Part shown: in pieces, positions 1 through 64,000 of the stretch | Numbering within the stretch: position 1 is the stretch's first letter | Layout of the letters: every line of letters begins with the position of its first letter | Virus record (IMG/VR): IMGVR_UViG_3300012931_000667 | Span: 13,901 to 77,900 of that record | DNA from: a virus | Direction: 5' to 3' (one strand) | Length of the DNA stretch: 64,000 nucleotides | The notes under the pieces: model-generated | Databases searched by the model: none | What the model saw: the letters and a program-made list of their open reading frames with translations, nothing else | What the model was told of the DNA's origin: nothing | Translations under genes and position numbers: made by a program

Positions 1-585
1 CTTTTTTAAAAATACTGTTTTTCTTCTATTCCAATCTTTGTATTTATTATATTGCTTATGATATTTAATGGGTAGATTTATTTGTATAGCTCGATGTTTA
101 TTCTCATAAAAATAAGGTAATTTTAATCCTACAAATTCATTAAATTCTTTAGAATCAGTACTAAAATTAAATTGACGTTCATCTATAGGAATAGTAATAT
201 TTTTTAATTGTATTTTAATTCTTTTCATATAGTTTATATTTAGTTCACTAAATTTTTTATTAGTAAATTGACTATGAATTCCTTTTTTAATAAAAATAGC
301 ATACAATTTTTGATATTTCTTAAATGTTCTGTTTTTAGTATATTTTAAATTACTTCTTATTATTTCAGAAGCTTGTTTATATAATATTGATTTATAGTGA
401 GAATGACTCAATCTAATTGTAGGTAATTCTTTACAGGATAATAATTTTTTAAAAGGTAAATTACCATTAAGAATTAATTTAATATATTCAGTTAAATCAC
501 TATTATAATCAGTATATAGTTTTTCAAGTAAAGCTAACTTTTGAGTATTACTAAATTTAAGTGTTACTTTACTTGACCTTACCAT
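1..585 (-). CDS. N-terminal 195 aa of a probable TnpB/IS200-IS605-type (Cas12f-like) protein; truncated by window edge
   Basis: Not in the ORF track because its stop lies outside the window. Open frame from ATG at 585: MVRSSKVTLKFSNTQKLALLEKLY...YKQASEIIRS...INLPIKYHKQYNKYKDWNRRK, which resembles phage TnpB N-termini. RuvC and Zn-finger parts not visible. Confidence 0.55.
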   Translation of the reverse strand, partial: MVRSSKVTLKFSNTQKLALLEKLYTDYNSDLTEYIKLILNGNLPFKKLLSCKELPTIRLSHSHYKSILYKQASEIIRSNLKYTKNRTFKKYQKLYAIFIKKGIHSQFTNKKFSELNINYMKRIKIQLKNITIPIDERQFNFSTDSKEFNEFVGLKLPYFYENKHRAIQINLPIKYHKQYNKYKDWNRRKTVFLKK

Positions 586-767
586 ATCCTTAAATCCTTA
601 TTACTATATAGTTAAAAACTTTTATATTAACCCTTTTTTCTATACTTTACTATTTTTTACTATAAAATCAATAAACTATCTGTATCCTCTAATATCTACC
701 ATCATTTAATTATTATTATCATAATATAAAATATTTTAGTATTTCACTCTTGATTTTAGTGTCCATA

Positions 768-1469
768 CTACCATCCTATTTCTTTAGAAATTGTAGGAGT
801 CATACCGCCAAAGGATTGAAATCTAACCATAAAATAATCTGATAATTCTTTAGTAATGAATATTTCATCACCAGCAGGAGAAAACCTATAATAATATGCT
901 AATTGATAATGATTCATACTATCAATTTTAGTTTTTAGTTCATTAATTCTTTCTATAGTCATTATATATACCATTTATCATAATTTAATTCTTCAATTTT
1001 ATTTTGAAGACCTAGATTGTTTATAAATTCTTGAATACCTTTAGGATTCCTATCAAAATCCCAAAAATTACCTTCAAAAATACATTTACCATCTTTACAT
1101 ATTCTCATCATTTCACATTTGGAATCATAAATTATATCAATCATTTTAATATTTCTCTTTCTTGATCTCTATAGTAACAGGTTTATCAGATTCAAAAATA
1201 ACTTTACCATCTACTATTACTTTTGATAATTCTCTTTCTTTATACATACTAATAACATCAGTAAATAAATAATTATTAAAATCAGTAATTAAGTAAGGAG
1301 TACCTTTACCTTCAAAATAACCAACACAAAATACTTCTTTTCTTTCAAAAAGATTTGCATATTGACTACTAACATCAACTCTAGGTGCTAATCCTTGTGA
1401 TAAATATTTATAAATTTCAGGATGACAGTTAAGATAATTCTTAATATTTACAGTTTCAACTTCTTTCAT
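768..1469 (-). other. three small hypothetical phage ORFs (768-974, 962-1144, 1146-1469)
   Basis: Tightly packed same-strand ORFs, no recognisable motifs. Confidence 0.6.
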
Positions 1470-1499
1470 AGTATACCCCTTTTATTTCTAATAAAAAAT

Positions 1500-1527
1500 A
1501 TTATACATAAATTACTAATTTTGTCAA
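1500..1527 (-). promoter_or_regulatory. sigma70-type promoter at the 3' end of the GIY-YIG gene
   Basis: TTGACA (1527-1522), 16 nt spacer, TATAAT (1505-1500), upstream of ORF starting at 1469. Confidence 0.6.
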
Positions 1528-1530
1528 TAG

Positions 1531-2313
1531 TTATCCTTCATAATACATCCAATGAAATCCACCAGCTTTATTTATTTCTCCTCTACAACAAGCTCCAATA
1601 CTTGTTCTATTAACTTTTGTTATTTTTGAAGCTTCATGTATAGATTCATAAACAATATTAGTTTCAATATATAAAACTTTTTTTGAGTTCACATTCAAGT
1701 TCCCTCTTTTACCATACATATGATTTTTTTCACCTAATTGTGCTATAGACATTTTATCTTTATGTTCTTTAGTAAATTTTTTACCTTTTCTTAATATACT
1801 CATTTTTGTTTTTGTTTCTTCTGAAGCTTTTTTTCCTAATTTTGTTTTTCTCATTTTTTCTTTAGATTTTTCAGTATGACTTCTTCCTAACCATATTTTA
1901 TTTCCTTTTTTAATTCTTCTTAAATTGTCTTTAACTTTTTCTGATCTTGGTTTCCCTAATTTTGATAAACTTATTTTTAATTTTGCTTCTTCAGTTAAAC
2001 CTCCATTAGTACCTCCTTCTTTCATATTGTACCCATATTCTTTATTTAGTGTCTTATAGAAACTAATGTAGAAACATTCCAAAATATTTAGAATTAATTG
2101 ATCTTTTCTATTTATGTTTGATAATATCTCAAATTTAAAATTATCTTTTCCATAAGTAATCCAAGATTTTTGTAGATGTTTATTATAATGCTTATTATTA
2201 TTTAATAATTTTTTATGATCTTTCCATCTATTATCAATATTTATGCTTTGACCTATATACTTTTTATTATTAATTAAATTAGTAATACAGTAAATCCCAA
2301 TAATTTTTTCCAT
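1531..2313 (-). CDS. free-standing GIY-YIG homing endonuclease with NUMOD3/NUMOD1-type DNA-binding repeats
   Basis: GIYCITN...KYIGQS..R, E and GYN catalytic motifs; HTEKSKEKM repeats; C-terminal YESIHEAS...CC...AGGFHW. Confidence 0.92.
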   Translation of the reverse strand: MEKIIGIYCITNLINNKKYIGQSINIDNRWKDHKKLLNNNKHYNKHLQKSWITYGKDNFKFEILSNINRKDQLILNILECFYISFYKTLNKEYGYNMKEGGTNGGLTEEAKLKISLSKLGKPRSEKVKDNLRRIKKGNKIWLGRSHTEKSKEKMRKTKLGKKASEETKTKMSILRKGKKFTKEHKDKMSIAQLGEKNHMYGKRGNLNVNSKKVLYIETNIVYESIHEASKITKVNRTSIGACCRGEINKAGGFHWMYYEG

Positions 2314-2429
2314 TATTTTTCCCTTTTAAGTGGTTCCCGCCACTAATACAAATAGTTAAAAAATTAAAAGAGTTAGCTTAAAATTATTAATTTCGAGCAA
2401 CAGGCGGGAACCTGCTGTCCTCTTCTAAT
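2314..2429 (-). ncRNA. structured leader copy A (three-way junction + SD-proximal hairpin, kissing loops UUCCCG/CGGGAA)
   Basis: GAAGAG-GA-CAGCAGG[TTCCCG]CCTGTTG-CTCGAAATT[AAT]AATTTTAAG-CTAA-CTCTTT..TAACTAT..AGTGG[CGGGAA]CCACT-TAAAAGGG..ATG; three homologous covarying copies elsewhere in the window. Confidence 0.85.
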
Positions 2430-5042
2430 TTATAAAGTTTTATCAATATTATTAAAGGAAATTCCCTCCATTCCTAAAAATCCTGCTACTAATCTTTTAG
2501 TTACTAGTTGTCTTTTATGAATAAAAGAACTTAAAATTAAATCCCCTAGTTCATTTTCTTGTATTGCTAATAATCTTTTCATTTTTGTTTGTCTTTTACA
2601 AATTACATTAAAATTTTTATTTTCATACATGTCAATACCATAAATTAGTAATAAATAATCTTTTCCTCTTACTTTAAGAGAAGGCTGTATCATATATCCA
2701 TTTTGAGCATATTGCCTTTGTACTAATGGTTTAAATACAAAACCTTCACCACCATTTTCAGTATACTCTATCCATGAACTAATACAATTATTTATTGATT
2801 TAGGATCATTAAGATTTACATGAATAGACTCTACACATTTAAACTTATCATTTTCAATTGATCGAATGTATCCTAATTTTTCAATGTTGTCAAGTTCTTT
2901 CCCTAATATCCAATCATACTTATTACCAACTTTATCCCCTAATGCTAATATATTAAATACTCTGCAATATGGTTCTTCTTCTGCAATATAATTCTGTAAT
3001 GACTGCATATATTTATCTACATTAATTAATCCATTAACATCTTTTTTAATTGTTCTATCTATAGTAGCACATTCTCCTATACCTTGGAACTTATTTCTAA
3101 TTAACCATTTTCCTTTTAATGACCATGGCATCATTTCAGTATCAAGTATAGTAACGTCATATTCTAATTGATCTACTATTGAATCATAGAATTCTTGATC
3201 CATACTATCATCATCAAAAAATTTATTACCATTACGAGTATTAATATAAATCAATTTATCCATATTAAAATCTTTAGCTATATCTAATGATTTAAATAGT
3301 AATATATGTGCTCGACTACCCATGTACTTCTTTTCTGCTACAAGTTCAGTTATTCCCCTTGATCTATAATAATCAAAAACTGTAGTAGGGTATTCTAGAT
3401 AATCATTATGATCCTTACTAAAGTCTACAGGAGGAACAGTAGGAGCAATATAAAATATATTAGCACTATTAGTAAGGAATGCTCGATTAGAGTATCCATT
3501 AGAAATCTCTTTACCCTCTATGATATAATCACTAACAGGTAAATATATTTGAGAATGAAAACTAGATGTTTTATAACTAAAAGGTAACTTTCTATTAGGA
3601 TCAGAATTAGCAATTACAGCTAATATAGATGGAGTATCATAATAAGGTACTCCACATCCAGGCATATTTGCTCCATCAAGAATCCAACTATGAATAATAC
3701 TTTCTTTTTTATCTTCTGCTAGTTCAATTCCAGCATAACTAATTTCATATTTATTTTTTTCAAAATAACTACTAACTTCACTTTTGAATTGATCCCATGT
3801 AAACTCTATTTTATGCCCTTTATCCCTATAACCATTATTTCCTTGAATCTTTCCACTATCAAATAATTTTGAATTGTAATCATAATTAGGAGTAGTTAAT
3901 ATTATTACTTTAGGATTAATTACATTTATAATAAAATCCATTAATTGTTTTCTTTCATGGTCATCAAAATGCTCTATGATTTCAGATAACAATACAATAT
4001 CTATAGATTGTGGTAGTATTGATACATTAGGATATAGTAAATTCATTTGATAAAAATGAATATGCTTAAATTTATCTAATCCTCTTCCTGCTTTTTCTGA
4101 TGCATCATAAGCATAGATATCAAAAGGAATATTTTCATCTTTTAATTTATCATTTATCATTACTGATAATCTACCATTAGCACAACCATAATCAATAATA
4201 TTTAAATGTTCTGTTACTACTTGTTTTTCTTTTTGCATTAAACTGTAGTACATTACTACCTGATCACTAATCCATTTATGTCGTAATTGATGTAATGTAG
4301 TAAAATCAATATATAGTTGTTCCTTTACTACCTCTTGATCATCATCAATATCAATTACTGATTCTATAAATTTTTTCTCTAATGACTTATTACTTCTGCA
4401 TAATGTACGAATAATATTTTTAGTATAACTATTATCACTTTCTAACCATTGACACATTTTGATATACTTATCTATTTGTTCATCAGAAATAGGAAACATA
4501 TTATAATTAAAAGTAGAGTATAAACAAATCATAAATACTTTCTGTAATGCTACCTGTAATGTACTTTTAATGGTTAGATGTAATCCATAAGCTACATCAA
4601 AATTATCATATGTTTTAAATACATTAAAACCTAATGAACTAAAGACATTATGAATATCTCCAAAATCACATAAAAATGGTCCTATATCAAAACATATATA
4701 CCTTTCTCTAATGGATTCATCTTTAAGAACTGTACCCTTATTCATAAAATTAATAATTTCATCTTTATAATTATTAGTAAAAGCAGAACGTAAACACTCA
4801 TAGATTGAATTTAAAAAATATGGAGTAACCCCATATAACTGATATGAATTATATACTTCTTCATTTCTTTCTTTTAGTGTAGGAAGTAATTCAGTGAAAC
4901 TTAAATTAGAAGTAATACTATACACATTTCCTAAGTATTCTCCTCTTATTTTATTTTTATCATAAATTGATCCTGGCTTTTTGCATAAAAGGTATGAGAA
5001 TATTGAATCATTTTCCTCACCAGAATAAATATTAAAAAACAT
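2430..5042 (-). CDS. Hen1-type RNA 2'-O-methyltransferase fused to a Pnkp-type RNA ligase domain
   Basis: Hen1 N-domain-like FSYLLCKKP; MTase motifs IIDYGCANG, SEIIEHF, TTPNYDYN, YRDKGHKIEFT. Pnkp ligase motifs YIAPTVPP, LEYP..FDYY...G...EKKYMGSRA, EGFVFKP, QPSLKVRGKDYL.LIYG. Confidence 0.88.
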   Translation of the reverse strand: MFFNIYSGEENDSIFSYLLCKKPGSIYDKNKIRGEYLGNVYSITSNLSFTELLPTLKERNEEVYNSYQLYGVTPYFLNSIYECLRSAFTNNYKDEIINFMNKGTVLKDESIRERYICFDIGPFLCDFGDIHNVFSSLGFNVFKTYDNFDVAYGLHLTIKSTLQVALQKVFMICLYSTFNYNMFPISDEQIDKYIKMCQWLESDNSYTKNIIRTLCRSNKSLEKKFIESVIDIDDDQEVVKEQLYIDFTTLHQLRHKWISDQVVMYYSLMQKEKQVVTEHLNIIDYGCANGRLSVMINDKLKDENIPFDIYAYDASEKAGRGLDKFKHIHFYQMNLLYPNVSILPQSIDIVLLSEIIEHFDDHERKQLMDFIINVINPKVIILTTPNYDYNSKLFDSGKIQGNNGYRDKGHKIEFTWDQFKSEVSSYFEKNKYEISYAGIELAEDKKESIIHSWILDGANMPGCGVPYYDTPSILAVIANSDPNRKLPFSYKTSSFHSQIYLPVSDYIIEGKEISNGYSNRAFLTNSANIFYIAPTVPPVDFSKDHNDYLEYPTTVFDYYRSRGITELVAEKKYMGSRAHILLFKSLDIAKDFNMDKLIYINTRNGNKFFDDDSMDQEFYDSIVDQLEYDVTILDTEMMPWSLKGKWLIRNKFQGIGECATIDRTIKKDVNGLINVDKYMQSLQNYIAEEEPYCRVFNILALGDKVGNKYDWILGKELDNIEKLGYIRSIENDKFKCVESIHVNLNDPKSINNCISSWIEYTENGGEGFVFKPLVQRQYAQNGYMIQPSLKVRGKDYLLLIYGIDMYENKNFNVICKRQTKMKRLLAIQENELGDLILSSFIHKRQLVTKRLVAGFLGMEGISFNNIDKTL

Positions 5043-5055
5043 ATGTTACCTACCT

Positions 5056-5499
5056 TTAATTTAAGTATGATAATGGAAATCTTGATATAATAGAATATAG
5101 ATTAGGAGTTACATAATCTTTAGCTTCTTCCATAGTAACATACATAAAATTATCAACTTCTGGACTATTACTATTATCAATAAGGGAATTACATTTTAAA
5201 CTAGATGTAGAAAGTAACCAATTAGAACTATTGTTAGGATTCCAAAATTTTAATTCATATAAAACTAAGAATTTACCCCTAGTATAAGAATGAATACCTA
5301 AAAAATTAATAGAAGAATCATATATATGTCTATTAATATTTGTTTCTTCATATAATTCTCGTGAAGCACATTCTAAATAACTTTCATTATCTTCTTTTAT
5401 ACCTTTTGGGATATCCCACCTAGAAGGATTAGAATTAGTTACATGACAAATTAAGAATTTTTTGGTATCGTGTACTAAAGTTCCACATGTATAGATCAT
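5056..5499 (-). CDS. Nudix hydrolase
   Basis: Nudix box WDIPKGIKEDNESYLECASRELYEETN. Confidence 0.9.
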   Translation of the reverse strand: MIYTCGTLVHDTKKFLICHVTNSNPSRWDIPKGIKEDNESYLECASRELYEETNINRHIYDSSINFLGIHSYTRGKFLVLYELKFWNPNNSSNWLLSTSSLKCNSLIDNSNSPEVDNFMYVTMEEAKDYVTPNLYSIISRFPLSYLN

Positions 5500-5550
5500 A
5501 ATACCTTCTTTATTAAAAATATTTATTGAATTGTATCAGAAATAATTAGT

Positions 5551-6102
5551 CTAGTCTAGTCCATAGGTTTTGATCTTATTAGCAATACCATATTTTATAC
5601 AATCTTTAGCTGTAAAATATTTTTCCTCATATTTTAATTTTATATCTAACATTGATTTAGGTATTCTAGTTTCTTTTTCATATATTGATTTCATAGAGTT
5701 ATTAAATTTAATAGCATAGTCAAGATCATCTTCACTATCACCAAGTTTAGGATCATCATTAGAAGTTCCATGACAAGAATGTATTAAAAATAATGATGAT
5801 GGTGATACATATCTATTTTCTCCTGCTAGATAAAGTAATGTACTAGCAGAACAACAATACCCATTTATGTATGTATTTACTGTTATAGGACAAGTTTTAA
5901 TATAGTCATAAGCTCCACATGGATCACCACCTAGTGAGTCTATCACTATATTTATTTCATCAAAATCTCTCATAGCAATTATTTCCATCATATATAATTG
6001 TAAATGATAAAAGGATACTCTATCTAATTCATCATAGAAAAAGATAGTATTATCTTTTTTATATACTGATATTAGTTCTTCTTTTGATGATCGATCAGCC
6101 AT
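5551..6102 (-). CDS. ClpP-like serine protease
   Basis: IDSLGG, GYCCSASTLLYLAG (catalytic Ser), FLIH (His), YFTAKDCIKYGI. Confidence 0.85.
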   Translation of the reverse strand: MADRSSKEELISVYKKDNTIFFYDELDRVSFYHLQLYMMEIIAMRDFDEINIVIDSLGGDPCGAYDYIKTCPITVNTYINGYCCSASTLLYLAGENRYVSPSSLFLIHSCHGTSNDDPKLGDSEDDLDYAIKFNNSMKSIYEKETRIPKSMLDIKLKYEEKYFTAKDCIKYGIANKIKTYGLD

Positions 6103-6113
6103 AACAATAATAG

Positions 6114-9100
6114 TTAATCAAATTTAATTTCTGATAACTTTATATTTTTCATTTGTTCATCCCTATATTCTTTTGTACAATTTTGACTATAAGTAGGAAT
6201 CTCTAGGTTTAATCTTAATATTTTATTTTGATATTCTTTTGTTTCTTCTAATAGTATACCTTGTAAGTATTCTTTTAATTTTTCTTTAGCAAAATTAATA
6301 TTAAAAGTATATATACTTAAACTATCTATAGACCAACTATACACTCCTTTTTGAATAATATCTAACTGATTTATTGGCAATCGTTTACTACCATTAATAA
6401 TATAATTTTTTTCAGTTTTCTTAACATCTAACTTTTCTATAAAATAATGATAATCATGTTTTTCATAAGGATAATATAAATTAACACAATAAATATAATT
6501 TTCTTCCATTAGATTTTCCTTTATATAGAGTAATTATGAAAAATATTTCTTCTTACCCATCGTTTAAATTCTTTATAATCATAATATAATGTTTTTATTG
6601 TAAATCTTTTTTTAATAATAAGATTCCATATGTTATCTTGTTCACTTCTACATTTTTTCTTACTTATAATTTGATATGTATTTATCCATTGATTTCTACT
6701 TCCCCAAGGAACAACAAAAGAATATTCTTCATGTTCTATTTTAACAGTAGGATCATTTACATTATTTTCATAAATTAAATTGTCATATTCTATAGAAACA
6801 TGAGTAATATCAGGACTTCTTATTAATCTGTCAATAACTTTTTTTGTTATTGTATTATCCCCTAATGGGAAATATAATAATTTATCTAAATCTTCTATTG
6901 AAATAATGAATTTATTAACAATTAAATTTTGTGATAATATATAACTATCAACATATTCTTTTGAAAAACAATTATATAGTATCCAATATTCCTTATCTAA
7001 AAACCAACAAAGACTTCTAATATTTTCAATAGGAATAATTATACTTTCACAATTTTCTAATATTAATTTTACTTTAATTATCTTTTTTGTAATATACATT
7101 ATTTACTATCCTTTTGTGGTTTAATAATTCCCCATTCTGTACCATTATAATTAAAATCAATCAATAATTTTTGTGATGTAGCATTAATTTCTATATGTTT
7201 AACTTCAATTTCTTTACCATTAATTTTTGATTCATCCATTATAGTACCATCATTTCTTATAGCCCCACAATAACAATTGCGTAAATCTTGTTTACATCTA
7301 TTATAAACAATAAAATTACAATTAGGACATTTATAAGCAGTAACAGTCATACTCATATACTTTCCCCTATACCAAAATCTTTATACATCTTATGTAATGG
7401 ACATAAATTAGGATTACAGTTTCCTTCTACATCTTCTTCATTACTTCTATGATTACAGTATACTAACACAGGATCAATTTTATCACCATCATCAGGTTCA
7501 AATTGACCAATAAAATATTCACAATCTTGTCCAAAATAAGTAAAACGTTTATAGCTACCTACTAATTTACCATCATCACTATCAAAATAATGTGCCCACA
7601 TAATTTCTTTATTATTCTTTAAGTAGTTCATTGTATAATCCCAAGAAGAATCATCAAAATCATATTGATAATTTGAATCAAAGTTTGATCCATACCTATG
7701 AGTATGATATATCATTGTGTACTTTTTCATATATTATTTACCTTAATTCATAAATAGTATTTAATGTTTCACACTTATTATTAGTAAAATCAATATTTAA
7801 TATTTTAGAAGATTCTAAATGATGACCACTTTCTATTCGAGGATGCCTTACACAAGTTCCTACTAACATACAAAAATCAGTAATATGCATTATGTCCCAG
7901 TCTTTAATTACAGCTATCGGTTTTTGTACATATTCTTGAACAATCTCACCAGTAGTACTATTAATTATTTTAAACCATTTAATTTCTATTAATTTTTTAA
8001 GGTTATCAATATAGTGTTCTCTAAATTCGATATCATTCATATTTTCTTGAATTACTGAATTCATAGCACTATTAAATCTTATTAATATACAATTATCATA
8101 CATTATATTTACTCCTTATCATCATCAAAATATTTATCAAAATCTTTCCAATCAAATCCAAATTTATTAGCCATATTTTCAATATCAACTTTAGCATCTT
8201 TAGCATTATTTATTATAGTTTCTTTATAACCTTTATTACTAAAAATTGATTGAAACAATGTATTTGCTCCTAGTATAAAGATTTCATATAGTAGGTTATG
8301 TACTCCATCTTCACCATCTTTATATGTAGACTTCTTTATACCAAATTCATATTTACTCTGCATTTCCTTAAACCATATTCCATAGTCTGTAGCTTCTTTT
8401 GGGTATAATTTACATCCTTCTTCAGCTTGCCTATATACATACCAAAAATTAGATAGAAAATTTTGTAAATCAGTTTCAATTTCTTGTTTATTCATTTAAA
8501 TCCAACCTAATTGTTTTGATGCATAGTACATAATGTACAATCCACCAAAGAAAGGAAGTATTTTTAGTAGAAATATATTATAAAATTTAGAAGCTCTAAT
8601 AAAAAAATTTTGAGCAACAAAGTAACAACCTACAATAAAAAGTGCTGATGCCATATTCATATAATCCTCCTATAAAGTATTAAGGCTTAAATTCATCATC
8701 AGATATTTCATCCAATACCCACATTAAAGCTTCTTGTACTCCTTGTTCATAAGTCATAGAAGGATATTTACTTTCTTCTGTTTCTAAATTTAATAAGATA
8801 TCATTAATATCTTTTTCTGTTTTCATACTATAACTCCTTCATTGCTAATTGGTAATCTTTAAAGTACTGACTACCTTTTTCATCATAACACATTGTACAT
8901 ACATATCCAAAATCGATTATGACCTTTAGTGTAGGTTCTTTTTTACTATTACATATTTTACAAGGAGTATTCCTATTATCATTATTAATGAATACTCCCA
9001 TTTTACTTTGTCCTTTTATTTCTGTATTTCTCCATATAGATTTTTCTGTTTATATCAATTTTACTAATTTCAATAACTACTAGTAATCCTAAAACTACAA

Positions 9101-12100
9101 TAGGACTCTCATATTTATCATGAAAATGTTTTATTGTCAAGCCTAATCCAAGTTCATGTCTATTCTTCCCCCACTTTAACCCAAAGCCTAATATAGGGAA
9201 AATTACAGCATTATCACTATAGGTTTCTATATATTTATTTTTCATTTAGTAGTATCCCTAATAAATCAAATCTTATTGCACTTCTAAATGAAGGAATTTC
9301 TTGTTGATTATTAATATAATTATCCATAACAAATTTATGGAACAAATCACAAAAAGTTTTATGATCATCAACAAACTTTTGAGTTAAAGTAATCCCTTCT
9401 AGTATTACTTCAATTCCCATTAACCCTATTGAAAGAAATTGATCTTTAGACAATGACACAATATAGTTTAAACAATCTTCTATTTGCTCACTATTTATAT
9501 AATTACCTATTTTTTTAATTATATCCCATGCTTCATCAGATATATTATCATAAGTATGCATTAATTATTTTCCTTTCTTGTTAACACTTTTAATATATTA
9601 TCAACTTTTTTATCTATCTGTACATTACTTCCCATAGGCCAATATTCTTTTAGTAATAGGGATATTGTAAGTTTTAAGTCATTCTCATCAATAATGATCA
9701 TTTTTCTTCTACTTCTTCTTCTAACACTTCTATAGTAATCTTTATTCTTCTACCCTTATAGTTATTTTCAATAAAATTATCAATATTATCATCATCTATA
9801 TAAAGTCCTTTATCTACATCTGACCAATTACCATATGGATTTCTTCTTACTAATCCATCTAAAGTAGTACTACCAAATTTATAAATAATACTCATTTAGG
9901 ATAATCCTCCTATCCTATTAATTCTACCCAACAATTCTTTTTACCATTCCATTCACCATCTAATGATGCATCTGCCCAACTATACAAATTTTTCATTGCA
10001 TCATCAAAGTTTTCTATTTCACTACCATCATCATTTGATGAAGTAGCAATAATATTAAAATCATCAATAAGAAATTGAATATCTTCATTTAATTTATTAG
10101 GATCAAAAACACTTAGTTTATCAATTAGTACTTTAGCTAATTGTTGAACTGTTATTTCATGGTTTTTGCATTGTTTCCATTCAATACTAATATCTAATTT
10201 TCTAACCCATTGTGCCATTTTATTTACTCCTTTACTTCTTCATAATTAAAGTTTTCATTACCATATTCACCTAGATACCATACTTTATTTAATTCTTTTA
10301 CCTTACTTTCAGCTTCTTTTAAATTATATAAAGTTGCATCTTTTTTATTTATATAACCTCCATTTGTTCTTTCCCATTCACCTTCTTGATAATACCTTTT
10401 ATCCCAACCAATTTCATCACAAGTATCTTTATATATTCTATACTTTTTCATTTACCTTCTCCTTATCTCTTAATTAAATATTCTAATTCTACTATTAATG
10501 CTTCATTTCTTTCATATGCTGTAGAATGATGATTAGGATACCTAGTATACAGATTAGGAGAATAAATTATATTATTCATCATACCATAAATTCCCCACCA
10601 ATACTGTATATCAGGATATCTCTTATTATACTCTGGATCACCATTTACAAATCCATATTTTTTAAGTATATTATCAATATAATCATAAATAGGTGTAGAC
10701 CATTCTTTTAGTCCATCATAAAAACCTTGATGCGAAGCTGTAGATCGTAAACTATAGCAAATTGATAATAGCCCTTGTACATCTTTTATAGCATTATTAG
10801 AAACATTTACTATTTTCTTTGTTTCGTTAGTATCATACATATAACTCATTTAAATATTTCCTTTCCTAATATCACTTTCATTTTTTTCATAATCCATTTA
10901 TTTTTCACATCTTCTAGATATTTATCATAATCATTACCCATTTTTATATAAAAATAATATTCAATACTACTACTGATTTCAGTTAAATAACTATCAGGTA
11001 ACTCTAGTATTAACTCAAATCTTAATCCTTTTCTATATCCATGAAAGTTATCACCATCATAAATAGATATATTTGCTATCAATTTATCATCATAAATATA
11101 GTTTATACTTATACAATTATTATCAAAAGTAGACCAGGTATCAATAATAGTATAATCTATGGGAGATTCCCAATCATAGATATCCTCTTCATGCTTTTTC
11201 TCAAGTATTATAGCATTATTATTTTTTAGTAATTCTACTATTGTGCTAATGTTATTCCAATTATTAGAATCCTTGTATTGAATAGGAGCAAAAGTAAGCA
11301 TTTTTTTCAGAGTAAGAATGTCAATCTTTTTATCTTCCATATAATTTCCCCTTATTTATTTCTATTAATTTCTACAGCACAATCATTACCACCAAAATAA
11401 GAATAAAACACCTGCTTATTATTAATAGAAACTGTCACTCTGCCACCATCATAAAAAAATCCTAAATAATTTATTTTATCTGGTAAATTAATACTTTTTT
11501 CTTCATTATAACAATCATCTTTCCAATTATTAAAAATTAGTTTACTATTCCCATTTTCTTCTTCATTAACTTTTTCCCATGATATAGAGTTTTCATTATG
11601 AATTATTTTATATATATCCCATTTTTTATGCATGGTGTCTCTATATTGTTTAGCACCTTCTAATGAAAATGTAGAAGCATACATAAAAGTAGTATCAGAA
11701 GGATATCCACCTGATGTCTCATCAATACGAATAAAATAATTAGTAGCAGAATCTTTTAATATATACTTATCTTCCATATTATTTTTCTCCTTTACCAAAT
11801 ATGTTCAGAAAATAAACAAGGATGCCAATTTTCTTTTACTATTTCTATTCCTTTTATTTTTGTGTAATTTTCATTCCATTTTTGTTCTGAACATTGATTA
11901 TAATTGAAAGCTTCATAGTATGCTTCTTCTCTAGTTAAAAACTGTAGACTATCATTAATAAACCCTTGTATACAATCTATATGTAATTTTTGTACTACTT
12001 CCCATTCTACACCAGCTTTTCTGTATAGGTCTATTAAATTCTTAAAACAAGCTGAATGATTATTTCCTACAAAAACTCTACTATCTACTAATTTAATTGC

Positions 12101-13933
12101 GGCTGATACTATCATATAAAATTACTTTTTCATTATCAGGAGCATATTGTTTTTTTTCTTCTTCTGTCCAATCAAACTTAATCATTTATTTCTTCTCCTT
12201 TTTTACAATTTCAATCTTATTAATAACAGATATGTCATAAACATCATAAAAGGTATTATCCTTACCCCACCACCAAGCAGTAGCTTTTTCATCTGCTAAA
12301 TACTCTGATTTTGCTTTAATAAAAATTGAACTAATAAAATCTTGTGTGTCATGTCTATAAAAAGATACCTTATACTCATATCCAAAAATTCTATGGTAAA
12401 TTAACTTAAAAAACTGTGTAGGATGCTTTGTATATTTCTTAATCTCATTCTTTATAATTATATATTTATAATTTACTTCTTTTCTTTCTACAGCATACAC
12501 AAACCATAACCATTTAAATACATACTGTCCTCTATCAGGACTCCATGACATACATGGCATATAATGAGGAAAGATATAGAATTTGCCATTAGGGTAAAAC
12601 CTAAATTTAATTTCATTATTACCAGGACGATTATCAAATTTAATCTTCATGTTCTTCCTCTTTTAAGGTAGTCAATAGTAAATTACAAGCTTCATCATCA
12701 GTAAGAACTAATTGATTATATTCTTTCATATCTTCAAAAGGTACAGGTTCTCTTATTTTTTTAATTAATTTCATTGCTTTGTTTCTATTCATCTATTTTC
12801 CTTTGACTACTATTACATTATGGGTATAATCATAAATAACATCTATTACCTCTGTAGCAGGAGTATAACCCATGAATACTTTTTCTCCTATATGAGGAAT
12901 ATATGAAGGATTTTCTATTACTCTTGCTTTTCTAGTATCACTATCAATAGGAAGGGATAATAAAACATCTATATCATCATAGTATACATCAAGTAAAATC
13001 ATTGTCATTTGATACTCCTTAATCATCACTCATTTGAACACAATTACAATTAGGACAAGCAAGTAAAGCTACTCTATGTTCTCCCCCATGATAGCTACTA
13101 TTATCTACTAAAAAAGTTCCATTAATATGTATAAATTTTTTCTTATGATCCTGCATATTACTAATTTTTAAAGCTAATACATTATCATCTTTTTCTTCCC
13201 AATCATGAACATAAAAATAATGGCAAACAGGACAAGTAGTCATATATTTCTCCTATATTTTCTTTAATTCTACATACTTCTTTAGTACTTCTACTATATT
13301 TTTAGGATTACTAAAACCAGCTTGAACCATTTCCAATGATATTGATTCAAATTTCTTTATTTGCTTATATTGAATTAATGAAGCTTTTAATGCAGGAAGA
13401 AAGTCTATGTAGTCTTCTTCTTTTCCAGTATACATCATTATAGGTCGAATATCCATCATTTTGTCAAGAGGATTATTAGTAGTTACCATAGATAAATCAA
13501 TTCCCATTTTTTCAGCTTTTGATCTACGTCTACCCTCTTGCATAGCCTTTTTTTGTGCTTCAGATACTATCCTCCCCTTTCGCTTATCAGCTTTAGGAAG
13601 AGTAGGAGCATTAGGCATAGTAATTGTTTGAATTATAGATTCAGTATGGTATTCTAATACAGATACTTTGGGCTTATTTTTGCTTCCTTTAGGTCTTAAC
13701 ATTTAATTCTCCTTATGTACTGTCATTAGTATATACTTAGGACCATCATGACTATGATCAGCAAAGAAAGCATAAGCTTTTCTATTACCAATATCATTTT
13801 CCATTTTTGCCATTTGTCGTAGTCCTGATGGATATGAAGCACAAAGTAGTTTAGGGTATAGATTTCTTTTTTTAGCATCAGTAAGAAAGGAATAAAGTAC
13901 ATCAATGTTGTTAGTAAAAATCATACCATTCAT
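6114..13933 (-). other. cluster of ~25 small hypothetical phage ORFs, likely early/accessory region
   Basis: Dense co-oriented short ORFs with AGGA/GGAG ribosome-binding sites. Some carry CxxC pairs (7099-7356, 13019-13243); 13253-13702 starts with an AT-hook-like RPKGSKNK. Confidence 0.7.
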
Positions 13934-13964
13934 TTAAATCTTCTCCCTCTCATTTTGTTATATC

Positions 13965-13993
13965 ATAGTACACTACGACTAATAATATGTCAA
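13965..13993 (-). promoter_or_regulatory. sigma70-type promoter heading the small-ORF cluster
   Basis: TTGACA (13993-13988), 17 nt spacer, TACTAT (13970-13965), then GGGAG SD and ATG at 13933. Confidence 0.7.
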
Positions 13994-14221
13994 TATATAA
14001 ATAAAAGTATTTTGATTATATTAAATGGAGATTTTAGATTTATACATTGTATATTTAATCAAATAGTCTTGTTTGATAAACACCAGGGGATACCTCTTGA
14101 AGTTTAGTACCTGGCATTTTAGATAACCTATCTTTTTCAATTTCAAATTCTTGTTCTGTTAATCGTCTACCATTAACAATATATACCTTATTAACATTAG
14201 TATTTTGTACTGTATCACTCA

Positions 14222-14785
14222 TTATAATTTACCCTCTTTATAAAGATTTTCACTAAGTATACTTTGTAGTCTATAATAAGACATTAAAAAAATTAAATCA
14301 TAGTTAGTTTCATAATCAATAATGTTTTTCATTTCTTCCAATGTCATTAATATAGATTCAGATTTTTCCTCATAAATAGTACCATCTCCAGTAGGTTTAC
14401 CAATATCATAAGAGGTAAGACCTAAAATATATAAATTACATCTTATATTACTATTCTTCCATATAGGTAATTCTTTTTCTTTTATATACCATTCTAAATC
14501 AAAGTCATAAATACCACTTTCTTCTTGAATTTCTCGCATCAACCCATCTTCTATACTTTCATTTTCCTCCACCATTCCTGATAATAAGGTAAAATATTTT
14601 TTAACTTCATTATCTTTACAAAAATAAGGAGGACATAATTCAGAACGTACTATAATTTTATTCTCATTTATAAGATAAGGTAATACTATTACTTCTGAAC
14701 CTTCATTTAAAATTTCATAGGGATATTGTATAGGAGAAATAATTGAAAGAAACTTTCCTTTCCATAGTTGTTTAAATGGTATCAT
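14222..14785 (-). CDS. Nudix hydrolase (ADP-ribose pyrophosphatase-like)
   Basis: Nudix box GMVEENESIEDGLMREIQEESG. Confidence 0.85.
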   Translation of the reverse strand: MIPFKQLWKGKFLSIISPIQYPYEILNEGSEVIVLPYLINENKIIVRSELCPPYFCKDNEVKKYFTLLSGMVEENESIEDGLMREIQEESGIYDFDLEWYIKEKELPIWKNSNIRCNLYILGLTSYDIGKPTGDGTIYEEKSESILMTLEEMKNIIDYETNYDLIFLMSYYRLQSILSENLYKEGKL

Positions 14786-14811
14786 TCTATTTCTCCTAAT
14801 TAAATAGTTAT

Positions 14812-15846
14812 TTATACATAAAATTGTAATATTTCTTCAATAAATTTTTCTTCCCAATAAGGAATTCTAATTAAGTTAATATTATTATTTTTACAATATT
14901 CATTTTTAGTACTATCCCTTTTTTTAATGAGAATAAGATTTTCTTCCCATCCAAATAAATTAATAGCTTCATAGTGCTGTCTACCATCAAATTCTATTAA
15001 ATACTTTAACTTAACTTTTTCTTTATCTTCAAAAATAGCAAAATCAAAGAATAAGGAATAAACATATTTACAATCCTTAATTTTATATTCCTTAATATAA
15101 AAAATATCATTTTTATTTAGATATTGGGTTATTAAAGTTGCTCCTTTTGATTCTTTTCTATTACTAGTACAAATAGAGCATCCAGAATTAAGAATTACCC
15201 TTGTTTTTATACTTGTATACCACTCATGACCACATTCTTTATTTTTCCACCATGCTTTTTTATCAGTTTTAGGATAAATTCTTTTAGGATCAAGACCTAA
15301 TTTATTATTTTTTTCATAATCCCATTCTAATAATAATTCTGGATACTTAAAATATAGAGATTTTTCAATATTATTACAAATAGAATTAGATTTACCAATT
15401 TGTATCATTCCACAATCATAACATTGATGTAACTGTATTTTCTTATTCCTTAGTCTTCCACTTAAAATTTCAAATTCTTTTCCACAATCACATCTAACAA
15501 GATAAATACATTCCTGTCTTTTAGAATCAACTCCTATTTTTTTTAAAACTAATAATTTATCAAATTTCTGTCCAACTAAATCTTTTTGATATGCTTTACC
15601 CATATTTATATAACTACATTTTTTACAACCTTCTCCTAATAAATCTTTAGAAACACTATGCCAGAAATTTCCATGTAAAAAACAAGTGTATTCTACTAAA
15701 GTTTTAGTAGTATTATATGTTTCATTAAATAATCCTATAACTCCTTTTTCATTTTTATATCTTCCAGTTAAAATAATAGGATTTTCTTTATTTTTCCAAA
15801 TTTCATTATGTCTAAAAATAATTTCTTGTTCTGTTAATTTTCTCAT
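14812..15846 (-). CDS. Zn-ribbon + PD-(D/E)xK/Vsr-like endonuclease, probable free-standing homing endonuclease
   Basis: Repeated Cys/His modules (CFLHG, CKKC, CDCG, CGHEW, CSIC); C-terminal FDFAI...IEFDGRQH...D..KNEYC..NNI.LIRIPYW. Confidence 0.8.
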   Translation of the reverse strand: MRKLTEQEIIFRHNEIWKNKENPIILTGRYKNEKGVIGLFNETYNTTKTLVEYTCFLHGNFWHSVSKDLLGEGCKKCSYINMGKAYQKDLVGQKFDKLLVLKKIGVDSKRQECIYLVRCDCGKEFEILSGRLRNKKIQLHQCYDCGMIQIGKSNSICNNIEKSLYFKYPELLLEWDYEKNNKLGLDPKRIYPKTDKKAWWKNKECGHEWYTSIKTRVILNSGCSICTSNRKESKGATLITQYLNKNDIFYIKEYKIKDCKYVYSLFFDFAIFEDKEKVKLKYLIEFDGRQHYEAINLFGWEENLILIKKRDSTKNEYCKNNNINLIRIPYWEEKFIEEILQFYV

Positions 15847-15864
15847 AATAAATTAAAATGGTTA

Positions 15865-16742
15865 TTACCCTATTTTTTCAGCAAAATTTAAATCTATACT
15901 CATTCTCATACTTACTGAAGGTATTAATTGTAATGAATATGTATAATTAGGAGGAAATATAAAATATGATATTTCTGCTCCTGTAGTTCCTGTAGAAAAT
16001 TGACCAGGATTTGTACCATAATTTATTAGTCTATCTCTCATTAATGTTTGATATCCAGAAGTACTAATAGTATTTCCTGTATAGAATTTTGATCTAAAAG
16101 TATAACCATTAGTATTATATCTATTATAATTTATAGGATTGACTATTGTTCCTGAAACAGTTATTACAGGTCTCTCTTTTAATAAATATTGTACTTGACC
16201 TTGAGTTTCTATTACAACCCAAGCTAACATTACACAATCATTAATAGAAACTAATAAATTTAATTCAGTACCTTGAGTAGCTTGTAATGAAATAAATCCA
16301 TAATATCCATTATTTCTAAAAAATTCATCTGGTGATTCAAAAATAGGCATATTAGATTTAATATCAATAGGGATATCATCAAAAGCTCCCATTATTTATT
16401 ACCTCTTAAATATACTGTAACAGTACCAGAACTTGATATACTACTAAATTTCATTAAATTACAAGGTATAATTTTTGTACTAATACTAAAGTTAATACCT
16501 GAAAAAACTAATGGTCCAATGTGGATATATTCAAAGTGAATACCAGAAATAGTGTTAGTTACATCATTTATATATTTTTGTGAATTATTACTTAATTGAA
16601 TCTGATAAATAGGATTACCACTTATTACAGTTTGTATTGATATAGAAGAGAAATTACCACTTACTCCTAGTATTTTAGTTCCACTAGGAGTAAGAGTAAA
16701 TTGATAATTAGAACCTAAATACTCATCATAGAGTATAGACAT
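15865..16742 (-). CDS. two hypothetical proteins (15865-16392, 16392-16742), possibly virion-associated
   Basis: Ser/Gly/Thr/Asn-rich, Lys-poor, ISG repeats; overlapping stop/start. Confidence 0.4.
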
Positions 16743-16772
16743 ATATAAATAGTTACTCTTTATAAATAAATA

Positions 16773-17267
16773 TCACTTTTTTACTTTTTTTATTTTTGAC
16801 CATCTATCATTTTCTTTTTTAATATAAAAAGTAAAATTAGTATAAGGTAAAGAAAAGAAATCTTCTTCTATCTTTTTTCCATTTTCATCTTCATCAGAAT
16901 ATTTAGTTGGTTTTTTTATTATTTCACCTTTTGTTAATATTTCCTTCATGTCAATTGTAGCTAATGATGAGAAATCATGATTAAACATAATAAAAATACT
17001 AGACATACTTTCATGTTTTCTATAAGGAATATGAATAGTATCCCAACATTCTTTTTTCCATTTAGGTTCATCCCATACGAATTTTACTTCTACTTCAACT
17101 AAAATTTTATTTCCATTGGGATCAATAGAATAAAAATCACCTTTTTTATATAATTCTTTGTCTGACAATACTGATTTATATCCTAATTGATTAAGAAACT
17201 TAATAGCTTCAATTTTTGATATTTTATCTGATTGATTATAAGTCTCTCGTGAAAATGTTTTATTCAT
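16773..17267 (-). CDS. PD-(D/E)xK-family nuclease-like protein
   Basis: GDF...ILVEVEVK motif; TIHIPYRK. Confidence 0.5.
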   Translation of the reverse strand: MNKTFSRETYNQSDKISKIEAIKFLNQLGYKSVLSDKELYKKGDFYSIDPNGNKILVEVEVKFVWDEPKWKKECWDTIHIPYRKHESMSSIFIMFNHDFSSLATIDMKEILTKGEIIKKPTKYSDEDENGKKIEEDFFSLPYTNFTFYIKKENDRWSKIKKVKK

Positions 17268-17268
17268 A

Positions 17269-20200
17269 TTAATCTATAGCTTTAAATTGTCTACGAGGGA
17301 ACTCCCAATTTCTACGAGTAATATTCCATCCACTTATCTTTGTATAAAAGCCAACAACACGAGTTAAATAATCAGTAATTTCTTTTCCACAAATGGGACA
17401 TATCTTTTGTTTACCAAAAGAACTATGACCATCTACACATTCACTATATACAGAATTCAAAGCAAAAAGTTCACATCCAGATTTAATAGCATAATCTATT
17501 ATTTTTTTATTTTGAGTAGTAGTAGTTTTTTCTCCTAAATTAAAGAAACAAATAGAACCACCTGTATATAATTTTTGATATTTACCATCTATTTCCATTC
17601 TTTCCCATATTGATTTATCTTCCCATAAAGGAATAAATTGATTAGAATATAATTCATAAGGTACACAACTTTCACCATAAATTAATTTATCAATTTGTGT
17701 TAATCTTATCGCCATAGTTTCACCAGGAACTTGTTCTATATTAAATGGTGTTTTTAATTCATTAGTCCAATAAGAAGCTTTATCATTAAGAAGTTTTAAT
17801 GATTCCTCAATTAAATCTTTATTAAAATCACCAAATTTTTTAAGCATTGTTTCTTTTGTTTCAGTTAATCCAATAATACCATAAGTAGAAAACATTTTTT
17901 TTAATTGAATCCAACCTAAAGTCATTAATGGTTGCATTCCTTTATCAATAGTATCTTGTAACATCTTTCTATGAGAATAAAGTATTTTAGTAGCATCATC
18001 TATTCTTTCTGATAATATTTTAAAAAATGAATCATAATCAGTAGCTTCAAGAGCTATACGATTAAAATTAATTAATACTACTCTATGAGAACCTAAACTA
18101 ATAGCACTCCCACCAAAAGAATTTGATAGTCCTCCTAAATTAAACATATCAGCATCACTTAATAATCGACAATTATGTGTTATTACTCCATTAGGTAAAG
18201 TAAAATAAGGTTCTTCTTTATTTCTCATTTCAAAACAATATACACTTTCTTTATTATATTCTTTTATTTCTTCAATAGAGTTTATTTTAAAATAAATATT
18301 TCCATTTCTAAAAATATATACATTTTCTTGTTTTCTTTTTGATTTTCTATCATACCACCTAATAGAATAAGATGGATAATTTCTATTATAGAAATTATCT
18401 CTAATAAATACTTTTTCATTTGTTCTATCTACACAATCAATACAAGAAACTTTACCTAATGAAGTTAATAAAGTTTCCATATTAGAAATTAATTTTTTAG
18501 AAGAAGAATAAATTCTATTAGAGTTTCCACCATCTGTTAAATATAATCCTTTTAGGATACCCTTTCTAAAGTCTTTAGATTCTAGTAGACATTCAAGATT
18601 TAATTCTTTTTCATAAGAATAATTACCATATACCCAATATTTTATAAAATTATATAAATTAATATCATGAATACAAACATTATAACAATTATTTTTTAAT
18701 TCATTTTTATAAATATTTTTATTAATCCCCAATTGTTTAAGAGCAATTTCAAATATAGGAATTAACTCTTTATCTTTTTTAAGATTTAAAGAAAAACAAA
18801 TAATAGTTCCATTATTATCCTTATTTTTATAAGAACTTCCATCTCCTAAATAAGAACCTATTAAAATTCCTTGTTCATAAGTTAAAATACTTTTTTTATT
18901 ATATCTACCAGGAGTAGACTCATTTAATAGATTATTATTAAATAGTAAGTAATCATCCTCTGTTAATTCACATACTTTTTTATCTTTTTCTAATGTTAGA
19001 AAAATATGGTCTTCAGTTACAATCATTTCTTTTTTATTAGATGTGATAATTTTATACATTTTCTTATTTTCTCTATTAACTTTTATAGGATTTCCAAATA
19101 ACCAATTTCCATTATGAAAAATTCTTAAATTTATTCCATTTTTAGGCATTTCATATACTTCTTTTAATTTTTTTTCTTCTACTCCATTAGTACTATAAAT
19201 TAATACTTTTGTATCTTCATCAAAACAGCAAGAACTTATTTTATTACCTTCAGAAACATAAGTATGATATCTATAAACATCATGTTTACAATACTCTTTT
19301 TCAAAATCTTTATCTACTACATCAATTACACCATTAATATTTTTACGAGAAAGGTTAACTGTTGATACAGGAAAAGTATAAGGCTTTCCATTAGATAGAG
19401 GATCACCTTTATCAAAAAAATCCATATATAATTTTTCAAGATAAATAATATATTCAATAATGTAATTAATGTCTATTTTTTCAAAATACCAACCCATATT
19501 ATCTTTAGCTAATAAATTTTTAAGTTTTTCTCTATCAAATAAAGAGATATTGGTAAAAGGACTTTCAATATTATTTCTTGACATAGGATTATTAACACTA
19601 TGTACAAAAGTTTGATAGCAATTAATAATATATTTTTGTAATTCTTTAGATTCTTGTAATTGTTCTAAAGTAACTTTTTCTCGATAATAAAGAACATGGC
19701 AAATATCAAAAAAGAAAGTACCTATAGCGATAGCCCCTGCTAATTGAGAAGACATTTGATGAATAATTTCTTTTAAAGAATCAATATAACTAGAAACTCT
19801 ATGAGGAGGATTAGATTTTAATTGCCCAAAAGGAACCCCTTGAATAACAATTTTTGATGCATCAAAAGCCCAACAATAAGGTAATAATAGTTTACCACTA
19901 TCATGAATAGCTAAAGACATATCATACATTTCACCAGTTAATTTTTTAGCTTCTTTTTTACCATATAAATCTTTAATTTTTCTATATAAAGCTCTATACC
20001 CTACCATTTTATATAAAGGAATTGATGATTCATATTGTAATCCAGCTAATGTTTTTCCACTTTTATTAGCATTAGTATCTAAAGAAGTATCTGCTAAATT
20101 ACTATTTGTTAATAACTCAATATTATTTATAAAGTCAAAATTATCTTTACTTAACCCATGCATTTTTAATATTTTTTCTGTAATATCATCATTCACAATT

Positions 20201-20280
20201 CCATACTTTTTATATAAAGAATAATTTAAAGTATTCTTTACTCTTTTAACTGAAGCATTAATACCAGAGTCTTCAAACAT
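17269..20280 (-). CDS. nrdD: anaerobic (class III) ribonucleotide reductase, intein-containing
   Basis: IHD, PYC, ESPFTNIS, FPVST, SSC/CRL, EQVPGE, CxxC and YLTRVVGFY glycyl-radical motif. Start taken at MFEDSG (20280), right after nrdG. Confidence 0.95.
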   Translation of the reverse strand: MFEDSGINASVKRVKNTLNYSLYKKYGIVNDDITEKILKMHGLSKDNFDFINNIELLTNSNLADTSLDTNANKSGKTLAGLQYESSIPLYKMVGYRALYRKIKDLYGKKEAKKLTGEMYDMSLAIHDSGKLLLPYCWAFDASKIVIQGVPFGQLKSNPPHRVSSYIDSLKEIIHQMSSQLAGAIAIGTFFFDICHVLYYREKVTLEQLQESKELQKYIINCYQTFVHSVNNPMSRNNIESPFTNISLFDREKLKNLLAKDNMGWYFEKIDINYIIEYIIYLEKLYMDFFDKGDPLSNGKPYTFPVSTVNLSRKNINGVIDVVDKDFEKEYCKHDVYRYHTYVSEGNKISSCCFDEDTKVLIYSTNGVEEKKLKEVYEMPKNGINLRIFHNGNWLFGNPIKVNRENKKMYKIITSNKKEMIVTEDHIFLTLEKDKKVCELTEDDYLLFNNNLLNESTPGRYNKKSILTYEQGILIGSYLGDGSSYKNKDNNGTIICFSLNLKKDKELIPIFEIALKQLGINKNIYKNELKNNCYNVCIHDINLYNFIKYWVYGNYSYEKELNLECLLESKDFRKGILKGLYLTDGGNSNRIYSSSKKLISNMETLLTSLGKVSCIDCVDRTNEKVFIRDNFYNRNYPSYSIRWYDRKSKRKQENVYIFRNGNIYFKINSIEEIKEYNKESVYCFEMRNKEEPYFTLPNGVITHNCRLLSDADMFNLGGLSNSFGGSAISLGSHRVVLINFNRIALEATDYDSFFKILSERIDDATKILYSHRKMLQDTIDKGMQPLMTLGWIQLKKMFSTYGIIGLTETKETMLKKFGDFNKDLIEESLKLLNDKASYWTNELKTPFNIEQVPGETMAIRLTQIDKLIYGESCVPYELYSNQFIPLWEDKSIWERMEIDGKYQKLYTGGSICFFNLGEKTTTTQNKKIIDYAIKSGCELFALNSVYSECVDGHSSFGKQKICPICGKEITDYLTRVVGFYTKISGWNITRRNWEFPRRQFKAID
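18172..19227 (-). mobile_element. intein (~352 aa) with LAGLIDADG endonuclease in NrdD
   Basis: Starts CFDEDTKV, ends VYCFEM...LPNGVITHN followed by Cys+1. LAGLIDADG blocks LIGSYLGDGS and LKGLYLTDGG. Removal restores SSCCRL. Confidence 0.95.
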
Positions 20281-20281
20281 A

Positions 20282-20845
20282 CTATTCGTTTTCTCCCTTG
20301 AATGTATAATAGTTATCAATCGATATTTGATTAAAATTAGAATCATATAACTTTTGATTTTTAGATGCAAAAATTAATTGATTATTTACTTTACCCATAC
20401 TATTATCTTTTAATTCCTCTATATATTTTCCACATTTATAAAATTGTGCTCCATATATTCCCATATCCATAACTTCATTAATTAAATATCCAGTATAAAT
20501 ACATATATCAAACTTTTTATTACTAAAATTAATGTTTAATAAACTTTTTATAAAATTTCTATTATCAATAAATAAAGGATCACCACCTTCAAATACTATT
20601 TTATTTGTATGTTGTTTGTTACATTCCCTTTCTAAAGCAAACCAAAAATCATAATAATCATAATCTTGATCATTTAAATCAATAATTATATCTTTACTTT
20701 GTTCACAACTATAATTATAATTTTGAAATTCTTTATTATGACAATTTTTACAATTATGCTCACATCCTAATGTATAAACTACAACAGCATTGTCTTGTGA
20801 AGGATAATCTTGCCAAGAAACAGAAAAGGGATAAACTACTTTCAT
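20282..20845 (-). CDS. nrdG: class III RNR activating enzyme (radical SAM)
   Basis: GCEHNCKNCHN, FEGGDPL, YTGY, KCGKY, ASKNQ; adjacent to nrdD. Likely start MKVVYPF. Confidence 0.92.
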   Translation of the reverse strand: MKVVYPFSVSWQDYPSQDNAVVVYTLGCEHNCKNCHNKEFQNYNYSCEQSKDIIIDLNDQDYDYYDFWFALERECNKQHTNKIVFEGGDPLFIDNRNFIKSLLNINFSNKKFDICIYTGYLINEVMDMGIYGAQFYKCGKYIEELKDNSMGKVNNQLIFASKNQKLYDSNFNQISIDNYYTFKGENE

Positions 20846-21088
20846 TCTATTATTGGTTTCCCATCTATATCTTGTAGTATTAATGCATTGATACAAAAAT
20901 TAGTATAAACATCATTACCTATATAAGCTAATGGAAATTTCTGATTTTCTTTAAATTCTATTTTTTGTAATAGTCCTGATTCATAATAATTTGGCTACTT
21001 GTTAATATTTTGTATGATACTTTTTTACCTATAAAAGATTCTAATTTCTTTAATTCTTCTTCAAACATAATATTCCTTTTTATTATTT

Positions 21089-21117
21089 AGTGTATCAGAT
21101 AATAGTAGTAATGTCAA
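21089..21117 (-). promoter_or_regulatory. sigma70-type promoter upstream of the nrdG/nrdD unit
   Basis: TTGACA (21117-21112), 17 nt spacer, TGa-TACACT (21094-21089). Confidence 0.65.
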
Positions 21118-23196
21118 CTAACTGTTAACTATTAAATTAAATTTACTGCTTATTTCCTCTAATGCTGATTTATATCCACCTTTATCATTTTTAATAATTT
21201 CTTTTTCCTCATTATATACAAAATCCGCATTGTCTGTAGCAAAAGAATCTGCTAAAGCAATACTAGCTACTACAGCATCAGATAAGTCTTTACCAAAATA
21301 TCCACATTGAGAAGTTTCCCAATTTTCATTTAGTAAATCAATCCATTCCCCTTGAACATGGTCTACTTTAAATTTTCCTGATTTAGGTGTTTTACTATTA
21401 ACTAAAGATTTTAAATTATTTTTCATTACTAAGTTTTTACCCATTTTAACTCTTCCAGTTTGTAAGTAAGATACAAAAGACATGTAAGGTTCAGGTGAAC
21501 GATCTACAGAGAAGTCTATAACATCAATATCATGTCTAATTAATGATTGTTTAGCTGAAGAGGATTGATATTGATCAAAACTAACTTTTTTAATATTAAT
21601 ATTCCCATATTTTACTAAATCTAATATTAAAAATTTAAATGCATCTAGGTTTATATCCTCTTTAGTTCTATAAATAGCTAATGAAAAATCTACAATATAT
21701 ACTTTTTCATTTTTTAGATTACGTTCTATATGTGACATAGCAAAAGCCGCCATATCATGTTTTTCTGCTAAGTCTATTGATATAAATCTTTCAATTTTAG
21801 GATTACGATAGAAATCATAGTGATTCCCTTGACCTGAATAAATAAAGAATTTTTTCTTTACTATATCCCATAGTAATCCTTCAGGAGGTAATGATACAGG
21901 AGCATGTTCATACATATAAAAATTCTTTAATGATAGTGTAAACATGCTCTCTATTAAATCTATATTTGATATGAATTTAGCATCTGTTCCTGATGGTCTA
22001 CCACCATAATCTTTTATTACTTTTGATAATCCATCAATAGCTAATTGTTTTATATCAATAGGAAAATCTAATACTTCTTCATTTTTGTATAAATCAGAAT
22101 TTAATGATTCTTCTTTATCTATTATTCTAGGTGCTTTAGAAGAATTACCTAAATAAACTGAAAAAGTTTCTCCAGTTTTCTCCCAGATTGGAAACAAATT
22201 GGGTTGTAATCCCCATTTACTTCCCATTAACCTTAATACACTAGGATCTTTTATACTATCATAATAAATATATCTATCTACAGGATTATTTAAATCATTA
22301 GGAGAACTATCTATTATTGTTCTAGCTAAATAATGATTACTAAACCTAGAATAAACACGCCCTTTAGCATCAGTTAATAACCTCATAGCAGTTTCAGATT
22401 TCATTCCTTTTTCTTGCATAAAGGCTAACTCTACTAAAGCACAATTAATCATATTTAATCCTAACATATTAGAAGGTTCACTAATAACATGAAAGTGTAA
22501 ATCACCTACTCTAAATATAGCATTACCTTGTGTAGCAGTTGTATAATATATTGTATCTAAGTCTTCTTTTACTTTTCTTAATAATTGATCTTCTTTTGTA
22601 CATCTATAAAATTTAGTACTAGTACTCATAGTATTCATTAATGGTTTAATTGTTAAATCTATTGCCATATCTTGTGTTAATGATACTACTCCAGTAACAA
22701 TATAAGTAGCGGCAGAAAGTTTAAAAAATTGTTTATAATCTCGTAGATAGTAAACTATAGTAGATACATATAATAATATTAATGAACATAACAAACTTTT
22801 TCCTGTACCAATAGGATAATATAAAGCTAAATTTCTATATAAAGAGTTAGGATTAAAAAAATCTAAGAATGCTTTTTTAATATGTGGATATAAACTATCA
22901 GCAGTTGGACCTATCCAATAATCAGTTAGGAACTCTTCTGGTGACGGAGGTTTACGAGTATAATTAACTTTCCACATATTATTAATGTAATCAGCTTTTT
23001 TATCATCACATACTTTTTCATCTAATAATATTATTTTAAAAGCTTCATTTAAACTTTCAATTTCTGATTTTGAAAATATTTCAGACTTTAATATACCCTT
23101 TAAATAATCTTTCTCTTTAGAATCCTCAAAATTAGGATGATTTAATACATCCTTTTCCATATCAATTAAATTTTTAAATTCTCTAGTATCCATCAC
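21118..23196 (-). CDS. terminase large subunit
   Basis: Walker A YPIGTGKS; ALVE Walker-B-like; coupling motif DSS; RNase H-like nuclease ISIDLAEKHD, SFDQYQS, KDLSDAV. Confidence 0.85.
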   Translation of the reverse strand: MMDTREFKNLIDMEKDVLNHPNFEDSKEKDYLKGILKSEIFSKSEIESLNEAFKIILLDEKVCDDKKADYINNMWKVNYTRKPPSPEEFLTDYWIGPTADSLYPHIKKAFLDFFNPNSLYRNLALYYPIGTGKSLLCSLILLYVSTIVYYLRDYKQFFKLSAATYIVTGVVSLTQDMAIDLTIKPLMNTMSTSTKFYRCTKEDQLLRKVKEDLDTIYYTTATQGNAIFRVGDLHFHVISEPSNMLGLNMINCALVELAFMQEKGMKSETAMRLLTDAKGRVYSRFSNHYLARTIIDSSPNDLNNPVDRYIYYDSIKDPSVLRLMGSKWGLQPNLFPIWEKTGETFSVYLGNSSKAPRIIDKEESLNSDLYKNEEVLDFPIDIKQLAIDGLSKVIKDYGGRPSGTDAKFISNIDLIESMFTLSLKNFYMYEHAPVSLPPEGLLWDIVKKKFFIYSGQGNHYDFYRNPKIERFISIDLAEKHDMAAFAMSHIERNLKNEKVYIVDFSLAIYRTKEDINLDAFKFLILDLVKYGNINIKKVSFDQYQSSSAKQSLIRHDIDVIDFSVDRSPEPYMSFVSYLQTGRVKMGKNLVMKNNLKSLVNSKTPKSGKFKVDHVQGEWIDLLNENWETSQCGYFGKDLSDAVVASIALADSFATDNADFVYNEEKEIIKNDKGGYKSALEEISSKFNLIVNS

Positions 23197-23258
23197 TATC
23201 CTTATAAATTAAAAATACTACTACTTAAATAGTAGAATTAATAATTATTTTATTACTA

Positions 23259-24192
23259 TTAAAAATGTCCTTGCATAACTACAAAATAATCATCCATTTT
23301 ATCAGCTTCAAATTCACCATTTATTTGATTATCACTTATTAGTCTTGCCCAATCAAAATAACCTTCACCATTAACTTTTTCTAATTGTTTCTTTAAATCA
23401 GGAAAAAAGTTATCTGCATATTCCTCTACCCATGTTTCAGGATAATTATTACCATAATTACCTATTAACCAATTATCTCTTTTAGCATCATACACTTCTA
23501 CATTATCAATATAGTCATTAATATTAGTTCCTGAACCAGCATTTTCAATAATAAACCCTGCTTTAATACCAAATTCATCATCAGCAAAAACTTTATCAAT
23601 AATTTTTTTATCTAATAGTCCTTTTTTATCAGTAAGAATATCTTTCCAATTAATATTACCAGGGGATTCTATACCCTCTACCCATATATCATCAATCCAT
23701 ATTTCTCCTACATCAATTTGTTGTTTACGAATATCTTCCCATGCAGAATCAAAAATAGCATCTAAATCATTAGAATTCTTTTCATCTACATATTGAGTAG
23801 ATGAACCTATAGAAGATACATACATTACTACTATTTTCTTTTTACTTGACATTAATATAAACTCCTACTTACTTAGCAAAATTAGGACTACGATTAGTAA
23901 TAAACCTCTTTAATTCATCAATTGTAGGTATTTTCCAATCTTTATTATATTGAGATTTAATGTAATCTTCAGCATCTTTTTTTACTTCTAATGGATTAGT
24001 TACCCCATCAAAAAATCCATTATTTTCAGCTTGAACCATTAATGGATTAATCATTTTAGATACCTCTTCTACAGACATGCATTGTCCAGTTTCTTTATTA
24101 ATAAGATGCTTAGGATCATCTTGTTCTAATAGATAATTAATACCTTTTTTAATCTTATAATTTTCAATATAGTACTCTTTTGTTGTTTCCAT
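23259..24192 (-). CDS. two hypothetical proteins (23259-23852, 23869-24192)
   Basis: ORFs with SD sites; no clear motifs. Confidence 0.55.
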
Positions 24193-24235
24193 AAAATATC
24201 CTACTTAAATAGTTAAAAAAATATAAAAAGAAAGA

Positions 24236-25045
24236 TTATTTATAGTTTCTAATAATAATTTCAGATTCCTTTTGATTACTTTTTATAGAAGAATTTCTCA
24301 TACCATAGGTAACTTCTATTTTATTAATATAAAAATTAGAGTATAAATCTCTAATATAATTAGAATCATCATAAGATAAACACCATTTATGATTACAATT
24401 TTTTAAATTTTCATATAAGGTAATATGATTAAAATTATTTTGTAATATCCCTTTTTTTCCATATAATTTCTTTACTGAATAATATGGTGGATCAATATAA
24501 ATAAAAGTATTATTATTAGTATTATAAAGAAATTTACTATAATCATCATTATTAATTTCTACATTTTTTAATAAAGAAGATGCAAATTTTAATCTTTCAA
24601 TACTAGAAATTGTAAATCTTTTTTCATATGATTCTTGAGAATACCCTCCTGCTTCTAATATGCCAGAAAAAGTAATTCTATTTAATATAAAAAACAATGT
24701 TGCAATTTCTAAATCATTAGTTGAAATAGAAATTTTATTAATAATATAATTATATAAGTCTTTACCATTAGTATACTTATTTTTTAATTCATAGACATTA
24801 TTATATAATTGATCATAATTTTCCTTTAATTGTTTCCAAAATATAAATAAATATGAATATAAATCATTTACAATAATTTTTGATGGTTTATACTGTTGTA
24901 GAACATATAATAAAGAAGAAGCTCCCCCTAGAAAAGGTTCTATATATTCATCAAAATTATCTGGAAAATAAGGTACTATATACTTTAATAATTTTGATTT
25001 TCCACCTGGATATCTAAGAGGACTTTTTATATATTTTGTCAACAT
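24236..25045 (-). CDS. D12-class N6-adenine DNA methyltransferase (Dam-like)
   Basis: SPLRYPGGKS, EPFLGGAS, VNDL, YIDPPYY, SYD. Confidence 0.93.
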   Translation of the reverse strand: MLTKYIKSPLRYPGGKSKLLKYIVPYFPDNFDEYIEPFLGGASSLLYVLQQYKPSKIIVNDLYSYLFIFWKQLKENYDQLYNNVYELKNKYTNGKDLYNYIINKISISTNDLEIATLFFILNRITFSGILEAGGYSQESYEKRFTISSIERLKFASSLLKNVEINNDDYSKFLYNTNNNTFIYIDPPYYSVKKLYGKKGILQNNFNHITLYENLKNCNHKWCLSYDDSNYIRDLYSNFYINKIEVTYGMRNSSIKSNQKESEIIIRNYK

Positions 25046-25580
25046 ACACTACCTTTTTCTTTCCTTTTAAGTAATCTAATTTTGGTTCTTCAAATATAAT
25101 ATTCTTTATTTGACAGGGGGGATATATTCTAGCAGTTTTTTCATCACTTTTAATAGTACAAAAAAATACCCAAGAATCTAGTTTTTCTAAAATTGGGTCA
25201 TGTCGTGGATAATTTTGAAAAACCCAAGATATACCATATTTTTCTCCTTGTCCAGCAGATTGAGATTTTACAGCATAACCAATAGTATCTATATATAAGT
25301 CAGAATCAAAACTTTTGCCATACTGATTATATATAGTAAAATCAGGTTCTTCTATAGTAGTAAACTTTCTTTTAAGAATATTATATACTGCTACTTCTCC
25401 TAACTTTGATATATAATGATCAAATTTAATTTTATTTATATTATTTTGATTTGTATCAGAATAATTAGTTGTTTTTACAACTTCTTTAGCAAAATCATAA
25501 CATTTAATTCTATCTTCTTCAGAAAGAGAATAAAGAATAGGTAATTTCCAAGAAAGTAACATATTATTAATATCTTCCAT
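25014..25580 (-). CDS. putative PD-(D/E)xK nuclease overlapping the MTase gene
   Basis: KLGEVAV...PDF...DSDL...AVKS pattern; overlaps MTase start by 32 nt. Confidence 0.45.
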   Translation of the reverse strand: MEDINNMLLSWKLPILYSLSEEDRIKCYDFAKEVVKTTNYSDTNQNNINKIKFDHYISKLGEVAVYNILKRKFTTIEEPDFTIYNQYGKSFDSDLYIDTIGYAVKSQSAGQGEKYGISWVFQNYPRHDPILEKLDSWVFFCTIKSDEKTARIYPPCQIKNIIFEEPKLDYLKGKKKVVYVDKIYKKSS

Positions 25581-25608
25581 ACTTTATTAATTCCTTACTA
25601 TTTTATAA

Positions 25609-25650
25609 ATAAAGAGCACTTTTTATATAAGTGCTCTTTATTATTTTTTA
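25609..25650. terminator. intrinsic terminator-like hairpin
   Basis: TAAAGAGCACTT...AAGTGCTCTTTA inverted repeat with T/A-rich flanks, downstream of the 25673 gene. Confidence 0.7.
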
Positions 25651-25672
25651 AATGTATTTTTACTTAATTCTA

Positions 25673-27028
25673 TTAGTATTCAGCACCACAATAAATACAT
25701 ACCTTAGCAGCATTAGGAATTTCCTCTCCGCACTTATCATCTCCGCAAGTAGCCATATCATCAGTATTCCATATAATTTCTTGATTCTCTACATCAATTT
25801 TTTTGATTAGTGCTAACTCTTCTGGTTTATTCTTAATTAATTCTAATCCGGGCCATAGTGTAATCATTGTATCAGTAATATCAGTAGCTTTTAATGATTC
25901 TACTTCTTTCTTAGGAACTTTCTTAACAGGCTTCTCTTCCTTTACTTCTTTTTCAGGTTCAGTAGGAAGATCATCACCTTCAGGACTATCACTCATTTCC
26001 TCTTTGTTTTGTTTAGTTGTAGGTGAACTAGAACCCATGAAATTACTAGTCTCTTTATCCTTTTTTTCTTGTTCCCATAACTCTTTTTCTACTGCTTTTA
26101 ATTCTACTAATTGTTCATATACATTAGAACCATAAGCTTTATCAACATCTTTAATATATGTTCCTAGTTTCTTTAATATAATACCAGCAGGAGTAGGTTT
26201 AGAAACAAAAGGAACATTTTCTAATGAATATCGTTCATAAGCTTTTTCTTCATCAGTTATTTCACCTTCTACAATAACAGAATAGTAATCTTTCTTATCT
26301 TTTTCTGACCATCGAGTAATAGCTGTTTTTTCTTCTTTCCAGTAAATTGAAGAATTTGTTTGATCATCTGGACGAGTTTTTTCATCATAACGACGAATTA
26401 CTAAATCTACATATTCAAAATGATCACCAATCTCTGTACACTTCTTATCAAAGATAGATGAATAAAGAGAACTATGAATTCCATTCTCATAATATACTTT
26501 ACCATCTTTTTCAGTAGTACACCATGATAGTAATTTAGAATGTTTGTTTTCTTTGCACCAATCATCCATACGATCAATACAATTAATTAATACTACTGAT
26601 TTAGGATCAAAACCATTTTTAATGGCTGTTTGTTGGTTATTAGTAAGCCATCGAATTAGTAATGGATCACCATCATGATCATATTCAGGACCACCTTTTT
26701 TATTATTAAGTTCTTTATTCCACTTATATTTAGCAACAGTTTTCTTTAGATTCCACATAGGCCAATCATTATCTTCTGTATTCCAGATTAATGTAAACCA
26801 AGTATTATCATCAGCTTTAATTAATGATCGTTTAATTTGTAATGGATCAGTAGGATTCTTTCTAGTTTCTACTGATTCTCCTAATAGTCTTACAACTACA
26901 CATTTATTTTGTCCAATATCAACAAATTCATATTTAGGCATTTCAAAAGAACCAAAACCACCTTTTTCATCTAATGCCTTTTTTCTTGCATCTTGAGCCG
27001 CCTTAAACCTTTCTTCTCTTGTACTCAT
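25673..27028 (-). CDS. probable single-stranded DNA-binding protein with C-terminal Zn ribbon
   Basis: VVRLLG and LINCIDR segments, charged low-complexity linker, C-terminal CGDDKC...CIYC, replication context, strong SD (AAAGGAG) before MSTREE. Confidence 0.5.
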   Translation of the reverse strand: MSTREERFKAAQDARKKALDEKGGFGSFEMPKYEFVDIGQNKCVVVRLLGESVETRKNPTDPLQIKRSLIKADDNTWFTLIWNTEDNDWPMWNLKKTVAKYKWNKELNNKKGGPEYDHDGDPLLIRWLTNNQQTAIKNGFDPKSVVLINCIDRMDDWCKENKHSKLLSWCTTEKDGKVYYENGIHSSLYSSIFDKKCTEIGDHFEYVDLVIRRYDEKTRPDDQTNSSIYWKEEKTAITRWSEKDKKDYYSVIVEGEITDEEKAYERYSLENVPFVSKPTPAGIILKKLGTYIKDVDKAYGSNVYEQLVELKAVEKELWEQEKKDKETSNFMGSSSPTTKQNKEEMSDSPEGDDLPTEPEKEVKEEKPVKKVPKKEVESLKATDITDTMITLWPGLELIKNKPEELALIKKIDVENQEIIWNTDDMATCGDDKCGEEIPNAAKVCIYCGAEY

Positions 27029-27091
27029 ACTTTCTCCTTTTTTTGTGCTATGCACTACTTTATTTTTTGCTCTATGAGCATTAATACATAG

Positions 27092-27657
27092 TTAAAATAT
27101 AAAATTAATTACATTCTTATAATCATTAGATTGATAAATAATTTGACCTTCATTATTGTAAACCAAAAAGTAATACCCTTTAGACATATCATATTGATAG
27201 TAATCAGATAAACAAGCATTTTCTTCTAAAGAAACATCAATAATATAAACCATTATACTATGTTTCTTACAATCAGTTAAAAACTCATTAAAACTTTTAC
27301 TAATTTCTTGTCCAACACTCCAAATAACTAATGTATAATCATTTTTAAATGTTGTAGGATCAAAAGTTTCTGATGTTAAATACTTCATGGTAATTCTTCT
27401 TTATCCCCTTCTTTATTAATATCTTCAATTTCATTCTGACCTTTAAGCATATCACCAAGAATAATAGATAAATAGTCTATAACAGAATAACTTAGTTCTT
27501 TAACAGGAATTTCATTATGAAAAGATTTATAATCCTTTCTAAAAAATCCCATTTTTAATATAGACTCTCCATCATCACTTGATTTTAATTCCAATATAAT
27601 TCTCTGCATACTAGGATGTTCTAGAATTACAGAAAATTGTTGTAATCCTTCATTCAA
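27092..27657 (-). CDS. two small hypothetical proteins (27092-27388, 27385-27657)
   Basis: Overlapping co-oriented ORFs. Confidence 0.55.
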
Positions 27658-27673
27658 GATAAGTACCTTCCTT

Positions 27674-28951
27674 CTAAATAAAATTTCTACTTATAATTTC
27701 AACAGTAGGCTTTAATTCATTATGTACATTATAGGTTTCTAATTCTTCACTAATTTGATATCCATCAACACCATTAGTATTTTGTAAATCAATTTTAATA
27801 GCATTTACTGATAAATCGTTATCTACTAAGTATAAATTTTGACTAGCACGAGAATTATACATTAAATCATTTGAGTATGCATTACCTCCACATAAAGATG
27901 ATGATCGATAACTAAAATCAGTTAAACAAGCAGAATGATAATGCCCATAAAAAACACCATGGATAGAAATTCCTTCATATAAATACTTAGTTATTATTTG
28001 TGCTATAGACTTATCAATGGTTAATTGAGATTTAAAGTTATGTCCATGTAGTAGTAATGCATTGTAACCATTTTCCATTTTTACTATAGATTGCAAATTA
28101 TTCTTAGGTTTAATAAACTTAAAATTTGGGTATTTACCACTAAGCATTAAGTTTATATTATTACAAATTAAGTAATCCCAATTTTCAGAACTTAATATAT
28201 CTGTTGACTCCATCTCTTCATTAATTCTAGACTCATTACCAACACAAAAAGTAAAATATACTTTATATTTTTGTAATAATTCTAGTATTACTTGTTCTAA
28301 TAGTACTGTTGCTAATAAGGAAGCCCTAACTAAAGAAGAATTTTGTGCTAATTTTTCTGATAACCTTCTTTGAGAATTTACAAGATCGCCACTACACAAA
28401 ATGTATACAGTAGAACAGTTATAAAAGTCAAGAAGTTTTATAGACTCTGTAACATATTTTTTTAATCTTTTTGAAGCAATATTAAAATCATAACCATTAC
28501 CAAAACTTTCTTCAGGATATATTAATTCATTTAAATGTAAATCTGATAAATGTATGATACCAATTTTACCACCACTATTTATATTTGTGATATCTCTAAT
28601 TTTTATTTTAGGTAATTCAATTTTTTTAAGTAAGGATACATACTCACTATAAGTACTTTCTAGTATATTATATAATCTATAACTTTCTCTATTTTCTTTT
28701 CGTACTACATTATTTATATCTTGTAACTTTGTTTTTTGTGCATCAAGTTTTACAAAGGATTCTTCTGAAAAATCTAATTGTTCATTATTTCTTATTAATT
28801 CTTCATATGCTCTTCTTACTATTCTTTTATAAGATTCTAATGAATAATTACTATTAGTTTCATTAACACAAATTTCATATAAATCATAAATTACTTTTTT
28901 ATCAAAATTGTTTTCTCTAAGTTTTTGTTTTATCCAACTATAACAATTCAT
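27674..28951 (-). CDS. calcineurin-like metallophosphoesterase with N-terminal coiled coil
   Basis: SDLH, GDL, GNE, HGH, GHYH motifs. Confidence 0.88.
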   Translation of the reverse strand: MNCYSWIKQKLRENNFDKKVIYDLYEICVNETNSNYSLESYKRIVRRAYEELIRNNEQLDFSEESFVKLDAQKTKLQDINNVVRKENRESYRLYNILESTYSEYVSLLKKIELPKIKIRDITNINSGGKIGIIHLSDLHLNELIYPEESFGNGYDFNIASKRLKKYVTESIKLLDFYNCSTVYILCSGDLVNSQRRLSEKLAQNSSLVRASLLATVLLEQVILELLQKYKVYFTFCVGNESRINEEMESTDILSSENWDYLICNNINLMLSGKYPNFKFIKPKNNLQSIVKMENGYNALLLHGHNFKSQLTIDKSIAQIITKYLYEGISIHGVFYGHYHSACLTDFSYRSSSLCGGNAYSNDLMYNSRASQNLYLVDNDLSVNAIKIDLQNTNGVDGYQISEELETYNVHNELKPTVEIISRNFI

Positions 28952-28961
28952 AAATAAATAG

Positions 28962-29936
28962 TTATCCTCTTTCTTTTTGTATTCCTTCTAGCATTGAATC
29001 TAATAAATCCATATTACTTTCTTTATACTTTATTCTAGAATCCATTAATCCTATTAAATTTAATGACTCATAAATTATTCTTAATTTATCCTCTTTGTAA
29101 TAACACTTTATTTCATTAGACCTTAAATCAATTTCACCTAGTTCTACGACAGTAACAAGATTCCAATTTAATTGTAATTTACCTATTTCTTTTTTAAATT
29201 TAGCTTTCCATCCTAAATCTAAATAAGAAATATTATTAATATTAAATATTAATTGATCCATAGTTGAAAATTGATCAATTAATTTTAAGAATAGCTGTTG
29301 AGGTAAAGTAGGAATAGCCCCTATAATATTATCTGAAACATCACCATAAAAGCATTTATTAAAACAGATATTAGAGTAGGTAGGCTTATAATTAAATACC
29401 TCTTCAAATTTATCTATATCATATATTAATTTATCTTGTAAATAGAGTTGATCAACATTTGTGTTTATTCCTCTAAACCAATCTTGATCCCCACTAATAA
29501 GAAGAACATTCTTATCTTTATTTTGGGCGTAATCAATTATATATGAAACATAGTCATCAGCTTCAAGAAATTTTTGTCTGTATATGAAGCTATTATTTCT
29601 ATAAAAATGTAGTATTAGTTCTAAATTATCTAATGATTTATAAAACCATTCTGGTTGTTCTGCTCTAGTTTTTTTATAGTTTTCATCTAATGATTTTCTA
29701 TATTTTTGTATAGAAGATTTAGCATTATCAAAAAGCCAATATATTATTAACTCATCATTATTTTCAGCATATTTTTTAATATAGGAATCCATCATCTTAA
29801 AGAACATTAATATTCCTTCAAGATGGTATTCCTCTTTACCTTTTTTCACTATTTGTTGACACTCATTTCCATAAGTGGAATGAAACATCATATTATAAAC
29901 ATCAACAATAAATATATTATACTTTTTTTCAATCAT
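28962..29936 (-). CDS. 5'-3' exonuclease / flap endonuclease (T4 RNase H-like)
   Basis: IVDVYN, LFD, YKKTR, EADD, SGDQD, GDVSDNI. Confidence 0.9.
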   Translation of the reverse strand: MIEKKYNIFIVDVYNMMFHSTYGNECQQIVKKGKEEYHLEGILMFFKMMDSYIKKYAENNDELIIYWLFDNAKSSIQKYRKSLDENYKKTRAEQPEWFYKSLDNLELILHFYRNNSFIYRQKFLEADDYVSYIIDYAQNKDKNVLLISGDQDWFRGINTNVDQLYLQDKLIYDIDKFEEVFNYKPTYSNICFNKCFYGDVSDNIIGAIPTLPQQLFLKLIDQFSTMDQLIFNINNISYLDLGWKAKFKKEIGKLQLNWNLVTVVELGEIDLRSNEIKCYYKEDKLRIIYESLNLIGLMDSRIKYKESNMDLLDSMLEGIQKERG

Positions 29937-30286
29937 AAATATCTAATTGTTCCTTAGTTATTATTTCATTTCCACAAACAGTACAAATATACTTATATTT
30001 AGGAGGATAGGTGCATAATACATAATTACTTCTTACTAATTCCCCACCATAATCACAAACTACTTTATCCTTATATTCTGGATATTCTATTTTTACTTTA
30101 ATTGTTTTCATTCTGTTATATGCTCTTTTAAGAAATCATACACAAAATGTCTAAATGATAAATCAGTGTCTAGTTGATTTGAAAAAGATTCATATGAATC
30201 AAAACCCATAAGCTCCATAGGATCATTATTTTTAATTAAATACTTATTAAAATTATTCCATAAATCTGTAAACATAAAAATTATTT

Positions 30287-30323
30287 ATACATCATAGGTA
30301 GGTATTAATTACCTATGATGTAT
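30287..30323. terminator. 14-bp perfect inverted repeat downstream of the 30337 gene
   Basis: ATACATCATAGGTA-9 nt-TACCTATGATGTAT. Confidence 0.55.
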
Positions 30324-30336
30324 TTATTCCTTCCTT

Positions 30337-30900
30337 TTATCCTAAAACCTTTTTGAATTCATAAGCTTCAAAGAATACCTTTGACATAGATTCAGCATCC
30401 TTTTCTAGTTTCTCTAGAAAAGTAGCAGTTGGAATGTGATGAGTCTTAAATCGTAGTTTAAACTTTAGTAATTTATTTGTCTCTAAATCAAGAACATCAA
30501 ATTCATTAAATCTATGATGAGCACGAATAATTTGATACTTTTGTACCTTAGTAGTATGTACAAGCTTTAATGCATCCTTAACAGATAGTCCATTCTTAAT
30601 TTCATTCTCCATTTCATCAGGAGTATAAGGAACTACTTTTACTTGAGTAATAGTAGGATAAAAGTATTGTAACTTTTCCTTAATTACTCTAATTTGAGTA
30701 TGCTTATCAGCAGTAGGATCAACATCTACACTAAAACCATCAATACTTTTACCTTCTTTGATGATTTCAATATAGATTTTACCATTATCAGGAGACAGTG
30801 AACTTTTAAGTGTTAGTGGACACTTAGAAAAGAAATTATTCAGCGAAGGCATAAAATCCGCTAGATAATCCTTTAAAGAAACTTGTGCAGTTGTAACCAT
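30337..30900 (-). CDS. hypothetical protein
   Basis: 187-aa ORF with AAGGAG SD. Confidence 0.65.
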   Translation of the reverse strand: MVTTAQVSLKDYLADFMPSLNNFFSKCPLTLKSSLSPDNGKIYIEIIKEGKSIDGFSVDVDPTADKHTQIRVIKEKLQYFYPTITQVKVVPYTPDEMENEIKNGLSVKDALKLVHTTKVQKYQIIRAHHRFNEFDVLDLETNKLLKFKLRFKTHHIPTATFLEKLEKDAESMSKVFFEAYEFKKVLG

Positions 30901-30937
30901 TTCAGTACTCCTTATAAAAAATATTTTTTAGCCAATA

Positions 30938-32005
30938 TTATTTATTGACTAGTTTACTAGAATAAAGGTATTCATTATAAATCCTATTTATAACAACACA
31001 AAAAATATTTAGATCACTATTTTCATAAATTGTAATTGTATCTTCTGGTTTCCATGAAAAAATTTTTAAGGCAGATACAATTAAATCAATATTAAAAGAA
31101 AACTCTATTTCTCCAAAGAAAGAATCCATGTCTAATTCACAATTTTTGTTATTAACTTCTATTTTAACTTTAGTATCCTTTATAGTAAGAGAAGCTTTAT
31201 TGTTAACTTCTTTAGCATAAAACCTTAGATAGTCAAGTTTAGAAATAAAATTTATAACATTAACAGTAAAGTAATTAGAACTAAATAATTTTTTTTGTAA
31301 AGAAGTAAATTTTTCTTCAAATAAAGGAAGTACAGATACCTTATCCACAGTAGCATAAATAATATCTATATTAGAGCTAGATACATAAATAGAGTTTTCT
31401 TGTCGAGAAATATTAATAGGATAATTAGTATACTTTAATAAATCAATTAATCCACAAGGTAAAATTAATTCTTCTATTGGATTATCAAATATAAAGTCAT
31501 TAATATAGATACGATACATTGAAGAACTAAATATCTTATTATTTTTTATAAAGGTAAACTTTGCTTGATTATTTTTATCTTCTGCATTAGTAAATCTATT
31601 TGCTACTACTAATTGATTATATTGATCTTTATTCTCAATACAATAATTATATTCACTTTTATTATTAAATAATTCCTTTAAAGATTCATACATATATGAT
31701 TGACTACTATCACTATTAAAAATTCCATGTATATTAGTATCTGTATTATACTTATTATTAGAATCAATCTCTACTTTTGATGAGTAGGGAATTAAATGTA
31801 ATAAGTCTGCTTTATTTAAAGTCAATACTACATCATTTTTAATTTCTTGTTCTGTTGCTTCTAAATTAATATTAATTCTAATAAACTTATTATCATCATT
31901 AATATATAATGCTTTTTCAACAATTGATATTAAACATGTTGGTGTTTCTTTACCAATAGATAATAATGAATCAAAACTCTTTAATGATGTTAAATCTAAA
32001 ATCAT
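30938..32005 (-). CDS. probable DNA sliding clamp (beta-clamp-like)
   Basis: 355 aa; segments SSSMYRI and EFSFNIDLIVSAL resemble beta-clamp ATDGHRL and IGFNxxYLLDAL; a DnaX-like loader is encoded in the window. Confidence 0.55.
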   Translation of the reverse strand: MILDLTSLKSFDSLLSIGKETPTCLISIVEKALYINDDNKFIRININLEATEQEIKNDVVLTLNKADLLHLIPYSSKVEIDSNNKYNTDTNIHGIFNSDSSQSYMYESLKELFNNKSEYNYCIENKDQYNQLVVANRFTNAEDKNNQAKFTFIKNNKIFSSSMYRIYINDFIFDNPIEELILPCGLIDLLKYTNYPINISRQENSIYVSSSNIDIIYATVDKVSVLPLFEEKFTSLQKKLFSSNYFTVNVINFISKLDYLRFYAKEVNNKASLTIKDTKVKIEVNNKNCELDMDSFFGEIEFSFNIDLIVSALKIFSWKPEDTITIYENSDLNIFCVVINRIYNEYLYSSKLVNK

Positions 32006-32017
32006 AGTAATCCTTTT

Positions 32018-32031
32018 TAGTTAATAACTAT
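32018..32031. promoter_or_regulatory. back-to-back TAACTA(T) motifs between divergent genes
   Basis: TAGTTA-A-TAACTAT palindrome between the starts at 32005 (-) and 32055 (+). Confidence 0.5.
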
Positions 32032-32054
32032 TTTTAATATAGTAGGATAGTATC

Positions 32055-32492
32055 ATGGATCAAAACGTTTGTCAAGATAGTACATTAGAAAAATTAGAAT
32101 CTATTAAAGAAAATTTAATATTCATTGTTTGTCGTCCTTATAAAGAAAATTACTATTATTATTCAATCAATAATGTTGATAACTACAAAGTAATTGATAA
32201 ATATGAATTAAAAAAAATAATTTCATTTCTAGATGCTAAAGATATCAATCAACTAGAAGTAATAGTTACAAGATTTAAAGCATTTGTTTATATTCATGAA
32301 AAAAATATCATAAAAGAATTAGTATTAAATGAAGATGAAGCTATAGAGCAAATATTAAAAGATGAAATAATAATTAGTACTATGAAAAAAGAAGCTAATA
32401 AAAAAGATACAACAAATAAGTATGAAGATATACTAAATTCAATTAAAAAGAAATTGAAGCACACAAAAACTATTATTAAGAAATTTAATTAG
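32055..32492 (+). CDS. hypothetical protein
   Basis: 145-aa ORF with AGGA SD. Confidence 0.6.
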   Translation: MDQNVCQDSTLEKLESIKENLIFIVCRPYKENYYYYSINNVDNYKVIDKYELKKIISFLDAKDINQLEVIVTRFKAFVYIHEKNIIKELVLNEDEAIEQILKDEIIISTMKKEANKKDTTNKYEDILNSIKKKLKHTKTIIKKFN

Positions 32493-32889
32493 TTAATCTT
32501 ATTTTATTAAATTCAATAAACTTGGTATTCTCTAATTTTTTTGTACTACTTTTTTTCTTTGTTTTCCTTTTTAGGGGAACAACAAAATCATAACTAAATG
32601 GAATAATATTACATTTATATAAATTTGATGTTCCTTCTCTGTAGGTCTTACTTATCCATCCATATAGTTCTAAACGTTTTAATGATCTAAAAACAGTTGA
32701 TCTAGAAACAAAGGTATCATTAACAATAGTAGATATCCTAGGAAAAGAGTATGAACTTAATCCTTGACGTATTTTTAAGTATGTATAAATGCGAATATCA
32801 TTTAGATTTAATCTTCTATCTTGAATAAGAGAAATAGGAATAGCACCAGTTTCTATAGAATTAATTATGCTTCCTTTTTTATCCACCAT
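32485..32889 (-). CDS. winged-helix/HTH DNA-binding protein (replication-initiator-like N-terminal domain)
   Basis: IYTYL...SFPRISTI...VSRSTVFRSLKRLELYGWI...TSNLY. Confidence 0.8.
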   Translation of the reverse strand: MVDKKGSIINSIETGAIPISLIQDRRLNLNDIRIYTYLKIRQGLSSYSFPRISTIVNDTFVSRSTVFRSLKRLELYGWISKTYREGTSNLYKCNIIPFSYDFVVPLKRKTKKKSSTKKLENTKFIEFNKIRLTN

Positions 32890-33291
32890 GATTATTTACC
32901 TACTTCTATTTTGTTTCAATTAGTATATTAGTCATAAATAGTACTTTATGTCAAGTAGGGTCAATGAGTGTCAAAACAGTGAAAAAGTGTCAGTAGTGAC
33001 ACCCATAATAATTACATTAAGGAAGATTTCAATCACTTCGTTCTTGAAATCCAAATCATTGAAAGGAAATCTAGTTACTAATTGTATGTTCAGTCGCTTC
33101 GCTCCTTCACATACAATTAGTAACTATCACAATTTCGCTTCGCTCAATTGCTCATATTATAATTTGATTAATACTAAATTAATTATATAATATTTAATTT
33201 TAATTTAATATAAATAATGAAAAGGAATATTAAAGAGGAGGACTACTTGACAAAGAATCTACTTCATGTTATTAGTAATCTCTAATTATAA
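32890..33291. other. strand-switch intergenic region, candidate replication origin
   Basis: Clustered GTCA/TGAC repeats, three stem-loops with TCRCTTCGYTC loops, AT-rich tract, divergent TTGACA boxes (32954-32949 minus; 33247-33252 plus). Confidence 0.55.
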
Positions 33292-34656
33292 TTGAAATAT
33301 AATAAAAAAAGGAATATTCTATTGATAATCCCATCAAAGTTTTCAAATTTAGATTTAAGTGATCCTATTTATAGTTATGCTTTAGATCAATTAGTAAATA
33401 CTAATAATAATCTAAATATAATAGGTTCAGCAGGAACAGGAAAAAGTATATTATTATCTCTTGCTTATGATATGTTAAAAAATCAAGGAAAAAATGTAGT
33501 AGTAGTTTGTCCTACTGGAATTGCTTCTTTTAATTTACAAAAAAAAGGTATTCCTGCTGTAACAATTCATAGCTTTTTTAAACTTCCTCCTGCTTCAGTA
33601 TATAGTTCTGGAATGATTCATATTAATAATAATTTGTATGAATTAATGAATAATATAGATGTATTAATTATAGATGAAGTTTCATTTATGAATTGTTCAT
33701 TATTAGATTTTATACATGAATTACTATTAAACTATAGGTCAAAACAAGAACAAAATATTCCTAGAATGATTCTTTTTGGAGATCCTTTACAATTAGAGTC
33801 TCCAATGGATAAGAAAGATAAAGCAGTAATGAAATATTTTGATGAATTATATGAAGGAAAAATTAATTATTTTAATGCTAACTCTTTTAGAGACTATGGA
33901 TACAAAGTAATTCAACTAACTAAGATATTTAGACAGTCTAATGAAGTATATCAAAGTATTTTTAATCGTGTACGTCAAGGTACACAAACTAATGAGGATT
34001 TAATAATACTAAATGAGCAAGTAATAAGTGAAGAAGAATATTTTAAAAGAAATGAAATGTATTTATATCTCTCCCCTACTAATGCTGGTGCAGATTTAGT
34101 AAATAAAAGTTACTATGATATTCTTGAAGGTAGACCAAGAATGTATGAAACATATATTCATGGTGATGTTGATTTAAGTAAAAAGAAGAATATTCATGAA
34201 AGAATTTACTTAAAAAAAGATTGTCAAGTTATGTGTTTATTTAATGCTCCTGATGGATCATATGTAAATGGAACTTTAGCTAAAGTAACAAAATTAAATG
34301 ATGATGATGTAGAAGCCATAAAAGAAAATGGTGAAATTATTACTATTGGTAGGCATCAACTACAAGATTACAAGTATGATTATAATGAAATTACAAAACA
34401 AATTACATTAAATAAATGTGGAGATATTGATACATTAGGATGTACATTAGGATTTAGCTTGACCTACCATAAAACACAATCTATGAGTTTAGATACCTAT
34501 TATATAGACTTAGCGAAAGGAATGTTTGCTAATGGAATGTTATATGTAGCAATTAGCAGAGCTGTTGATTTTACTAAAGTAGGATTATCTAGACCTTTAG
34601 CACATCAGGATGTAATTGTGTCAAATGAAGCACTTGAATTTTTAGGTACTATCTAA
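33292..34656 (+). CDS. Pif1/RecD-like SF1B DNA helicase
   Basis: GSAGTGKS, PTGIA, TIHSFF, IIDEVS, FGDPLQL, LTKIFRQ, TYHKTQSMS, YVAISR. Confidence 0.92.
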   Translation: MKYNKKRNILLIIPSKFSNLDLSDPIYSYALDQLVNTNNNLNIIGSAGTGKSILLSLAYDMLKNQGKNVVVVCPTGIASFNLQKKGIPAVTIHSFFKLPPASVYSSGMIHINNNLYELMNNIDVLIIDEVSFMNCSLLDFIHELLLNYRSKQEQNIPRMILFGDPLQLESPMDKKDKAVMKYFDELYEGKINYFNANSFRDYGYKVIQLTKIFRQSNEVYQSIFNRVRQGTQTNEDLIILNEQVISEEEYFKRNEMYLYLSPTNAGADLVNKSYYDILEGRPRMYETYIHGDVDLSKKKNIHERIYLKKDCQVMCLFNAPDGSYVNGTLAKVTKLNDDDVEAIKENGEIITIGRHQLQDYKYDYNEITKQITLNKCGDIDTLGCTLGFSLTYHKTQSMSLDTYYIDLAKGMFANGMLYVAISRAVDFTKVGLSRPLAHQDVIVSNEALEFLGTI

Positions 34657-34772
34657 ATTAAGAGGACAGTAGGTTGACGCCTATTGCTAAAATTATTCCA
34701 GTTTTAGCTAACTCTTTTATTTTTTTTAACTATATAAAATAAAGTTGCGTCAACAACTTAAAAGGAAAAATT
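34657..34772 (+). ncRNA. structured leader copy B (kissing loops UUGACG/CGUCAA)
   Basis: AAGAG-GA-CAGTAGG[TTGACG]CCTATTG-CTAAAATT[ATTCC]AGTTTTAG-CTAA-CTCTT..TAACTAT..AAGTTG[CGTCAA]CAACTT-AAAAGG..ATG. Confidence 0.85.
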
Positions 34773-35624
34773 ATGGAAGAAAAAGTATTGTTACTTGAAG
34801 ATCGTAGATTTTATGTTTATATTTATCTAGACCCTAGAAAACCTGGAAATTACAACTATGGTGAATACCATTTTGATTTTGAACCTTTTTATGTTGGTAA
34901 AGGAAGTGGATATAGAGCTTGGAGTCATTTGCAATCTTATATGTTAAAAGAAACTGGAAATTTAAGAATTAATAAATTTAGAAAAATTATTAATAATGGA
35001 TATAAAATAGAACCTATAATAATTAAAACTAATATTTTAGAAAAAGAATCTTTTTATTATGAAAAATTATTAATTAAATTGATAGGAAGATATGATAAAA
35101 ATAAAGGACCATTAGTTAATCAAACAGATGGTGGAGAGGGTACTTGTGGAACTATTTTTTCTAAAGAAGCTATAGAAAAAATGAGACAAGCTAATTTAGG
35201 TAGAAGATATTCCAATGAAATTAATAAGAAAAAAGGAAGAAAAGGAAGATTAGTTTCAGAGGAAACTAAAGAAAAACATAAACAATATAAAGTTTCTGAA
35301 GAAGTAAAGAGAAAACAATCTAAAAATAAAGAAGGAAATAAAAATCCTAGATTTGGAAAACCAGCAATGAATAGAGTTAAAGTTATTTATGTAAATGAGA
35401 ATAAAGAATTTAATTCTTTATTAGAAGCTGGAGAGTACACTAATAGGTGTTCAAGTGATATTCACAAATGTTGTTCTGGAAAAGTAAAATCAATAGGAAG
35501 AAATAGTGGAAATAAATTTTATTTTATGTATGTATCAACTTATATTAGTTTATCTAATGAAGAAAAAAAACAATTATTATCTAATTTTGATTTAACACAA
35601 CAATTTATCTTAAACCATATATAA
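34773..35624 (+). CDS. free-standing GIY-YIG-family endonuclease (FYVY...FYVGKG subtype) with NUMOD-type repeats
   Basis: FYVYIYLDPR...PFYVGKGSGYRA, E..LIK.IGR, LVNQTDGGEG, SEETKEK repeats. Confidence 0.88.
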   Translation: MEEKVLLLEDRRFYVYIYLDPRKPGNYNYGEYHFDFEPFYVGKGSGYRAWSHLQSYMLKETGNLRINKFRKIINNGYKIEPIIIKTNILEKESFYYEKLLIKLIGRYDKNKGPLVNQTDGGEGTCGTIFSKEAIEKMRQANLGRRYSNEINKKKGRKGRLVSEETKEKHKQYKVSEEVKRKQSKNKEGNKNPRFGKPAMNRVKVIYVNENKEFNSLLEAGEYTNRCSSDIHKCCSGKVKSIGRNSGNKFYFMYVSTYISLSNEEKKQLLSNFDLTQQFILNHI

Positions 35625-35676
35625 TAATTACCTAAATAAAAATTTTAATTATAAAATATAAGGAGAATAAATAATA

Positions 35677-36249
35677 ATGCATTTTAACGATTATCAGCGA
35701 GAGGCTAGGAAGACTGCAATCTATCCTAAAGAATATAAAATAGTTTATCCTTCATTTGGATTGATGGATGAGTTTACTGAATTTGTAGAAAAAGAAGAAG
35801 ATAGATTTATTAATCATGTTAAAGATATTGAAATTGTAAAAGAAATATTCGATACTTTTTGGTATATTTCTAATTTAATATCTGATATTTATGAAAATAA
35901 AAATTGGAATTATAACTTATATAATGTATTTCCTGATAGTGAAATTGATATTAAAGAATATATAATAGAGAATACTTCAGATATTGACAAATGGGATAAT
36001 CATACTATTTTTAGAAAGATAGGACAAATACAAGGTAAAATAAAAAAGTTATTAAGAAAAGATTATACTGAACTTTCTACAGAAACAATAAATTTTATTA
36101 TTAATAATATTAAATATATAGGTTACTACTTAATTGATAAAGCTAATATATATGGATATGAAATAGAGGATGGATTACAATTGAATATTGATAAGCTTAA
36201 AGATAGACAGGAACGTGGAGTATTAAAAGGGAATGGCGATAATAGATAA
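35677..36249 (+). CDS. MazG-like NTP pyrophosphohydrolase
   Basis: FNDYQ..A.KTAIYP, GLMDE..E, KEIFD..WY, NIDKL.DRQERGVLKGNGDNR. Confidence 0.85.
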   Translation: MHFNDYQREARKTAIYPKEYKIVYPSFGLMDEFTEFVEKEEDRFINHVKDIEIVKEIFDTFWYISNLISDIYENKNWNYNLYNVFPDSEIDIKEYIIENTSDIDKWDNHTIFRKIGQIQGKIKKLLRKDYTELSTETINFIINNIKYIGYYLIDKANIYGYEIEDGLQLNIDKLKDRQERGVLKGNGDNR

Positions 36250-36496
36250 AGGAGACAACTATGGCTACTAATGGAAACAAAGTTATTACAGTTTATGATT
36301 TAATTGAATATCTTAAGTTACTACCTAATTATAAATTATATATAAATACTACTGGTAGTGATAATATGAATGACTGGTATAATTTAGAGGAGTTTGATCT
36401 TATTACTAAAATTGCTACTATTAAAACTCTGATAAATACAGTAGAACAAAGTAGTAATGATGAAAATTATGTTGTTATTAGTTTGGAAGGCTAAAG

Positions 36497-37039
36497 ATGA
36501 ATACTAATAAACTAACTACAGATAATAATGATCCTGAATTAAGAGTTACTGAACCTGATGGACAATATAAAAAGTATTTAGTATTAAGTGATGAGGAAAG
36601 GTCTAAAGGATTTATTCAACCAGTTAGAAGAAGTTATGTACATAAAATTTGTGGTGGATTAACCACAATGGGAAAAGAATTAAGTGAAACCTATGCTAAA
36701 AACCCTAATTTCTATTCAGGAACTTATTGTTGTTCTTGTGGTACTCATTTTCCATTAAAAGATACTGATGGTAACTATAATTTTTATTGGGACGATGATG
36801 GTACAGGGGTAGGTGAAACCACTACAGAAAAAGAAAGAGAGTATAGTAAAGTAGTAACTAGAGTAGCATTAGAACAAAATAATAGTGAAGCATTATTACA
36901 ATTACAAAGAAGAAATAGTGTTTATAAAAAATTATTATCCTCTATTGATGACTATTCATCAAGACTTTATGTTAAATTTGATAATAGTGATCAAGTAATT
37001 ATGCAAGCAATAGGTAAATTAAATTCTTTATTGAAATAA
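36497..37039 (+). CDS. hypothetical Zn-binding protein
   Basis: HKIC and YCCSCGTHFP motifs. Confidence 0.55.
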   Translation: MNTNKLTTDNNDPELRVTEPDGQYKKYLVLSDEERSKGFIQPVRRSYVHKICGGLTTMGKELSETYAKNPNFYSGTYCCSCGTHFPLKDTDGNYNFYWDDDGTGVGETTTEKEREYSKVVTRVALEQNNSEALLQLQRRNSVYKKLLSSIDDYSSRLYVKFDNSDQVIMQAIGKLNSLLK

Positions 37040-37051
37040 AAGAGGTATATT

Positions 37052-37690
37052 ATGAATCTTTCTATTCCTACTAATGAACTAGAAAAACTATTTACTATTT
37101 TTAATGAACATTATTATCAATCAAAACTTGATAAAACAATGATTGTTATTCAATCTATAGGTAAAAAACCTTGCTATGGATTTTTTACCGTAGGAAAAAT
37201 GTGGAAGGATTCTACAGATAAAGAATTTCATGAAATAACTATTGGTGCAGAGTATCTTAATAGGAATGTCTATGGAATTTGTGTTACACTATTACATGAA
37301 ATGGTACATGCAATAAATAGTCAATTAGGAATTGTAGATACTTCTGCTAATTATAAATATCATAATAAAAAGTTTCGTGAACAAGCAGAATTAGTAGGAC
37401 TTGTTTGTAAACATGATACTAAATTTGGATGGGGCATAACAGAGCCTTCAGAAGAATTTATGAAATATATTGATACATTAACTATAAATAAAGATTGTTT
37501 CAATATTTTTAGACAAAAGGTAGTAGCATTAAAAGTAGCTAATAATAATAAATTATATAATTATGTTTGTAATTGTGGTGAACAAATTAAAAGTAAATTA
37601 GAATTAGATGAATTAAGTATTACTTGTAATAATTGTGGTACTAATTTTAAATTTATGGAAATTAAAAGAGGAAGGAAAAGAAAAGTATGA
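37052..37690 (+). CDS. SprT-like zinc metalloprotease
   Basis: TLLHEMVH, YHNKKF, C-terminal CNCG...CNNC. Confidence 0.85.
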   Translation: MNLSIPTNELEKLFTIFNEHYYQSKLDKTMIVIQSIGKKPCYGFFTVGKMWKDSTDKEFHEITIGAEYLNRNVYGICVTLLHEMVHAINSQLGIVDTSANYKYHNKKFREQAELVGLVCKHDTKFGWGITEPSEEFMKYIDTLTINKDCFNIFRQKVVALKVANNNKLYNYVCNCGEQIKSKLELDELSITCNNCGTNFKFMEIKRGRKRKV

Positions 37691-38271
37691 AAGTAAAACT
37701 TTATGCTCAAACTAGGTATGTTGGTAGTAAGGATAGTATAGTAATTGATGTAGATGATGATGATTGGAATAATCTGAATGATAATGAAAAAAATCAGTAT
37801 ATGCAAGATGAATATGAAAGTAGCAATTTAGTTGAATGGGGATGGGAAGAAGTTTAGTTAAAGGAATTTAATTTGAGTACTATTATTGTTAATAAATTAC
37901 CTATGAAGTATAATACTCCATTAAGTAATAAAAATAAGGAATATTATAATCATTCATTAATTGATGCTGTACAAAAGTATGCTACTGATGTAGGTTATAT
38001 ATTAAATTATAATGAATTTAGAAAAGATAATTATAAATATGAAACAGAAGATGTAATAGCTCAAATGGGAACTAATGTATACATCTCATTAGATAAAGAT
38101 ATAGAATTTTTAAGTTCTATCATAAATGAAAAATATGATTATATATCCTCATTAGGATGCTCATTTTTATATGTATGGCCTAGAATGGAAGTTAATCATC
38201 ACTCTAATGGGAATATTCAAGTTAAAGATATTTATGGATTAGAATTACTTATTTAATAATAGGAAAAAGCT

Positions 38272-38616
38272 ATGTATAAGTTTAAAGGTAAATCTATAGA
38301 AAAAAATGAATATATCTATGGTTCACTTCTTACTATAAATGATAAATATTATATTTATCCTCATGATTATGGAGATTTATCTGATATTGATTTTGGATAT
38401 GCTTTTGAAGAAGTATATAAAGATTCTGTAGTACCATTAGTAGGATTCGATAGTGATAATAATGAAGTATACCCTGGTGATTATCTTCATAAAGAATCTT
38501 ATGATAGTTGGGTAATTCAAAATAATTTTAAAATTGAAATTAAGAATAGTATGAATATAAATAGTAGTAATCACTTATTTATTGATGTAGAAGATTTAAA
38601 ATATAGGAAAAAGTAA
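38272..38616 (+). CDS. YopX-like protein
   Basis: KFKGK..YIYGSL...G.D....EVYPGD. Confidence 0.6.
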   Translation: MYKFKGKSIEKNEYIYGSLLTINDKYYIYPHDYGDLSDIDFGYAFEEVYKDSVVPLVGFDSDNNEVYPGDYLHKESYDSWVIQNNFKIEIKNSMNINSSNHLFIDVEDLKYRKK

Positions 38617-38618
38617 GT

Positions 38619-39206
38619 ATGAATAAACTGGTAATTGGAATTGATATGGATAATACTATAAATGATTTTACTAATCAATTTTTAGTATATGCAACAAATT
38701 TAGGGTATAAAATTGATGTAAGTAAGGCTAAAAGAATATGGGGTTTAGAAGAATCTATTATAGGATATTCTAAAGAAGACCAATCTGCAATTATGAATAG
38801 TATTATGGAAATTGATGATTATTGGACTACAATGAAGGCTATTCCTTATGCTATAGAATATGTAAACTGGTTAGCAGTTAGGGAAGATTGTTATATTGTT
38901 ACTTCTCCTTGGAGAAATGAAGATAAATTTTATGATACTAAAATACAATGGGTAGAAGAGAAATTACCATTACTAAAAAATAAAATAATATTTTCTCATG
39001 ATAAATGGAGTTTAGATTTAGATGTAATCATTGATGATAAACCTAAAACACTAGAAAAATGTAATGATGTAGGGATAATAACTATAGGAGTAGACTATCC
39101 ATATAATAGTAATGTTGATGTAGAATACCGAATGAAGGTCTGGTATAACCTTCCTTGTTATATAAAACAAATAAGACATACACTATCTTATAAAAATAAT
39201 TTATAA
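38619..39206 (+). CDS. HAD-family 5'(3')-deoxyribonucleotidase
   Basis: IDMDNTI, IVTSP, K..W, IIDDKP, PYN. Confidence 0.88.
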   Translation: MNKLVIGIDMDNTINDFTNQFLVYATNLGYKIDVSKAKRIWGLEESIIGYSKEDQSAIMNSIMEIDDYWTTMKAIPYAIEYVNWLAVREDCYIVTSPWRNEDKFYDTKIQWVEEKLPLLKNKIIFSHDKWSLDLDVIIDDKPKTLEKCNDVGIITIGVDYPYNSNVDVEYRMKVWYNLPCYIKQIRHTLSYKNNL

Positions 39207-39219
39207 TAGAGGTTTATTT

Positions 39220-39969
39220 ATGTATGATGCTATTAGTATTAGGTTTAAAGAATATGAATCAGTATCTAGACAATTTCTAATTAATAAACTTCCAGTAATA
39301 GTTAGAATAGATGGTAAAGCGTTCCATACATGGACTAGAAATTTAAATAGTCCTTTTGATTCTGATTTAATGGAGGCAATGAATAAAACTACTGAAATAA
39401 TATGTAAAGAAATGCAAGGATTCAAATGTGCTTATGTACAATCTGATGAAATATCAATTGTACTTTCAGATATTAGTCATAATGTAAATACTCAAGCATG
39501 GTTTAATAATAATAGAGATAAAATAATTAGTATTAGTTCTTCTTTAGCTTCTGCTAATTTTAATTCTATTGTGACTAACTATCCTCATTTAAAACATGAA
39601 GCAATAGATAGACATGGATTAGCTTATTTTGATTCTCGTGCTTTTAATTTACCTTTACATGAAGTAGAAAATTACTTAATTTGGAGATACAAAGATTGTG
39701 TGCGTAATAGTTTATTTTCAGTAGCACAATTTAATTTTTCTCATAAAGAATTAATGAATAAGAATCAATCTGATGTTCATGAAATGTTGCATACAAAAGG
39801 AATCAATTGGGCAACTGATTTTAGTTCATGGGAAAAGAATGGTAGATTTTTTTGGAAACCACATGAAGAAGAAAATAGTGGGTATGCATGGTTAAAAGAA
39901 ACACCGGACTTTACAGATATTGATTTTAGACAAACAATAGTAAATTTAATACAAGGAGATATTTGGTAA
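39220..39969 (+). CDS. Thg1-like tRNA(His) guanylyltransferase / 3'-5' RNA polymerase
   Basis: RIDGKAFH, YVQSDEIS, FDSRAF, YLIWR..DC.RNS, KGINW. Confidence 0.93.
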   Translation: MYDAISIRFKEYESVSRQFLINKLPVIVRIDGKAFHTWTRNLNSPFDSDLMEAMNKTTEIICKEMQGFKCAYVQSDEISIVLSDISHNVNTQAWFNNNRDKIISISSSLASANFNSIVTNYPHLKHEAIDRHGLAYFDSRAFNLPLHEVENYLIWRYKDCVRNSLFSVAQFNFSHKELMNKNQSDVHEMLHTKGINWATDFSSWEKNGRFFWKPHEEENSGYAWLKETPDFTDIDFRQTIVNLIQGDIW

Positions 39970-40625
39970 TGATTTCTATTAATAAACCAGAAAAATTTAT
40001 AAATAAATTAATTGTTTTAGAAGGTGAGGATCATTCAACTAAAACAACAATTGGTAATCAACTTAATTATATATTAAATGATCATGGTATTAATTCTATA
40101 TATACATTTCAACCAGGAGGAAATTGGGATAAAGAGTTAGCTCCACAATTTAGAGCTTATTGCAAAGATAAAAAATATAATTTTGATGATTTAACAATAT
40201 TATTTCTATTTTTAGCTGATAGGTCTGAACATACTAAAAAATTAATTATTCCATCATTAGATGAAGGTAAAACAGTAATTTGTGATCGATATTGGTTTAG
40301 TACAATAGCTTTTCAATTTTGGGGAAATGAATTATTATTTAAGTATACTATGAATGAAGATTTTGCTTATTGGATGAATAGACTTGCTTCTCATTATTGT
40401 ACTCCTGATTATTCATTATTAATTAATAGAGAACAATCAGAAATACAAAAAGTAAAAAATGATGTTAATGATATCTATGAAACTAAGGATAGTTCATTTA
40501 AGAAAAGAGTACATGATGGATACCAACAATTAGTTAATGATGGATTATTAAATAAAGTAAATATTATAGAAAATGATATAGAGGGTACTGTACAAAAAGT
40601 TATTAATTTTATTGAGGAAAAATAA
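39963..40625 (+). CDS. tmk: thymidylate kinase
   Basis: LEGEDHSTKTT P-loop variant, QPGG, LFLADRSEH, ICDRY..STIAFQ, PD. Confidence 0.88.
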   Translation: MVMISINKPEKFINKLIVLEGEDHSTKTTIGNQLNYILNDHGINSIYTFQPGGNWDKELAPQFRAYCKDKKYNFDDLTILFLFLADRSEHTKKLIIPSLDEGKTVICDRYWFSTIAFQFWGNELLFKYTMNEDFAYWMNRLASHYCTPDYSLLINREQSEIQKVKNDVNDIYETKDSSFKKRVHDGYQQLVNDGLLNKVNIIENDIEGTVQKVINFIEEK

Positions 40626-40627
40626 TA

Positions 40628-41209
40628 ATGCTATCTAATCAAGAATTATATGAATTAACAACTTCAAATAATAATTGGCAAGAGAATTCTATTACGGATA
40701 CTCAATGGAAACTAGTAACTATAAATGGTCAGAATATATTAGTGTTTCCTCCTACACAAAGTACATTAGATTGGAAACAGAATTTTGATTTTTTTATTGT
40801 ACCTTATAAAAATATGACAAAAAAATGGTATGCTCATAGAGGATTTTTATTAAAGTATAAATCAGTAAATGATAATATTTTAAATGCAGTAAAAGGACTT
40901 GACAATTTAACCATTACTGGATATTCTCAAGGTGCGGCATTAGCAGTATTAGCACATGAGGATATACACTATAATTATCTTAATTTAAATATTAATTCTA
41001 TAGTATTTGGTTGTCCTAAAGTAGTAACTTGGAATGCTCCTAGTGTGCGATGGTCTACTTTTGTAAGATATAAAAATGGTAATGATATAGTAACTCATGT
41101 TCCTCCTAGTATTTTTGGATTTAAATATGTAGGTACTGAAATTAAGGTAGGAGTAAAAAGATTTTTTCTAAGTATAAGGGATCATGCTAATTATTCAGGG
41201 AATATTTAA
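40628..41209 (+). CDS. class 3 lipase (alpha/beta hydrolase)
   Basis: AHRGF, TGYSQGAA nucleophile elbow, FGCPKV, NDIVTHVP, C-terminal DH. Confidence 0.88.
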   Translation: MLSNQELYELTTSNNNWQENSITDTQWKLVTINGQNILVFPPTQSTLDWKQNFDFFIVPYKNMTKKWYAHRGFLLKYKSVNDNILNAVKGLDNLTITGYSQGAALAVLAHEDIHYNYLNLNINSIVFGCPKVVTWNAPSVRWSTFVRYKNGNDIVTHVPPSIFGFKYVGTEIKVGVKRFFLSIRDHANYSGNI

Positions 41210-41442
41210 TGGAACAACAAAACTTTGATTATAGAATATGTTTTCATAAAATGATTCATAATGAAGAATATTATGAAATACATAAAGTATACTATAAAAA
41301 AGATGGAACGATAGATAGAATAATTGATGCTCATCCTATTATAGGGAAAACTATTAGCGATATGAATACTGCATTAGGCATGATGTTATGGGCGGATAAA
41401 AAACCCATTATAGATTATAGTACTAAAAAGGAGATAGAATAA

Positions 41443-41565
41443 TTTATAGGGACAGCAAGGCGCTAACCTTGTTGCTAAGGTAATTCCAGCTTTAGCTAAC
41501 CTATTTTTTAATATTTTTAACTATTTAAAAATAGAAGTCTTTAGCGAGACTTAAAAGGAAAAATT
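41443..41565 (+). ncRNA. structured leader copy C (kissing loops CGCUAA/UUAGCG)
   Basis: ATAGG-GA-CAGCAAGG[CGCTAA]CCTTGTTG-CTAAGGT[AATTCCA]GCTTTAG-CTAA-CCTAT..TAACTAT..AAGTCT[TTAGCG]AGACTT-AAAAGG..ATG. Confidence 0.85.
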
Positions 41566-42516
41566 ATGGAAAATAGATTTCAAGAGGCATTTAGTAAATT
41601 ACCATCAGTTGATTTAGAGCATCAAATTCATTTGAATAGGTATATTAAATTTATTAGTAGCAGACTAGAAAGAAAATTTGAATATAAAAAAGGTTTGTGT
41701 AAACATCATGTACATCCTGTTTCTTTTGGAGCAAATAAAGGTTTTAAAGAAAAATGGAACATAATTGTACTAACAGAAAGAGAACATTTTATTGCTCATT
41801 TAATTCTATATAAATGCTATGGTGGAAAAATGACAAGAGCCTTTTTTATGATGAATAATGGAAAGAATATTTTAAGTGGTAATTATAGTAATTTAAATTC
41901 TAAACAATATGAAAAATTAAGAAAAGAGTATACAGAAAAAATAAGTGGAAAAGGTAATCCTATGTATGGTAAAGAAATGAAGGAAATAAATAAAAAATTA
42001 AGAAAAATTCTTTGGACAGGTAAAAATAATCCTATGTATAATTCAAAAAGATATAAAAATAAAAATCCTTTCTATGGTGAACATCATACTGAAGAAACTA
42101 AGATTAAATTAAAAAAAATAGATAAAACAAAAATAATGAAAAAAGTTATATTATTAAATACTAAAAAAATATTTAATAGTATAACAGAAGCTAGTAAGAT
42201 AACTAATATAAGTGCTAGTTCCATAATAGGTTGTTGTTCACATAATCCAAAAATTACTTGTACTCATTATGGATATGAAAATTATTATTGGTTATATATA
42301 GAAGAGTATGACCCTAATTTTGATTATAGCTATTTATTAGATTCTAAAAAAATTATTTGTATAGAAAAAAATGAAATATTTAATAGTGTAAAAGAATGTT
42401 CATTAAAAATGAATATTTCTGAAACATATTTATCATTATGTTGTAATAATAAAGTAGATTCTGCAAAAGGATATCATTTTATGAAGTATAATGCATATAA
42501 AGGAAAAAATGATTAA
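41566..42516 (+). CDS. free-standing HNH homing endonuclease with NUMOD-type repeats
   Basis: KHHVHP...NIIVLTEREHFIAHLIL; GKNNPMY and HTEETK repeats; two FNS..E....I..CC modules. Confidence 0.9.
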   Translation: MENRFQEAFSKLPSVDLEHQIHLNRYIKFISSRLERKFEYKKGLCKHHVHPVSFGANKGFKEKWNIIVLTEREHFIAHLILYKCYGGKMTRAFFMMNNGKNILSGNYSNLNSKQYEKLRKEYTEKISGKGNPMYGKEMKEINKKLRKILWTGKNNPMYNSKRYKNKNPFYGEHHTEETKIKLKKIDKTKIMKKVILLNTKKIFNSITEASKITNISASSIIGCCSHNPKITCTHYGYENYYWLYIEEYDPNFDYSYLLDSKKIICIEKNEIFNSVKECSLKMNISETYLSLCCNNKVDSAKGYHFMKYNAYKGKND

Positions 42517-44320
42517 TTGTTATTGTAATATGAATACTGGTACTTTTAATTTTAAATTTTCTGAAGATATTCAATATTTTTCTGATATAATTATTTTATT
42601 AAGAGAAAATTATCATTGTACTTATAATAAGGTTATTCATGAATGGTTTACACAAAAAGCATTAGTAGCTCAATCTATTATTTTAGATTTAAAAGCATAT
42701 GATGATGTGTTTATTAGTAAAGAAGATGAAGAACTTATTGAGAATATGATATATCCAAAAGATTTTTCTTATAAAAACATAAAAAAACAAATTAATAATG
42801 AATGGTTAAAAAAATTTCCATGCATAATTGGAAAATCACCTTTTGAGAATTATCAAATGGATACTATCAGATTTTCTTTAAATAGAAATAGAGCTATAAT
42901 ATCTTTAGCACCAGGAACAGGTAAAAGTTATATTATGGAAGCAATTATATCCTCTTTAAAGGATATAGGTAATAAAAAAATATTATGGGTTAATAGATTA
43001 GAAGGACAAACAACTCAATATTACAAAATATTAAAATTTCTTTCTGATTTTTATAATGAAGAAGATGTAAGTATTGTAGAAACTAATAATAGAGAAATAG
43101 AAGACTACTTTAATAAAAAAGTTATTATTACTAACTATACATCATTAAGATTATCAAATGAATATTATTATCATATTAAAAATAAAAAACATAAAAAAGG
43201 AAGTAAGCCAGGAAAAGATTATATTGATTTTAGCAAATGGGGTAAACCAGAGGATTTAATATTAATTCTTGATGAAACACAATCTATATGTAACTATTCA
43301 TCTTTGCAATCTCAAGTAATACAATTTCATAAAAATTATTTTGATACTAGGTATTTAATGTCAGGAAGTATTGGATATAAAATTTTGGATTATTTTGCAT
43401 TATGTAAAGTATTAATTCCAGAATCTGTTCCTTATTCTTTTTCAGAATTTAGAGACTATCTATCAGTTAGAGGTACTTATGGTAAAGAATTAATTCCTGA
43501 ACGAGTGAAAAAGTTTAAAGAAAAAGTAATTGATAAAATACAAATTAGTTATGGTGAAGAAGTACTAGATTTAAAACCATTTATTGAAGAAGAAGTATTT
43601 ATAGATATGTCACCTAAAATGAGAAAAATGTATAAAGATTTTGTTGATGATAAAGTGAATGTAATTGAACATAAAAAAGATAGTGTTAATATTAGTACTA
43701 TAGAAGCAAATTTTGGATCATTACTATTATTTACTTCTGATCCTATACTACTAAACTTTCCTAATTGGAAATTTACTGAAAATCCTAAAATTGATTATTT
43801 AAAATCAATGCTAGAAAGATATATTGATGATGAGGGTAGAAAAGTAGTAGTATGGTCTAATCATCCTATGGTTATTAATGAATTAGGAAAAGTATTTAAT
43901 AAATATGACCCTATAATTATACATGGTGATGAAAGTACTTCAGTTAAAAGAAAAATGAGAGATAAATTAATACAAGATTTTAGAACTAATAATAATAAGC
44001 ATCTACTTATATGTTCATATGTACTTAACTCTTCTATTGATTTATATGAAGCTACTAGAGAAGTATATTGGGATAATATTACAGATAATGATAAACGTGA
44101 TCAATCTAAAAAAAGATTATGGAGATTGGGACAATTAGAATCTGTTAAATCTCATTATTTCCTCTTTGATAAATCAATAGATATATATTGTTATTATGAA
44201 ATACTATGTAGAAAAAATAAAGTTAGAAATTTATTAATGGAAAAAAACAAACTATCATTAGAAGATTATGCTACAGTATTTAATGCTAAAGCTCAATATT
44301 ATTGGAAAGATACTGATTGA
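42509..44320 (+). CDS. SF2 (SNF2/DEAD-like) helicase
   Basis: YQ, APGTGKS, LILDETQ, MSGS, QSKKRLWRLGQ. Likely start MINC after AAGGA. Confidence 0.85.
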   Translation: MINCYCNMNTGTFNFKFSEDIQYFSDIIILLRENYHCTYNKVIHEWFTQKALVAQSIILDLKAYDDVFISKEDEELIENMIYPKDFSYKNIKKQINNEWLKKFPCIIGKSPFENYQMDTIRFSLNRNRAIISLAPGTGKSYIMEAIISSLKDIGNKKILWVNRLEGQTTQYYKILKFLSDFYNEEDVSIVETNNREIEDYFNKKVIITNYTSLRLSNEYYYHIKNKKHKKGSKPGKDYIDFSKWGKPEDLILILDETQSICNYSSLQSQVIQFHKNYFDTRYLMSGSIGYKILDYFALCKVLIPESVPYSFSEFRDYLSVRGTYGKELIPERVKKFKEKVIDKIQISYGEEVLDLKPFIEEEVFIDMSPKMRKMYKDFVDDKVNVIEHKKDSVNISTIEANFGSLLLFTSDPILLNFPNWKFTENPKIDYLKSMLERYIDDEGRKVVVWSNHPMVINELGKVFNKYDPIIIHGDESTSVKRKMRDKLIQDFRTNNNKHLLICSYVLNSSIDLYEATREVYWDNITDNDKRDQSKKRLWRLGQLESVKSHYFLFDKSIDIYCYYEILCRKNKVRNLLMEKNKLSLEDYATVFNAKAQYYWKDTD

Positions 44321-44345
44321 CATTAATCATAAATTTTGATAGAGT
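44317..44345 (+). promoter_or_regulatory. sigma70-type promoter
   Basis: TTGACA (44317-44322), 17 nt spacer, TGa-TAGAGT. Confidence 0.6.
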
Positions 44346-45000
44346 ATCAAGAAAATAAGTAGGTAAAATAATGTATATTACAGTAAATTATTTAAATAAA
44401 AAAGAGTTAGGGATTAATCAGACAGAATTCCAATTATCAGATATTGACACTGATGTCAAGGTTTATGTAAATGGAAAAGATTTTGATTTAGGTGAATACA
44501 AAAGTTATTGATCAACTAACTTTATCTGATATTAAAGATATTATTTGTGATAAGGATTATACTGCTAGTGATTTGGATTTAGACATTGAAGATGAAGATG
44601 AAATCATTTATGAATATTTTGATAATAAAGATTTATATGATATTATTTCTGATCGCTTTGATGATACTGATGTTTATCATTATATTGAAAAAAGGTTAAG
44701 TAAAGATAAAAAAATTGATATTACTAATTTTATTAGTGAAAATGTAATAGTAAATCAACTAAGATTATTAGGGTATGAAATTAAAAAGGAAAATAATTAA
44801 TGGATTTACCGATAGAAGTTATGGATATTCTTAAAAAATACTCAAGGTATCCTAATAGTGGATATATTAATCCTTATTTTCTTTCAGATATTTCAAATTT
44901 ACTGAAAACGTATTATCAATTATCAGATGATACTGTTGATACATGGATTTATAATATATTTGGTAGATAATATTTAATTATAAAAAAAGGAAAATAAAGA

Positions 45001-45369
45001 ATGTTGGAAATTAATCAAGAAGAGAAACAGATAGTAGAACTATTACGAGCATTATCATCAGAATCAGAAGAAAGAATATATAACATCCTACTAGCATTAA
45101 TGAAATATGCATTAATGCAAACTACTGATGGTAAACAGATTACTATCCCTATGTTTGGAGATTTTTTTATCAAGTATAAGGGGGATATAGTAGTTAATGA
45201 TAAGTTAGAAGCTGATTTAGATTGCTACTTCACTCCTTCTACATTATTAAAAAGATCAATAGGACAATACAAAGATGTAGAAAAAGGTAAATTAGCTATG
45301 CAAGATATGGATATTATAAAATATCATAAGTTAAATATTGAACGAATAATAAGAAGCAAAGTAGATTAA
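45001..45369 (+). CDS. HU/IHF-like DNA-binding protein
   Basis: ITIPMFGDFFI...FTPS..LK pattern. Confidence 0.5.
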   Translation: MLEINQEEKQIVELLRALSSESEERIYNILLALMKYALMQTTDGKQITIPMFGDFFIKYKGDIVVNDKLEADLDCYFTPSTLLKRSIGQYKDVEKGKLAMQDMDIIKYHKLNIERIIRSKVD

Positions 45370-45380
45370 GGATACATATA

Positions 45381-46148
45381 TTGAATACTGATGATACTAT
45401 ACTATGGTTTCCTCATTACAAGCCATGTACAAAATGTCAATCAGGGTTTATTATAAATGAAGGAAAAGCAACTAAATGTGAATGTAAAATAATGTATGAT
45501 ACTGAATTATTATTTATTAATGATTTAATTGATAGTAACCTACTACAAGTATTCTCTTCCGAAGCTCAATATACCTTTTTAAAAGAGTATACTATAGATT
45601 CATATAGAGGAATTGATAATAATAAAAATAAGGATAAAATAAATAAGTATATATCTAAATTTAATGATAAGTATAATAGTGTCAATCTATTTTTTAGTGG
45701 TGAACCAGGAACACAAAAAACTACACTAGCAAAATATATATTATGCTCATTATTAAGACAAAAAAAGAATGGGTATTACATAATTGCTAATGATTTATTT
45801 AATACATTAACTAACTCTGAAAGAAATGAAGAAGCTAGAGAAAAATTAAAAGAATTAATCACTAAGGATATATTAATAATTGATGAATTTGATGAAAGCA
45901 AAATTACATTATATAACTCTGATTGGAAACAAAAATTTATATTACCTTTTTTAAAGATAAGGTTAGAAACTGTAAGGAAAGCAACTATATTTATTTCAAA
46001 TAAACTACCTACTGAATTAGGAGAAAAATTTGATGGTGCTATTCAAGATTTAATAGTGAGAGAAACATCAGGTTCAGTATTAATTTTTAATGATAATTAT
46101 GCTAAATATAAAGATAATATAAAAATAAGTAGCATTTGGGACGATTAA
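45381..46148 (+). CDS. DnaC/IstB-like helicase loader ATPase
   Basis: CTKC...CEC Zn site, GEPGTQKT, LIIDEF, TIFISN; directly upstream of DnaB. Confidence 0.85.
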   Translation: MNTDDTILWFPHYKPCTKCQSGFIINEGKATKCECKIMYDTELLFINDLIDSNLLQVFSSEAQYTFLKEYTIDSYRGIDNNKNKDKINKYISKFNDKYNSVNLFFSGEPGTQKTTLAKYILCSLLRQKKNGYYIIANDLFNTLTNSERNEEAREKLKELITKDILIIDEFDESKITLYNSDWKQKFILPFLKIRLETVRKATIFISNKLPTELGEKFDGAIQDLIVRETSGSVLIFNDNYAKYKDNIKISSIWDD

Positions 46149-46164
46149 CTAATAAAGGTAATTA

Positions 46165-47562
46165 ATGTCTACTAATAATATCAATATCACTATAACAGAA
46201 AAACAATTACTTCATGCTTTGTATGATAATCTAAAATTATTAGATACCCTTAGTATAGATGAATTCATTACTGATGTAGCTAATGAATTTTATGGTGTGT
46301 TCATTAAACTATATGATTTAAAGTTAGAAGTAATTCCTGAACATATATTAAAATATAAATCAGAATTTATTAAGATAGAAACATTAACTGCTATTATTGA
46401 TACAAAGTATCAGTTAGATAGTATTGATCAATATGTTAAAGAAATAAAAGAGTATAGTCTATATAAAAATCTAGAAGAAAAGGTATTAAAAGATACTTTA
46501 TATGAACTAGGTAAAAAGAATACTACTAATAGGTTAGAAATTCTTACTAATTGCTATCAACAGTTTGGTAATACACTACAAAAATTAAAATCTGATAATA
46601 ATGAGGAAAAGGAGTACTTAACATTTGAAAATTTAATATCTGATCATAAGGAAGTAATAACTGAACGTAGTAAGATTATAAAACAAACTACTGGATGTCC
46701 TAATTTTGATCTTTTACTTCCACAGATTGTTCCTGGATTAGTAATAATTGCTGGTTATAGTGGAAGTTGTAAAAGTACATTATTAATGTATTTAGAACGT
46801 CAAAGAGTAATAAAAAGATTAAATTGTATAGCAATTAATACTGAAATGGCTAAAACAGCATATAATGATTCTTTATTTCCTTCATTTTTAAAAGTAAATT
46901 ATTATGATATGCTAGGAATTAATAAAAAAGAAGATATAGATTATGATTATATATTAAGTAGAATGAATGAAATAGAAAATAAATATAGTGGAAAAAGTAA
47001 TTATCTATATTTAAATAAGTATGATGCTTCAATTGATGATTTAGAAAAATTTGCTATTTTTGCTAGAGAGTTTATGAATTTAGATAAAAGTAAAACTTTG
47101 TTTTGTTTCATAGATTTATTATCAATGATAAAAGATTTTAATCTAAGTAAAAGTGGATTTAATAAAGCAGATTCTATTGAATTAGGGGTTAATCGTTTAA
47201 ATGAATTTTGTTTGAAAAATAATGTATTAACTATAGGAACATTACAATTAAAACGTAAGGATGATACAAAAAGAATTGAAAGATTAGATCAAATTGAAAA
47301 TTATAGATGTAATGCTTCTGATATAAAGTCATCAGGTTCTTGGGAAGAAAGAGCACGAATAGTTATGTCTGTATTCAATCCTTGGTCAATTGTGCATCGT
47401 AATCCTACTTCACAAGTTATTAGAGATTCAATTGATCCTATTATTGATGTAGATATTAATAAAGACAATTATTTTTCTCAATCTGGTAAAAGAATACAAT
47501 ACCTTTATCAAGAAAATTATAAAACTTTTATACCTTATTATAATAATGAAGAAAATAAATAG
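46165..47562 (+). CDS. DnaB-like replicative helicase
   Basis: TGCPNFD, IIAGYSGSCKST, NTEM, FIDLL, LQLKR, SDIKSSGSWEE.A. Confidence 0.85.
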   Translation: MSTNNINITITEKQLLHALYDNLKLLDTLSIDEFITDVANEFYGVFIKLYDLKLEVIPEHILKYKSEFIKIETLTAIIDTKYQLDSIDQYVKEIKEYSLYKNLEEKVLKDTLYELGKKNTTNRLEILTNCYQQFGNTLQKLKSDNNEEKEYLTFENLISDHKEVITERSKIIKQTTGCPNFDLLLPQIVPGLVIIAGYSGSCKSTLLMYLERQRVIKRLNCIAINTEMAKTAYNDSLFPSFLKVNYYDMLGINKKEDIDYDYILSRMNEIENKYSGKSNYLYLNKYDASIDDLEKFAIFAREFMNLDKSKTLFCFIDLLSMIKDFNLSKSGFNKADSIELGVNRLNEFCLKNNVLTIGTLQLKRKDDTKRIERLDQIENYRCNASDIKSSGSWEERARIVMSVFNPWSIVHRNPTSQVIRDSIDPIIDVDINKDNYFSQSGKRIQYLYQENYKTFIPYYNNEENK

Positions 47563-47564
47563 TT

Positions 47565-48500
47565 ATGATTATAGGTATTTATAAAATAAGTAACAAAGTT
47601 AATGGAAAGGTTTATATTGGACAATCTTGGAATATTGAAAAAAGATTTAAAGAACATAGAAAAAGAGAACTTAATAATCATTTAAAAAATGCTTTTAATA
47701 AATATGAAATTGAAAATTTTTCTTTTGAAATAATAATGACCTTTAAAAATGGTCCCTTTACTCAAAAATATTTAGATAAATTTGAAGATTATTACATTAA
47801 ATTTTATGATTCAATGAATAGTAAAAAAGGATATAATAAACGTGAAGGAGGAAGTAATGGAAAGATGTCTAAAGAGTCAAAAATTAAAATAGGTAATGCT
47901 AGTAGAGGTGAAAAAAATGCTAATTATGGAAAAAAATTTTCTAAAGAAACCTTATTTAAAATGAGAATAGCTAAATTAGGAATTAAACAATCTGAAGAAC
48001 TTAAAATAAAAAGAGGAATATATAAAAAAGGAAAAGATAATCCTCACTATGGCATTATTCGTTCTGATGAAACAAAATATAAAATAAAAATTAGTAGAAA
48101 TAAAATGGCTGTTGTCTGTATAGAGACTAAAGAAAAATTTGATTCTGTAACAGAAGCTAGTAAAAAATATAAAATAGATAAAAAATCAATATTAAATGTT
48201 TGTAGAAATATTATCAATTATAATACTGCTGGTGGCTTTCATTGGATGTTTTTAAGTGATTATGATGAAAATAAAATTTATAATTTTAGAAAAAACAAAA
48301 CAAATGAAATTAAGGTAATAAATATAGATACTATGGAAATTTTTGATTCAATTACAAAAGCCGCTAAAAAATATAATTTATCTATTTCTAATATTCATTC
48401 TTGTTGTAATAAAAAACAAAAAACTGCTGGTGGTTATCAATGGATGTACTATATTGAATATTTAAAATTAGGACTTGACAAGAAAAGTATAATATGTTAG
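47565..48500 (+). CDS. free-standing GIY-YIG homing endonuclease with NUMOD repeats
   Basis: GIYKISN...VYIGQS..R..H, GYN..EGG, two FDS.T.A...TAGG.W modules; paralogous to 1531-2313. Confidence 0.92.
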   Translation: MIIGIYKISNKVNGKVYIGQSWNIEKRFKEHRKRELNNHLKNAFNKYEIENFSFEIIMTFKNGPFTQKYLDKFEDYYIKFYDSMNSKKGYNKREGGSNGKMSKESKIKIGNASRGEKNANYGKKFSKETLFKMRIAKLGIKQSEELKIKRGIYKKGKDNPHYGIIRSDETKYKIKISRNKMAVVCIETKEKFDSVTEASKKYKIDKKSILNVCRNIINYNTAGGFHWMFLSDYDENKIYNFRKNKTNEIKVINIDTMEIFDSITKAAKKYNLSISNIHSCCNKKQKTAGGYQWMYYIEYLKLGLDKKSIIC

Positions 48501-48503
48501 AAT
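48475..48503 (+). promoter_or_regulatory. sigma70-type promoter in the 3' end of the GIY-YIG gene
   Basis: TTGACA (48475-48480), 17 nt spacer, TGt-TAGAAT. Confidence 0.7.
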
Positions 48504-48524
48504 CTTATATTCATATAATATAAA

Positions 48525-48593
48525 AAAAGATTACAATACTTATATCAATCTGATTTCAAAACTTTTGTTCCTTATGTAGAAATTAATACTTAG
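48525..48593 (+). pseudogene. orphan second copy of the DnaB C-terminal coding segment
   Basis: Translates KRLQYLYQSDFKTFVPYVEINT* versus the DnaB end KRIQYLYQENYKTFIPYYNNEENK* (47488-47562). Confidence 0.85.
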
Positions 48594-48605
48594 GAGGGTT
48601 ATTAA

Positions 48606-50183
48606 ATGGATCAATATTTTAAACTACCTCCATTTACTATGTCTGAAATACTATTTCATGACCCTCCTCAATATGATATTATGACTCCTATTAAACTAAC
48701 AAATGAAGAAATAGTTGATCATTTAGAAAAAGAAAATAAATTATTAAGAAAATCAATAGAGAATTTAAAACAATATTATGGTGTAGAATATTTAGAAGCA
48801 GTAAGAGAATTAGAAACATATTTAATTTATTCTAGAATAGAAGTAAAAGAGGAAAAAGATGGATCAAACAATTAAATTACCTGAAGATATTCATATTGAA
48901 ACTGTAGAATTAGTGGGGGTAGATTCTTTAGGAAGAAAACATGCTATAACTTGTGATATTGCTTTAGAAGATAATAAAGGGTATATAAATTATTATAATC
49001 TTCAGGGACAACTTACCACCAATAAAGATTATTTAATTGATGGGCTAGTTACCCATTATAAATGTGCTACTTGTGGTAGTACTTATCCTAAAGAGGAAAG
49101 TAGATACTATACAAATAAAATTTGTAGGAAATGTAGAGATATAGAAGAAAAAAATAAAGAGATTGATAAATATAATAGTTTAGAGATAGAAGAAAATCCA
49201 GAGTTTCCTATTGTAGATTACATAACTAATAAATATTTCTTTAATTATGAAGATTTAATTGATCAATTAATTGAAAATACAAATTTTTATACTATGAGCT
49301 ACTTAGGAATTGATGAGTATTTATCTAATTTACACTTTGTTACTGCAAAACCTATGGAAGCTCCTACTATTGATTTAATTGAACTATTAGATGAAAGGGA
49401 TGATTATTTTAATGATAATGATGATTTATCAAATTTATTAGGGCATACTGATGATGGAGAAAATATAAATAATTTAAATATTTTAGTACAAGAGTCTTTA
49501 TCTCAAATGTGGAAAAATGGTAGTAAGGTATATACACCTACTAATAAAAGATTTGATATTAAAAAATTAATAAAAATTAGTGATTTAAAAGAAGTGAAAG
49601 AATAATCTATGGAAAAGCAAAAGTTATTAAAGAATATTTATATTGCTAAAGATTTTAATAGTATTGTTATAGGCTTAATTTTAGCAAGAGACAAAGATAT
49701 AGCTAAAGTCTTTTTTGATGGCAAGTATCCTTCTAAAGTAAATTCAATAGAAGAAATAGACATTGAAGATATAGATAAAAAAATACCAGGACAATTATAT
49801 TTTAATATTATAGAAACAGAAGAGTTATCTATTAATTATAAGGACAAGGTAAGAGTAACTATTCAAAGATAAAGGAGATTACTATGGATAATAAAAAAGA
49901 AGAAATTAATGTAGTTTCTAGATTTAAAATAAAAGTTGGTGCTACAGAATTAGAACTAAGTAAGGATGATGCTGAAGCACTATATAATGCACTATTTATT
50001 GCATTAGGAAAGAGTCTACCTACTACAATTAATATCCCTTACATTATTAAAGAAATTCCTTATTGGGAACCTTATAAATATAAGTGGAATAATGAACAAC
50101 CTTATACTATTTATTGTTCTGATAATACAAATAATAGTAAATCATGGTATGCTAATGAAAATGTATCATTGACAATACAATAA
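48606..50183 (+). other. four hypothetical ORFs (48606, 48859, 49609, 49884)
   Basis: Co-oriented ORFs with SD sites; 48859-49605 has CATC/CRKC. Confidence 0.6.
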
Positions 50184-50202
50184 AATAATGAAGGAATAAA
50201 AA

Positions 50203-51165
50203 TTGATACAACAAAACGTAATATATAGGGTTAAATCTGGTTCACAACTATATGGGACAAGTACCCCGGAAAGTGATATTGACTATGTATCAGTTTTTAT
50301 TCCTTCTACCTATAACTTACTGTCATTACAATCCTGTGATTTTATAGATATGTCTAGTAAAGGTGCAAAAGAATATAGAAGAAATACTAATCAAGATTGT
50401 GATGATCAATCACATTCTTTATCTAGATATTTAAGTTTAGTAGCACATGGTAATCCTAATTTAACTGAAATACTATTTGCTCCTACTAATGTAATTGAAC
50501 TTGAATTACCTGTTTTTACTGAAATAAAAGAAAATTATAATAAATTACTTTCTACTAAAAAAGTATATGATTCATTTACAGGATTTGCAGTTGCACAAAG
50601 AAAAAAATTAGAGTACAAAAGAGTTAGATATGGAGAATTAGAAATAGCATTACAATATATGCAAGATATATTAGGAGATAAATTAGTTGATAATAAATAT
50701 AAAATGGATCAATGTACAGCAGAAAATTTAAATAGATTACTTCAACATTATAAGGGGAGTAAGAACAATATTGAACATTTTCATGTAGGATTACCATTAA
50801 AAATAATATATGAAAAAATAAAATCAGAATATGAAAATTATGGATGGAGATTACATACTGAATCTTTCAAAATCTTAGGTTATGACACAAAATTTGCATC
50901 ACATACTATTAGACTACTTTTTGAAGGTGAGCAACTATTGTTAAATGGAAAATTAGAATATCCATTACATGATGAAGTATATATTGATATTATGAATATA
51001 AAAAATGGAAAACTATCTATTGAAGAATTTAAATCTATGGCTTATAAATATGAAAATAGATGTAGAGAAGCATTAATGAATTCATCATTGCCTTCAAAAA
51101 CAGATACAAAATGGATAAATAATTGGTTAGTTTCTGTATTAAAAGAATCAATACTAAAGGAGTAA
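50203..51165 (+). CDS. DNA polymerase beta-superfamily nucleotidyltransferase (RlaP-like)
   Basis: SGSQLYGTSTPESDIDY (GS..DxD), GNPN..E.LF, GYDTKFASH.IRLL. Confidence 0.88.
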   Translation: MIQQNVIYRVKSGSQLYGTSTPESDIDYVSVFIPSTYNLLSLQSCDFIDMSSKGAKEYRRNTNQDCDDQSHSLSRYLSLVAHGNPNLTEILFAPTNVIELELPVFTEIKENYNKLLSTKKVYDSFTGFAVAQRKKLEYKRVRYGELEIALQYMQDILGDKLVDNKYKMDQCTAENLNRLLQHYKGSKNNIEHFHVGLPLKIIYEKIKSEYENYGWRLHTESFKILGYDTKFASHTIRLLFEGEQLLLNGKLEYPLHDEVYIDIMNIKNGKLSIEEFKSMAYKYENRCREALMNSSLPSKTDTKWINNWLVSVLKESILKE

Positions 51166-51167
51166 TG

Positions 51168-53192
51168 ATGGAAATTAGTACAACCTGTCCTGATTGTGGT
51201 ACTAAATTTTCTATTAATTTATGTTTAAATACTATAATTGCTAGTGTTCATTGCCCTAATCCATTATGTATGAAAGAAGCTATTGTAGAAGATAATGATG
51301 ATGAATTCGATGATGAATCTAACTATTTTATTTTATGGACTTAAAGGAGAATTATTTAATGTCTGAAGTTACAAAAATACTACCACAAAATTTTCTTCCT
51401 GCAAAAAAGGAAGTAAGTAAATTAGAAAATACTTATTGGTATAATAAACAAACTGATAGTCAAGAAAGAAATGAATCTGATGAAAATTTAGCATTACTTT
51501 ATCTACTATTAGCTGATTTTGCTTCTTTTGCAGAAAACAAGCAGTATGCATTAGGTGATAAACTATTAATGAAAAAGGGTACTGAAAGTTGGCAAATTAT
51601 CCTTGGCGAATATGGTAAAAAAGTTGTATATGACTCTGAAGCTTCTTGGATTGAAATTCAAGATATGAATCAAAAAGATTATGAAGAATATACTATTAAA
51701 AGCAATAAAGAATATAAGGATAAGAAAGGGTATAAATAATGGCAAAGAAAATACTTAAAAAAAATGTTCATCAATTCTATGACAATGAAAAGAAGATACT
51801 TGACAAGAATACTCAAAATGAGTACACTCAATCATTAGAAACTGAAATTGAGCAATATTTTAGATTAAAAGATGTAGTAAACAAAGTACTAAATTCTTGT
51901 AAACCTTACTATACTGATGTTCAAAGTACATTAAGAAATATGTGGGAAAAAGAAGTAAGAATAATTACATTAAGAGGAACTATATATAATCATTTAGGTT
52001 AATATGAAAAATCTTCCTCATAATATAGCTTTTTTAGAAGAATTAAAATTAATTGATATAGATATTAATACTTACTCTATAGAAAAAATATTAATGTCTT
52101 TTTTAGCTTATGTTCAATCTGGTGATCCAGAACATAGAATTGACTCTGCATTAAGAATACTAAATAAAGAAGGTTAATTATGCCCACAATAGAAGTTGAT
52201 GATGATACTTATAATTTTTTAATAAAGTGTCAAAAAGAGTTAAATGAACAGGACAATAGATGCACAAGCAATGTGATTTTCTTTAATCAATATGAAGATA
52301 GAAATTATGCTGAATATCATGATGGTTATCATTCTGATGGTTATGAATGGTATAACCCTAATTGGGATAATGGTGATAGAGGGGTAGAATCAGATGAAGA
52401 ATTAGTAGATTGTTTATTAGAATATGGATATGAGGAAGAGATAGAAGCTTTAGATATATTATATACTAAAGATATTGAAAATATGATTGATAGTGAAAAA
52501 CCTACATTAAAAAAATGGTTTATTGATATGCTAGATGAAGATTTACAATATTCAGGACATTCTAAATTAATAGAATATATTGAAGATTACATAGAACAAA
52601 TTAATGATTCTATAGGTGAAGAAATAGAAGTTACAATTGAAGATTTTGATGCTTGGAAAGATATTACTAAAATTAGTTATAGTAAAAATTATAAAATTGC
52701 AGAAAGTGGATTATTTAGTTTCTTTGAGTCCGATATTGCAGAACATAAAAGATTAGATAGTCATAACTATAGAGAAAATACAAGAAGTTTTGGGGGGAGC
52801 ATACAAAGAACCCCGAGTATGCTTAAACTATTAGAATGGTTAACGAATCAAGATTTTACTAATAAGGAAGTAGTATGATTTCTAAAGAAGATTTTACAAT
52901 TCAAATGAATAACTTAGTTACTTATAGACAAAAACAAGATGAAAGATTAGAACATTTAAATGCGGCTTTTCCTGATGCTATGAGTATGCTAGATGATGTA
53001 TCAGAAAGATTATTTGATCAATATGTTTATTTTTTAAGTGCAGAAATGGATGATAGTAATGATTTTATAGGATACTATATTTTTGATAATGACATGGGAA
53101 AAAGTAAATTAAAAGTTACTGTAGGTAGTAAAGATTTTATACTTGATAATATTGATGCTCTTTGGAAAGTAATTACTTTTGGTAAGGAGTAA
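51168..53192 (+). other. hypothetical ORFs (Zn-ribbon protein, 51335, 51739, 52180, 52875)
   Basis: Co-oriented ORFs; CPDC/CPNPLC in the first. Confidence 0.55.
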
Positions 53193-53221
53193 TTAATCAA
53201 TAATATAAGAAAGGATTTTTA

Positions 53222-54388
53222 ATGTATAGTAATGATTTAAGACCATCAAATTTTAATCAAGTCCTTGGTCAAGATACAATAGTAAAAGGAATTCAAAATT
53301 ATTTTAAAACAAAAACATTACCCTCTGTAATTGGTTTTATTGGAAATTCAGGAGTAGGGAAAACAACATTAGCTAGATTAGTTGCTATGACTATAAATTG
53401 TGAAAATCCAACTATAGATGAAAAGGGTAATATTCAACCTTGTGGTAAATGTTTATCTTGTATTGATATTATAGAAGATAAAAATAATTATATTAAATTA
53501 ATTAGTGGTTCTGATTTATTAGCAGAAACTATCAGGGATTTAGAAGAAAACTATATTAATTATTCTTCCATTTTAGTTAAGAATAAAATTGTTATTATAA
53601 ATGAAGCTCAAATGGCTCCTCAAGCTTCCTTGAAAAGATTATTAGAACTTATTGAACAAAAACAAAATAATTTATATTGGTTATTAACAAGTACAGATAA
53701 AAGTAAATTCAGTAATCTTTCTGGTAAAGATAATCGTTCTCAAGAAATACAAGCATTAAGAAGTAGAATATGCATGTTTAATTTAAAGCCAATATCTACT
53801 ACTCAAATTGGTAATTATTTGTTTAAGTTAGTTCAAGAATATGATCCAGAAGAAAATAAAGTTCCTGATTCATTTATTGAAAAAGTGTTACCTATTATAG
53901 CTGAAAATAGTAATACTAATCTTAGATTAGCTTTAAATGATTTGAATACTTGTTTACTATCAGAAGCTTTTGATGAACAACAAGCTATGGATTTATTAGG
54001 ATATACTAATACTCAAGAAAATTTATCAATACTATTAGAACTTTGTAATGGCAATAGTAAAGTATTAGTTAGAATAAAAGAATTGGAAGATACTTTCTTA
54101 TTTGTTCAATATATACTAAAAGTGTTAAATGACAATTATTATAGAAAGATTTCTGGTAAGGTATTTGATAATGAATACCAAGAAAAAACTTATAAAATAT
54201 TAGTAGAAAGTAAATACTTTGAAAAACTATATAAATTATTTAATGATATCAATATAGAATCTAATGGATTATATAATGGAGCATATACTAATTTTGTGAT
54301 GTATAAGCTATTGACATTTTGTTCTTACTTTGATAGTGTTCCTAATGGAGTGATTAATAAACCAAAAAAAGTACCTATAAAGAAATAA
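53222..54388 (+). CDS. dnaX: clamp loader, DNA polymerase III gamma/tau-like
   Basis: LRPSNFNQVLGQ, GNSGVGKTTLAR, C...PCGKCLSC, INEAQ, LRSRI. Confidence 0.85.
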   Translation: MYSNDLRPSNFNQVLGQDTIVKGIQNYFKTKTLPSVIGFIGNSGVGKTTLARLVAMTINCENPTIDEKGNIQPCGKCLSCIDIIEDKNNYIKLISGSDLLAETIRDLEENYINYSSILVKNKIVIINEAQMAPQASLKRLLELIEQKQNNLYWLLTSTDKSKFSNLSGKDNRSQEIQALRSRICMFNLKPISTTQIGNYLFKLVQEYDPEENKVPDSFIEKVLPIIAENSNTNLRLALNDLNTCLLSEAFDEQQAMDLLGYTNTQENLSILLELCNGNSKVLVRIKELEDTFLFVQYILKVLNDNYYRKISGKVFDNEYQEKTYKILVESKYFEKLYKLFNDINIESNGLYNGAYTNFVMYKLLTFCSYFDSVPNGVINKPKKVPIKK

Positions 54389-54578
54389 TATGATCTATCG
54401 TTATAATAGTACTAGATTAGTAGTAAAAAAGAATAATACAATAAAGAATAAAATGAAAATTTGGGATTTAGATACTTATGTACAATTAGTAAATGCTGAT
54501 TATTACCATACATCTTATAATGAAAAAGAAAATATAGCTTATATTGTTTCTTTTAGTAGAGGAAAGGATTAAATTAAT

Positions 54579-55769
54579 ATGGATAATGCAATACTACAAA
54601 TTTTAGGTACTTATAGTGACATACTAAAAAAAGAATTTAATAGTACTAATTTAGGACTATTATTTTTTCCTGATGTTGAAAATTATGTTGATACTATTGA
54701 ACCTATTGATAGTAAACAAAAAATTTGTATAAAAGAATTACATAGTTCTACTGATTTTAGTTTTCATACTTACTTTGATTATTCATCAGAAACAAATTCA
54801 TTAGATAAGGTGTATTCAGAAATTAATCGTTGTACTATTGGTGGAATTAAATTCTTAAAAGTTATTACTTCTTATTTAGTTAAAGATGATTCATATGATT
54901 TTATTATAGCTGAAGATAGTAATATTAAAAAAATTATAGAATTATTAAAGAATAAAAAAGAATTACAAATAAATGCATCATTAAAAGCACCATTAATTGA
55001 TTTACCAACTGAAGAGTTAAATAGAGATATTTTTGAATTTCTACTTAATCAAGAGTTTGATGATTTCTGTAAAAATTATAATATTAAAAAAAGAAGAGCA
55101 TTAATATTCTCTGGTCCTCCTGGTAATGGTAAATCACTATCTATTTCTTGGATTAAAAGTAAAGCATTACAAAAGAATATTAAGGTAATTACATATTCCA
55201 CAGCAGATGAATTTATGGATTCTTATAATGATTTATATGATAATAAAAATAAAAAAATTGTAGTATTAGAAGAGTTTGATACTTACACTCAAGAACGAGC
55301 ACAAGAATCTGGTACTAAAGTAGAGGGAATGCATTCTAATCCTGTACTAAATGTATTACTTAATTTACTTGATGGTGTTAATGAAGTAACTAATACAGTA
55401 TTCCTATTTACTACAAATCATATTACTACATTAGATACTGCATTTGTTAGACCTGGAAGAATTGATAGAATTATAGAGTATAAAGCCCCAACACAAGAAC
55501 AACAGTTAAAGTTTTTTGTAGCATACTTAAATGATTATAACTCTATACTTAATATTTTACTTACTCATATGAATAGAAAAAATATAAGTATTTCATATGC
55601 TATGATGAAAGCTATTACTGATACAATTAGGATAAAAGAATTTTGGAATAAACAAGATGATAAGGATATACAATTAACTATTGAAGAAATAGAAGAAATA
55701 ATAGATCAAGTTATGAATAATAGTAATAAAAAAGAAGAAGTTAAGGATAATAGTAATTATATATTATAA
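54579..55769 (+). CDS. AAA+ ATPase
   Basis: GPPGNGKS, VLEEFD, LLNLLDG, TTNH...LD.AFVRPGRID. Confidence 0.9.
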   Translation: MDNAILQILGTYSDILKKEFNSTNLGLLFFPDVENYVDTIEPIDSKQKICIKELHSSTDFSFHTYFDYSSETNSLDKVYSEINRCTIGGIKFLKVITSYLVKDDSYDFIIAEDSNIKKIIELLKNKKELQINASLKAPLIDLPTEELNRDIFEFLLNQEFDDFCKNYNIKKRRALIFSGPPGNGKSLSISWIKSKALQKNIKVITYSTADEFMDSYNDLYDNKNKKIVVLEEFDTYTQERAQESGTKVEGMHSNPVLNVLLNLLDGVNEVTNTVFLFTTNHITTLDTAFVRPGRIDRIIEYKAPTQEQQLKFFVAYLNDYNSILNILLTHMNRKNISISYAMMKAITDTIRIKEFWNKQDDKDIQLTIEEIEEIIDQVMNNSNKKEEVKDNSNYIL

Positions 55770-56029
55770 TAGGAGAGATATAATGATTTTTGTATTGAAT
55801 GAATACACCTTGAGTGGTACTACTCTTGTAGGTAATGTACATAACACTGGTATAGAAGCTACTAATTTTGATAAAGCAAAAGAATTACTTAAAGATAAAT
55901 TAATAAAAAATGAAAATATATGTATTAGTATTAAAGAAGATTCTGAAGAAAAGTTTAGTTATCTTATAACTAACTTCATATTCCCTATAATGGGAACATT
56001 AGCTAATAAAGAATTAGAATATATATAAT

Positions 56030-56578
56030 ATGTTAGAAGAATCAGATACTAAAGATTATGAAGATTTTGTACAAAAGAAAATAGAATACATTGAACGATA
56101 TATGAATATTATTAAAAATAAAGAAATAACTCCTCAAATTATTAATCATGCATTAGCTAATCATGGTAATGTATTAAATTGGTTAGATAAAGAATATGAT
56201 CATATGATAATGGATTATGAATCATTGAAAGAAGACTATCAAGCTGATTTTGATAAATGGGTAATTGAAGCTAGATCAACATTAAATGAAAAAAGAGTTA
56301 GTTCTAAATTTGCATCGAATACTGAAATAGAAGGACAAGCTAGGGTATCTCATAGAGAGGAATATATTGCATGGAAACGTAAATTATTAGTATGGGAACA
56401 TAAAATAAGTTTCTATAAACGATTACGCAATAATTGGGAAGCACAAAGAGATATATTAACTAATTTAGCATGGAATACTCGTGCTGAATTACGAGCATTA
56501 AATACAGAAGATTATACTAATAATGTAGAAAAAGAGAAAATGGTTAAAAAGCCATTGGTAAATAAAAATGATAGTTAA
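56030..56578 (+). CDS. helical hypothetical protein, possibly UvsY-like
   Basis: Predicted all-helical coiled coil in a replication cluster; weak resemblance only. Confidence 0.3.
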   Translation: MLEESDTKDYEDFVQKKIEYIERYMNIIKNKEITPQIINHALANHGNVLNWLDKEYDHMIMDYESLKEDYQADFDKWVIEARSTLNEKRVSSKFASNTEIEGQARVSHREEYIAWKRKLLVWEHKISFYKRLRNNWEAQRDILTNLAWNTRAELRALNTEDYTNNVEKEKMVKKPLVNKNDS

Positions 56579-57008
56579 GAATATAAACAATTGTAAAAAA
56601 AGAAAATTTAGGTCATATTTTCATGAAAGACTTACTAATGAAAAACCTAATAAAATAAATTATACAAATAAATATCTTGGTAATCTTCTTTATGGTAGTA
56701 GTAAAATTCCTATATATAATGAAAATAATATAATTAAAGAAATAATTGAATAGAATGATAATTGGCTATAACTGTTAATAACAGGGGATCATATGATAAA
56801 TAGATGTATAAATAACTGTAAAAAAAGAGGGGTTAGATCATACTTTCATGAAAGACTTACTAATGAAAAATCTACTAAACTAATCTATACTAAGAATAAA
56901 AATGGTAGTAATTTCCCTGGTAGTAATAAAATTTCTATATATAATGAAAATAATATAATTAAAGAAATACCTGAATGGAATGATAATTGGATGTAACTAT
57001 TAATAATA
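56568..57008 (+). repeat. diverged tandem duplication (~225-bp unit) encoding two small paralogous ORFs (56568-56753, 56793-56996)
   Basis: Shared INNCKKR..RSYFHERLTNEK...IYNENNIIKEI.E and shared 3' flanks. Confidence 0.9.
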
Positions 57009-57383
57009 GTGAATCATAAAGAATATAGAAATTTATATCAATTAAAATTAGGAATAGAATTAATACTAGGATCAAGTATCCACCACATTAACTGGAATTC
57101 AAATAATTGTAAATATTATAATTTAGTTGCAATTCCTCAAGATTTGCATGATAGAATTAATTTAATGTTTACTAAGTTCCCTAAGTTATGCAAAAAATTA
57201 TGTAGAAGATTGCCATTTGTAATGAGTAAAAAGATAGTAATAGAATTTCAAGAGTATATTAATGTATACAAAGAATTGAATTATTGGATACTAGTAAGAG
57301 ATACTATTAAAAATGAAGGGTATGAAGAAGCTAGTAAAAAATTTGATAACATAGGATTAATTTATAAAGGTAGAAAATATTGA
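57009..57383 (+). CDS. small HNH-motif protein
   Basis: IHHINWNSNNCKYYNLVAIPQDLH. Confidence 0.6.
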   Translation: MNHKEYRNLYQLKLGIELILGSSIHHINWNSNNCKYYNLVAIPQDLHDRINLMFTKFPKLCKKLCRRLPFVMSKKIVIEFQEYINVYKELNYWILVRDTIKNEGYEEASKKFDNIGLIYKGRKY

Positions 57384-58363
57384 AAAAAGTTCTTATTGAT
57401 CACTGTGATTTGGATGGTCTTGGAGTAATAGTTTTAGTTAAATACTATAATATTGAATTTGATGAAATATATAATATTAACTATGATGAATATTCAGAAT
57501 ATGATCATGTTATTGATTCCTTAACTAAAGATGATACAATTGTATTTACAGATTTTAGTCCTAGTAAAGAATGGATTATTAAGATAGATGCTATTGGTTG
57601 TACTACAGAAATTTTGGATCATCATGGTCATTATGAGGATATAGAAAGTTCTTGTTATCTATGTACAGAATGGGCAAAGGTAAATAGTAATGTAACTTAC
57701 TATTATTCCCCTAATGAAAAATCTGGTACAGAACTATTCTATGATCATTATATAACTGATAAATCTAATAAGGTAGTAGAAAAGTTTGTTCAATTAGTTT
57801 CAATTTATGATACTGCTAAAAAGAATAATCCACTTTTTGAACAAGCAAAAGATTTAAATAGATTATTCTATAAAACAAAATGTTGGGGTAAACAAGGATT
57901 AGAACAATATAAATATTTTATAGAAAATTGTATGTATTATAAATTTAATAATCCTCAATATGGTTTTAAATTTAATCGACTTGAAGAAACTAAAATTGCC
58001 GAAGATAAAAAACGTGAATTAGAAATATTTAATAAATTAGTTTCAGGTGGAAAAGAGACTATAAAAACTCGTAAAGATGACCATGATAATTACTTTTGTG
58101 TTATTAGACTAAAATCAAAAGCATCAGGTATTAGTGAGATGCTATTGACAAAGTATGCTAAATTGCAATACATTATCATAATTAATGAATTTAATTCTGA
58201 TCGATTATTACTATCATTAAGATCAAGAGAAAGTTTTGATTTAAGACAATTAGAAAATGTTAAGGGACATGCTCAAGCCGCTGGAGTAGAAAATTGTGAT
58301 AGTCAATTATGTGAAGATTTATGGACAAAAAAAGTATATTCATTAAAATATAAGGAGAATTAG
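57380..58363 (+). CDS. DHH-family phosphoesterase
   Basis: HCDLDG, FTDF, LDHH, SLRS, GHAQAAG. Confidence 0.9.
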   Translation: MKKVLIDHCDLDGLGVIVLVKYYNIEFDEIYNINYDEYSEYDHVIDSLTKDDTIVFTDFSPSKEWIIKIDAIGCTTEILDHHGHYEDIESSCYLCTEWAKVNSNVTYYYSPNEKSGTELFYDHYITDKSNKVVEKFVQLVSIYDTAKKNNPLFEQAKDLNRLFYKTKCWGKQGLEQYKYFIENCMYYKFNNPQYGFKFNRLEETKIAEDKKRELEIFNKLVSGGKETIKTRKDDHDNYFCVIRLKSKASGISEMLLTKYAKLQYIIIINEFNSDRLLLSLRSRESFDLRQLENVKGHAQAAGVENCDSQLCEDLWTKKVYSLKYKEN

Positions 58364-58364
58364 T

Positions 58365-58724
58365 ATGAATGCTGATAATTTTCATATTGATATATCATCA
58401 GAAGGAAAAGAAGATTTCATTAAGGTAATGTCACTATGCATTAAACATAAAGTAGAAGGGTATAGTATAAAAGGCAATTCATTAGTATTATATTGGAGTA
58501 ATTCAAGTAAAGATTGTATCCCTTTTCCATATAAAATGTCTTGTGAAGCAGTATCAGAGTTTGTATATGGATGGTTACAAGAAGTAGAATATAAGGAAGA
58601 ACCTGATCAGGATGGTGATAATCATAAAGGATGGAAAGTATATAATGAATCATGGTCTAGAGTAGGTGATGATCCTTATACTATAGTTGCTATTGAACCT
58701 CGATGGATGATTTATGGAAAATAA
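58365..58724 (+). CDS. hypothetical protein
   Basis: 119-aa ORF with AAGGAG SD. Confidence 0.65.
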   Translation: MNADNFHIDISSEGKEDFIKVMSLCIKHKVEGYSIKGNSLVLYWSNSSKDCIPFPYKMSCEAVSEFVYGWLQEVEYKEEPDQDGDNHKGWKVYNESWSRVGDDPYTIVAIEPRWMIYGK

Positions 58725-58748
58725 AAGTAATAATAATAGGAATTAATT

Positions 58749-61565
58749 GTGTCAGATTTTTTTAGTTTAATGGAATCAGGTATTTCAGAAAATTTAAATT
58801 TAAAGTCAACTACTAAAAATAAAGTATTCACTACTCCTGTACTCTATAAATCTGATACAGATACTATAGAGTATAGTATTATATTAGATGAATACCCTAC
58901 TAAAGTTCAGTTACATATGCTTATTAAATTTTTTAATAAGCATTTAACTAATTATCAGTTATTATATGCATTACAATTAGAATTAAATGAAACTGATAAA
59001 AAGAAAACAGTATGGAAATTCTATAGGGATAATAAATGGAGATTTGAAAACTATATTCCCCAATGGTCTAAGATATTATCTTTTGGAAAATCAATTTTTA
59101 GTATATGTGAATCAAATGATTTAGACTGCTCAATTAAAATGGATGATGTTACTAATGAAAAAAAGGACTTAGACAAAAATTCTATTATAGCTGGTTTTTA
59201 TGATACATTATTAAATGAAACTCATTTCAATGACCCTAAAACAAAATGTGTAGTTTTTCCTGTAGATTGTTATACTGATTTAGTTAATAATGATACTGAT
59301 AGTTTTTATGATAAATTTGAATATTGGTTTTTAAAAGAACAATTAAAAAAAATAGTAGAATATAAAATTAAGCCATTAAAGATACGACAACTAAAAGTAG
59401 AGTATATAAATAATCCTAATGAATGGTTACAATTACAGATAGATAGTAGTAATACTATTAACCCTTCTAATATATGTTCCTTTGACTTAGAAACTGATGG
59501 TCTTGATATGTTTTCTGATGTAGGGTATGTATTAAACATTTCTATTTCCTACTATGAAAATCCATATAATTCTTACTATTTGTCATGGAATAAAACTGAT
59601 ATTAAATTATTAGAAAAGTTTTTATTATCTAAAAGTCATATTGGTACTAACTTAAACTATGACTATAAATGGATTATTTTTAAATATAAATTATCAATTA
59701 AACTTATAAATAAGTTAATTGGTGATACTATGCATCAAGCACAAATTGTTAATACCTTACAAAGAATAGGATTAAAATCATGTGTATGGATATCTGGATG
59801 GCATGGTGGTTATGATCAAGAATTAGATAGGTATATTGAAAGTCATCCTGAGTGTAAAGCACATTATTCATTAATTCCAGAAAAATTAAGAATACCTTAT
59901 GCTGGTATGGATGCATCACAATCATTATTAGTTCATAAATATTTTGAAGATAAAATGAAAGAAATAGATAAGAAGTATCCTGTTAATTTCATTCCAAATA
60001 GCCATTGGAGTATGATTAATTTTTATAATGAATTACGTATTCCAGCATTAAAAGTATTTTGTCGTGCTGAAATTAGAGGAATGGAAGTAAATTGGGATAA
60101 GGTGAAAGAGTTATCTGATTATGTTAGAAAAGAGATTGAAGAAAAGACATTAAAAATAAGAAATATGTTAGGGATAACTGATCCTAATTTTAATATTAAT
60201 AGTAATGATCAATTAGGACAATTACTACAAAAATTAGGATGGAAAAATTATGGATTGACAAAGAAGAAGATATATAATGTTGCAGAGTATCAATTGACTC
60301 ATTGGCAAGAGGATGGACATGAAGAAGCTAAATTAATTGATGATGTACATAAATTAAATACCTTATACAAAACTTTTATTGGTTCTGAAGAAGAAGGAAA
60401 TGGATATTATCAATATAGAAAGAATGATAATAGAATTCATTTTAATCATGGTGTAGGTTTAACTAATAATGCTAGAAATTTTGGTAGAAATCCAAATCCT
60501 CAAAATATTAAAAAACATGGATATCTTGCTCTTGAATTAAGAGACATGATTTCTGTTCAAGATGAAAATGAATTTTGTTTGGTAGAGCAAGACGGAAATG
60601 GGTTACAGCTAAGAGTAGAAACTAGCCTGTCATCAGATTCAGAAATGTTATATATATTTAAAAATAATTTAGATATGCACGCAATGACTTCTTTTTTGCT
60701 TTTTGAGAAAAAGTTAAATTGTACTTTTGAAGAATATTGTAAAAAAATTAAAGAAAAAGATCATGAAGCTGTAGAAATTCGTTATAGTGGAAAATCTCCT
60801 AATTTCTCGTTATGTTTTGGAAGTAGTAGTCTCTCTTTTGCTAAAGAGAGTTTACATCAGGGAACGTATAAATGGAGTTTTGAACAAGCAAAATCATATG
60901 TTGAATTACATAAATTACAAAAATTAAGAAATGAAAAATATGAAAGACTTATTGAAAATCCTAATATACATGATAGTCCAGAAGTATTTAGTTACTATTG
61001 GGCTTGTGCAGAAGATATTAGAGAAAAATGGATGAAAAAATATAATGGAATAGAAAAGTATATTGCTAGTCAAATTAAGATAGGTGAAAAGTATGGAGCT
61101 TGTTTTACTCCTTACGGATTCATTCGTCGTGTTCCTTGGTTAATTTATTGTAAGGGAGAAGATGAGGATAAAAGAAGAACAAAAAATATGCAGAATGTTA
61201 TGAGCAATGTGTGTGCTCAAACTGTTGAATGGGTTAAAATTACTAAAACAATGATTGCTCAAGATAAAATTATTGAAGATAATAATTATAAGTCTTATAT
61301 AATAACAAATGTACATGATAGTGTTGTATCTAAAATGTATTATGATGAAATGTATGAAATAGTAAAAGCAGGACAACAAGCTTTTAGTATAGATGAGCCT
61401 GAAAATAAATCAGTTCCTTATATTTTGGAATTTGATGGAGGAATTTGGGGATTTGGATGTTCCTTTGAATTAAATCAATTAAAGGATATTGTTAAAACTA
61501 AAGAAAAAATTAAATTAAATAACATAAAAATGAGACAAAAAATGATTTATAAAAAGGATAATTAA
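58749..61565 (+). CDS. polA: family A DNA polymerase with 3'-5' exonuclease
   Basis: Exo FDLETDG, NLNYD, YAGMD; NPNPQNI; motif A QDGNGLQLR; motif B RYSGKSPNFSLCFG; motif C VHDS. Confidence 0.93.
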   Translation: MSDFFSLMESGISENLNLKSTTKNKVFTTPVLYKSDTDTIEYSIILDEYPTKVQLHMLIKFFNKHLTNYQLLYALQLELNETDKKKTVWKFYRDNKWRFENYIPQWSKILSFGKSIFSICESNDLDCSIKMDDVTNEKKDLDKNSIIAGFYDTLLNETHFNDPKTKCVVFPVDCYTDLVNNDTDSFYDKFEYWFLKEQLKKIVEYKIKPLKIRQLKVEYINNPNEWLQLQIDSSNTINPSNICSFDLETDGLDMFSDVGYVLNISISYYENPYNSYYLSWNKTDIKLLEKFLLSKSHIGTNLNYDYKWIIFKYKLSIKLINKLIGDTMHQAQIVNTLQRIGLKSCVWISGWHGGYDQELDRYIESHPECKAHYSLIPEKLRIPYAGMDASQSLLVHKYFEDKMKEIDKKYPVNFIPNSHWSMINFYNELRIPALKVFCRAEIRGMEVNWDKVKELSDYVRKEIEEKTLKIRNMLGITDPNFNINSNDQLGQLLQKLGWKNYGLTKKKIYNVAEYQLTHWQEDGHEEAKLIDDVHKLNTLYKTFIGSEEEGNGYYQYRKNDNRIHFNHGVGLTNNARNFGRNPNPQNIKKHGYLALELRDMISVQDENEFCLVEQDGNGLQLRVETSLSSDSEMLYIFKNNLDMHAMTSFLLFEKKLNCTFEEYCKKIKEKDHEAVEIRYSGKSPNFSLCFGSSSLSFAKESLHQGTYKWSFEQAKSYVELHKLQKLRNEKYERLIENPNIHDSPEVFSYYWACAEDIREKWMKKYNGIEKYIASQIKIGEKYGACFTPYGFIRRVPWLIYCKGEDEDKRRTKNMQNVMSNVCAQTVEWVKITKTMIAQDKIIEDNNYKSYIITNVHDSVVSKMYYDEMYEIVKAGQQAFSIDEPENKSVPYILEFDGGIWGFGCSFELNQLKDIVKTKEKIKLNNIKMRQKMIYKKDN

Positions 61566-61578
61566 CTATGCTTATATT

Positions 61579-61691
61579 AAAGGGACAACAGGCTACTAAC
61601 CTGCTGATTGAAAGTAACTCCTTCAATCTAACCTTTTTATTTTTTAACTATATTAATACAGACTTTAGTAGAGTCTTAAAAGGAAAAAATT
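61579..61691 (+). ncRNA. structured leader copy D (kissing loops CUACUAA/UUAGUAG)
   Basis: AAAGG-GA-CAACAGG[CTACTAA]CCTGCTG-ATTGAA[AGTAACTCC]TTCAAT-CTAA-CCTTT..TAACTAT..AGACT[TTAGTAG]AGTCT-TAAAAGG..ATG. Confidence 0.85.
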
Positions 61692-62462
61692 ATGAGTGAA
61701 ACAAAAGTATGTAAAACTTGTAAAGAAGAAAAAGATATAATCAATTTTTATATTGATAAAAATGGTTATATAAGTGGTAATTGTAGAGCATGTATAAAAA
61801 TAATTAAAAAACAATATAATGATTCTCATAAAGAACAACATAGTAAAAGTAGGAAAAAATATTATTATTCTCATTTAAATCAAGAAAAAGAATATAGACA
61901 AAAATATAATAATTCTAATAAAGAAAAGAATAAAGAAAAGAATAAAAATTATTATTTAAAAAATAAATCAGACAGAGATAAGTATAGTCATGATTACTAT
62001 CTTTCTCATTTAGATGAAAGAAAAGATTATCATAAAAAATTTTATATAGAAAATAAAGAATATTATAATAATTTTAGAGAAAATTATAAAGAAAAAAGAA
62101 ATAAATATCAAAGAGATCGTTTAAAAATTGATATTAATTTTCGTCTTTCTACTAATTTAAGAATAAGAGTACAGAATGCTGTTAAAAGAGGAACCAAAAC
62201 TGGTTCAGCAGTACAAGATTTAGGATGTTCTATTGAATTTTTTAAAGAATATATAGAAAAACAGTTTAAATTCGGTATGACTTGGGAAAATTGGGGTATT
62301 ACAGGATGGCAATTAGATCATATAAAACCATTATCAGGATTTGATTTAACTAATAGAGAAGAATTTTTACAAGCAGTACATTATACAAATTATCAACCTT
62401 TATGGTATGATGAAAATATTAGAAAAGGTGGAGTAAGAAAACCTAGAATTAAAAAAGAGTAA
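61692..62462 (+). CDS. free-standing HNH endonuclease (N-terminal Zn finger, helical linker, C-terminal HNH)
   Basis: CKTC...CRAC; LGCSIE...GMTWENWG..WQLDHIKPL...HYTNYQPLW..EN..K. Confidence 0.88.
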   Translation: MSETKVCKTCKEEKDIINFYIDKNGYISGNCRACIKIIKKQYNDSHKEQHSKSRKKYYYSHLNQEKEYRQKYNNSNKEKNKEKNKNYYLKNKSDRDKYSHDYYLSHLDERKDYHKKFYIENKEYYNNFRENYKEKRNKYQRDRLKIDINFRLSTNLRIRVQNAVKRGTKTGSAVQDLGCSIEFFKEYIEKQFKFGMTWENWGITGWQLDHIKPLSGFDLTNREEFLQAVHYTNYQPLWYDENIRKGGVRKPRIKKE

Positions 62463-62527
62463 TATAATGTATTATAAGCTAAATACTTATAGTTATTTTT
62501 GCTCTATATAGCATAAAAGGATTTACT

Positions 62528-62950
62528 ATGTTAGAAACAAATAAAATTTATAATATGGATTGCATTGATGGTATGAAACTATTAGATGATAATATTATAG
62601 ACTCTATTAATCTATCAAAAGGCAATAGTCATCCATGCGTAAAACCTATATCTTTGCTCACCTATTTATGTAACTTGACAAAAACTCCTACTGGTGGTAT
62701 TGTATTAGACTTATTTGGTGGTTCAGGTTCTATTATTCCCACATATATAATAACTGATAGACCATATATTATATTTGAAAAAGAAGCAGAATATATACCT
62801 ATTATAGAAGCTAGAGCTAAAGTATGGTTAAAAGCTAAAGAAGAAGATAAAATATTTATAGATGATCATAATAAAGTAACCATTATTAATAAGAAAAAAG
62901 AAACAAAAAGTACTAATAGTGATGATACTAATATTTTAGATTTAATATAA
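62528..62950 (+). pseudogene. N6/N4 DNA methyltransferase remnant with in-frame internal deletion
   Basis: IYNMDCIDGMKLL...IDSI joins directly to NSHPCVKP...VLDLFGGSGS; the DPPY motif and target-recognition region are missing. Confidence 0.75.
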
Positions 62951-62960
62951 AGGAAGTAGT

Positions 62961-64000
62961 ATGTCTTATACAGAAATTTATACTTTTGATTTAGATGGAA
63001 AAACTACTGATTGTTATGATATTGAAAACTCATTTAGAGGTAGTATGATGATATGGACTATATTAGAACGTAAATATCTATTATCATTACCTACTCCTGA
63101 ATGGGCAAAATATAGTAAAGAAGTACATGACTATTACTCTCGATGTGCTACTATGAATATAGAAGCTATGAAAGAAATATGGCACTTAAATAGAAGTAAT
63201 GGATTATCTATAGAAGAAGAAATTACATTAGCATCTACTATGGATGGTGTATTAATCAAAAGTAAAGATTTAAATAGATTAATTTCAGCATATGAATATT
63301 TTGCTACTGTTACTGATGATCAAGGTATGACTAATTTACCACAATATATAGAAGTAATTAAAAAAATTAGTATTGATCCTACTGTTTCTGCTATAGGATT
63401 TAGTATAAGTCAATGTAATAGCCCCTGGTACAAACAAGTAGATGATGATGAAGTTCCATATAATTATAATATTGATACTAATCATTGGTGGTTATTTGAT
63501 GAAATTGATAAGGAGTAAATTATGGGAATAATACAAGAAACGTTATATAATGATTTATCAGGTGTTAGTTTAGAGGTAATACAACATACTGATGATGAAA
63601 TGTATGATCCTTGGCATATTATTAGTATTGAAGGTTTAGGATTTGGTACTGGTGATCTTAGTGCTAAAGAATTAAAATTATTAGGGAAATGGTTAATAGA
63701 ACAAAGTAAATATATAAGTAAAAACTATACTTCTAAAGGTAATAAAAAAGAGGTAAAATAATGTTAAGACCTAAAATTCAATTTTCAAATTTTAATTGTG
63801 TTGGTGAATCTATAGATATGATAAAAAGAGAAAGTAAATTATTATATGATTTACTTGCTTGTTGTGAAGAATACATGAATGAAATTGAAAAAGATGAAAA
63901 GGAAGATAGTGATTTACCTCATTATATTTATGAAGCAACTATGGAATATGTTTATGGTAGTGATGTATGGAATTGGATAAATGAAGATCATCATAAATCT
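62961..64000 (+). other. hypothetical ORFs (62961-63518, 63522-63761, and one starting 63761 running off the window)
   Basis: Co-oriented ORFs with SD sites. Confidence 0.6.

Follow-up and report, generated by a model that had tools for sequence, protein, structure and literature searches.

The fusion gene (P0001) lies at positions 2430..5042 on the minus strand of the window, the 64,000-nucleotide stretch of DNA analysed here, and encodes 870 amino acids in one uninterrupted open reading frame, with the stop codon included in these coordinates. The sequence comes from an IMG/VR phage record that is 39% complete, of which 77.9 kb were searched, and the window represents a phage replication module, so that the preliminary description's view of the gene as phage-borne stands. 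An identical protein is also encoded on a longer contig of 90.7 kb. A Shine-Dalgarno-like sequence, AGGTAGGT, is found 6 nt 5' of the ATG. The upstream gene, which encodes a NUDIX hydrolase of 147 amino acids (5056..5499, minus strand; Pfam NUDIX, E = 2e-10), stops 13 nt from the fusion gene, and the two are probably co-transcribed. We considered the NUDIX gene as a conserved partner and rejected it, since it is absent beside the fusion in the relatives examined. A ClpP-like protease of 183 amino acids is encoded at 5551..6102 on the same strand (Pfam CLP_protease, E = 3e-17); in relative G005 a gene of this family is likewise found in synteny beside the fusion, and in L006 one stands directly upstream of it.

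Domain composition of the fused protein

The protein combines a Hen1 N-domain, a methyltransferase and a Pnkp-type ligase in that order within a single chain; each module has the expected fold, and the predicted catalytic residues are conserved. Profile searches, an AlphaFold2 model of the whole chain (pLDDT 86.2, pTM 0.80) and fold comparisons agree on this composition and on the lack of Pnkp kinase and phosphatase domains, both of which had been proposed from the letters and the open reading frames. The modules were recovered at residues 1-245, 246-445 and 493-870. Between the last two runs a linker (residues 446-492; 3567..3707, minus strand) that is partly disordered in the model, with pLDDT below 50 at residues 454-465, and that differs in length between relatives.

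By fold and sequence, residues 1-245 (4308..5042, minus strand) are the Hen1-specific N-domain, which is predicted to activate the ligase. Residues 1-211 superpose on the N-terminal half of Hen1 (4dqz_A, residues 1-223) with a Z of 18.0 and an rmsd of 1.9 Å (VIA-align; 160/171 aligned), and Foldseek gave a TM of 0.75 against 4e6n_B. Starting at residue 1, the Hen1 half runs colinear with bacterial Hen1 proteins encoded beside pnkp, K21 and P23 being invariant. Residues 1-435 are 32% identical to a stand-alone protein of 438 amino acids (P0015) that bears Pfam Hen1_L (PF12623) and for which no locus was seen in a scan of viral sequences. One more divergent fused relative matches NCBIfam TIGR04074, the model of bacterial Hen1, over positions 11-445, and another matches Pfam Hen1_L above the cut-off.

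The Hen1-type (Mn-type) 2'-O-methyltransferase domain spans residues 246-445 (3708..4307, minus strand), with Pfam SAM-methyltransferase models at residues 279-394. Positions 164-448 of TIGR04074 match residues 153-443 (E = 5e-19), at 68 bits where the equivalog cut-off is 340. A PDB profile search matched the domain to the Hen1 methyltransferase structures 3jwg/3jwh (E about 1e-24), and VIA-align gave a Z of about 20 for residues 249-480 against 3jwg/3jwh/3jwj. The fusion shares with bacterial Hen1 the SAM motif residues D284/G286, the sequence E354-x2-E357-H358, and H410/E413; we take the E-x2-E-H ... H signature residues to be the metal ligands. Across 60 diverse fused proteins, which are 25-48% identical to this one, conservation of E354, E357, H358 and H410 reaches 90% or more. 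Bacterial Hen1 is as a class a separate polypeptide encoded beside a full pnkp, while here it is fused in frame to the ligase domain, and a profile search of the 77.9 kb of the phage record found no pnkp gene.

The Pnkp-type RNA ligase (adenylyltransferase) domain occupies residues 493-870 (2433..3566, minus strand), with Pfam PNKP_ligase PF16542 at residues 522-847 (E = 1e-56). NCBIfam TIGR04075, the model of bacterial Pnkp, aligns to residues 524-859 (E = 2e-51; 175 bits against an equivalog cut-off of 750). Because this match spans only positions 479-843 of the model, the kinase and phosphatase parts of Pnkp are left unmatched; Pfam found no P-loop kinase family in the protein, and neither Pfam nor NCBIfam found a Metallophos match. 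The domain is closer to the CthPnkp ligase domain, with which its motifs align, than to Rnl, both in PDB profile searches (E = 7e-60 vs 2e-25) and in VIA-align (Z 43 vs 33). On C. thermocellum Pnkp-C (4e6n_A, residues 453-870) it superposes with a Z of 43.3 and an rmsd of 1.9 Å over 362 aligned residues, so the segment of Pnkp kept in the fusion is that from residue 453 onward. This is the Hen1-N-bound form of Pnkp-C; the free forms fit the modelled ligase less well, with a Z of 33-34 over 313-326 residues, a difference that could mirror what the predictor learned from 4e6n. The EKKYMG motif noted previously is present, and its conserved lysine is K572 (codon 3327-3329, minus strand), the predicted AMP acceptor; together with E636, E766, G767, K790 and R792, it is invariant in the same set of 60 fused proteins.

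Spread of the fused family

The fusion is a large family of more than 100 metagenomic sequence clusters. All three modules occur in 104 of the 162 proteins that we collected, mostly as representatives of 50%-identity clusters, and a kinase-phosphatase HMM had 0 matches among the proteins classed as fused. The preliminary description had implied that such a fusion is rare and had called for a survey; the fusion proves not to be rare. Where genomic context is available, the fused proteins are encoded on large contigs of phages. As their sources leave them unnamed or give them a generic name, annotation pipelines at present miss the family. In 185,579 species genomes that were scanned, no fusion was found and only the ordinary split pair, with hen1 directly upstream of pnkp. 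Among cultured phages, megablast with the first 12 kb gave no match, tblastn with the protein gave only two partial ligase-domain matches (Vibrio phage sm033 and Xanthomonas phage XacN1), and PHROGs offered only a generic tRNA methyltransferase family. We found no paper describing a Hen1-ligase fusion in a literature search that did not reach the survey of Burroughs and Aravind (2016).

A tree of 151 ligase domains (FastTree) placed the true Pnkp ligases, together with some fused proteins, in a weakly supported region of 26 leaves (support 0.30), and stand-alone ligases emerged in various places as sisters of fused proteins. One complete related phage (G003) encodes a stand-alone ligase and no Hen1 at all; ligases of this type may therefore not always need the Hen1 N-domain.

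Neighbouring genes and the healing of RNA ends

The absence of kinase and phosphatase domains had led to the proposal that end healing is supplied in trans, and the relatives lend this support. In five of nine independent lineages (G001/G002, G005, G006, G007 and L108), a gene of the HD-Pnk type, encoding an HD phosphoesterase joined to a P-loop kinase, is no more than 4 kb away from the fusion; in the other four, none was found within 10 kb of it. Examples of such genes in relatives are L006:10803-11747 and L004:6059-7054. The kinase part finds its best matches among the polynucleotide kinases Pnkp1, T4 Pnk and CthPnk, and HD-Pnk is a bifunctional end-healing enzyme (PMC6097658). Rnl1-type or PF09414 RNA ligases and RlaP, an RNA-ligase-associated Pol-beta nucleotidyltransferase, share these clusters with the fusion in relatives, the RlaP genes lying 3-8 kb from it in G006 and G004. 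This phage has an RlaP gene of 320 amino acids at 50203..51165 on the plus strand (Pfam PF10127, E = 4e-18, above the cut-off), which is a distant member of its RNA-end toolkit.

For this phage itself the proposal is supported in part. The search for healing enzymes elsewhere in the genome, as previously suggested, yielded a homologue of lambda phosphatase (1g5b, E = 7e-24) next to two further RNA ligases, although the natural substrate of lambda phosphatase is probably not RNA (PMC3675462). Neither a kinase (AAA_33, the whole Pnkp model, the G001 kinase, and the HD-Pnk HMM and alignment) nor a Pnkp1 homologue was found in the 77.9 kb; since the record is only 39% complete, the missing kinase is not evidence of absence. 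We also considered a conserved phosphatase neighbour and rejected it, because the lambda-type phosphatase of G000 and the metallophosphoesterase of G005 are not detectably related beyond their superfamily motif.

A predicted pathway of RNA repair

In the bacterial system, the Hen1 N-domain activates the Pnkp ligase, with the insertion module locked open. To our knowledge, Hen1-linked repair is the only known RNA repair pathway that marks the join against repeat damage, and we know of two arrangements that have been described, Pnkp/Hen1 and Pnkp1/Rnl/Hen1, both bacterial. The role of the Hen1 N-domain and the order of methylation before ligation are established (PMC3675462, PMC4411300). Against this background, we think it probable that the phage gene encodes a single-chain enzyme that methylates, then seals RNA, built from a complete Hen1, a linker of about 50 residues and a Pnkp ligase domain. 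The protein is most likely a phage-borne variant of Hen1-dependent RNA repair with a role in counter-defence, and homology together with gene context suggests that it could serve to 'seal and immunise' RNA against anticodon nucleases, as had been proposed.

RNA ends would first be healed by separate phage enzymes, in relatives the adjacent HD-Pnk-type phosphoesterase-kinase and in this phage perhaps the lambda-type phosphatase together with an as yet unseen kinase. The fusion would add a 2'-O-methyl group to the 3'-terminal ribose through its Mn-dependent methyltransferase and would then ligate through K572-AMP, leaving a methylated junction that the same nuclease should be unable to cut again. 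Because the activator is built into the chain, the ligase should be competent at all times and should never be without the methyltransferase. The simplest origin would be a bacterial hen1-pnkp cassette, with hen1 directly upstream, from which the codons for the kinase and phosphatase were lost in frame.

The phage fusion resembles bacterial Pnkp/Hen1 in its Hen1 N-domain, its Mn-type 2'-O-methyltransferase and its ligase fold with a helical insert and a C-terminal helical module (Z 43 to 4e6n_A), in a domain order that repeats the hen1-then-pnkp gene order, and in its predicted methylate-before-seal logic. It differs in being one polypeptide rather than two, in lacking the Pnkp kinase and binuclear metallophosphoesterase modules, so that healing is left to separate genes, and in being carried by a phage rather than a cell. 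Phage T4 also encodes a heal-and-seal pair, Pnkp (PseT) and Rnl1, whose tRNA repair counters the PrrC anticodon nuclease, and this phage and several relatives carry a nearby Rnl1-type ligase. However, T4 leaves no methyl mark, and its repaired tRNA can therefore be recut; its ligase belongs to another family, and its healer is a kinase-HAD phosphatase, not an HD-Pnk. In the Pnkp1-Rnl-Hen1 system of Capnocytophaga gingivalis (4xru/4xrp; PMC4411300), the ligase is likewise separable from the kinase-phosphatase and the four activities are divided among polypeptides in other ways, but there Rnl stands alone and Hen1 is a separate protein in a heterohexamer with Pnkp1, whereas the phage ligase is fused to Hen1 and is closer to Pnkp-C than to Rnl. 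The HD-Pnk cluster of Runella slithyformis (Munir and Shuman 2017, as cited in PMC6097658) shares with the partner gene of the five phage lineages its layout of HD phosphoesterase and P-loop 5'-kinase and its position beside a ligase. In Runella, however, HD-Pnk is accompanied not by Hen1 but by a ligase of another type, by Tpt1 and by an MTase-HIT protein, and in the 77.9 kb of this phage no HD-Pnk was found.

Alternatively, the fusion could serve the phage's own RNA metabolism, methylating and joining or circularising the ends of transcripts or processed RNAs, or clearing up after phage RNases. The gene does sit in a replication, recombination and nucleotide-metabolism module, which in several relatives places it next to genes for DNA ligase, RecA and exonuclease, rather than in a recognisable anti-defence island, and the window has no tRNA genes. 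[quoted passage not shown]

It is also conceivable, with a small probability, that the protein acts mainly as a 3'-end methyltransferase shielding RNA from host exonucleases or tailing, its ligase only self-adenylylating or providing a scaffold. The isolated CthPnkp ligase domain behaves in this way, self-adenylylating but unable to seal alone (PMC3675462), and the Runella ligase beside HD-Pnk did not ligate the substrates tested (PMC6097658). Yet the nucleotidyl-transferase motif residues are all invariant in more than 60 divergent members, and the activating N-domain is retained in the 104 proteins with all three modules, the pattern predicted by selection for sealing.

The present data effectively refute the view that the fusion is an artefact such as a chimeric assembly, an overlooked stop codon or frameshift, or a gene in decay. 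In relative L107 the gene is broken into frames of 212 and 734 amino acids, and the locus L010 holds only a remnant. However, the 870 open codons stand in DNA of 24% GC and 104 proteins from many assemblies share the layout, which together rule out chance or misassembly, and the catalytic residues are conserved and the full-length model confident.

Returning to the single-chain enzyme that methylates and seals, we see an even chance that the fusion and a separate HD-Pnk constitute a third architecture of Hen1-dependent RNA repair, perhaps confined to phages, in which a single enzyme would heal the two ends and a single self-activated chain would carry out methylation and sealing. With it, large phages might give host or phage RNAs lasting resistance to a defence RNase, and the fused chain would be a natural, constitutively active form of a ligase that otherwise depends on a partner protein. 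If true, activator, methyltransferase and ligase would be united in one chain with healing outsourced, often to HD-Pnk, and Hen1-linked repair would become part of the contest between phages and their hosts, improving on the way in which T4 uses Pnkp/Rnl1 to counter anticodon nucleases and further RNases that form cyclic phosphates. A single chain whose ligase may need no partner also makes the model in which the Hen1 N-domain unlocks the ligase testable by deletion, and the fusion could become a tool for RNA ligation with a site-specific 2'-O-methyl group.

Three modules in one polypeptide

The fusion is encoded on the minus strand (2430-5042 of the window) by a single open reading frame of 870 codons in DNA of 24% G+C, with a ribosome-binding site (AGGTAGGT) 6 nt ahead of its ATG and a gap of 13 nt from the end of the upstream gene. 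The preliminary description had read the protein as a Hen1 N-domain, a methyltransferase and a Pnkp-type ligase with no kinase or phosphatase, and both profile and structure matches agreed with this reading. The Pfam model of the Pnkp ligase domain (PF16542) matched residues 522-847 (E = 1e-56), generic Pfam SAM-methyltransferase models matched residues 279-394, and positions 164-448 of TIGR04074, the NCBIfam model of bacterial Hen1, aligned to residues 153-443. Because the NCBIfam model of bacterial Pnkp was matched over positions 479-843 only, the fusion contains no counterpart of the Pnkp kinase or phosphatase.

We used an alignment of 11 relatives both as a profile for comparison with structure databases and as input to AlphaFold2. 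The profile matched the ligase domain of Clostridium thermocellum Pnkp (CthPnkp; E = 7e-60), Hen1 methyltransferase domains (E about 1e-24) and, more weakly than CthPnkp, the Rnl ligase of the Pnkp1-Rnl-Hen1 complex (E = 2e-25). The predicted model was confident (pLDDT 86.2; pTM 0.80), with disorder confined to residues 274-276 and the loop 454-465. Within it, residues 493-870 superimposed on Pnkp-C of the Pnkp-C/Hen1-N heterodimer (4e6n_A; Z = 43.3, rmsd 1.9 Å, 362 residues aligned), residues 249-480 on Hen1 methyltransferase domains (Z about 20, rmsd 2.0-2.6 Å, 175-184 aligned), and residues 1-211 on the N-terminal half of bacterial Hen1 (4dqz_A; Z = 18.0, rmsd 1.9 Å, 160 of 171 aligned). 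[quoted passage not shown] Moreover, one more divergent fused relative matched positions 11-445 of TIGR04074, and another scored above the cut-off of Pfam Hen1_L. We therefore assign the anatomy of three modules in one chain with high confidence.

Catalytic residues were examined in 60 fused proteins with 25-48% identity to the fusion of this phage. In the ligase, K572, E636, E766, G767, K790 and R792 were invariant, and K572, within a KxMG motif, aligned with the motif-I lysine of CthPnkp. Conservation of at least 90% was seen in the methyltransferase for E354, E357, H358, H410 and E413 and for the SAM-binding residues G286 and G290. Direct alignment with bacterial Hen1 showed D284 and G286 to be invariant and the E-x2-E-H...H pattern to be common to both, a pattern that we take to be the Hen1 metal site of Jain and Shuman (2011).

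Distribution and origin of the fusion

An initial word-based search returned only ten relatives; a profile search run exhaustively over 1.84 billion cluster representatives gave 287 matches at E ≤ 1e-30. When collected proteins were re-scored with a separate HMM for each module, all three modules were found in one chain in 104 of 162. Twenty fused clusters were looked up, nearly all of them from Logan, JGI or ENA metagenome assemblies; one was named 'hypothetical protein', one 'SAM-dependent methyltransferase', and the others were unnamed. Every fusion copy with retrievable context lay on a large viral or virus-like contig (32-245 kb), and completeness estimates for these contigs imply genomes of ~150-400 kb. 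Among 185,579 prokaryote species, each represented by one genome, there were 98 matches, none above 32% identity and with matched spans of 3.0-3.9 kb, the size of two genes. All three prokaryote loci inspected contained the ordinary pair, a hen1 gene of 439-467 aa followed directly by a complete pnkp of 862-875 aa. The fusion was not found in any cultured phage of INPHARED, and PHROGs has no family for it. It is thus widespread among large uncultivated phages, was missing from the cellular genomes sampled, and has no specific name.

The preliminary description, which left frequency to a survey, would have been set aside had the fusion proved both common and already described. Common it is; our full-text searches of the literature gave no description of a Hen1-ligase fusion, although the main comparative survey of RNA repair systems (Burroughs and Aravind 2016) might mention one, and the paper on the three-protein Pnkp1-Rnl-Hen1 system mentions none. 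The parts all belong to known families, and what is new is their combination and its phage carrier.

The order Hen1-N, methyltransferase, ligase is that of the bacterial genes, hen1 then pnkp, an order also drawn in Figure 1A of PMC3675462. Of Pnkp, the fusion keeps the part that starts near residue 453, shortly before the ligase domain. We infer that the fusion arose from a hen1-pnkp pair by an in-frame deletion that removed the stop codon of hen1 together with the codons for kinase and phosphatase; the ligase-domain tree did not settle whether this happened once. The collected proteins also included stand-alone Hen1 proteins and stand-alone ligases.

Three relatives carried unusual forms of the gene. 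In the metagenomic locus L109 (1462-5157, plus strand), the fused gene is an open frame of 1232 codons with a LAGLIDADG-type intein-like insert (Pfam LAGLIDADG_3, residues 321-397) inside the Hen1 N-domain, suggesting that the insertion site is both conserved and important. The 245-kb relative G007 (L107:10001-12827, plus strand) has the fusion in two overlapping frames of 212 and 734 aa, divided near the Hen1-N/methyltransferase boundary; the division could be genuine, or could stem from a frameshift or a sequencing error. Locus L010 (3021-3903, plus strand) encodes part of Hen1-N and, almost directly after it, the final ~140 ligase residues, and looks like a remnant of the fusion.

Predicted coupling of methylation and sealing

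The bacterial Pnkp ligase domain self-adenylylates but cannot seal alone; its active site is obstructed by a flexible insertion module, which Hen1-N locks open; the Hen1 methyltransferase marks the 3'-terminal ribose before ligation, and the methylated junction resists transesterifying RNases (PMC3675462, PMC4411300). The phage chain unites Hen1-N, methyltransferase and ligase with catalytic residues intact. Its ligase would be permanently activated, intramolecularly, and sealing would be tied to methylation. The modelled ligase domain fitted the Hen1-N-bound crystal form (Z = 43) better than free forms (Z = 33-34); this fit and the high whole-chain pTM are weakly consistent with built-in activation, and the fit may simply be the predictor reproducing 4e6n. 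Caution against assuming that this type of ligase always needs Hen1-N comes from the related phage G003, whose genome (188 kb, with direct terminal repeats) is complete. It encodes a stand-alone 419-aa Pnkp-type ligase (L007:9905-11164, plus strand) 40% identical to the ligase domain of the fusion, and neither Hen1 nor HD-Pnk was found anywhere in the genome. Overall, we favor methylate-and-seal RNA repair as the probable function of the fusion. Its use would be to reverse attack by host RNases and prevent its repetition, and we hold any specific counter-defence target with less confidence than the repair function.

Gene neighborhood and end healing

The fusion sits within a phage module for replication and nucleotide metabolism, which encodes NrdD, DNA polymerase, a clamp loader, an exonuclease and both Dda-like and DnaB-like helicases. 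Given this setting and a DNA polymerase at most 24% identical to any cultured-phage counterpart, the source is a large, deeply divergent, uncultivated phage; its record (77.9 kb, the window being bases 13901-77900) is 39% complete by CheckV.

On the minus strand, genes for a ClpP-like protease and a NUDIX hydrolase precede the fusion, which is followed immediately by a GIY-YIG/NUMOD3 homing endonuclease (1531-2313), small ORFs, TnpB, further small ORFs, an intein-carrying RecA, a lambda-type phosphatase, a PF09414 RNA ligase, an 87-aa ORF and a T4 Rnl1-type RNA ligase. TnpB (401 aa, with a Cas12f1-like TNB domain; 1-585, continuing upstream, 13280-14485 of the record) thus separates the fusion from the RecA/RNA-ligase block; in the relative G001, TnpB is also downstream of the fusion. 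RecA and the genes that follow it fall just outside the window, on its upstream side (locus L011; record positions 740-3181, 4798-5925, 6203-6838, 6864-7529 and 7840-10188), where the phosphatase, the PF09414 ligase (211 aa) and the Rnl1-type ligase (375 aa) sit between RecA (782 aa, with a LAGLIDADG intein) and a DegT-type aminotransferase (813 aa), also intein-bearing. Together with the fusion, these bring the ligases of RNA-ligase families in this phage to three.

The preliminary description proposed that end healing is supplied in trans, and neighboring genes support this in relatives more fully than in this phage. The relative G005 carries, in order, genes for a metallophosphoesterase, ClpP, the fusion, RecA, an Rnl1-type ligase and a 314-aa protein that begins with an HD domain and ends in a P-loop kinase. 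Orthologous or similar proteins are encoded 3 kb upstream of the fusion in G001/G002, and 0.8, 1.7 and 1.5 kb downstream in G006, G007 and L108. Their kinase parts best matched the polynucleotide kinases Pnkp1, T4 Pnk and the CthPnkp kinase, and the P-loop and HD signature were invariant in all five. Their architecture is that of Runella HD-Pnk, an end-healing enzyme characterised as having both 2',3'-phosphoesterase and 5'-kinase activities (PMC6097658). Of nine independent lineages whose flanks were usable, five thus have a predicted dedicated healing enzyme within 4 kb of the fusion, and HD-Pnk would supply end healing in these relatives. The sequence available for this phage, G004, L110 and L112 held no HD-Pnk, two of these being fragments (39% and 17% complete).

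In this phage, a search for healing genes elsewhere in the genome yielded a phosphatase and, within the 77.9 kb of a record 39% complete, no polynucleotide kinase. This enzyme is clearly homologous to lambda phosphatase (1g5b; E = 7e-24), which is of the same fold family as the Pnkp 2',3'-phosphatase and hydrolyses nucleoside 2',3'-cyclic phosphates, although RNA has been doubted as its natural substrate (PMC3675462). Healing here might combine this phosphatase with a kinase not yet seen. The phage also encodes RlaP (PF10127; 320 aa, 50203-51165, plus strand, E = 4e-18), a nucleotidyltransferase that Pfam describes as an RNA-repair-pathway enzyme and that adds nucleotides to RNA 3' ends according to a preprint (PMC12776372).

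RlaP genes also occur near the fusion in G004 and G006. In G006, the gene that directly follows the fusion (L106:12695-13183, plus strand) has a NADAR domain and resembles T4 gp30.3. DNA ligase genes precede the fusion closely in G007 and G004, and by 5.7 kb in G001. Elsewhere in the window, a 344-aa DUF4379 treble-clef zinc-finger protein with a weak DUF2726 match is encoded at 14812-15846 (minus strand).

Follow-up and report, generated by a model that had tools for sequence, protein, structure and literature searches.

A candidate replication origin with G.A-braced DNA hairpins in a large phage contig from wetland metagenomes

Structured replication signals and the contig analysed

The G4-type origin is a cluster of three stem-loops within ~130 nt, and the G-site of R1/R100 is a plasmid G-type ssi signal. 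N4 promoters combine specific flanking bases with a dedicated giant polymerase. In the oriV of RSF1010, an IncQ plasmid, RepC binds iterons, RepA unwinds the DNA and RepB' primes at the ssiA and ssiB hairpins, signals that act only once the helicase exposes single strands (PMC13037366, PMC8567376); ssiA is capped by the GAA mini-hairpin CCGAAGG (PMC13037366). For the primase-dependent complementary-strand origins of G4, St-1 and alpha3, it has been proposed that tips of the GCGNAGC/GCGNNAGC class escape coverage by single-strand-binding protein (SSB) and guide primase (PMC13037366). In the d(GCGNAGC) family, two G-C pairs close a GNA triloop with a sheared G.A pair, and the promoters of the N4 virion polymerase are template-strand hairpins with a 5-bp stem and a 3-nt purine loop (GGA/GAA, e.g. 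GCGGAGC) (PMC13037366).

We analysed a window of 64,000 nt, the whole stretch of DNA to which positions below refer, from an IMG/VR virus record that is 77.9 kb long, has a G+C content of 25% and lacks a terminal repeat. The sequencing runs that contain this contig are wetland metagenomes; comparing their contigs with this DNA gave only short unrelated pieces, none of them over the hairpins. CheckV places its completeness at ~39%; the full genome is probably ~200 kb and that of an uncultured phage. A 90.7-kb contig with an identical helicase is on record. Blastn of positions 31000-36000 against phage records gave zero matches, and scans of IMG/VR with the helicase and the helix-turn-helix (HTH) protein encoded on either side of the element gave zero close relatives.

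The element occupies the gap at 32890-33321 and comprises three hairpins (H1 to H3), short repeats, a palindrome and an A/T tract (see the table). Its arrangement resembles that of RSF1010, with initiator-bound repeats (here candidate ones) beside hairpin-forming signals and an A/T-rich region. It differs in that ssiA and ssiB lie on complementary strands, whereas the three tips here share one polarity and are thus strand-specific stable hairpins. In addition, a RepB'-type primase was not found in the present fragment, and the stems, which reach 18 bp, exceed those of RSF1010 in length and have tandem G.A braces. The replicon, moreover, is a large phage rather than a small plasmid.

With G4-type origins and plasmid G-type ssi signals the locus shares stable hairpins whose mini-hairpin tips are of the GCGNAGC/GCGNNAGC class. 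The preliminary description of this DNA had taken GCGAAGC itself to be the known G4 origin motif, which has to be corrected, as G4 carries GCGAAAGC (PMC13037366). That motif stands in a single-stranded genome, whereas the GCGAAGC or ACGAAGT of the present locus stands in double-stranded DNA that needs opening first.

Iteron-type theta origins (lambda ori, P1 oriR, SPP1 oriL, plasmid oriV) are similar in their short phased repeats, the adjoining A/T-rich unwinding element, the winged-helix initiator gene next door (initiator-like here) and possible autoregulation through repeats in the promoter. Classical examples, however, have no battery of long perfect hairpins with conserved tips, and the present repeats have cores of only 5-7 bp in a 10-bp phase and an unusually small initiator-like protein. 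N4 promoters share the GGA or GAA triloop mini-hairpins in DNA, but the stems here are of 5-18 bp and G.A-braced, and their orientation to the genes flips among relatives (loci L196 and L198).

Table. Features of the gap and its flanking genes, in window coordinates
Feature	Position	Strand	Description and basis
Small winged-helix gene	32485-32889	-	134 aa, initiator-like; Pfam HTH_36, 8.9e-7
Predicted promoter of the winged-helix gene	32925-32954	-	TTGACA, 18 nt, TAATAT; consensus scan 10/12
GTCAA repeats, three	32950-32974		exact 10-bp phase, iteron- or operator-like; repeat family D4 and sequence
Palindrome	32987-33002		GTGTCA-N4-TGACAC; read from sequence
Hairpin H1	33025-33051	-	8-bp stem GATTTCAA / TTGAAATC, loop TCACTTCGTTC
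Hairpin H2	33072-33126	-	perfect 18-bp stem, arms 33072-33089 / 33109-33126
Hairpin H3	33130-33150	-	5-bp stem CAATT / AATTG, loop TCGCTTCGCTC
A/T tract, candidate unwinding element	33154-33234		lowest-G+C 80-mer of the contig
Predicted helicase promoter	33247-33275	+	cTTGACA, 17 nt, TATTAG; read from sequence
PIF1/Dda-like SF1 helicase gene	33322-34656	+	Pfam PIF1 8e-18, AAA_30; recorded protein 444 aa

Hairpin tips and their surroundings

The sequence at 33025-33150 matches exactly what the preliminary description had reported there, namely three stem-loops with a shared 11-nt loop. Its reading of H2 as a perfect 18-bp stem, of the minus-strand loops as GA-GCGAAGC-GA and GA-ACGAAGT-GA with a GAA triloop, and of an almost pure AT tract is likewise borne out. 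On the minus strand, the tip is GA-ACGAAGT-GA in H1 and GA-GCGAAGC-GA in H3, and the fold consists of tandem G.A pairs, two Watson-Crick pairs (G-C, or A-T/C-G) and a GAA triloop, so that the apparent loops of this strand are continuations of the helix. The arms of H2 enclose 19 nt that include TCGCTTCGCTC, and this "loop" folds on the minus strand as GA/GA, AG/CT, GA/GA, GC/GC and a GAA triloop.

From the long stem to the triloop, every non-Watson-Crick apposition on the minus strand is G.A (two in H1, four in H2 and two in H3), and the plus strand has pyrimidine mismatches at these positions. Because all mismatches are G.A on one strand and pyrimidine on the other, the pattern points to a folded single strand and not to a duplex protein site, and it favours one folded strand, here the minus strand, over a cruciform. 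H2 and H3, with GCGAAGC on the minus strand, conform to the d(GCGNAGC) sequence definition; the H1 tip ACGAAGT, in which A-T replaces G-C, falls outside the strict definition, as do the tips of the related loci L200 and L201. ViennaRNA leaves the H1 tip open; the unusual thermal and nuclease stability of d(GCGNAGC) mini-hairpins is not captured by nearest-neighbour folding (PMC13037366).

The hairpins stand out statistically within the contig. Allowing up to two mismatches, the 11-mer has three matches in 64 kb against 0.72 expected, all of them here and on one strand, and TCGCTTCGCTC / TCACTTCGTTC has zero further copies across the whole 77.9-kb contig. Scattering over the genome, which the preliminary description had held would speak against an origin, is therefore not seen in this contig: the motif occupies a single site in 78 kb. 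The heptamer GCGAAGC has three matches against 0.06 expected, two within the hairpins and the third at 10732. No other perfect inverted repeat in the contig (loop of up to 25 nt) is as long as H2, the runner-up being 14 bp, and in 20 shuffles the maximum was 10-15 bp against the 18 bp of H2. Folded as single-stranded DNA, positions 33015-33160 reach -25.6 kcal/mol on the minus strand (z -6.9) and -22.1 on the plus strand (z -5.8). An intrinsic terminator was considered and rejected, as 32400-33800 holds no terminator-like site on either strand.

A separate 9-mer, CAATTAGTA, occurs nine times in the window against two expected. Four copies (32917-32925, 33076-33084, 33114-33122 and 33388-33396) fall within 480 nt around the hairpins, two of them as part of the H2 arms, and the 9-mer may be a protein-binding site.

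On the left, the gap is bordered by the winged-helix gene, whose product matches the PHROG 'replication initiation protein' families 8102, 428 and 1032 and the DnaD-like family 7882. Word-based protein searches gave zero near or longer HTH relatives, and the full profile search alone found relatives: a profile of four homologues retrieved thousands. HTH_36 is present in all 60 of 60 long relatives, often in two or three copies, and DnaD_N in 48 of the 60; some match RepL, RP-C or Phage_rep_O. This homology marks the gene as initiator-like, of the HTH_36/DnaD_N type. Against an origin stands the shortness of the protein (134 aa), which could be a plain repressor.

Two features of iteron-type origins are present, phased direct repeats beside an initiator-like gene and an adjoining A/T-rich element. 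Positions 33155-33234 contain only 5 G/C in 80 nt, the minimum of the contig, and the duplex of the A/T tract is less stable than any other in the contig at window sizes of 40, 60 and 80 nt. The hairpins are predicted to lie between two back-to-back sigma-70-like promoters, both of which are consensus matches in A/T-rich DNA, with TTGACA not over-represented. For the winged-helix gene, the relative L116 has an identical ATGTCAAGTA / CTTGACAT box at the equivalent place. For the helicase gene, a scan offers an alternative promoter (TTGATT-16-TATAAT, 33164-33191), and TTGACT-17-TATAAT stands at the equivalent place in relatives.

The helicase on the right has closest relatives 64% and 61% identical. 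Replication and nucleotide metabolism are the theme of the neighbourhood, with genes for a 5'-3' exonuclease, a DnaC-like loader, a DnaB-like helicase, a clamp loader and a family A DNA polymerase in its wider reach; terminase or recombinase genes were not found near the hairpins. No Toprim, DnaG_N or Prim-Pol match to a primase was obtained in the fragment, which is 39% of the genome.

Two further observations concern this neighbourhood. A sub-threshold match to a DnaG-type CHC2 zinc ribbon (window 13226-13312, minus strand, E 5e-5) is in a reading frame broken by a single TAG, with no Toprim domain near it, and could be a remnant or split primase gene. Inside the minus-strand arm, a plus-strand gene of 145 aa (window 32055-32492) shares 8 nt with the 3' end of the winged-helix gene; it is kept in five relatives at 27-31% identity with 12 invariant residues, and has zero Pfam or PHROG matches.

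The position of the hairpins relative to the gene arms differs from that first proposed. They had been placed at the strand switch, but the switch of the two long arms is at ~32005/32055, and the hairpins lie between a minus-strand gene island (32485-32889) and the plus-strand arm. GC skew, suggested at the outset as a check, does flip in this region: its cumulative minimum is at 45913 of the genome (window ~32013), ~1 kb left of the hairpins. This minimum coincides with the gene-strand switch and is thus confounded with transcription direction, and since the contig is ~39% of the genome, whole-genome skew is unreadable and further origins may exist.

The initiator-like gene has for neighbours three very stable hairpins, a set of short repeats and the DNA that melts most readily in the contig, which together suggest a probable origin. 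On balance, we read the gap as an iteron-type phage replication origin in which the hairpins serve as single-strand initiation or helicase-loading signals, a reading in which we have somewhat more trust than doubt. The small winged-helix protein encoded next door would bind the phased GTCAA repeats and the palindrome, and this initiator, together with divergent transcription from both flanking promoters, would open the adjoining A/T tract. The exposed minus strand would then fold into the three hairpins, whose tips would be ultra-stable GNA-triloop mini-hairpins braced by tandem G.A. These would remain free of single-strand-binding protein and hold the bubble open, and would afterwards mark the place where priming begins or a helicase is loaded, much as single-strand initiation signals of the G4 or RSF1010 type do. 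The origin proposed in the preliminary description has thus gained context from the initiator-like gene, repeats, A/T tract, promoters and relatives; the primase that was not found in the fragment counts against it.

The equivalent site in distant relatives

Relatives' loci were retrieved by helicase-alignment scans; their helicases are 42-44% identical and the gene order is the same. A search of related phages had been recommended at the outset, and four distant relatives do keep long perfect hairpins at the equivalent site, with unrelated stems, tips of one structural class (GNA or TT) and repeats of their own. L116/L238 has a 14-bp stem with the tip GA-GCTTGC-GA on the minus strand, a GAA triloop on a second hairpin, direct repeats of 24 bp (three, counted in L116) and a perfect TTGACT-17-TATAAT helicase promoter. 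In L200/L201, an 18-bp stem encloses a 21-nt "loop" with G.A mismatches only, in which the tip is GA-ACGAAGT-GA, the H1 variant of the 11-mer; a further 11-bp stem with a GAA triloop and an A/T tract accompany it. The 12-bp stem of L196 encloses GAGCGGAGCGA and TAGCGTAGCGA, with GCGGAGC and GCGTAGC tips, and this hairpin is kept without an adjacent initiator gene. L198 combines a 16-bp stem and GCGTAGC tip with a further CCCC-GAA-GGGG hairpin, and three TGTCCAAAAAGTAC repeats (14 bp) plus a further copy, inverted, within the promoter; its initiator-like gene encodes 192 aa.

Across the window and the relatives, 19 of 20 non-Watson-Crick appositions are G.A by our own count, the exception being one T.G in L198. 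The middle base of the triloop varies among A, G and T and the flanking G and A are constant, which is the rule of the d(GCGNAGC) family. Over 400 nt, six substitutions separate L200 from L201, and two of the six form a compensatory change of a C-G to a T-A pair in the 18-bp stem. The 60-mer with the lowest duplex stability anywhere in the locus adjoins the hairpins in L116, L196 and L201 too. Two points count against the origin reading: L196 lacks an adjacent initiator gene, and neither the purine strand nor the hairpin-repeat order is constant across loci.

Two lineages show additional palindromic elements. Upstream of the hairpins, L200:26-68 and L201:3135-3177 hold two copies of a perfect palindrome on TCACCGGTGA (AGGTTCACCGGTGAACCT), which probably serves the winged-helix protein of that lineage as operator or iteron. 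In L196:3229-3310, a near-perfect TTGACA-18-TATAAT promoter and a double -35 of palindromic form (TGTCAAG-GCA-CTTGACA) both overlap the left arm of the hairpin.

The unrelated stems bear directly on the idea that the locus serves transcriptional control only, the winged-helix protein being an autorepressor or switch of divergent promoters and the inverted repeats palindromes or cruciforms that tune them. Relatives keep the structural rule of the tips, which would be meaningless to a duplex-binding protein, and this idea would also leave the least stable DNA and the replication-gene neighbourhood to be explained. We consider it improbable, although several details agree with it: the predicted promoter of the winged-helix gene has a -35 box that overlaps the GTCAA repeats, an inverted repeat copy lies inside the L198 promoter, the protein is a short single winged helix with weaker matches that include MarR and TrmB regulators, and CAATTAGTA, part of the H2 arms, is found again at 32917 and 33388. 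Classical iteron replicons combine autoregulation with origin function, and control of this kind is therefore compatible with an origin.

An RNA element is a second alternative, and an unlikely one. A minus-strand transcript from the A/T tract would carry the three G.A-braced hairpins as a leader, small RNA or primer RNA for the winged-helix gene region, in which they could stabilise the RNA 5' end or form a protein-binding platform. Tandem G.A pairs and GNA or CUUG tips are stable in RNA too, the initiator-like gene has the purine strand as its coding strand in the window, L116, L201 and L198, weak minus-strand promoter matches lie within the A/T tract, and the near-perfect promoter of L196 would start transcription at the first mini-hairpin. 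The best predicted promoters of the winged-helix gene, however, lie between the hairpins and the gene (window, L116 and L198), and the main mRNA should therefore exclude the hairpins. In L007, a locus found by the DNA motif only, the purine strand is opposite to the HTH gene. The stems are perfectly Watson-Crick over 5-18 bp with almost no G.U-type pairs, a terminator-like tail was not found, and Rfam has no family match, the sole match being a chance snoRNA (E 0.26).

Hairpin promoters of the N4 type, read by a phage RNA polymerase, would account for the GGA/GAA triloop mini-hairpins, of which L196 carries exactly the GCGGAGC form used in N4, and for the location of the window's purine hairpins on the template strand of the helicase arm. 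We regard them as highly improbable here. The geometry in L196 and L198 would drive transcription antisense through a conserved plus-strand gene, stems of 12-18 bp with extra G.A braces are unlike N4 promoters, and the motif is found at one site only in 78 kb. A search for a T7-like polymerase domain found none in the fragment, a search that matched no control genome either.

In L198, the unit of hairpins, repeats, promoter and initiator gene is inverted as a block and thus behaves as one module. Such inversion between relatives, and the capacity of inverted repeats to be recombination substrates, would suit another kind of DNA site, for packaging, recombination or inversion. The absence of a terminase or recombinase gene nearby and the replication and nucleotide metabolism genes around the hairpins speak against it, and chance is excluded by the 11-mer and inverted-repeat statistics together with the conservation in relatives; other DNA sites and chance, taken as one alternative, are very unlikely. 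Each of the RNA, control and N4 explanations fits fewer observations than the origin reading does.

Occurrence of the tip beyond this lineage

Paired exact 11-mers (TCGCTTCGCTC) spaced 15-45 nt apart occur in at least 115 IMG/VR contigs of 27-68% G+C. Among the matches listed, their flanks are complementary far above chance, with stems of at least 2 bp at 59% and of at least 4 bp at 20% of copies, and the 11-mers usually tip hairpins with unrelated stems, often next to short direct repeats and A/T-rich DNA. An unbiased collection of bare GCGAAGC 7-mer pairs from IMG/VR has GA flanks in only 4 of 251 cases and no enrichment of stems. Lacking GA flanks and stems, bare 7-mer pairs are thus mostly chance, and the link to hairpins is confined to the 11-mer class.

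Several loci show an architecture like that of the window's element. In L007, two 11-mer-tipped hairpins (hairpin region L007:2600-2790) are accompanied by an HTH_36/DnaD-like gene, two 22-bp repeats and an A/T tract. L073 (L073:7760-7960) has the 11-mer on two 15-bp hairpins, GCGCGAAGCGC on a third, and three direct repeats, with an A/T-rich stretch between, and hairpins stand beside short repeats in L021 (L021:5330-5660), L051, L095, L066, L100 and L048. At L018:3400-3530, an 11-mer hairpin pair is flanked on both sides by a ~26-bp direct repeat (GATAGTAATGAGAGGGGCGGAAGGAC). Compared with within-locus controls that took in coding as well as intergenic DNA, 66 sites have a higher A/T content (p 2e-6), a lower ORF coverage (p 2e-5) and a slight excess of repeats (p 0.04). 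A small hidden Markov model of the HTH family found no further member beside the motif in the 115 motif loci listed, save the seed member L007. Neighbour genes of the other motif loci are heterogeneous; some act in replication (helicase-like in L020, HTH and DNA polymerase in L029), and many have no assigned function.

A different distribution is seen in the giant-virus-like contigs L077, L084, L074 and L039 (36% G+C), where GGC-GAGCGAAGCGA-GCC hairpins occupy nearly every intergenic gap, in both orientations and often as opposed pairs. This dispersed form is perhaps a transcript-end or regulatory hairpin. Its dispersal indicates that the tip is a general ultra-stable cap, and the tip alone is therefore no origin marker.

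Long hairpins tipped by GA-braced GCGNAGC might be a widespread, so far unrecognised building block of dsDNA phage origins, a generalisation that we offer tentatively and with considerable doubt. If it is true, such hairpins would be independent of initiator specificity and, standing beside lineage-specific iterons, would provide SSB-refractory landmarks at which priming or helicase loading takes place. It would also explain the paired 11-mer hairpins of unrelated IMG/VR contigs (L007, L073, L021, L051 and others).

The origins of large uncultured phages are almost never mapped. The present locus offers a compact candidate of ~430 bp with a division of labour among initiator repeats, an unwinding tract and structured single-strand signals. 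Since its structural rule (a GNA triloop, two closing pairs, G.A braces and unrelated long stems) is searchable, it could help to locate the origins of metagenomic phages. If the hairpins are indeed priming or loading signals, the principle known from G4 and RSF1010 would extend from small replicons to large dsDNA phages.

Follow-up and report, generated by a model that had tools for sequence, protein, structure and literature searches.

Homing endonucleases are DNA-cutting enzymes that their carrier phages must restrain. To our knowledge, only a few T-even phages have so far provided examples of such control, in the form of ad hoc hairpins. The leaders of the T4 genes for I-TevI, I-TevII, I-TevIII, and segB and of Aeh1 mobE sequester the ribosome-binding site and contain an internal late or middle promoter, and the T4 late genes soc, e, 39, 25, and 26 possess inhibitory hairpins that are bypassed by a late promoter (PMC2988022, section 12). 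In the case of a seg gene of Aeromonas phage 25, a hairpin is located just upstream of a ribosome-binding site that is not masked (PMC2988022). A catalytic RNA is represented by GIR1, a relative of group I ribozymes of roughly 180 nt with proven catalysis, which occurs in nuclear twin-ribozyme introns (PMC2219692).

The leader described here precedes four homing endonuclease genes in the genome of an uncultured wetland phage. Its regulatory principle is already known from the homing endonucleases of T-even phages (PMC2988022); its fold is new and much more elaborate.

Four copies of one leader in a phage genome

The analyzed stretch of 64,000 nt (the window) comprises positions 13,901-77,900 of the record IMGVR_UViG_3300012931_000667. 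A sequence-only reading of the window had described four copies of a structured leader that share one layout, and had proposed to build a covariance model from them and to tabulate the genes downstream. Both the coordinates and the shared layout were confirmed. With R1, the covariance model derived from the four junctions, the window copies reach 71-77 bits (E about 1e-17 to 1e-18), compared with 14.5 bits (E 0.17) for the next-best match in the window, and the whole 77.9-kb record contains these four copies and no more.

Each copy consists of a three-way junction (P1-GA-P2-P3-CUAA-P1'), a T-tract, the box TAACTATWT, the hairpin P4, an A-rich strand, and the ATG of the endonuclease gene. The distance from the stop codon of the upstream gene to P1 is only 3-13 nt, which agrees with the initial estimate of at most about 15 nt. 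The junction has a length of 57-59 nt, and P4 follows 30-40 nt further downstream. When the segment of each junction is folded separately, the three-way junction is the structure of minimum free energy in all four copies; nested minimum-free-energy folding of the full leaders, which cannot represent pseudoknots, resulted in mixed structures. The initially quoted stems P1, P3, and P4 are correct, save for one internal mismatch in P3 of copy D. The register of the junction (GA/CUAA or GAC/UAA) is ambiguous because the letters involved never vary. The elements of the four copies are as follows.

34660-34716, plus strand: three-way junction of copy A (R1 75.7 bits; minimum-free-energy fold)
34660-34664/34712-34716, plus strand: stem P1 of copy A (minimum-free-energy fold)
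34667-34686, plus strand: P2 of copy A, preceded by GA, with loop L2 (UUGACG) at 34674-34679
34687-34707, plus strand: P3 of copy A, with loop L3 (AUUCC) at 34695-34699
34708-34711, plus strand: CUAA linker of copy A (minimum-free-energy fold)
34717-34735, plus strand: T-tract and promoter-like box of copy A, the box TAACTATAT at 34727-34735 (box placement statistics; box-to-P4 spacing)
34742-34759, plus strand: hairpin P4 of copy A, with loop L4 (CGUCAA) at 34748-34753, the exact complement of L2
34760-34778, plus strand: A-rich strand AAAAGGAAAAAUU of copy A with Shine-Dalgarno sequence, including the AUG at 34773; UGGAA at 34774-34778 complements UUCCA of L3
41446-41504, plus strand: three-way junction of copy B (R1 71.2 bits; minimum-free-energy fold)
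41461-41466 and 41482-41488, plus strand: loops L2 (CGCUAA) and L3 (AAUUCCA) of copy B
41505-41526, plus strand: T-rich tract and box of copy B, the box TAACTATTT at 41518-41526 (box placement statistics)
41535-41552, plus strand: hairpin P4 of copy B; its loop UUAGCG at 41541-41546 complements L2
41553-41571, plus strand: A-rich strand of copy B with Shine-Dalgarno sequence, AUG at 41566; UGGAA at 41567-41571 complements L3
61579-61636, plus strand: three-way junction of copy C (R1 76.5 bits), with L2 (CUACUAA) at 61593-61599
61637-61653, plus strand: T-tract and box of copy C, the box TAACTATAT at 61645-61653 (box placement statistics)
61660-61691, plus strand: P4 and A-rich strand of copy C with Shine-Dalgarno sequence; the loop UUAGUAG at 61665-61671 is the complement of L2
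2368-2424, minus strand: three-way junction of copy D (R1 72.8 bits; minimum-free-energy fold), with L2 (UUCCCG) at 2405-2410
2350-2367, minus strand: T-tract and box of copy D, the box TAACTATTT at 2350-2358 (box placement statistics)
2329-2344, minus strand: P4 of copy D; its loop CGGGAA at 2334-2339 is the complement of L2
2314-2328, minus strand: A-rich strand of copy D with Shine-Dalgarno sequence (from its coordinates)

Relatives and covariation of the three-way junction

Pattern scans for relatives of the four copies covered IMG/VR, metagenome contigs, and contigs from bacterial genomes. The loose first scan of the viral contigs and the scan of the bacterial genome contigs yielded mostly chance matches, which were filtered by R1 and the rule that L2 must pair with L4; filtering of all scans by R1 and structural rules provided a set of 76 distinct copies with an intact P1. 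The junction alignment comprises 34 copies (the four of the window and 30 from viral contigs), of which 33 are distinct and were used for the analysis of covariation.

Among the 33 distinct junctions, 95% of the pair cells are paired, compared with 71% in shuffles. Changes on both sides occur at 15 of the 20 pairs of the junction and amount to 149 cells, versus 41.6 in shuffles; none of 500 shuffles reached the observed count. When the pairing partners are slid by 1-3 columns, the fraction of paired cells falls to 29-50%. The linkers GA and CUAA are identical in all 34 aligned copies, and the closing G-C pair of P1 is also invariant. The sequences of P1 and P3 vary freely; P2 is nearly fixed (CAG.AGG/CCU.UUG), and its third pair is either G-U (25 copies) or A-C, a pair of the same shape (7 copies); copy C of the window has A-C instead of G-U. 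The excess of G-U over A-C pairs (41 versus 14) and the orientation of the element, which is always that of the nuclease gene, indicate that the folded molecule is the sense-strand RNA. The four copies are a real, covarying sense-strand RNA module, and confidence in the structure of the leader is very high; the covariation of the stems, the invariant linkers, and the G-U pairs on the sense strand had all been recognized in the sequence-only reading.

The same reading had not assigned the leader to a named family, and a search of Rfam 15 likewise produced no match in the window at the gathering threshold. At E values up to 10, two copies of the leader gave only chance-level matches (E at least 0.46). 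A BLAST search with the leader and a 3-kb stretch against 50,697 GenBank phage records returned nothing meaningful and no isolated phage with the motif, and no description of this fold was found in a full-text search of the literature.

Pairing of the loops with P4 and the translation start

In 62 of the 76 distinct copies, L2 has its exact reverse complement, L4, within 90 nt downstream. These 62 copies comprise 44 different loop sequences, and the four copies of the window are all exact. In the first set of copies, the complement of L2 was present in the copy's own downstream region in 28 of 28 cases but only in 24 of 756 comparisons with the regions of other copies. Among the approximately 120 pattern matches on bacterial genome contigs, it was present within 160 nt in only five, two of which (L185 and L199) are real copies; the other three are taken as chance. 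The near-identical leaders and endonucleases of contigs L142 and L144 differ by matched changes in L2 and L4 (UUCCAG/CUGGAA versus UCCCCA/UGGGGA), and one pair of P2 is changed on both sides as well. The L2/L4 pairs differ among all copies that share a genome, which is the case for the four copies of the window and for two copies each in L010, G001, L134, and L138.

The second loop, L3, pairs with the translation start. When L3 was compared with the 60 nt after P4 of matched and mismatched copies (20000 permutations), the longest complement had a mean length of 6.26 nt in matched and 5.11 nt in mismatched copies, and the mean duplex energies were -7.67 and -5.35 kcal/mol; in both cases, the observed value was reached by none of the 20000 permutations. 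Of 56 copies, 47 have their best pairing over the Shine-Dalgarno region or the start codon (e.g., UUCUCCAA/UUGGAGAA, UUUCCAUAA/UUAUGGAAA, and GUUUUCCA/UGGAAAAC). In the window, this pairing is modest: copies A and B form 5 bp (UUCCA/UGGAA over AUGGAA), copy C has a weak match to the Shine-Dalgarno sequence, and the search for a match between L3 and the start site of copy D gave nothing convincing. The A-rich strand after P4 (UAAAA-NN-UAAAA) is conserved even in copies that have a separate Shine-Dalgarno sequence further on. Both the pairing of L2 with L4 and that of L3 with the start site were missed in the sequence-only reading.

A subfamily of junctions is without P4 (L140:3206-3256(-), L156:491-548, L157:5053-5110, L166:2763-2816, and L167:1783-1837, and also L300, L313, and L325). 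Its members have a constant or palindromic L2 (UAGCU, CAUAUG, GAUAUC) and have kept the pairing of L3 with the Shine-Dalgarno sequence.

A promoter-like box between the junction and P4

The motif TAACTATWT is present at 13 sites in the 77.9-kb record. Although 93% of the record is coding, 12 of these sites are located 12-48 nt upstream of a gene start on the same strand, and eight of the 12 are without any three-way junction. With 12 sites against 11 expected, the motif is no more frequent than by chance, and the placement alone is non-random. Boxes without a junction that lie 12-30 nt upstream of a same-strand gene start are the following.

606-614, minus strand: TAACTATWT box without junction
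14802-14810, minus strand: TAACTATWT box without junction
16747-16755, minus strand: TAACTATWT box without junction
24207-24215, minus strand: TAACTATWT box without junction
28956-28964, minus strand: TAACTATWT box without junction
32025-32033, plus strand: TAACTATWT box without junction
51320-51328, plus strand: TAACTATWT box without junction

The box at 32025 is situated in a divergent intergenic region and heads the rightward gene block. Since other boxes head the genes for an exonuclease and for further functions in DNA metabolism, the label of a "late" promoter cannot be claimed for this phage. The U-tract and TAACTAT had initially been regarded as parts of the RNA; the position of 12 of 13 sites before gene starts, eight of them without a junction, is better reconciled with promoter DNA. 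Judged from this placement, TAACTATWT is most likely a promoter signal in the DNA that splits the module and not a part of the RNA, and it is likely the promoter consensus of this uncultured phage lineage.

A promoter-like box occupies the slot between the junction and P4 in about 50 of the 62 copies that possess P4. The motif is AACTAT in 33 copies, TATAAATA (the consensus of T4 late promoters) in 12, and ACTAAT or TACTAT in about ten; no box was found between the junction and P4 of L143. The spacing between box and P4 is tight, generally about 7-9 nt; by class, its median is 9 nt for AACTAT, 6-7 nt for ACTAAT/TACTAT, and 3.5 nt for TATAAATA, and the P4 stems of the TATAAATA class are longer. 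Copies of the AACTAT class, including the four of the window, possess a U-tract after P1', and such a tract occurs also at boxes of this phage that do not precede endonuclease genes. It is absent from the TATAAATA class, which argues against a general terminator, and many relatives are without one. A consensus scan called no intrinsic terminator at the leaders, and the U-tract of the window copies follows a P1 of 5 bp.

The same features bear on the possibility that the leader is plain punctuation, i.e., a branched terminator, an ordinary promoter, and a stabilizing 5' hairpin, and that the copies resemble each other because of recent duplication or gene conversion of cassette ends. Such an arrangement would be consistent with the U-tract after P1' in the four window copies, with the promoter-like box, and with the identity of 73-75% among the four copies. 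However, it is highly improbable in view of the compensatory changes in P1, P3, P4, L2/L4, and L3/start site across at least 60 copies, the eight other TAACTATWT sites of the genome that are without a junction, the many relatives without a U-tract, and the occurrence of the module before nuclease genes only.

A U-tract would also be relevant to a trans-acting, antisense-like control, in which the junction forms the 3' end of the upstream transcript, is released by termination at the U-tract or by processing, and binds to the short endonuclease mRNA. The kiss between L2 and L4 would nucleate the contact, L3 would then pair with the start, and translation would be throttled even from the gene's own promoter; the private loops would serve as addresses that prevent cross-talk. 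Nucleation by kissing loops is a known mode of plasmid antisense RNAs, and the differences among all L2/L4 pairs within one genome, the U-rich tract after P1' in the window copies, and the expected exposure of P4 at the 5' end of the short mRNA are all compatible with such a scheme. However, drift with compensation alone predicts loop diversity, so that differences within a genome are little informative when 62 copies comprise 44 types. The U-tract is absent from the TATAAATA class, and intramolecular pairing is kinetically favored. We consider control in trans quite unlikely.

Downstream genes and mobility of the leader

The four leaders of the window precede homing endonuclease genes of four kinds.

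34773-35624, plus strand: homing endonuclease A, LEM-3-type GIY-YIG, 283 aa (Pfam PF22945, 6.7e-11; PHROG homing endonuclease)
41566-42516, plus strand: homing endonuclease B, HNH-type with NUMOD1 and NUMOD3, 316 aa (homing endonuclease/HNH PHROGs)
61692-62462, plus strand: homing endonuclease C, endonuclease-VII-like, 256 aa (PHROG 1035 and 2340)
1531-2313, minus strand: homing endonuclease D, GIY-YIG with NUMOD3, 260 aa (Pfam; PHROGs)

A Pfam scan of 54 downstream proteins identified NUMOD3 (15), GIY-YIG (14, plus 2 of the LEM-3 type), DUF4379 treble clef (9), and DUF723 (5), together with HNH types and DUF559/Vsr-like domains; PHROGs name further downstream proteins as homing endonucleases. 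No unrelated function was encountered among the 54 proteins, whose Pfam matches are restricted to nuclease families and to DNA-binding families of homing endonucleases. The presence of GIY-YIG, HNH, DUF559/Vsr-like, and DUF4379 treble-clef genes behind the same leader substantiates the initial claim that the RNA is conserved independently of the protein family.

The leader is also separable from its gene. L142:130-420 and L135:1855-2145(-) have a near-identical leader up to the ATG, followed by different nucleases, and L142 and L144:6100-6390 encode the same nuclease behind leaders that differ, indicating that leader and reading frame reassort. Together with the association with several nuclease families, this reassortment supports the earlier suggestion of a portable module. 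In T4-like relatives, only a few bases separate the module from the 3' end of a preceding tRNA gene (L137:10054, L138:2011 and 7508, L141:1466, and L169:1762), which places the nuclease cassettes inside tRNA gene clusters. In a comparison intended to delimit the mobile unit, an empty site could not be aligned in the 160-kb relative G001, where the helicase homolog shares 33% identity and its neighbors are not homologous.

Each copy is preceded by an in-frame stop, and phage introns often hold such genes with internal late promoters (PMC2988022), which would be in agreement with the 5' part of a group I intron that carries the endonuclease gene in a peripheral loop. However, a conserved 3' core is absent, as the regions that follow the four endonuclease genes share no conserved sequence or structure, and the window has no match to Intron_gpI. 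The flanking genes are unrelated and do not represent two halves of one gene, and several relatives are located directly after tRNA genes. The group I intron was rejected on these grounds, and its probability is practically negligible.

The window encodes a fifth homing endonuclease (14812-15846, minus strand; HNH, PHROG 559, 9.9e-39), which is located 18 nt from the upstream gene and has no three-way-junction leader; the module is therefore not present on every endonuclease gene of the phage. The gene directly upstream of copy D (2430-5042, minus strand; 870 aa) combines a methyltransferase with a PNKP-type ligase/adenylyltransferase domain (Pfam PF16542, 1.1e-56), and its product resembles a phage version of an RNA-repair fusion of the Pnkp/Hen1 type. 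The gene that follows endonuclease C (62528-62950, plus strand; 140 aa) matches only the C-terminal end of an N6/N4 DNA methylase profile (155-220 of 221), and the gene at 24236-25045 (minus strand) covers only 59-323 of the 647 positions of a methylase PHROG; by these partial matches, both may represent methylase genes in the neighborhood of mobile nucleases that have been split or truncated. An anaerobic host is suggested by a large ribonucleotide reductase of the anaerobic type (17269-20370, minus strand; NrdD-like, PHROG 25611, 1.7e-146) and by the origin from a wetland metagenome. Two DNA sequencing runs of wetland metagenomes contain the stretch and may represent its source, whereas the search for runs containing it listed none from RNA. 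The DNA polymerase of the phage shares only about 24% identity with those of Vibrio siphophages.

A probable translational lock with promoter bypass

Because the loops pair with P4 and with the start site across a promoter-like box, the endonuclease is probably made only from the short transcript initiated at the box. The leader probably acts in cis as a lock on the translation of free-standing homing endonuclease genes, with a putative promoter at its center. When transcription of the upstream gene continues into the leader, the three-way junction of the resulting RNA would fold, L2 would kiss the loop of P4, and L3 would pair with the Shine-Dalgarno sequence or the surroundings of the start codon. 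The translation start would thus become part of a compact double pseudoknot, and the nuclease would not be made. The transcript from the internal box would be without the junction and carry P4 as a 5'-terminal hairpin, leaving the start site free, so that translation would be expected from the short transcript only. Stem-loops at the 5' terminus stabilize RNA, and P4 would do likewise on the short transcript.

We consider this model of a lock with promoter bypass likely and hold it with reasonable, though not high, confidence; a cis-acting control of the endonucleases, as already proposed in the sequence-only reading, is the most plausible role of the leader. The model presumes that the box is a working promoter and sets the start points of the short transcripts, and it predicts that the fold blocks ribosomes. 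The timing of expression is likewise inferred.

A simple lock leaves several features unexplained, namely the invariant letters of the junction, the near-fixed P2, the exclusive switching of its third pair between G-U and A-C, and the conservation of the A-rich strand, which point to a tertiary fold of defined shape, to a protein or ligand common to the copies, or to catalysis. The junction might therefore also be a specific receptor or catalyst, either a self-cleaving or processing RNA that frees the endonuclease mRNA or an aptamer for a protein or ligand that sets the lock. The invariance of GA, CUAA, and the closing G-C of P1, the two alternative states of the third P2 pair, and the A-rich strand that is kept even next to a separate Shine-Dalgarno sequence would fit this explanation, and a precedent exists in GIR1, a lariat-capping ribozyme situated 5' of the mRNA for a homing endonuclease (PMC2219692). 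However, the matches of two copies to Rfam at E values up to 10 include no ribozyme or riboswitch above chance level, the strands of the junction do not fit a hammerhead core, and the tertiary packing of the double pseudoknot may alone explain the conserved letters. In addition, the differences among the nuclease families make autoregulation by the encoded protein unlikely. An additional function as receptor or catalyst is therefore unlikely.

The hammerhead ribozyme is a three-way junction with the core strands CUGANGA, GAA, and a single H. It was rejected as a candidate because the corresponding strands are GA, none, and CUAA in 34 copies and because the two copies searched against Rfam at E values up to 10 gave no hammerhead match. 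The idea of a new ribozyme, which had been put forward initially, is not supported by any result of the analysis: besides the misfit of the junction strands, no ribozyme family matched these two copies. We grant a small yet appreciable chance to a bolder version, in which the GA/CUAA junction, the fixed P2 with its G-U/A-C wobble, and the A-rich strand would form an active site or receptor. In that case, the leader would represent either a small ribozyme of a new kind or a switch that senses a protein or a ligand, endonuclease mRNAs would be processed or gated by it, and the loop code of 6-7 nt could act in trans.

One RNA fold serves at least four unrelated nuclease families across phage lineages with different types of promoters. 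A natural double pseudoknot that is formed from a three-way junction and has a freely reprogrammable loop-loop code is attractive for RNA structural biology, and the code is attractive also for the design of orthogonal translational locks. Moreover, the leader can serve as an annotation marker for mobile nuclease cassettes and for the promoter boxes of uncultured phages.

Comparison with known regulatory RNAs

The riboswitches preQ1-II and SAM-II resemble the leader in that an A-rich strand with the Shine-Dalgarno sequence is drawn into a pseudoknot. However, their Rfam matches are at chance level (E 1.2 and 6.4), with scores far below the gathering thresholds, their architecture is different, and there is no indication of a ligand in the present case. 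Like the leader, GIR1 is structured around a three-way junction, contains pseudoknots, is located directly 5' of a homing endonuclease frame, and shapes the mRNA, but the catalysis that is proven for GIR1 is neither shown nor indicated here.

Kissing loops are also employed in the antisense control of plasmid replication by CopA-CopT of R1 and by RNA I-RNA II of ColE1. As in these systems, recognition would begin with a loop-loop pairing of 6-7 nt, whose sequence represents a specificity code. By contrast, the plasmid RNAs are encoded on opposite strands and act in trans, whereas the loops of the leader are located on the same sense strand and probably in the same molecule.

The T4 late genes soc, e, 39, 25, and 26 are translated from a shorter transcript only, as proposed for the leader, but their simple hairpins have no tie to mobile nuclease genes and do not constitute a conserved RNA family. 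The hairpin upstream of the seg gene of Aeromonas phage 25, as described in the review, has an arrangement that resembles that of P4.

The leaders of the homing endonucleases of T-even phages are the closest counterparts in principle. In both cases, the start site pairs with upstream RNA on read-through transcripts, and the targets are homing endonucleases of unrelated families. A promoter located between the pairing partners of the T-even leaders gives rise to a shorter transcript that is unable to form the block; the promoter-like box would play this part in the leader described here. However, the T-even leaders are single local hairpins without a shared sequence, whereas the leader described here possesses a conserved three-way junction with invariant junction letters and would mask the start by a loop-to-strand pseudoknot. 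It is further distinguished by the kiss of L2 and L4, a second contact that covaries fully and spans the putative promoter, and it forms a recognizable family that extends over many phage lineages with different promoter boxes.

Follow-up and report, generated by a model that had tools for sequence, protein, structure and literature searches.

Homing endonucleases must stay quiet enough not to harm the phage that carries them and, to our knowledge, the only worked examples of such silencing are a few gene-specific hairpins in T4-type coliphages. An RNA structure which masks the ribosome-binding site, combined with an internal late promoter, has been shown for I-TevI and was proposed for I-TevII, I-TevIII, segB and Aeh1 mobE (PMC2988022). 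In the T4 scheme, RNA that reads through at early and middle times is silent, and translation takes place on the short late RNA (PMC2988022).

The DNA considered here is a stretch of 64,000 nucleotides (the window), comprising bases 13901–77900 of the 77.9-kb IMG/VR virus record IMGVR_UViG_3300012931_000667, which has a G+C content of 25% and an estimated completeness of 39%; the sequencing runs listed for its source are of wetland metagenome DNA. It carries four copies of a leader of about 110 nt, the only copies in the whole genome, and each takes up the space that separates a phage gene's stop codon from the ATG of a free-standing homing endonuclease gene. Upstream of the leaders lie genes for a Hen1-type methyltransferase fused to an RNA ligase, for a Dda-like helicase and for a family A DNA polymerase, and a small ORF following a lipase. 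All four downstream genes encode homing endonucleases, and these are of four different kinds: a GIY-YIG protein with NUMOD3 behind leader A (1531–2313, minus strand), a LEM-3-like GIY-YIG protein behind leader B (34773–35624, plus strand), a phrog_655 homing endonuclease with NUMOD1 and NUMOD3 behind leader C (41566–42516, plus strand) and an endonuclease VII-like protein behind leader D (61692–62462, plus strand). A homing endonuclease is also encoded downstream in six of seven metagenome homologues and, for 29 further downstream genes, endonuclease families were matched most, with eight matches each to phrog_559 and phrog_314 and seven to phrog_655. The leader almost always heads free-standing homing endonuclease genes, and it does so in many uncultured phages. 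It is not required by every endonuclease gene because a fifth one in the window (47565–48500), encoding a GIY-YIG protein with NUMOD3 and an I-HmuI-like NUMOD, has no leader, and its ATG directly abuts the upstream stop codon (TAGTTATG). Directly after the stop codon of endonuclease gene A there is also a full-consensus sigma-70 promoter (TTGACA-17-TATAAT; 1499–1527, minus strand) which stands in front of the ORF at 1146–1469.

Like the leaders of T-even endonuclease genes, these leaders lie directly upstream of a homing endonuclease gene and would include the Shine-Dalgarno (SD) sequence among their paired partners (PMC2988022). As in the T-even leaders, the structure needs sequences flanking an internal promoter, which is late or middle in the T-even genes and here a putative one, such that it would form only on read-through RNA. 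A stable hairpin located just upstream of the ribosome-binding site, and not containing it, is found in seg43(25) (PMC2988022), as for hairpin P4 below. The T-even leaders, however, are single local hairpins that are gene specific, whereas here a single family of about 110 nt extends across endonuclease families and phage lineages and consists of a three-way junction with two long-range loop pairings; no sequence relation to the T-even hairpins was seen. The leaders also resemble the PeSLs of T4-like phages (PMC2839356, PMC4122927) in being a short conserved intergenic module of stem-loop and promoter, repeated in the genome before unrelated accessory genes, which could be a recombination site. 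PeSLs, however, are simple stem-loops that include an early sigma-70 promoter and are defined as DNA elements, and they carry neither a junction nor a covarying long-range loop pairing, and have no specific link to endonucleases.

For the loop pairing itself, the nearest parallels are the kissing loops of ColE1 RNA I/RNA II, HIV TAR/TAR* and the c4 RNA of phages P1 and P7 (RF01695), where loops of 6–7 nt likewise pair over their full length. The specificity of c4 is set by loop/target pairs that vary among related phages, and the c4 regulator and its target derive from one transcript. These RNAs act between two molecules or after processing, whereas the leader partners lie about 65–75 nt apart on one RNA and identical loops can occur twice in a phage. 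The pRNA of phi29-type phages also combines a three-way junction with two mutually complementary loops that covary between phages, but there the loops pair between molecules to build a ring on the portal, and each genome has a single pRNA, which is no leader and has no link to endonucleases.

The three-way junction, formed by stems P1, P2 and P3, begins a few bases past the stop codon of the upstream phage gene and the elements follow in the order P1, GA, P2 with loop L2, P3 with loop L3, CUAA, P1′, a promoter-like box, P4 with loop L4, UAAAG-N-UAAAA, SD and AUG. Leader C occupies 41443–41565 on the plus strand (74 bits and E 1e-11 with our covariance model R1), from just past the upstream stop codon TAA (41440–41442) to one base before the endonuclease ATG. 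The 5′ strand of its P1, AUAGG (41446–41450), pairs with CCUAU (41500–41504), and is followed by hairpins P2 (41453–41474; CAGCAAGG / CCUUGUUG) and P3 (41475–41495), the latter carrying L3, UUCC (41484–41487), which is complementary to GGAA (41557–41560) of the SD. The junction strand CUAA and the P1 3′ strand together cover 41496–41504; they are followed by a T-rich tract (41505–41518), which precedes the promoter-like TAACTAT box (41518–41524) situated between L2 and L4, and by hairpin P4 (41535–41552; AAGUCU / AGACUU). The SD, AAGGA (41555–41559), and the start codon ATG (41566–41568) complete the region 41555–41568. Leader A extends over 2314–2429 on the minus strand, with its TAACTAT box at 2352–2358, leader B over 34657–34772 on the plus strand, with the box at 34727–34733, and leader D over 61579–61691 on the plus strand, with the box at 61645–61651; R1 scores them at 109, 102 and 89 bits, respectively.

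In the window copies P2 is a stem of 7–8 bp (CAGYAGG/CCURYUG) and P4 one of 5–6 bp, the 3′ strand of which ends in the conserved CUUAAAAG, while P1 is a weak, A/U-rich stem of about 5 bp. P1 covaries between copies (AAGAG/CUCUU, AUAGG/CCUAU, AAAGG/CCUUU, AUGGG/CCCAU and others), and so do P2, P3 and P4. The invariant features of the leader are GGA and CUAAC, the latter comprising the junction CUAA and the first base of P1′ and being present in 13 of 13 copies. The third pair of P2 (41455 with 41472 in leader C) is a conserved wobble, with G.U in eight, A.C in four and A-U in one of 13 copies; geometry rather than sequence looks to be conserved here and the pair may be a recognition or tertiary-contact feature. 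G.U pairs, including this wobble, are numerous and occur on the sense strand only, from which it follows that the folded molecule is the sense RNA. A tail of the form UAAAAG-N-(U)AAAA is conserved after P4 in all copies (41551–41563 in leader C), and since the real SD of the relatives (UAGGAG) lies 8–20 nt further downstream, this tail appears to be conserved for a reason other than SD function.

A first-pass annotation of the window had observed that L2 is the exact reverse complement of L4 in each leader, with a sequence differing from copy to copy, and on reexamination this holds for all four: UUCCCG (2410–2405, minus strand) and CGGGAA (2339–2334) in A, UUGACG (34674–34679) and CGUCAA (34748–34753) in B, CGCUAA (41461–41466) and UUAGCG (41541–41546) in C, and CUACUAA (61593–61599) and UUAGUAG (61665–61671) in D. 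Both partners are hairpin loops, of P2 and P4, and they pair over 6–7 bp, all Watson-Crick. Between the last base of L2 and the first base of L4 lie 61–74 nt overall and 65–74 nt in the window copies, and the loops have 50% G+C in genomes of 25–35% G+C. The complementary runs are of 6–8, with one of 10, and mostly stay within the loops.

The long-range pseudoknot proposed on this basis is supported by covariation in homologues. A wider set comprises 49 distinct copies, with metagenomes, IMG/VR and one MAG as sources, and the L2/L4 complementarity is exact in 48 of them, with 30 different loop pairs. It was exact in all 12 copies of a first set, in which L2 and L4 of non-cognate copies shared at most four contiguous pairs, and a result of 12 out of 12 was reached in none of 100000 permutations. 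When the kiss was treated as a pseudoknot in a model-fitted alignment of 13 sequences, 96.6% of the cells paired, against 71.4% in shuffles (0/500), and all six full columns of the kiss helix change on both sides; the small number of cells without a pair reflect shifted registers, in copy C and in the copy from locus L044. The loops are not free 6-mers, in that UUNNN(N)R is found on one strand, either L2 or L4, in 38 of 48 copies, and so only about 3–4 loop positions really vary, although the match is still far beyond chance. The sole exception among the 49 copies, L182:9298–9400(+), is a junction with L2 CUACUAA that lacks a P4/L4 partner and precedes a gene for a 584-aa DUF7487 protein. A divergent second leader, at L022:4243–4356(-), reads GAG[UUGUAG]CUC ... 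long P3 ... UUUUUUAACUAU ... GAU[GCUACAAC]AUC and retains an 8-nt long-range complement.

Several other explanations of the L2/L4 match were discarded. Chance is ruled out by the permutation and shuffle tests, and a protein-binding inverted repeat or a DNA cruciform by the copy-by-copy covariation and by the restriction of G.U to the sense strand. A long alternative helix replacing the kiss was rejected because the complementarity seldom runs past the loops, and a tRNA-like element because L3 is unlike a T-loop. The hammerhead core has the strands CUGANGA and GAA and the cleavage-site H in its junction; the leader's junction strands (GA, none and CUAA) do not fit a hammerhead or other known ribozyme, and there was no Rfam match.

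When the window and three leaders were compared by BLAST with 50,697 phage records, no real match emerged, no relative of the window's DNA polymerase with more than 24% identity was present among the same records, and searches of IMG/VR with the polymerase found none. A first sequence pattern (TTTTTAACTAT...CTTAAAAGG) yielded chance matches only in IMG/VR, and a second gave 140 matches that were mostly due to chance; around these second-pattern matches a 6-nt complement somewhere in the sequence was common, and what is special to the leaders is its placement in both loops. Among the chance matches was a repeat of about 130 nt (...CTAACACAACTTTAATTAACTAT...CGGCTCTTAAAAGCC...), unrelated to the leader, which recurs on many separate metagenome contigs (loci L030, L032, L037, L041, L042, L047, L051, L058 and others). 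On a contig binned in a Vulcanibacillus MAG, a polymerase relative is accompanied by a leader in the corresponding position, the loop pair of which is new, CUGGUA/UACCAG, and a second contig of the same bin carries a further leader with UUGCUG/CAGCAA. A pattern for the 3′ half gave seven further distinct copies from metagenomes and IMG/VR, and one combining P2 with CTAAC gave 38 IMG/VR stretches within which R1, built from a seed of five sequences (MAFFT misaligned P4), scores 44 matches. With the covariance models of Rfam 15, nothing in the whole window reached a gathering score, and leaders B and C produced chance matches only (E at least 0.9) when E values up to 10 were allowed; the leader thus matches none of the Rfam families, which include c4 antisense RNA, self-cleaving ribozymes and riboswitches. 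A literature search found no published description of the leader. The RNA family and its double-pseudoknot build therefore appear to be undescribed, whereas the regulatory logic is already known.

The second pseudoknot involves L3, a predicted anti-SD loop which covaries with the SD of the same leader. When L3 was compared with the 20 nt before the ATG in 40 copies, the mean complementary run was 5.4, against 4.2 for non-cognate combinations, and the observed mean was reached in none of 20000 permutations. The pairs are copy specific, for example UCCGUAA/UUACGGA, CUCCUAUUU/AAAUAGGAG, AAUAACCUU/AAGGUUAUU and UACCUCU/AGAGGUA, and the matches run beyond the GGA or GGAG core (at L074, L034, L182, L190, L158 and other loci). 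Those in the window are short, with UUCC/GGAA (4 bp) in B and C, UCCUU/AAGGA (5 bp) in D and none in A, in which L2 (UUCCC) also matches the copy's own SD (GGGAA). Moreover, P4 ends 3–4 nt before the SD and does not contain it, and L4 itself is not the SD. Given these short matches and the exclusion of the SD from P4, repression would rest on crowding and weak pairing. In nested folding the SD was less open in the long than in the short transcript in 11 of 11 copies, a modest effect from calculations in which pseudoknots cannot be included.

The box between the two halves of the leader is probably a promoter in this phage. In this genome, TAACTAT occurs within 70 nt upstream of gene starts 17 times in the sense orientation, where 2.6 are expected, and three times in the antisense orientation, and the genes behind it are mixed, including those for an exonuclease, a NUDIX hydrolase and a head protease. 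A simple scan for sigma-70 and terminator consensus sequences found nothing at the leaders. The box depends on the lineage, being TAACTAT in this phage and TATAAATA in other members: the slot 3–12 nt before P4 is occupied by TATAAATA in 12 other members and by ATAAATA in three more, at a distance of 3–7 nt, and by TACTAWT in a further seven. We take TATAAATA to be the T4 late promoter consensus; it is concentrated upstream of genes in the loci that carry it, where most of the sites are the leaders themselves. Thus, as judged from these comparisons, the RNA fold is conserved around whichever promoter-like box the local phage uses. A run of at least five U after P1′ is present in 14 of 19 copies of the TAACTAT type, against one of 15 of the TATAAATA type, and because the U tract is associated with the TAACTAT box and not with the junction, termination at the junction is not a feature of the family. 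Nor do the leaders show the G+C-rich stem and U tract, conserved across members, of an intrinsic terminator. At L022:1215–1286(-) a plain terminator hairpin is followed by TTTTTTTTAACTAT in front of another gene, its U8 running directly into AACTAT.

The reading that we favour, and hold to be somewhat probable, is that the leader constitutes a lock acting in cis on read-through transcripts, which is built from the two pseudoknots and bypassed by the internal promoter. The RNA reading through from the upstream gene carries both halves of the leader and on it L2 would grip L4 and L3 would pair with the SD, such that a compact double pseudoknot would hold the ribosome-binding site in its grasp and leave the nuclease untranslated. 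The leader fold would, in other words, repress translation in cis. Transcripts from the internal box would start at or just before P4 and, lacking the junction, L2 and L3, would be translatable. The G+C-rich kiss of L2 and L4 would add a stability and register that the short and generic pairing of L3 with the SD lacks. This cis lock fits better than the alternatives because the promoter-like box lies between L2 and L4 and because L3 pairs with the SD, and none of the rival readings explains these two features together.

The first-pass annotation had gone further in regarding the distinct loops as a code that keeps the four cassettes orthogonal, a property considered most relevant if the 5′ junction were released and acted in trans. 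While the pseudoknot is supported, this part of the proposal is not, since a small repertoire of loops recurs in unrelated cassettes and one contig carries two cassettes with identical loops. Among 48 copies UUCCAG occurs five times and UUCCCG four times, and the loop pairs of B and D are found again at L181 and L158, respectively, a recurrence which resembles random draws from a small alphabet and gives, at the level of sequence, no sign of selection for difference. On L185, a 109-kb IMG/VR contig, the cassettes at 2245–2342(-) and 5248–5344(-) share P2-L2 and P4-L4 (CUCUAA/UUAGAG) and differ in P1, P3 and the reading frame that follows. These identical loops, together with the recurring pairs, demonstrate that a difference between copies is not obligatory. 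Both observations also weigh against a trans mechanism, in which a junction RNA of about 65 nt, freed when transcription terminates at the U tract or through processing, would find the L4 hairpin of its cognate mRNA through L2, with distinct loops preventing cross-talk among cassettes within a phage or between co-infecting phages. Such a mechanism would accord with the mutual orthogonality of the window copies, where cognate duplexes are predicted at -5.4 to -7.8 kcal/mol and non-cognate ones at -2.6 or weaker, with non-cognate runs of at most four, and with the occurrence of different loops on most multi-copy contigs. UU also starts one loop of most pairs, as it does the U-turn loops of natural antisense RNAs, and a U-rich tract follows P1′ in this lineage. 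That tract, however, is present in only one of the 15 TATAAATA-type copies, the terminator scan was empty at the leaders, and L3 targets a generic SD, which is sensible only if L3 is held in cis. We therefore consider the trans code unlikely; action of a released 5′ junction is not supported by the sequences, and trans action is the weaker reading. It is similarly doubtful, and perhaps a little more so, that L2 and L4 serve in addition as an intermolecular address, by which the junction of one cassette or phage silences any endonuclease message with a matching P4. If this were true, a small alphabet of loop alleles would determine, when phages infect together, which of the selfish nucleases are silenced, and homing endonucleases would be subject to an immunity or incompatibility system operating at the level of RNA.

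Other readings retain the L2/L4 contact and assign it a different role. P2, the kiss and P4 could stack into a quasi-continuous duplex of about 18–21 bp, to which the stem lengths do sum (7–8, 6–7 and 5–6 bp), and a double-strand-specific RNase such as RNase III might cut it, thereby detaching the endonuclease message from the essential mRNA upstream or degrading the read-through copies. RNase III acts on the kissing complexes of antisense systems and phages use intergenic RNase III sites, and the conserved P2 wobble and the invariant GGA and CUAAC could be recognition features; such a processing or stability element is nevertheless improbable in our view, as it leaves unexplained both the anti-SD loop L3 and the promoter placed between the two halves. 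Covariation cannot separate pairing in cis from pairing in trans, and hence L2 of one RNA might kiss L4 of another, with dimers or chains setting the level of expression. Intermolecular loop pairing has precedents in phi29 pRNA rings and in retroviral dimerisation, and phi29 pRNA has the layout of the leader, a three-way junction bearing two loops that are complementary to each other, but the narrow spacing of L2 and L4 (61–74 nt) and the pairing of L3 with an SD on the same molecule fit one folded domain, and a packaging or structural context is lacking, so that we judge this very unlikely. We would assign an equally low or still lower probability to a PeSL-like cassette of branched terminator and promoter, in which the junction and U tract end one transcript, the box restarts another and the L2/L4 match is secondary. 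A plain version of such an arrangement does exist in the hairpin with U8 and AACTAT of the L022 contig, and mobile terminator/promoter cassettes occur in T4-like phages (PMC4122927). However, the exact covariation of L2 with L4 (48/49) and that of L3 with the SD would go unexplained, the U tract is not a feature of the family, and P1, an A/U-rich stem of about 5 bp, is weak.

If the cis lock is correct, one portable RNA module would keep unrelated nucleases of several families quiet in many lineages of uncultured phages. With 49 distinct copies and no Rfam match, the leader would be a new and well-supported class of structured RNA and, in its combination of fold and internal box, a compact natural device that makes translation depend on the promoter used. 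It would also be useful as a marker, in metagenomes, for mobile nuclease cassettes and for the promoter boxes of unknown phages.
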